Source: an uncultured virus (IMG/VR IMGVR_UViG_3300027770_000035) (taxonomy: Duplodnaviria > Heunggongvirae > Uroviricota > Caudoviricetes). From it: a stretch of 20,000 bases of DNA. The position numbers and the translations under genes were made by a program. Under the pieces are notes generated by a model, which saw only the letters and a list, made by a program, of their open reading frames with translations, was not told where the DNA came from and searched no databases. Positions within the stretch are counted from its first letter, which is position 1, and each line of letters opens with the position of its first letter. Where the stretch lies: the IMG/VR virus record IMGVR_UViG_3300027770_000035. One strand, 5' to 3'. Shown piece after piece: positions 1 to 20,000 of the stretch.

Positions 1-15
1 TTGAGCTATCTGGGA
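1..15 (-). tRNA. 5' end of a third tRNA, truncated by the window edge (identity not readable; a TCC- start is typical of tRNA-Asn)
   Basis: Reverse complement TCCCAGA-TA-GCTCAA gives acceptor 5' strand, U8A9 and D-stem start, 6 nt downstream of the tRNA-Thr CCA. The anticodon is outside the window. Confidence 0.65.
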
Positions 16-21
16 ATATTG

Positions 22-97
22 TGGAGCCTCGTGCCGGGATTGAACCAGCGACATCCAGTTTACAAAACTGGCGCTCTACCAACTGAGCTAACAAGGC
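22..97 (-). tRNA. trnT: tRNA-Thr(UGU), CCA encoded
   Basis: Revcomp GCCTTGT TAGCTCAGTTGGTAGAGCG CCAGT TTTGTAA ACTGG ATGTC GCTGG TTCAATC CCGGC ACGAGGC TCCA: 76-nt cloverleaf, anticodon TGT. Confidence 0.96.
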
Positions 98-98
98 T

Positions 99-175
99 TG
101 GTGATCTGTGAGAGATTCGAACTCCCGACCCTAGAGGTAGAAGCTCCATGCTCTATCCAACTGAGCTAACAGACC
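99..175 (-). tRNA. trnR: tRNA-Arg(UCU), CCA encoded
   Basis: Revcomp GGTCTGT TAGCTCAGTTGGATAGAGCA TGGAG CTTCTAC CTCTA GGGTC GGGAG TTCGAAT CTCTC ACAGATC ACCA: 77-nt cloverleaf, anticodon TCT. Confidence 0.96.
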
Positions 176-180
176 AAACT

Positions 181-188
181 TATTTATA
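181..188 (-). promoter_or_regulatory. T4-type late promoter TATAAATA upstream of the tRNA cluster
   Basis: Exact TATAAATA on the minus strand, 5 nt before the tRNA-Arg 5' end. The same motif precedes gp18, gp22 and gp23 here. Confidence 0.65.
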
Positions 189-530
189 TTAGTCAACGAT
201 ATTCAATCCAATCTGTCTGAGACAACTCTCGATCTCTTTAGTCAACGTTCCTTCTGCGACAAAGCCTCCACTAACACACATGCCAGAACAATACCAATCC
301 ATGTAGTCCTCGTTCAGTATGCCGACCAGACTTCGAATCTCGGCAACAATTCCACCAGAAGATCTCCAGGAATATGAAGCGACGACATCAATATCATCTA
401 CTGTATATTCCATATTGCAGAAGGCAGCATAGAAATTCTGAGCAAATGAATCATCGATGAACCTCCCAAGGAATGAGGAAGACTTCACTCTGTCAATCAG
501 ATCAGTATCATCGAAATATTTCTTTGTCAT
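189..530 (-). CDS. Phage hypothetical protein (113 aa)
   Basis: ATGA overlap with the deaminase stop. Motifs AQNFYAAFCN, SWRSSGGIVAEIR and DYMDWYCSG resemble an uncharacterised phage family I recall; function unknown. Confidence 0.8.
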   Translation of the reverse strand: MTKKYFDDTDLIDRVKSSSFLGRFIDDSFAQNFYAAFCNMEYTVDDIDVVASYSWRSSGGIVAEIRSLVGILNEDYMDWYCSGMCVSGGFVAEGTLTKEIESCLRQIGLNIVD

Positions 531-925
531 AGTGTCTCGTATCCATTATCTACTGTGTAGTATACATTCTTGATTTCAAATTCCGCAATGGCTCGTTGAC
601 AACCATCACAAGGTTTTGAGATTCCCCATACACCTTTATTCTTCACCCTGCAAATATAAAGTGACGACTTCTTTAGTTGCCAGAGATCCAGCTGTCTCAG
701 AGCATTCTTGATGGTTGCTATCTCGGCGTGAAGAAATATTCTGTGTTCAGTGTCAGCATACTTCTTCTGAAATGGTGAAGACTTATAGGATGAAGTTCCG
801 TATGCCACAATCCTATTCTTATATTCCAATGCAGCTGCCAGTTTGTAATTGGCGACCTTTGGAGTGAGAGCAGCAATCTCGGAAAGATCCTGAAGTATTC
901 TCAGGATCTTCTGTTCACTTTGCAT
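527..925 (-). CDS. Zn-dependent cytidine/dCMP-deaminase-fold protein (132 aa)
   Basis: HAE (FLHAEI) and PCxxC (SKPCDGC) motifs. Start reassigned to ATG 925 (MQSEQK); the poly-GL extension in the ORF track is the hexamer repeat read in another frame. Confidence 0.88.
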   Translation of the reverse strand: MQSEQKILRILQDLSEIAALTPKVANYKLAAALEYKNRIVAYGTSSYKSSPFQKKYADTEHRIFLHAEIATIKNALRQLDLWQLKKSSLYICRVKNKGVWGISKPCDGCQRAIAEFEIKNVYYTVDNGYETL

Positions 926-1091
926 AAGACCAAGACCCAGCCCCAGATGCTTGGCCAAACCCATCATAAGACCAAGACCTAGACCAAGACCAATTATCAG
1001 ACCCAGACCCAGACTTAGACCTAGACCTAGACCCAGATAGCCTAGCAGACCTAGACCCCACAATTCGTTTGTATCTTGATTTCTTTGTCAT
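915..1091 (-). CDS. Mini-gene 3, basic Ser/Gly/Trp/Arg peptide (58 aa)
   Basis: MTKKSRYKRIVGSRSARLSGSRSRSKSGSGSDNWSWSRSWSYDGFGQASGAGSWSYAK*. Follows TAA-TAT-ATG and overlaps the deaminase start by 11 nt. Confidence 0.6.
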   Translation of the reverse strand: MTKKSRYKRIVGSRSARLSGSRSRSKSGSGSDNWSWSRSWSYDGFGQASGAGSWSYAK

Positions 1092-1094
1092 ATA

Positions 1095-1238
1095 TTAAGA
1101 CCCAGACCCAGACCCAGACCAAGACCCAGACCCAGACCTAGACCCAGACCCAGACCAAGACCCAGACCAAGACCCAGACCAAGACCCAGACCCAGACCAA
1201 GACCCCACAATTCGTTTGTATCTTGATTTCTTTGTCAT
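1095..1238 (-). CDS. Mini-gene 2, basic head plus 18 perfect X-S dipeptides (47 aa)
   Basis: MTKKSRYKRIV-GSWSGSGSWSGSWSGSWSGSGSRSGSGSWSGSGSGS*, with TAA-TAT-ATG junctions on both sides. Confidence 0.6.
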   Translation of the reverse strand: MTKKSRYKRIVGSWSGSGSWSGSWSGSWSGSGSRSGSGSWSGSGSGS

Positions 1239-1241
1239 ATA

Positions 1242-1439
1242 TTATTTACCAGACCCATACCCAGACCTAGACCAAGACCCAGACCCAGACCTAGACCTAG
1301 ACCTAGACCAAGACCAAGACCCAGACCAAGACCCAGACCTAGACCCAGACCTATACCTAGACCAAGACCTAGACCTAGACCCAGACCCAGACCAAGACCC
1401 AGACCACATAATTCGTTTGTATCTTGATTTCTTTGTCAT
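1242..1439 (-). CDS. Mini-gene 1, basic head plus (W/G/R)-S repeats (65 aa)
   Basis: MTKKSRYKRIMWSGSWSGSGSRSRSWSRYRSGSRSGSWSGSWSWSRSRSRSGSGSWSRSGYGSGK*. Start chosen by identity with the other two heads; the RBS is weak. Confidence 0.6.
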   Translation of the reverse strand: MTKKSRYKRIMWSGSWSGSGSRSRSWSRYRSGSRSGSWSGSWSWSRSRSRSGSGSWSRSGYGSGK

Positions 1440-1540
1440 ATCGATATTGGTGTCAGATCCCCAATTCACGATTCGTTAACTAGACTTTTGTACATCATCT
1501 AGAGGGTGTCTGAACTTACCTGTGAACGACCAATCAGTTC

Positions 1541-1795
1541 CTACTTACCCGGACCGAAGCTTTCGATGGACTGAGTCGTGACAAACCAGGTACCAGTAGG
1601 CAGAGTCTGAGCATCCTTATACCCAGCTTCGGTGAATGCACCAGTCTCATATACAATCTGAGCATCGGCCAGCTTGACATGAGATTTAGTGACCTCGGAG
1701 ACCGTACCAGCATAGATGTAATTCGAGCAGAACAACATCACACTCTTACCCTGGAAAGAATCAAGACCTTCAACAACGTTATTGAGATTTTTCAT
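1541..1795 (-). CDS. Small beta-rich protein, probable Sm/LSm/Hfq-like fold (84 aa)
   Basis: Short helix then GKSVMLF..NYIYAGTVSEV..HVKLADA (Sm1-like) and WFVTTQSIESF (Sm2-like). Purine-rich leader with AAGGA. The ORF is solid; the fold is by-eye inference. Confidence 0.65.
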   Translation of the reverse strand: MKNLNNVVEGLDSFQGKSVMLFCSNYIYAGTVSEVTKSHVKLADAQIVYETGAFTEAGYKDAQTLPTGTWFVTTQSIESFGPGK

Positions 1796-1847
1796 AATTT
1801 ATTTTCCTTTTCCTTTTTACTCCTCTTTTATTATACTACGGAGTCAA

Positions 1848-1985
1848 CTACCAATTTATGAAACTTAAACGTATGCAATCATCATAGTCGTGACGATAGT
1901 CATCCGCTTCATTTTGATTGTACTGTTCGAAGTCATCCGGTTCGTAGAACTCTTCAGCAGAGACATCATCAAAGTCATCGTTCAT
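1848..1985 (-). CDS. Very acidic 45-aa peptide (not in the ORF track), probably leaderless
   Basis: MNDDFDDVSAEEFYEPDDFEQYNQNEADDYRHDYDDCIRLSFINW*. ATG lies 6 nt after a TATACT -10 box. Confidence 0.7.
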   Translation of the reverse strand: MNDDFDDVSAEEFYEPDDFEQYNQNEADDYRHDYDDCIRLSFINW

Positions 1986-1991
1986 ATTCAA

Positions 1992-2020
1992 AGTATACCG
2001 CATCCCTCGGAGGATGTCAA
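1992..2020 (-). promoter_or_regulatory. Sigma70-type early promoter, leftward
   Basis: TTGACA (2020-2015), 17 nt, TATACT (1997-1992). Confidence 0.85.
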
Positions 2021-2043
2021 GAGGAATCTGAAAATAGTTTCTC

Positions 2044-2072
2044 TTGACAATCGAAGATCGACGCCCTATACT
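2044..2072 (+). promoter_or_regulatory. Sigma70-type early promoter, rightward
   Basis: TTGACA (2044-2049), 17 nt, TATACT (2067-2072). Confidence 0.85.
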
Positions 2073-2078
2073 ATAGGT

Positions 2079-2504
2079 ATGAATAAGAAATTCTCACCTG
2101 AACTCCACGATGAGTTCGATGTATTTGGTCGGGAGATCGTGAAGAAGTTCTTGGCCAAGACAATGAAGCTGGAAGCCAGAGACAATCCGGACCAGTATGG
2201 TATTGATCTGGTCCTATATAAGAATGATACAATCGTAGGATATGCCGAGGTTGAGGTTCGGACCAACTGGAATGCTCTGAACTTTCCTTTTGATGAACTG
2301 AATGTTCCACTGAGGAAAGGTAAGCTGTTCAACAACGATCTTCCTTCGCTGTTCTTCTCGGTGAACCAGCCGGGCACGGCATTGATGTACTGTTCGTCTA
2401 ATCTTGTGATGAGATCTCGGATCGAGAATTCTCCCAACAAGTATATGAGAGAAGAAATGTTCTTCAAGGTTCCAGTAGAGAAAATGAAGTTTGTGGTACT
2501 ATAG
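2079..2504 (+). CDS. Hypothetical protein, probable PD-(D/E)xK nuclease-like fold (141 aa)
   Basis: Start reassigned to ATG 2079, just after the promoter. YGIDLVL...YAEVEVR matches the D...E-x-(K/E) strand arrangement of restriction-endonuclease-like folds (inference). Confidence 0.6.
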   Translation: MNKKFSPELHDEFDVFGREIVKKFLAKTMKLEARDNPDQYGIDLVLYKNDTIVGYAEVEVRTNWNALNFPFDELNVPLRKGKLFNNDLPSLFFSVNQPGTALMYCSSNLVMRSRIENSPNKYMREEMFFKVPVEKMKFVVL

Positions 2505-2515
2505 GATAATATATA

Positions 2516-2674
2516 ATGAACCCAAAAACCAGATCACTACTCGAAGAAGCCAAGATGATGTTATATGGAGTGGCCTTGTTGTCCCAGAAGGATGTGCCTG
2601 TCAATCATGTGAATGTTATGAGGATTGTGAACAAGCTTGAGAAGGCGTTGGAAAAAGACGGAGTTGTGACTTAA
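2516..2674 (+). CDS. Small hypothetical protein (52 aa, not in the ORF track)
   Basis: MNPKTRSLLEEAKMMLYGVALLSQKDVPVNHVNVMRIVNKLEKALEKDGVVT*. AGGA upstream, and it ends at the terminator. Confidence 0.65.
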   Translation: MNPKTRSLLEEAKMMLYGVALLSQKDVPVNHVNVMRIVNKLEKALEKDGVVT

Positions 2675-2676
2675 AT

Positions 2677-2713
2677 AAAAAAAGGGAGCCAATGAAGGCT
2701 CCCTTTCTCTTTT
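2677..2713. terminator. Bidirectional intrinsic terminator between the early genes and gp23
   Basis: A7 run, stem GGGAGCC-aatgaa-GGCTCCC, then TTTCTCTTTT, so both strands have T-rich tails. A further minus-strand hairpin (TGCATCC-ttacca-GGGTGCA, 2717-2736) follows the gp23 stop. Confidence 0.9.
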
Positions 2714-2740
2714 ATATGCACCCTGGTAAGGATGCAGTGA

Positions 2741-4036
2741 TTACATGAGGTTGAGGACTTTGATCTTCCGGAAGTAACCATTAGCATTGGCAGTAAGAGC
2801 ACCAGGTGTGGTACCGAAGAAGGGATTACCAACAAGACCGTAACGAGTCTTGAAGCCAATCTTGGGCTGGAAGGTGTTCGGATCGACTGCACGTACCTGC
2901 TGCAACGGTACATACGGACAGAAGAACATACCAGCATCATACGGAGACTTACCCTTGTAACCGACAACCATAAGATCATTGGTTGAAGAGTAGAAGTAGG
3001 GATCAATGAATACCTTGTACTTGCCGTTTAGTGTACCAGCAAATGTGTCGGTGGATTCGTCAACATTGAGATCTGTCTTGAGAGCAGGAGCATAATCAAG
3101 CTTACCTGACATAGCCAGAGCAGAAGCAACGTCTGAAGAAACAACAAGGAAGTTACCAGCACCACGACGAGTGTCCTTGGCAATGAAGTTAGCATCACGT
3201 TCGGCCTGGAACAGAAGACCCTTGAAACGTTCTACTGACCAACGGCCATCAGAATCGGTATCAAGATCGAATACACCAGGTGTGGTGGTATTCTTCTGGG
3301 CACCAACCTTCGCAACGTTATAGATGTTTCCCATAACTTCACGATTGATTTCGAACATGATTTCATTGGAGAGGATGTTGGAGAGTTCAGACTCAGCATC
3401 GAGACCGTGAACTGCCTTCAAATCCTGCGCCATTTCGATTGTGTATTCTGACTTCAGCGCACGAGTCTGGGCTGTGACAGTTACCTTATCGAGTGTGAAA
3501 CCCATTTCGTTCGGAGTCAGACCTTCACCGTTGATTGTGGTCATACCATTACCAAAGGCATAACCAGAGGCAAACGGATCTGTACCAGCAGCAGCAGGAG
3601 AGGTAGCACCAGAGAACGCAGAGTCTACAACGCCTGTGGGAGGAATGTAAAGGGCTTCTGTGGAATTCGGACCCACCTGGCCATTGGTCGCACCACCAGA
3701 GGTTGCGTAGCGTGACTTCATGGCGAAGATCAAACCAGTCGGCATTTGCATCGGTTGAACGCCACAAACTTCATACGCCATTAGCGTAGGCATTGAACGA
3801 CGAACCAAGGCGATGAGAATAGGATCGAAACCACCACCAGTGGCAGCAGTACCTTGCAGAGCAGAGGCATCACCAGTAGGATAGGCTTCCTGGATGATCT
3901 GGCCCTGTTTGATCGCTTCACGTTCCTGATTTTCGAGAAGGATCGCTGTTACCTGCTTGCGATACTTATCGGTGATGGGGGCGAGATCTGCATGATCCAG
4001 AACTCCCTTCCATTTATTTAGTAGATTTGTTGACAT
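2741..4036 (-). CDS. gp23: T4-like major capsid protein
   Basis: LLENQE, GVQPMQMPTGLIFAMKSRY, TRALKSEYTIEMAQDLKAVHGLDAE, FFCPYVPL, FQPKIGFKTRYG. SD AAGGAG. Confidence 0.98.
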   Translation of the reverse strand: MSTNLLNKWKGVLDHADLAPITDKYRKQVTAILLENQEREAIKQGQIIQEAYPTGDASALQGTAATGGGFDPILIALVRRSMPTLMAYEVCGVQPMQMPTGLIFAMKSRYATSGGATNGQVGPNSTEALYIPPTGVVDSAFSGATSPAAAGTDPFASGYAFGNGMTTINGEGLTPNEMGFTLDKVTVTAQTRALKSEYTIEMAQDLKAVHGLDAESELSNILSNEIMFEINREVMGNIYNVAKVGAQKNTTTPGVFDLDTDSDGRWSVERFKGLLFQAERDANFIAKDTRRGAGNFLVVSSDVASALAMSGKLDYAPALKTDLNVDESTDTFAGTLNGKYKVFIDPYFYSSTNDLMVVGYKGKSPYDAGMFFCPYVPLQQVRAVDPNTFQPKIGFKTRYGLVGNPFFGTTPGALTANANGYFRKIKVLNLM

Positions 4037-4071
4037 TTATTTCTCCTTGAAAGATGTTAGAACTATACTAT

Positions 4072-4079
4072 TATTTATA
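4072..4079 (-). promoter_or_regulatory. T4-type late promoter for gp23
   Basis: Exact TATAAATA in the gp22-gp23 gap. Confidence 0.85.
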
Positions 4080-4083
4080 AAAA

Positions 4084-5253
4084 TTAAAACTTGAGGCTGC
4101 GAGAGATGGTATCTACATACTTAGACATGCGAGTATTTTCGTGGAGTAATTCTCCTTGAGGACCAGTTTCAGTCTCCAACTTGGTGTCACTCTTTATCAC
4201 AGTCTTGGTGAATGCATTTTCCTTGATTACCGCAACTTTATTCTTGAAACTCTTCTCATCTTCAAAGGCCACATCTTCAGTTAGTTTCTTGAACTTTTCT
4301 ACTTGTGTTGCTGTCAGTCCCTTGGATGATTCAAGGACTAACATTTCCTTGCGTTGTTTGTTGTACTTAATACGCAACTGAGCATTCTTTTCAATCTGTT
4401 CATTCAGCTTTTGTTCGGCTTCAGTTACTTTGGTTCCTAGTTCAACAACCATGTCACGAGTAGGAATATTTGTGAAATTGTACTGCTCATACATACCCTT
4501 CATATTGGATAGGAATGACTCAGCAATCTGTACCTTGATGCCATTTTCCAGAGCAATCTTATTGTTTTCTGCCCACTCTTCGGCAACATATGTCAGGTAC
4601 TTATCGAGCTTGTTTGTGAAGGCTTCGCTGTAAGCTTCTTCAGGAGCAACCATCGGCATTTCAGAAGGAGCAACTTTAACGAAAGACTTGAGTCTGGCCA
4701 CAGCAGTGGGATCTTTAGCCAAGAACTTTAGAATAGTTGCAAATGCATCCACAAACGGTTTGGCCATTTGATTATTATTTAGATCATTGAAAGTGGCTGT
4801 GAATGCAGGTTTCAACTTTGTGAAAGTCGGTCCCATCAATGCACGGAAGGCTTGCTTAAATTCATTGTCCTTGGCAAGTTCAGGGAAGTCTGCCAGAGCT
4901 AATGAGGCAGGATCACTATCATCTTCCTCATACATTTCATCTTCGGCTTCAGGATCCATTGCTTCGGCTTCCATCTTCTTCTCGCCGTCGTCTTCGGCTT
5001 CAGGATCCATTTCTTCATCTTCGGCTTCAGGATCCATTTCTTTGTCTTTAGGATCCTTTTCGTCGTCTACTGTAGGATCCATTGCTTCGGCTTCCATCTT
5101 CTTCTCGCCGTCGTCTTCGTCGTCTTCATCGTCGTGTGCTTCCATACGAGTTGCAACAACATCTTCGAGCATCGCCGAGATCCGTTTCTTCGCATCTTCC
5201 TTGATGTCGTTACCTTCAAAGATAGCGTCGAAAGATAATTTATTTTTTGCCAT
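4084..5253 (-). CDS. gp22: Prohead core scaffolding protein with a large internal insertion
   Basis: Lies between gp21 and gp23. KLDKYLTYVAEEWAENNKIALENGIK..AESF, GLTATQVEKFKKLTEDV and a MSKYVDTISR C-terminus. Confidence 0.92.
   Translation of the reverse strand: MAKNKLSFDAIFEGNDIKEDAKKRISAMLEDVVATRMEAHDDEDDEDDGEKKMEAEAMDPTVDDEKDPKDKEMDPEAEDEEMDPEAEDDGEKKMEAEAMDPEAEDEMYEEDDSDPASLALADFPELAKDNEFKQAFRALMGPTFTKLKPAFTATFNDLNNNQMAKPFVDAFATILKFLAKDPTAVARLKSFVKVAPSEMPMVAPEEAYSEAFTNKLDKYLTYVAEEWAENNKIALENGIKVQIAESFLSNMKGMYEQYNFTNIPTRDMVVELGTKVTEAEQKLNEQIEKNAQLRIKYNKQRKEMLVLESSKGLTATQVEKFKKLTEDVAFEDEKSFKNKVAVIKENAFTKTVIKSDTKLETETGPQGELLHENTRMSKYVDTISRSLKF
4951..5119. repeat. Intragenic direct repeats in gp22
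   Basis: Exact 46-bp repeat at 4951-4996 and 5074-5119 (DDGEKKMEAEAMDP), plus repeated MDPEAED units. Confidence 0.9.
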
Positions 5254-5283
5254 GAGTTGATGTCTCCTGTTTTCTTGTATTAT

Positions 5284-5291
5284 TATTTATA
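5284..5291 (-). promoter_or_regulatory. T4-type late promoter for gp22
   Basis: Exact TATAAATA in the gp21-gp22 gap. Confidence 0.8.
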
Positions 5292-5295
5292 TAAA

Positions 5296-5940
5296 TTAAA
5301 GTTCTGACAGCCATTCTTGAAAGATTCGAATCTTCTCTTCCATCAAGTCGTTCTGTGAAACTTTATTGAGTCGTTTCTTTATTTGTGAAGCTTTCTTTTC
5401 TTGCAGTTTGCCATTGTTCCAGATCCATTCCTTCTCTTCCATAACAGCAGTTACGAATGCCTCAGGAGCCGAAGGATCGGCAACAATGTCAGCGGCAGTC
5501 ATTAGTCTGAAGTCAGGCTGCACAATATTCTTGGCACCTTGCTGTTTCAGAGTTCCTACACCACGAGAAGAAACTCCCAGAGTCGCTCCAGCATCAATGA
5601 GTGCCTTGACGATATTACCATTGGGTGTTCCTAGAATTTCTGCTCTGCCAATGAAGTTATTGCCATCACGAGTCAGGGATCGAATCATATGAGACACTCG
5701 CTCTAACTGAATGGTAGGAGTATCAGGATGACCCAGTTCACCATAGGCCCGATTGGTATCAATATGTTCTTTGCTATATCGATCTATTTCTTCGGAGAGA
5801 GTATCGATAGGATACTCTCTGCCATTACGATTCACCATATCACCCTGAATGAAGATACCTTCCAGAAAGTATTTTCTGGTTCCATCTTTTCCTTCTGTGA
5901 TTACCTTTACTGAATCGTGGACTTCTGTTAAGAGTTTCAT
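5296..5940 (-). CDS. gp21: Prohead protease
   Basis: EGIFIQGDMVNRNGREYP, GELGHP, GVSSRGVG, DIVADPSAPEAFV. Confidence 0.97.
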   Translation of the reverse strand: MKLLTEVHDSVKVITEGKDGTRKYFLEGIFIQGDMVNRNGREYPIDTLSEEIDRYSKEHIDTNRAYGELGHPDTPTIQLERVSHMIRSLTRDGNNFIGRAEILGTPNGNIVKALIDAGATLGVSSRGVGTLKQQGAKNIVQPDFRLMTAADIVADPSAPEAFVTAVMEEKEWIWNNGKLQEKKASQIKKRLNKVSQNDLMEEKIRIFQEWLSEL

Positions 5941-5958
5941 TTAGACTTTGACAACTCC

Positions 5959-6516
5959 TTATAGATTTGAGTACTGTTGAGAGTATCCGGTCGCACCAGA
6001 CAAAGCAGGACCAGTCGAACCAGTCATAGAATAGAAACCAGTCGCACCAGAGTTATAGGTACCAGTCAGAGGCTGCTTCAATACAGTCATAAGCACTGTG
6101 TAATATCCAGTCGCCGCAGTAAGAGAAATCTGACCAGTCTTACCAGCAACCCCAACATTGTTCCAAGCATATGCAGAGTAATCTCGTTTGATTCTCATCT
6201 GACCACTACCACTTAAATTGCAGATATTAACAGGAGATGTGCCTACCCAACTAAGAGTGAGTGGCTGAGACGTTGACCAATTGATAGATTCGATTGCAAG
6301 TTCGGCTGCAATAAGTCCGGTGGATCCACCAATAATACCTGTGGCCCCTGCCGGAGACCAGGATCCTGTTGCACCAATTTGATTACCAACCCAACCAGTT
6401 AGGAATGAAGGATCGACAATAACAGAAGCAGATTCAGCAACATTCGAACCTGTTACCAATATGGTTGCTCTGTGTTGATCCTGTCGTAGAATTTGCGCTG
6501 TTCCGTTAAATGCCAT
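5959..6516 (-). CDS. Hypothetical, probably virion-associated, GATG-motif-rich protein (185 aa)
   Basis: Inside the head operon, SD AAGGA. Beta-rich, with four GATG and two GSTG motifs. Confidence 0.75.
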   Translation of the reverse strand: MAFNGTAQILRQDQHRATILVTGSNVAESASVIVDPSFLTGWVGNQIGATGSWSPAGATGIIGGSTGLIAAELAIESINWSTSQPLTLSWVGTSPVNICNLSGSGQMRIKRDYSAYAWNNVGVAGKTGQISLTAATGYYTVLMTVLKQPLTGTYNSGATGFYSMTGSTGPALSGATGYSQQYSNL

Positions 6517-6525
6517 ATGGTATCC

Positions 6526-6684
6526 TTAGTATTTCCTGATGATTTCTTGTTTCATATTATTCAGAATCTCAGTTGCCTTAGCATAAAGAATCTTACTGAC
6601 AGGACTTTCCAGTTTTGATGGTTGATTCTTCTTTGTTGCTGTTAAGATATCTTCAATGTATTTATTCTCAGTGGATTTTTTCAT
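6526..6684 (-). CDS. Small gp67-like prohead core protein (52 aa, not in the ORF track)
   Basis: MKKSTENKYIEDILTATKKNQPSKLESPVSKILYAKATEILNNMKQEIIRKY*. SD GGAG; directly after the portal gene, where T4 gp67 sits. Confidence 0.7.
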   Translation of the reverse strand: MKKSTENKYIEDILTATKKNQPSKLESPVSKILYAKATEILNNMKQEIIRKY

Positions 6685-6701
6685 ATATGCTCCAATAATA
6701 T

Positions 6702-8255
6702 TTATTGCTCTGCTTCAGGAGTTTCTGGTTCTGGAGTTTCTACTGGAGTTTCTTCTTCTGGAGGTGGACCACCACCTTCAATACCAGTTTCTGTTTCTCG
6801 TTCCACCTCAGGATTAACCAGACCATTATCAACATCAATCTGTTCCATTTCCTGATCGGTCTGCTTCAAAAAGTTCTGGCGAATATACTTCTGGGAGTAG
6901 TAACCTTCACCCATGTCAATTGCCTGTTTTGCGACTTCCATTCTCCGAGAAATGATTTCAGATTCATTGAATTCCATGAAGTGAGACTCACCACGGAAGT
7001 CATAGAAGATAAGGTGCTTGAGTTCTGTTTCCCATTCATCAGGAGTGATGATCTCTTTGAGAATCAATTGTTTCCTGAGTAGGTCAGAGAAAAGCGCAGA
7101 GAATCTGGTTCTAAGTCTTTGAACAAACTTGAAGAACTTGATTTCTTCTCTGTTAATTTCTGTGGATCTTCCTGTGTTGAATGTTGCAGCATCATCCAGA
7201 CGAGCCACAGGGACGTGCAAAGATCGATATAGTTTGCGTTGGAAGTACTGAACGTCGGTGAGTTCACCAAGATTCATACCACCAGGAAGTGTTCCGATTT
7301 CTGTTCCACGCCCACCTTCACGACGAGGAAGCCAGAAGTCTTCGGTCATTGTCTGGGTCTTCTTGTCGTCTCTGACTTCACCAGTCTCGGAATCATATAC
7401 AATCTTATTACGATATTTGTTCATAATATCGTTTACATATTGTTCGGCCTTGACCTTGGGTAGATTACCAACGTCAATGTAGAAGATTCTGCGTTCTGGT
7501 GCTCGGGATAGACGATAGATAACAGTAGCATCTTCGAGCATTCTTAGTTGATTCAGTGGCTTGATTGCCTTGTGAAGATAAGAAAGCACAACAATATTAT
7601 TCTTATCATCCACAAGACCTGATGTTACCGAAGCCACCGAATCCACCGGGAGTTTTAGATTCTGGTGCTCATTGTATACATAGAACTCGGTGATATCAGA
7701 GATAACTTCCACACCACGAGGATTCTTTTCTCTGTTTACTTCCTTGATCCTTTTGACCCTACGAGGATCCATATAGGATAACTGTTGAATACCATCTTTG
7801 GGACTATTGGTATCAATGGCAATATAGTAATAGATTCTACCATCGACATACCATCTCCTGAAAATTTCGTATGAGTTCTTATCGAAATTTAGCAGAGACA
7901 GGATGGTGGTAAATTCCTCTCTGATAGAATCTTTGATATCGTCCGAATACTTTACCTTCTGAAGATCAAGTGAGACAGGAGATTCCTGGCCATCAGTAGA
8001 GATAGCTTCGTTTACGATTTCGTCTATAGCAGATTCAACTTCGGCCTGAAGTCCGATTTCTCGATACTTGTTAATCAGCAGGTTCTCGTTTGTTGTAGAG
8101 AATTCCAAAGAGTAAGAAGTGCCAAAATACCCACCAGAAGATACTACGGAACCTTCGGTGTCAAGCGGAGGAACGATTGAGTTGATACTCTTTCGCTCCT
8201 CTTCCTTGAGTTCCTTTTCAGTACGAACAATTTTGAATCCAAAAAAATCTAACAT
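6702..8255 (-). CDS. gp20: Portal protein
   Basis: FRRWYVDGR, SYLHKAIKPLNQLRMLEDATVIYRLSRAPERRIFYIDVGNLP, EDFWLPRREGGRGTEI. Confidence 0.98.
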   Translation of the reverse strand: MLDFFGFKIVRTEKELKEEERKSINSIVPPLDTEGSVVSSGGYFGTSYSLEFSTTNENLLINKYREIGLQAEVESAIDEIVNEAISTDGQESPVSLDLQKVKYSDDIKDSIREEFTTILSLLNFDKNSYEIFRRWYVDGRIYYYIAIDTNSPKDGIQQLSYMDPRRVKRIKEVNREKNPRGVEVISDITEFYVYNEHQNLKLPVDSVASVTSGLVDDKNNIVVLSYLHKAIKPLNQLRMLEDATVIYRLSRAPERRIFYIDVGNLPKVKAEQYVNDIMNKYRNKIVYDSETGEVRDDKKTQTMTEDFWLPRREGGRGTEIGTLPGGMNLGELTDVQYFQRKLYRSLHVPVARLDDAATFNTGRSTEINREEIKFFKFVQRLRTRFSALFSDLLRKQLILKEIITPDEWETELKHLIFYDFRGESHFMEFNESEIISRRMEVAKQAIDMGEGYYSQKYIRQNFLKQTDQEMEQIDVDNGLVNPEVERETETGIEGGGPPPEEETPVETPEPETPEAEQ

Positions 8256-8280
8256 TATATGGTATTATCCTTTTTGTTTG

Positions 8281-8805
8281 TTACTGATCGTCAGTGTTAT
8301 CGTTAGTCCACCAGTCATAATGCCAGGTAACGGGGAACTCTTCAATAGTATCGGTGGTATTCCAGTCAACATCAATTGCAGCAATTTCGGCTGGCCAGAT
8401 ATTTTCAATATAATAAGTTTTAATTCCAGCACCCTCTTTACTATATTGGGTCACTCTAGCACTAGCACTTTTATAGATAGTATCTGTTCTCACATTACCA
8501 ACATGAGAATTAATTCCAGACATCCAAGTTTCTAATTGATCACGAACCCCGAAATCTTCAAGATTGATGATAGTAGTTGTCCAATCAGCAAAGGTGCGAT
8601 CACCCGCAACCTTAATCTTTCTACCAAAGTAAGGGACTTCAATCATACCAATAGTAGATGCAGGTAGAGAAGCCGCTTTACAAGTAAATTCTAAATTAGG
8701 AATAGTTCCATCAGCCCAACTGATAACAACATCAAATAGGGTATTTCTTGCTCCTTCACTTACCTTCTCTAGAGCAGACTTAAAATTGTTTACATTAAAT
8801 GGCAT
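8281..8805 (-). CDS. gp19: Tail tube protein
   Basis: CKAASLPAST, VPYFGRKIKVAGDRTFADWTTT, IEEFPVTWHYDWW. Confidence 0.97.
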   Translation of the reverse strand: MPFNVNNFKSALEKVSEGARNTLFDVVISWADGTIPNLEFTCKAASLPASTIGMIEVPYFGRKIKVAGDRTFADWTTTIINLEDFGVRDQLETWMSGINSHVGNVRTDTIYKSASARVTQYSKEGAGIKTYYIENIWPAEIAAIDVDWNTTDTIEEFPVTWHYDWWTNDNTDDQ

Positions 8806-8837
8806 ATTTTTTATCCTCTTTTATTTATTCTAAGATT

Positions 8838-8864
8838 TTGAAAGGGGAGAAATTAATCTCCCCT
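8838..8864 (-). terminator. Hairpin or probable intrinsic terminator after gp18
   Basis: AGGGGAGA-ttaatt-TCTCCCCT with a short T tail. An AATAAATA late-promoter variant follows at 8822-8829, before gp19. Confidence 0.7.
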
Positions 8865-8868
8865 CGTA

Positions 8869-10836
8869 TTAGAATTGACCGACTACTGTCTTGAAGTCAA
8901 CGCCAGTAGCAACGGCGACGAAGTTCAACTGAATGTAATTGATTGAACGAGCTGGCTTGATGTAGATATCGCCAACGAACTGATTCGCATCAATTACTTG
9001 AGGAGTGTTATTTGTGGTGTCACAAACAACCTTGAAGTCTGTAATGCCATTCCGACCCTTGACTGTTCTCAGGAACGGTTCTACAAGACCAACAAACTGG
9101 GCACGAGTAGAAGCATTATTGAGTTCGAAGAGGGAGAACTTGGCAGCAGCCGAGATAGACTTTTCCAGAGTAATGAACAAACGACGAACATTGATTCTAT
9201 CAAAGGCCGAAGGACGAGCCAGAGCAGTCTTGTCACCGAATAGCACAGTACCCAGACCAGGCTGAGAAATAACCGGATTGATACCCACAGAATAGAGACT
9301 ATCCCGATTTGCTTGAGTCGGATTCCAAGCCAGCTTAATTACGTTCTTGATAACACCACGATTGTAACCAGCAGGAGAATACCAAGGATCATTTGTTTGG
9401 TCGGTACGAGCACAAAGACCAGCAATGTCGCCATTAAGAGGAATCCAGCGGAAAACATCATTATACTTATCGTACTGATACTTCCAGTTAGAATCCATAA
9501 AGGCATAGGATGAATTCGGATTAACTGTGGTTGTCATATAGGTGACAAGAGCAGTAGATACCGCAGAATCCCCACCAGAGTTATTGACGACATCAGCCTG
9601 AAGTGGTGAGAAGAATACTACACAATCCTTACGAGAATTGGCAATACCAACTAGAGCACTTACAGTAGCCTGAGGTTCTCGACCAGCCATCAATAGATCC
9701 ACAGTCACAGTATCTGAGTTGAACAGATTATAACCATTATTATTATTGATTACTGAAGTTGAATAATCATCCTGACCACCAGAAAGAGACGCAGCAGTTT
9801 CTGTATCAGCCGCCCAAGTGGTAGCAATCTGACGGAATTTTGCAGTAGATACAAAGCCGCTAGTTGCAGTTCCCCAAGCAGTATTTGTGGTGTCAGCAGT
9901 AGTTGGAGCAGCATTCCACCAGATATACTTGGACTGGTTATTGATCACATTGGCATAGTAATTGGTTGTTCCAGAATCACTGATCGCATCAGAGAACTTA
10001 GAAAGGAACTGATACTTTTCAAGAACTATACCAGCAGTACCTGAGATAGCACCATTGTCATCAACAACTAGAATATGAACTTCATCAAGAGCACCCGTCG
10101 CACCCTTGGATGTTGCGAAGGTAGAGGTGGAAGGAGCAGTTGCGAAATAAGATTTAATTGTTGAGGAACCCCCAGAAATTACTCCAGTAGCACCAGCATA
10201 GTTGCCAGCATCAACAGTATATACACTCAGGCCATCACCTAGAATACCAGGGTACTTGGCGATCCAGGGACCAGCACCAGAGTAAGGAGAGTTCGCAAGA
10301 TACGCTGTCTGATTCTTAACGAGTGCGGTGGTAACGCCAGAGTTGACGATTGAGTTAGCACCAGTCTGAACGAAGGTAATTCCTGTAGAACCAATAGCAC
10401 CAGTCGCACCAGCGGATAGAGTAAATCCGGTGGAACCAGCAATTGCAGTGATTCTTGCATTGTTTGGCATTGCAGGACCATATACGGGCATACCGACTGC
10501 AATACCAGTCGCACCAGTAAGTCCAAAATTGGTTGCAGTAGCACCAGTCGCACCGATGGTTCCAGTGAACTTCAACTGACTTACTACACGAACGTTGGTA
10601 AGATTGTTGGCATAGGAAAGGAAGTTAGCAGCAGTGAAGAAATCCCCTGCATTAGAAGTGCTCGGTTTACCAAACTGATTGACCAGATCTACTTCTGAAA
10701 TTACTGTTGTTAATTGATCAGCCGGACCCCATGCGAAGTGACCAGCAAACCCACCTACTGATGTCGATACTCCAGGGACGGCTGTAGTGAGATTGAACTC
10801 ACTGACATTTACGCCTGGGCTTGTTAGAATTGCCAT
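8869..10836 (-). CDS. gp18: Contractile tail sheath protein
   Basis: SPGVNVSE, FAWGP, PWYSPAGYNRG, LFGDKT, SAFDRINVRRLF, IKPARSINYIQLNFVA. Confidence 0.98.
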   Translation of the reverse strand: MAILTSPGVNVSEFNLTTAVPGVSTSVGGFAGHFAWGPADQLTTVISEVDLVNQFGKPSTSNAGDFFTAANFLSYANNLTNVRVVSQLKFTGTIGATGATATNFGLTGATGIAVGMPVYGPAMPNNARITAIAGSTGFTLSAGATGAIGSTGITFVQTGANSIVNSGVTTALVKNQTAYLANSPYSGAGPWIAKYPGILGDGLSVYTVDAGNYAGATGVISGGSSTIKSYFATAPSTSTFATSKGATGALDEVHILVVDDNGAISGTAGIVLEKYQFLSKFSDAISDSGTTNYYANVINNQSKYIWWNAAPTTADTTNTAWGTATSGFVSTAKFRQIATTWAADTETAASLSGGQDDYSTSVINNNNGYNLFNSDTVTVDLLMAGREPQATVSALVGIANSRKDCVVFFSPLQADVVNNSGGDSAVSTALVTYMTTTVNPNSSYAFMDSNWKYQYDKYNDVFRWIPLNGDIAGLCARTDQTNDPWYSPAGYNRGVIKNVIKLAWNPTQANRDSLYSVGINPVISQPGLGTVLFGDKTALARPSAFDRINVRRLFITLEKSISAAAKFSLFELNNASTRAQFVGLVEPFLRTVKGRNGITDFKVVCDTTNNTPQVIDANQFVGDIYIKPARSINYIQLNFVAVATGVDFKTVVGQF

Positions 10837-10883
10837 ATTGTTTCTCCTTGATATACTGTGGTATGTACCTTGTTTACTTTAAG

Positions 10884-10891
10884 TATTTATA
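10884..10891 (-). promoter_or_regulatory. T4-type late promoter for gp18
   Basis: Exact TATAAATA in the gp17-gp18 gap; SD AAGGAG before the gp18 ATG. Confidence 0.85.
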
Positions 10892-10904
10892 AAAATCGAA
10901 TCTT

Positions 10905-12500
10905 CTAACCCAGCAGCCATCTCATGTCTTCAACTTGTTCCTGAGTCATGGGACTCTCATCCCTAAAAATTTGACCATACTCTGTTTGGGTATCTCCATC
11001 ATCCACATTAATCATACCCGAATTAGCATTTTTCATTTCCTTGAAATATGATTGAGTGGACATCCAAGCAAACATAACAAGATTCATAACCAGATCATCA
11101 TGGATTCCAGTATCTGCCGAGTATGAATCGGCCTTGGAAATAAAATTTGACAATTCATGAATCTGATCATGAGTTAAATCTATTAACTTATCTTCTTCTA
11201 TTAGATCTTTTAGTACCGCACAACCAAGTCGTTTTACAGATTTGGTCATCTCTACACCAGAATCGGAATTCTTAACGAACTCTGAACTCAGTACCTGCCT
11301 TTTATTTAGCACAAATGTTTTTGCCAAATACTCATAACCATATTCAAAATGACATTCTTCGGCTACTGCTCGTCCGATAGAATTTCTTTCGATTACAAGA
11401 AATGCATTGTTATATTTTTCACACACAGGCATGACCGTCTGAGCCAAAAAGTAGGGTCGAGTCTTATTACACTTCCATGTATAGGCGACCCTATAGGGAA
11501 TTTCGGTCGTATCAATAATAGTAATAGTAGAATAATCTCCCAAATTACCCCCAGCCACATCTACCATACAGGCATAGGAGTGACCCTCTTCGGGCTTATG
11601 ATTGATAACTGTATTGAAATCACTTGATATCGGAACTGTAGCATATAATTCTCTCAACTTACTTCCCATAATAAGAGTGTTGGCCGATCCCAGAAACTCG
11701 TTTCCATATTCCTGTCTGAATCCGAGATCTCCAAGAATTTCTGTCTGAGCCTTGGCCCAAGCAGCGTCTCGTCCGGGAACCTGATTCCATGAAATTTCAA
11801 AGGGAAAGAAGTCGTTCTGTTTGGCTTTGGCTTCAGAAAATAATCGATAGAATAGATTCAATCCATTGGGAGTGGATGCAATAATGATTTTAGTTTCCTC
11901 ACCCGAGGAGATTGTGGGAAAGGTCGATTTGAAGAATTCTACAGAATTATCTACGAATGCGAACTCATCAAGAAATAGTAGATTGACTGAATACCCACGA
12001 ATCGAATCAGCCGAAGTAGATGACGCAATAATACGTGAGTTATTACCTAGTTCCAGTGAACCCTTATTGAGGACCTTGGCTCCCGGCTGTAGAAAGAATG
12101 GAATGGTTTCATATGCAGCCACAATTCTATTAAGAATTTCTCTTGCGATTGCGGCCTTATTTGCAAGAATAGCTACGGTCTTGTCCGGATTAAAGAAGGC
12201 ATACCATAGAATGAATGCGGCAGTAGTGATGGTCTTTCCACTTTGTCTGGGAGAAAGCAGCACAACTTTCCTATGCTCGTGGAAACTCTTAATTAATCCC
12301 TTCTGATATCCTCGAAGTTTGAATGGAATAAATCCATGATCCAATGAATTAATCTTGACATACTTCTCGATAAAGTATTCGGGATCCTGGGCACAACGAA
12401 CATATTCCTTTACTTGGTCTTCGGTATAATCCTCTGAGAGATTGATCCGTTTAATTAACGGATTCAAATAATATTCTTTATTCTTGTGAGTCGTTACCAT
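10905..12500 (-). CDS. gp17: Terminase large subunit
   Basis: Walker A SPRQSGKT, Walker B LLFLDEFAF, STPNG, nuclease motifs VDVAGG and HDDLVM. Confidence 0.98.
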   Translation of the reverse strand: MVTTHKNKEYYLNPLIKRINLSEDYTEDQVKEYVRCAQDPEYFIEKYVKINSLDHGFIPFKLRGYQKGLIKSFHEHRKVVLLSPRQSGKTITTAAFILWYAFFNPDKTVAILANKAAIAREILNRIVAAYETIPFFLQPGAKVLNKGSLELGNNSRIIASSTSADSIRGYSVNLLFLDEFAFVDNSVEFFKSTFPTISSGEETKIIIASTPNGLNLFYRLFSEAKAKQNDFFPFEISWNQVPGRDAAWAKAQTEILGDLGFRQEYGNEFLGSANTLIMGSKLRELYATVPISSDFNTVINHKPEEGHSYACMVDVAGGNLGDYSTITIIDTTEIPYRVAYTWKCNKTRPYFLAQTVMPVCEKYNNAFLVIERNSIGRAVAEECHFEYGYEYLAKTFVLNKRQVLSSEFVKNSDSGVEMTKSVKRLGCAVLKDLIEEDKLIDLTHDQIHELSNFISKADSYSADTGIHDDLVMNLVMFAWMSTQSYFKEMKNANSGMINVDDGDTQTEYGQIFRDESPMTQEQVEDMRWLLG

Positions 12501-12867
12501 GATTTTTATTAGTGTCTTTCAACAACTTCTGCAATTCTGCCGTACTTCCTACGAAAATATTATTCTGAGTATTGTTCTGGGTGTCTGGTTTCTTATTGCC
12601 AGCAGTAAGATCCGATAGGTTCTTGGCAACATCAGCCGTGGTCTTGATAAGACCAGACACTACTTCAAAGGCTCGTGGAGATTCTGCACTCTTGGCAAAT
12701 GCAATCAGATTGTCTAGGGCATCCTTGGATTGGGCGATGAGTTCATAGTAGATCTTTCTCACATTGTCATGATCCTGCTCATCACTGGAAGGCACTGCCA
12801 CAGGAACTACTTCTGCCTTGGACATAGGTTCAAGATCAAAGAACTCGCTAATACTGTCGGGTTTCAT
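12478..12867 (-). CDS. gp16: Terminase small subunit
   Basis: SESPRAFEVVSGLIK-type motif and NNIFVGSTAELQKLLK; overlaps the gp17 start. Confidence 0.93.
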   Translation of the reverse strand: MKPDSISEFFDLEPMSKAEVVPVAVPSSDEQDHDNVRKIYYELIAQSKDALDNLIAFAKSAESPRAFEVVSGLIKTTADVAKNLSDLTAGNKKPDTQNNTQNNIFVGSTAELQKLLKDTNKNHGNDSQE

Positions 12868-12869
12868 AT

Positions 12870-13253
12870 TTATGGTGTTGGTGTATCATCCTGGATGATA
12901 GGAATGATAGGCTCCGCAGGATGCGGTGCGACGTACCACGGAGAAGTCCTCACCACATACGGAGGATTAGCTCTGTTGTCAATACTTGCAGCAATCTTGT
13001 CCTGCAATGACTTAACTGTATCTTCGCCAAGTTCGGTTTTTACCCATTGAATTACTGTGTCCAGAGTAAGATCCGAAAAGGCAGAGAAATTATCAGGGTT
13101 AGGAGGAGCAACTGTTACCTGTCCATACTGGTTGTCCTGATAGGTTCCATCAGTACCATTAAGATGCCAGCTAACCACAGCAACAACTTCTGTTAAGTCG
13201 CCCTGTGTGGGTATTACCTTCATGTCGTTGCATTGCCATGTATATTTAATCAT
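12870..13253 (-). CDS. Hypothetical fibre-associated protein (127 aa)
   Basis: Directly downstream of the fibre gene, SD GAGG. YTW..VV..VSW..F..FSDLT...VIQWV pattern of small proteins often found beside phage fibre genes. Confidence 0.75.
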   Translation of the reverse strand: MIKYTWQCNDMKVIPTQGDLTEVVAVVSWHLNGTDGTYQDNQYGQVTVAPPNPDNFSAFSDLTLDTVIQWVKTELGEDTVKSLQDKIAASIDNRANPPYVVRTSPWYVAPHPAEPIIPIIQDDTPTP

Positions 13254-13268
13254 TTTAGTTTTCCTCTA

Positions 13269-16200
13269 TTAGTTAGACATCATCGTAATCCAATTAGTTC
13301 CATCACTTTGTAACATCGCAAACTTCCCTCCCGACGACCCCCCAAGGAGTATTGCTGTTCCTGCCGTTGCTGACCCCAAAGGTACCACATTACTTGCATT
13401 GCTTGTGAGTGAATTTGCAGTTATATTTTTTACATACAATATTCTCCCGGCATATGTTGCAGCCGACAAAAGAGTTATTGTACAACTGGTAGTGGTAATG
13501 ATTAACGAAGAATCAGTACTCGCCATAGTGTAAGTAGCAGCGTTGACTGTGGTTGGGGATTTAAGTGCAATGCTTCCTTCATGATAAACAGTAGATCCTG
13601 CGATGTATGCGGTATTAGCACCTTTTCCCCCAACCGCTCCTATTACTATTTCGTTACTTACACCTGCTGCCGAAGCATAACTACCAGCACCTATGTAAAC
13701 ATTATAAGTTCCTGTAGCCTGATTTGTTCCAGCATTTTGTCCTATAGCAATATTATTGCCACCAGTTGAGATTGAAGCACCACTATTGTAGCCTAAGGTT
13801 GTGTTATTGGCACCAGTAGTAATTGCAGACCCGGACACATATCCTATAGCAGTATTACCATAACCACTTGTAATGGTGAGTAGTGTCTGTTGTCCAACGG
13901 CAGTATTACCAGCAATGCTTGAAGTGCCTAATCCAACTGTAATACCGTTAATCAGCGCATCCCCAGCCACATGGAGTAATTTGCTGGGACTGGTGGTCCC
14001 GATGCCAACGTTACCGTTGGCTAGAATGGTAGCTCTAATTCCGCCTGGAGTTCCTAATTGCAAAGCGGAACCACTGGAACCTGCTGATATAAAAGTGGCA
14101 TACGCTAACGTATTAGTCAGGGTGGCACCAGCCGTGCTTCCCTCGACTCCAACATATCCCAGCCCGGTATTAGCAGAAGAGTTGAATTGGGTGTATACAG
14201 CACTGGTGTCATTGGTACCAGTGATACGAATCACAGCACCACTCCCAACGATTGCGAGTTTATTGCCTGGCGTTGTCGTCCCGATGCCAACGTTTCCGGT
14301 TGTTGTTTGAATATACAGGGCATCGGTTACTGCACCAGCACCAGTGTGGACTTTGAACTGATGATACTGCCCTGAGTATTCAAATCCCACACGAAAATCA
14401 GTACCAGGCAACCAACCCATAGTTTGATAATTCGTATCGGTTGTGAATCCAGCAGTTACCCGATTGTCAGAACTAGCTCTTCTAACTTCTAATTGCCCAT
14501 AGTTTCCTGTAATTGAACTTGGTAAACCAATAGCCACATTTCCATTAACTGCAAGTTTTGAGGTAGGTGTTGTCGTCCCGATGCCCACGTTGCCGGATGT
14601 GGCTTTAATGGTCAGCTTATCATTGCCAGATGCCCTGAAAAACAGATCACCACCAGCGGCAGTGGAGTCTAAATACAAATTGTCTCCACCATCAACTTGA
14701 AGTACGGTTCTTGCTGTTCCAGCAGCATCTTTGATTTGGATGCCCTGAGTGTTGTCTAAAAGAATCTTACCACCAGCCACATGAAGTTTTGCCGTGGGAG
14801 ATGATATCCCGATGCCAACATTTCCTGTACTGTTAATTCTCACCCGCTCTGTTACTTGTCCCCCCATAATTCTGGTGCCGAAAGCGAGGTAACTAGCATA
14901 ATCGCCATCCGTGGCGTTTTCTTTGGCTCCTTTTATCAGTGCCCACTGGGCTTGCCAGTCCAGGTGATACCGTCCGCCGAATCCTATGGAGCCGCCAACA
15001 TCGATTCCCAATGCAGTATTCGTCTCCACGTTGAGCACGCCAGCATTGTTAGCGCCAGCTCCAAATACGACATTGGGACCTGTCACGGTCATGGTGGAAG
15101 CAGTGAGACTATCTGCCGCTGTATTCACAGTACCACTCAGAACATCCAGCTTCACATTTGGTGCCGTCGTCCCGATGCCGACGTTGCCACTATTCAGTAC
15201 AGAAAACTGTTCTGAAATAATATTAGTGGAAGTTCGTGTACCAAGAGATACACGTACCAATCCACTACCATCTTGATATCCAGTCAATCCCCCGCCACGC
15301 ACGTCCGATCCAAATTCAAGCAGTTCTTTGAGTGACGCACTTGCCACAGGAACAGCAATAGCTGGGGATGTTCTGCCATATGAATTTGCGGCACCAATCT
15401 GTAAACTAGCAGATGGACTGGTGGTCCCAATTCCGACGCAGCCGCTATTTCTATTTATGAATAACCGATCCGCCCAACCACCATTGTTGACCTGGCTTTG
15501 AATAGACAAATCTGTTCCGGCACCATTGTCTGTTGCGTTTTCAGAACCAAGAGCCAGGAACTGCCAGCGATCTTGGATAGTGCCAGTGGCCTGGCCACGG
15601 CGGAACAACAACCTGTTACCACTATTGCCTGATAGACCTTCAGTAGTGAGGGTTGCATATGAACCAGTTGAGCCAGTCGAACGTGCTGCAATAACAGAAG
15701 ATGTGGCATATACATCAAGCAAATACGCAGGTGACGTCGTCCCGATGCCCACGTTGCCGCTATTAGTAATCACCATTCTCTGATTGGCCGAACCATTGGC
15801 ACCAGTTTCAAACTTAATTTCGCCAGCATTGGCATTGAGAATAAGCCCCCCTGAAATATTTGCCTGCGTAGTAAGCACGCCTGCATCTCCCCATCCAGTG
15901 ACGGCTGTGTATCCCGTGCCCGTTACGCCAAATAGTACCCTATCATTAATTCCCAATGCTCCATTTCTCATATCAAATAATGCAGAGGCAGCAGTCCCCG
16001 CATTGGGATTATCAAACCGAATGTCAGTTTGAGTGTTTTGGTCTTTACTTACATGCAACAACGCCCCAGGACTTGTCGTCCCGATGCCCACGTTGCCGTT
16101 ATAGTTTACATAATTTCTTGACAATGCTGTAAGCGTATAAATTGAAGACACTGTCATTGCGTCAAACACTGGTTTTGCTAAACCGGAGTCAGAAAACATT

Positions 16201-17714
16201 CTTACTTTTATGGTGTATTGATTTCCAGTACTTACTATATGCGATATTGGTATTCGGTATACTGAATTTGTAGCATCCCAACTAATATCCCCTATAGCAA
16301 CATTGTCTGGAAGAGTTCCTAAGGCATCAGAAACTCTGGATTCATTCGTATAAATGGCGTTGTTTGGGTTTGTACCAATAGCAAATAATTTTGTTAATTT
16401 TCCATATGAAGGTTGGTTGCTGTAGGTGGAATTGAGTTCTACTTCGATATAACCACCTATAGCTAAATTACCAAGTCTTATGTCTACAGCTTGGTTGGCT
16501 ACAGCATTGGGGAAATTAACTACTGAAGAAAAAACTTTTTCAAAAGTATTAGTTGTATTTAATATTCCGGCAGAAGATCGAATGGTACCTGTAACATCCA
16601 AAGCATAAGCAGGACTTGCCGTCCCGATGCCGACGTTGCCGCTCGTTAGAATAGAGACTAATTCACTCGGTGTATTATTTTGTTTGTTTATAAAGGAAAA
16701 TCTACCGTTTACAGTATTTTCTCTACCTATGTCCCAATAGTAAGTATCGCTATAACCAAGACGAAGTTGTCCATTTGTTGTGCTTGATGTGTCTAGAATG
16801 CTTAACTTATTGCCTGGCGTTATCGTTCCGATGCCCACGTTACCAGCAGCGTCTATTCGCATTCGTTCGGTCAGATTGGCAAACGTGGCTGAACTAGCGG
16901 AACTTGCTGCATTGGTAAAAAATCCCAATCCGCCGCCCCAATCATTACCTGGACCTATCCTGATCCCAGAAACACCCGCAACTAAGGTTGCATTAAGCTG
17001 ATCTTTGAATACGATGCCAATACCACGAGCGATACCACTAGCAGGTCCGCCTGTCCTTTCAAAGATTGCACCGATTTCGTTGATGGTAGCCGAGCTTACG
17101 AGACTTGTGTGTAACGGAGCCAACGGCGATGTCGTCCCGATGCCGACATTGCCACTATTATTTACCATCAGGTAACTTACCCCTGCACTACTTGCCGCAT
17201 TGAAAACTCCACTACCATTTAGCGTGCTGTTGCCGTAAATATTTAATGAATATCCTGTTGAACCTGTCCCAATACTCACAGGATTGCCATTCACTTGCAA
17301 TGTCATAGCTCTTGAAGTACCGGACCCTAAATCAAAACCATCAAGCCCTGAATTGATAAGTCTGACCCCAAAATTGGTGGCTGTATCTCCAATCCAAAAC
17401 TGTCTATTACCAGAAGCGTTATAGCTCAGATTGATCCCAGCCCCATTAGTGGCGTCGCTGCCCCCCAGAACACCTGCGCCAGTCAATCGTAAGCCATAAC
17501 CTGTTGTGGTTTGGACGTGCAGCGGCGTTGAGGGCGTTGTCGTCCCGATGCCAACTCTATTATTAGTAGTATCCACATTCAATACAACTGTACCTGCCGA
17601 ATTCTGAATCTGCACAACTGTGGTACTATCATTGCTGGCAGCAGGTTTGATGAGTAATTGTTGATGTAGAGATGATAGAGATATATCGGTATCTGTTACT
17701 AGAGTCTTAGCCAT
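13269..17714 (-). CDS. Long modular tail fibre or adhesin (~1481 aa)
   Basis: Twelve VGIG[T/I]xxP (GNVGIGTTSP-type) repeats, ~14-aa NTA(I/V)G beta-roll repeats near the C-terminus and a terminal DGTNW domain. Start moved to ATG 17714 (SD GGAGG, after the upstream stop). Confidence 0.88.
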   Translation of the reverse strand: MAKTLVTDTDISLSSLHQQLLIKPAASNDSTTVVQIQNSAGTVVLNVDTTNNRVGIGTTTPSTPLHVQTTTGYGLRLTGAGVLGGSDATNGAGINLSYNASGNRQFWIGDTATNFGVRLINSGLDGFDLGSGTSRAMTLQVNGNPVSIGTGSTGYSLNIYGNSTLNGSGVFNAASSAGVSYLMVNNSGNVGIGTTSPLAPLHTSLVSSATINEIGAIFERTGGPASGIARGIGIVFKDQLNATLVAGVSGIRIGPGNDWGGGLGFFTNAASSASSATFANLTERMRIDAAGNVGIGTITPGNKLSILDTSSTTNGQLRLGYSDTYYWDIGRENTVNGRFSFINKQNNTPSELVSILTSGNVGIGTASPAYALDVTGTIRSSAGILNTTNTFEKVFSSVVNFPNAVANQAVDIRLGNLAIGGYIEVELNSTYSNQPSYGKLTKLFAIGTNPNNAIYTNESRVSDALGTLPDNVAIGDISWDATNSVYRIPISHIVSTGNQYTIKVRMFSDSGLAKPVFDAMTVSSIYTLTALSRNYVNYNGNVGIGTTSPGALLHVSKDQNTQTDIRFDNPNAGTAASALFDMRNGALGINDRVLFGVTGTGYTAVTGWGDAGVLTTQANISGGLILNANAGEIKFETGANGSANQRMVITNSGNVGIGTTSPAYLLDVYATSSVIAARSTGSTGSYATLTTEGLSGNSGNRLLFRRGQATGTIQDRWQFLALGSENATDNGAGTDLSIQSQVNNGGWADRLFINRNSGCVGIGTTSPSASLQIGAANSYGRTSPAIAVPVASASLKELLEFGSDVRGGGLTGYQDGSGLVRVSLGTRTSTNIISEQFSVLNSGNVGIGTTAPNVKLDVLSGTVNTAADSLTASTMTVTGPNVVFGAGANNAGVLNVETNTALGIDVGGSIGFGGRYHLDWQAQWALIKGAKENATDGDYASYLAFGTRIMGGQVTERVRINSTGNVGIGISSPTAKLHVAGGKILLDNTQGIQIKDAAGTARTVLQVDGGDNLYLDSTAAGGDLFFRASGNDKLTIKATSGNVGIGTTTPTSKLAVNGNVAIGLPSSITGNYGQLEVRRASSDNRVTAGFTTDTNYQTMGWLPGTDFRVGFEYSGQYHQFKVHTGAGAVTDALYIQTTTGNVGIGTTTPGNKLAIVGSGAVIRITGTNDTSAVYTQFNSSANTGLGYVGVEGSTAGATLTNTLAYATFISAGSSGSALQLGTPGGIRATILANGNVGIGTTSPSKLLHVAGDALINGITVGLGTSSIAGNTAVGQQTLLTITSGYGNTAIGYVSGSAITTGANNTTLGYNSGASISTGGNNIAIGQNAGTNQATGTYNVYIGAGSYASAAGVSNEIVIGAVGGKGANTAYIAGSTVYHEGSIALKSPTTVNAATYTMASTDSSLIITTTSCTITLLSAATYAGRILYVKNITANSLTSNASNVVPLGSATAGTAILLGGSSGGKFAMLQSDGTNWITMMSN

Positions 17715-17722
17715 AAGAATAT

Positions 17723-20000
17723 TTATCCTCCCAGACTCCAATTACCTGTGGCTCCAGTATTGAATACTAATTTAATGACCCAGTAAGGAGTATCGACTGT
17801 CATAAATGTTGTTGAACCCATAATTCTGTTCGCATTACCATTCACAACAAATCCTGATAGGGGTCCAGTAGAACCATTGGCAAATACTACATAACTATTT
17901 GATGTAGGAGCCAATGGCATAGTGGCAGTAATATTCGTGGCTCCAATCCAATAATTTGAATTTGCTGTTGCAGTAAAGTTGGATGTCTGATAGTTATAGG
18001 TTCCAACAGCACTAGGTCCGGTGGCTCCGGTGAATCCAGAGGCACCAGTCGCTCCAATAGGACCAGTCGTTCCCTGCAACCCTGATGCACCAGTTGCACC
18101 AATGGGACCAGTTGCTCCAGTAAACCCAGAAGCACCAGTCGCACCAATAGGACCAGTGGTTCCCTGCAACCCTGATGCACCAGTCGCACCAATAGGACCA
18201 GTGGTTCCCTGAAGACCAGAGGCTCCTGTGGAACCAATAGGGCCTGTGGTTCCAGTTAGACCAGAGGTACCAGTCGCACCCTGACCAGTCGCACCTATTG
18301 GTCCTGTGGAGCCAACAAATCCTATGTATCCTGAAGTGTATTCGACTTCGAATAACACCAAATCCCCAACAGTCAATCCAGAAGTAAATGTTACTGTGGT
18401 GGAGTTAGTCTCGGTATAGGCAGCAGAGTATTGACGTACACCATTGATATAAACAGAAAGAGTATTTGTTCCTGTGGTATATGAGAATGTAGTAAGAGTA
18501 AATACAGTCTGACTGGCTGTGGCAGTAAATTGTTGTCTTGATACTGATGTATATGCAGTCGGTCCTGTGGCTCCGGTGAATCCTGTGGCACCAGTGGCTC
18601 CATTAGGACCAGTTGTTCCTCGAAGACCAGATGCTCCTGTGGCACCAATGGGACCAGTTGTTCCCTGCAAACCAGAGGCACCAGTCGCACCCTGACCTGT
18701 GGATCCAGTGAATCCAGAAGCACCAGTCGCACCAATAGGACCAGTGGTTCCCTGCAACCCTGATGCACCAGTCGCACCAATGGGACCTGTGGATCCAGTG
18801 AACCCTGATGCTCCTGTGGCACCAATAGGACCAGTGGTTCCCTGCAACCCTGATGCACCAGTCGCACCAATGGGACCTGTGGATCCAGTGAACCCTGATG
18901 CTCCTGTGGCACCAATAGGACCAGTGGTTCCCTGCAACCCTGATGCACCAGTCGCACCAATAGGACCAGTGGTTCCCTGAAGACCAGAGGCTCCTGTGGC
19001 TCCATTAGGACCAGTTGTTCCTCGAAGACCAGATGCTCCTGTGGCACCAATGGGACCAGTTGTTCCCTGAAGACCAGAGGCTCCTGTGGCACCAATAGGA
19101 CCTGTGGTTCCCTGCAATCCTGATGCACCTGTCGCACCAATGGGACCAGTTGTGCCTTGAAGACCAGATGCCCCTGTGGCTCCGATGGGACCAGTGGTTC
19201 CCTGCAACCCTGATGCACCTGTCGCACCAATAGGACCTGTGGTTCCCTGCAAACCAGAGGCACCAGTTGCACCCTGACCTGTGGCTCCGGTGAATCCAGA
19301 GGCACCAGTGGCTCCATTGAATCCAGTTGTGCCTCGAAGACCAGAGGCTCCTGTGGCCCCAATAAATCCAATCAATCCAGTAGAACCAGCAGCACCAACA
19401 ACACTGTTTGCTAACAGCCAATCAGTAGTTGATGCTCTATATACAAGAGTAATATTAAATATACTAGTATCCAGAGCAAGACTGCCAGATTGCATAATAG
19501 TCTGACTAGCATAAGGATTAACCACACAACCAGAAATACCAGTAGACCCTGATACCAGAGTTACAAAGTTGTTATCAGCAGGTGTTGCTGGTAACGTGAC
19601 TGTACTGTTATTGTTGATTAACCAATAATTAGAGTTGAGTTGTGCTGTAAATGCACCACCTGTGGCTCCATAGATAGCAATAGATGCATAGGGACCAGTA
19701 GCACCAGAGGCACCAGTGAACCCTGATGCTCCTGTGGCACCAATAGGACCAGTGGTTCCCTGCAAACCAGAGGCACCAGTCGCACCCTGACCTGTGGATC
19801 CAGTGAATCCAGAAGCACCAGTCGCACCAATAGGACCAGTGGTTCCCTGCAACCCTGATGCACCTGTCGCACCCTGACCTGTGGCTCCAGTGAACCCTGA
19901 TGCTCCTGTGGCACCAATGGGACCAGTGGTTCCCTGCAACCCTGATGCACCAGTCGCACCAATAGGACCAGTGGTTCCCTGAAGACCAGAGGCTCCTGTG
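17723..20000 (-). CDS. Collagen-like fibre protein, 5' end beyond the window
   Basis: G-X-Y triplets ([15 protein letters not shown])n interrupted by three globular domains. The frame stays open past 19939 to the window edge. Confidence 0.9.
18021..20000. repeat. Degenerate 45-bp tandem repeats encoding the collagen-like tracts
   Basis: Three tracts (~18021-18310, ~18560-19390, ~19690-20000) of GCACCAATAGGACCAGTGGTTCCCTGCAACCCTGATGCACCAGTC variants. Confidence 0.93.

Follow-up and report, generated by a model that had tools for sequence, protein, structure and literature searches.

A predicted Sm-fold gene and an (X-Ser)n repeat-peptide gene form a conserved two-part unit in phages

The eukaryotic proteins SmD1, SmD3, and LSm4 join an Sm domain to Arg-Gly tails, and SR proteins join an RRM to an RS domain. 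A basic low-complexity tail is carried in cis by eukaryotic Sm proteins and by Hfq. Within the Sm domain, the loop-3 Asn of Sm1 belongs to the uridine pocket, and an Arg-Gly is the motif of Sm2. In one survey, Sm1 is described as containing many RNA-binding residues and Sm2 as serving oligomerization (10.1101/140376). Sm-like proteins are also on record for phages: PMC12152347 describes T4 GoF as well as MotB.1 and Frd.2 as nonessential in the laboratory, and a cyanophage-type Sm-like pentamer is mentioned in both PMC12152347 and 10.1101/140376.

The window analyzed here is a stretch of 20,000 nucleotides (nt) from the uncultured Caudoviricetes virus IMGVR_UViG_3300027770_000035, in which the region under study spans positions 189 to 1985. 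By its genes, the window comes from a T4-like phage; the major head protein gene (2741 to 4036) matches phrog_138 (E value of 1e-139), and the head, tail, and terminase-like genes recognized from their sequences come after it. All of the listed elements of the locus lie on the minus strand, and each element recorded in an earlier note on this DNA was found in its place, with the gene order, coordinates, and tight junctions given there. An early, sigma70-type promoter-like site (TTGACA-17-TATACT, 1992 to 2020; 11/12 matches in a promoter scan), identical in sequence in the relative L002, lies ahead of an acidic ORF (1848 to 1985; 45 amino acids [aa]; charge, -14). The ATG of this ORF (1985) is 7 nt past the TATACT, an arrangement that would be of the leaderless type. 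The earlier note gave one promoter; its singleness is uncertain, because a perfect -10 hexamer (TATAAT, 1830 to 1835), which the scan did not call, stands ahead of the next gene as a possible second promoter, and L002 has a complete TTGACT-18-TATAAT at that position, where the -35 hexamer of the window is degenerate. Core gene 1 (1541 to 1795) encodes an 84-aa member of an acidic family with a predicted Sm/LSm fold, here called the barrel. Core gene 2 is present in three copies, each predicted to encode a basic peptide that starts with MTKKSRYKRI, a leader encoded by a direct repeat of about 32 nt. In copy 1 (1242 to 1439; 65 aa; charge, +15), the leader is followed by (Gly/Trp/Arg-Ser)n; in copy 2 (1095 to 1238; 47 aa; charge, +6), the tract is chiefly Gly-Ser and Trp-Ser; and in copy 3 (915 to 1091; 58 aa; charge, +10), it is more degenerate. 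The spacer of 101 nt between the barrel gene and copy 1 (1440 to 1540) is conserved in L005; a structured RNA was considered for it and rejected, as it shows no unusual folding (z score of 0.86). The remaining elements are a deaminase gene (527 to 925), an ORF for a hypothetical protein of 113 aa (189 to 530) that starts with the first 14 nt of the peptide-leader repeat, and genes for tRNA-Arg(TCT) (99 to 175) and tRNA-Thr(TGT) (22 to 97). Both tRNA genes were found by tRNA detection and by Rfam, which gave nothing else above threshold, and the small-gene region with the barrel and peptides adjoins them. At the junctions, TAATATATG is present twice, copy 3 and the deaminase gene overlap by 11 nt (915 to 925), and an ATGA stands at 530 to 527. 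A terminator scan of positions 1 to 4000 gave three terminator-like sites, none of them on the minus strand, which agrees with the earlier observation of no obvious terminator.

Four metatranscriptomes of lake water have RNA-library contigs that carry the region, one of them identical to the window; these data are assembled contigs, and the presence of the region in them is not a sign of transcription. Positions 2101 to 2380 are uncovered in all four runs, a gap that hints against plain DNA carry-over and proves nothing. Three contigs of metagenome-assembled genomes, assigned to Phycisphaerales, Gammaproteobacteria, and Actinomycetes, also match and may be misbinned phage DNA.

The barrel, the peptides, the acidic ORF, and the 113-aa ORF have no real family in Pfam, PHROGs, or NCBIfam. 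An Sm fold for the product of 1541 to 1795 had been named beforehand as a test of the earlier proposal, and this fold is well predicted. The AlphaFold2 model, made with 141 sequences, has a pLDDT of 92.7 and consists of a short N-terminal helix and a five-stranded bent barrel. VIA-align of the model ranks archaeal SmAP1 first (Z score of 9.8; root mean square deviation of 2.1 over 71 residues), with Hfq chains lower (Z scores of 7.1 or less). The matches listed by Foldseek are Sm/LSm chains or entries containing them, with a best E value of 0.002 and thus none at an E value of ≤0.001. When solved structures were searched by sequence, neither the barrel nor its profile gave a significant match. 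The Pfam LSM profile (PF01423) matches 1 of 141 barrel-family members (E value of 0.025) and does not match the barrel of the window, and PF22253 (DUF6948) matches none of the 141 at an E value of ≤0.05. In the Atlas, the barrel falls among unnamed viral clusters, the nearest named one being LSM at 0.84, which is a lead only. The barrel profile finds 522 representatives of clusters at 50% identity (E value of ≤0.001), and 188 viral stretches carry the gene. A second barrel subfamily is homologous to the first by profile comparison (probability of 95%; E value of 3e-8). In a tree of the barrels made with a quick method, 3 of 64 branches are well supported.

The top structural matches of the barrel are RNA-binding Sm/LSm rings. 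The RNA-binding signature of Sm proteins is not evident in the barrel family. Net acidic charge is found in 126 of the 141 members; in the second subfamily, the acidity is mild, with 25 of 33 members negative and 5 positive. The conserved residues are Tyr26, Tyr28, Tyr49, Glu50, Thr51, Gly52, Asp61, Gln63, and Glu78, and the family motif VYETG...KDAQ lies within a longer loop 4. In a weak alignment of the member P0143 with LSm6 (E value of 0.6), the only one that aligns the family by sequence with a true Sm protein and which was transferred to the barrel of the window, the Sm1 Asn is absent and its loop is one residue shorter. The corresponding column is not conserved in the family, the commonest residue being Cys (27%), and no conserved Arg-Gly occurs between the last two strands, where the register comes from predicted secondary structure only. 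An acidic barrel that lacks the Sm1 Asn argues against an Hfq-like RNA chaperone acting alone. The model in which the barrel is itself an Hfq/LSm-type RNA chaperone and the peptide is a condensate-driving accessory, which is the earlier proposal minus the deaminase, is therefore considered rather improbable. It draws on the nature of those structural matches, on the early-promoter context, and on an mRNA that, according to PMC12152347, is stabilized by a mutated LSm-like early protein of T4; the net acidity of the family, the shorter loop without the Asn, and, on that register, the lack of a conserved Arg-Gly ahead of the last strand count against it.

The peptides of the window (47 to 65 aa) have no Pfam match and no RRM. 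Copy 1 modeled alone has a pLDDT of 49 and is predicted to be disordered, a result uninformative beyond likely disorder. Across loci, the peptides have a median length of 66 residues and a median charge of +11, with tracts of 20 to 35 (Gly/Trp/Arg-Ser) units behind a short Lys/Arg-rich leader; in nine of ten cases, X stands for Gly, Trp, or Arg. Of 56 loci, 40 have a start codon close to the end of the barrel gene that opens into the X-Ser frame, and 1 and 2 have one for the other two frames; the first peptide gene overlaps the barrel stop codon by 4 nt in 19 of the 56 and by 1 nt in 4. Coding by the opposite strand or by a (Gly-Leu)n frame was also considered and rejected. In the window, the tract is built of NGG-TCT hexamers. 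One serine codon is used nearly throughout each locus, and five are in use overall, with TCN codons in 42 loci, AGY codons in 10, and a mixture in none of the 52. Because TCN and AGY are not joined by any single synonymous change, the peptide is the selected product, and the tract, a microsatellite with a hexanucleotide unit, is under selection to encode serine. Codons of the X residue are NGG in 1,491 of 1,656 cases, a bias that we read as probable slippage together with changes at the first position of the single codon for Trp; the Gly/Trp/Arg alphabet may therefore partly reflect mutation paths rather than side-chain selection. A nucleotide-level constraint on the tract may act beside slippage.

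This codon bias also fits the proposal that the repeat acts at the RNA or translation level, as a ring ligand with GG every 6 nt, a hairpin, or a tRNA supply sensor, with the peptide as a by-product. In the structural genes of the phage, GGG makes up 4% of Gly codons and AGG 7% of Arg codons, and the array of the window folds well (z score of -4.3). Codon classes differ in how well the tract folds, however, with values ranging from -0.34 to -0.39 kcal/nt in TCT and TCG loci to -0.09 kcal/nt in AGT loci, and the basic leader is kept in frame. With the serine codons also drawn from two disjoint families, an RNA-level role of this kind is very improbable.

The linkage between barrel and peptide was surveyed from both sides, as the earlier note had suggested for homologs of the barrel. 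From the barrel side, the best 80 of the 188 viral stretches yielded 67 distinct proteins, and omission of 9 loci with <250 nt downstream left 58, the close relatives L004 and L005 included. The tract begins ≤250 nt downstream of the barrel gene in 52 of these 58 distinct loci (in L055 in a divergent form); in the other 6, it lies upstream (3 loci) or about 680 nt downstream (1 locus) or is represented by only a leader and stub (2 loci). From the tract side, 78 loci were selected by two DNA patterns, 73 of which had ≥600 nt upstream, giving 63 distinct loci. A barrel occurs in 50 of the 63 with the A2 profile and in 56 with the second subfamily added, while the remaining 7 have no barrel within 1.2 kb. 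As a background, a tract is present in 3 of 49 distinct loci selected by their deaminase. An unrelated phage record of 34 kb also carries an unannotated barrel gene followed by two X-Ser peptide genes. The conserved unit thus has two parts, a barrel and an (X-Ser)n peptide in which X is Gly, Trp, or Arg, and the part of the earlier proposal that links the barrel to X-Ser mini-genes stands. That the locus is a two-gene module, with the peptide gene tripled here and the deaminase incidental, is held with high confidence. No fusion of barrel and peptide was found among 178 fetched proteins or 9 longer matches, in what was a weak search. A hairpin with a U-rich tail lies between barrel and peptide genes in L007, L010, and L015, which is a poor fit to a fixed 1:1 production of the two proteins.

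The earlier note had also placed the deaminase, the acidic peptide, the 113-aa ORF, and the tRNAs in the unit, but none of these is a conserved companion of the barrel. The acidic ORF matches only the close relatives L004 and L005 (tblastn over loci L003 to L086), and relatives of the 113-aa ORF occur in L005 and L015/L016, with no usable match to it from the Atlas search; these two ORFs and the tRNAs are local neighbors outside the unit. The product of 527 to 925, a 132-aa zinc-dependent protein with HAE and PCxxC motifs, a PF00383 score of 37.3 bits (cutoff of 25), and a match to phrog_174, is by these motifs a true zinc deaminase fold. Its subfamily is carried by 449 viral stretches, and the best 80 gave 49 distinct deaminases. 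Only 2 of these 49 have a barrel within 3 kb, one of them in a close relative of the window phage, and a deaminase lies within 1.2 kb in none of the 63 tract-selected loci. The deaminase is thus a neighbor outside the conserved barrel-peptide unit, and the RNA-editing version of the earlier proposal has little support. A working partnership of the deaminase with the barrel and peptides in an RNA-editing or counter-defense complex can appeal to the coupled overlap in the window and to 6 of the 67 distinct barrel loci, in about three parts of the poorly resolved tree, that have a deaminase of this family no more than 2.5 kb away. Such a partnership is nevertheless highly improbable, as the deaminase is absent from both of the near-complete barrel-bearing genomes tested, unrelated genes intervene between the two in L034, L051, L064, and L070, and L005 has two peptide genes behind the deaminase gene. 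The proximity of barrel and deaminase fits common residence in early small-gene islands. As a practical correction, a model of the module should omit the deaminase.

Peptide copy number and position vary between strains at the leader repeat. L004 has one peptide gene ahead of the deaminase gene, and L005 likewise has one ahead of it. Metatranscriptome contigs of two runs skip positions 1061 to 1410 at the 32-nt leader repeat, and a third run has a contig in which a peptide gene is placed behind the deaminase gene, at the common 14-nt word. Two larger phage records (49% and 69% complete) each have one barrel and six peptide-profile matches, and one of the two has a second peptide array 26 kb away with the leader unchanged. 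A leader that is constant within a genome in front of variable cores, in several copies and with strict serine periodicity, resembles a ribosomally synthesized and posttranslationally modified peptide (RiPP) precursor, whose leader would be recognized by the barrel and whose serines would be the substrate of an enzyme from the phage or its host. No third gene for a modifying enzyme, protease, or exporter recurs among six gene maps, and the leader shows poor conservation over the family and diverges fast between genomes; a RiPP-like precursor is accordingly given a low probability.

A second pair of this kind, which offers the strongest hint of a mechanism, was found through the DUF6948 entries among the viral fold matches of the barrel. 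The profiles of the barrel and DUF6948 are distantly alike over the first three strands (probability of 58.6%; E value of 9.5e-5). Eighty loci were chosen by a Gly-Tyr/Asp/Ser repeat pattern that demands Asp, and a DUF6948-like gene is present in 62 of the 69 that have ≥650 nt upstream. A net basic charge is found in 27 of 38 DUF6948 barrels; conserved Arg/Lys residues mark this family, Arg8 and Arg34 being invariant, and the Gly-X tracts have a median charge of -9. Barrel type tracks peptide type, an acidic barrel going with a basic Ser-peptide and a basic DUF6948 protein with an acidic Gly-peptide. No swapped pairs were seen, with DUF6948 in none of the 63 X-Ser loci, and the two pairs occur in tandem in L213, with each barrel gene coupled to its own peptide type. 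The charge contrast does not amount to many independent tests, because it rests on two or three protein families. DUF6948 with (Gly-X)n would be a charge-inverted version of the X-Ser pair, and both could stem from a (Gly-Ser)n ancestor. A DUF6948 search of 300 gammaproteobacterial genomes gave no match and is uninformative, as the control was likewise silent.

Taken together, these observations favor, with a probability of roughly 45%, a barrel that is the cognate binding partner or scaffold of the peptide in early infection rather than a stand-alone RNA chaperone. The barrel would oligomerize as other Sm proteins do, and its conserved acidic and aromatic surface would bind the Arg/Lys/Trp-rich peptide as a chaperone or scaffold. 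The peptide would provide in trans a basic low-complexity tail, and the two together would, early in infection, either bind nucleic acid or assemble with themselves, favoring the phage over the host. A complex prediction with four barrels and copy 1 scored 0.02 against a mark of 0.32; its controls did not fold, and it carries no weight either way.

The pairing can also be read as a toxin with its immunity protein, in which the peptide would be a membrane- or nucleic-acid-active toxic effector and the barrel an immunity protein or chaperone, for host shut-off or phage exclusion. Cationic peptides rich in Arg and Trp are often antibacterial. The barrel gene comes first and is coupled, the charges are opposite, cognate pairs occur in tandem, and the terminator-like hairpin before the peptide in L007, L010, and L015 would keep the barrel in excess. 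However, the acidic Gly-X sibling peptides share this layout and are not likely to act as toxins on membranes, a lone barrel gene can be accompanied by up to six peptide matches, and a composition of about 39% Ser and 15% Gly differs from that of typical amphipathic toxins. A toxic role is thus regarded as unlikely. More broadly, and speculatively, the barrel-partner reading would extend to an undescribed superfamily whose Sm ring would have exchanged RNA for a microsatellite-encoded, fast-varying dipeptide-repeat peptide as its ligand, in two charge-inverted versions, and would nucleate an early condensate or fiber, the equivalent in viruses of prokaryotes of the Sm tails and RS domains of eukaryotes; this extension is doubtful.

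In the literature searched, in which subscription journals are sparsely covered, no description was found of the barrel-peptide pair or of the DUF6948 and Gly-X pair. The fold is known and phage Sm-like proteins are already in print; a system of the barrel and repeat-peptide kind was not found there and appears new to that literature. To it, the locus adds that the deaminase stands outside the unit, that peptide copies change at the leader repeat from strain to strain, that a second barrel subfamily exists, and that cognate pairing is charge inverted. The barrel is common in viral sequence space, but 1 of 50,697 GenBank phage records matches it, a metagenomic record in which the gene is unannotated, and it has thus stayed out of the reach of experimental work. 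Should the barrel bind the peptide, phages would be combining programmable low-complexity peptides with Sm rings in a manner so far associated with eukaryotic RNA granules; as barrel and peptide are both under 100 residues, this is cheap to test.

Among described systems, RiPP precursor arrays share the constant leader and variable core in several copies, within genomes only. The PF00383 and phrog_174 deaminases, which share HAE and PCxxC with the product of 527 to 925, are a common stand-alone phage subfamily. Like the barrel, T4 GoF as well as MotB.1 and Frd.2 come from early genes of T4-like phages and have a predicted LSm-like barrel; compared by their description only, they differ in being two-domain proteins nearest to FeoA-type SH3 folds, and no repeat-peptide partner is mentioned in the description of them (PMC12152347). 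The DUF6948 (PF22253) and (Gly-Tyr/Asp/Ser)n pair has the same two-gene layout with a hexamer-repeat peptide, while the charges of barrel and peptide are reversed and the fixed residue is Gly there and Ser here. The archaeal and eukaryotic Sm/LSm proteins (SmAP1 [1loj], AF-Sm2 [1ljo], LSm5, and SmF) share the predicted helix and five-stranded bent barrel; compared with them, the phage protein has about 15 to 20% identity, is net acidic, does not conserve the Sm1 Asn and, with the register taken from predicted secondary structure, shows no conserved Sm2 Arg-Gly, and has a longer loop 4 and a separate gene for a repeat-peptide partner. With the tails of SmD1, SmD3, and LSm4 and with RS domains, the module shares an Sm domain tied to a basic dipeptide-repeat tract and runs of Arg-Ser; unlike in those proteins and in SR proteins, the phage tract is a separate gene, is rich in Trp and Gly, and is joined to no RRM.

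The window region 2044-2504 (+) contains a promoter-like site (TTGACA-17-TATACT), divergent from the early promoter-like site at 1992-2020 (-) ahead of the acidic ORF, and the gene of a 141-aa protein, whose ATG at 2079 (+) lies 7 nt past the site. Judged from the sequence, both divergent early promoters appear to have a leaderless layout. The 141-aa protein is PD-(D/E)xK-like, with a match to PF24579 (E 0.005) that falls below the cut-off. Elsewhere in the window, the prohead-core-like protein encoded at 4084-5253 (-) contains an acidic stretch in which MDPEAEDEE-type units are repeated. The tail-fibre-like ORFs at 13269-20000 (-) are long; GNVGIGTTSP units recur in one of them, and another, extending beyond the window edge, has many collagen-like GATGASG repeats.

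In the viral loci L007 (2739-2770; z -3.5), L010 (2740-2770; z -2.8), and L015 (2789-2812; z -2.1), a terminator-like hairpin with a U-rich tail separates the first peptide from the stop codon of the barrel gene; no such hairpin was found at this position in the window. L014 and L030 retain the leader directly past the barrel stop, with the tract shrunk to one or four units, which may reflect natural loss or assembly collapse. L176 carries a second peptide array (1051-1873), distant from the barrel gene, accompanied by two more degenerate Ser-rich ORFs and located upstream of a putative UvsX/RecA-like gene. In addition, a MAG contig labelled Phycisphaerales (L084) is near-identical to viral loci L010-L012, possibly as a host hint or as a mis-binned phage contig.

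A second barrel subfamily, with the motif RTVTM...WIADTGR...IDA and no Pfam family, occurs in 33 of the 78 tract-selected loci, among them L330, L331, L345, L348, L356, and L368. These barrels are coupled to X-Ser peptides, several of which begin with a hydrophobic leader, and some of the barrels have an N-terminal extension that is also present in DUF6948 proteins. Three barrel-family proteins (P0029, P0030, and P0065) each contain two barrel domains in tandem. In L213 (194-1265, -), DUF6948 and its Gly-X peptide come immediately before a second-subfamily barrel with X-Ser peptides, and this tandem of modules represents ready-made material for swapping barrels and peptides.
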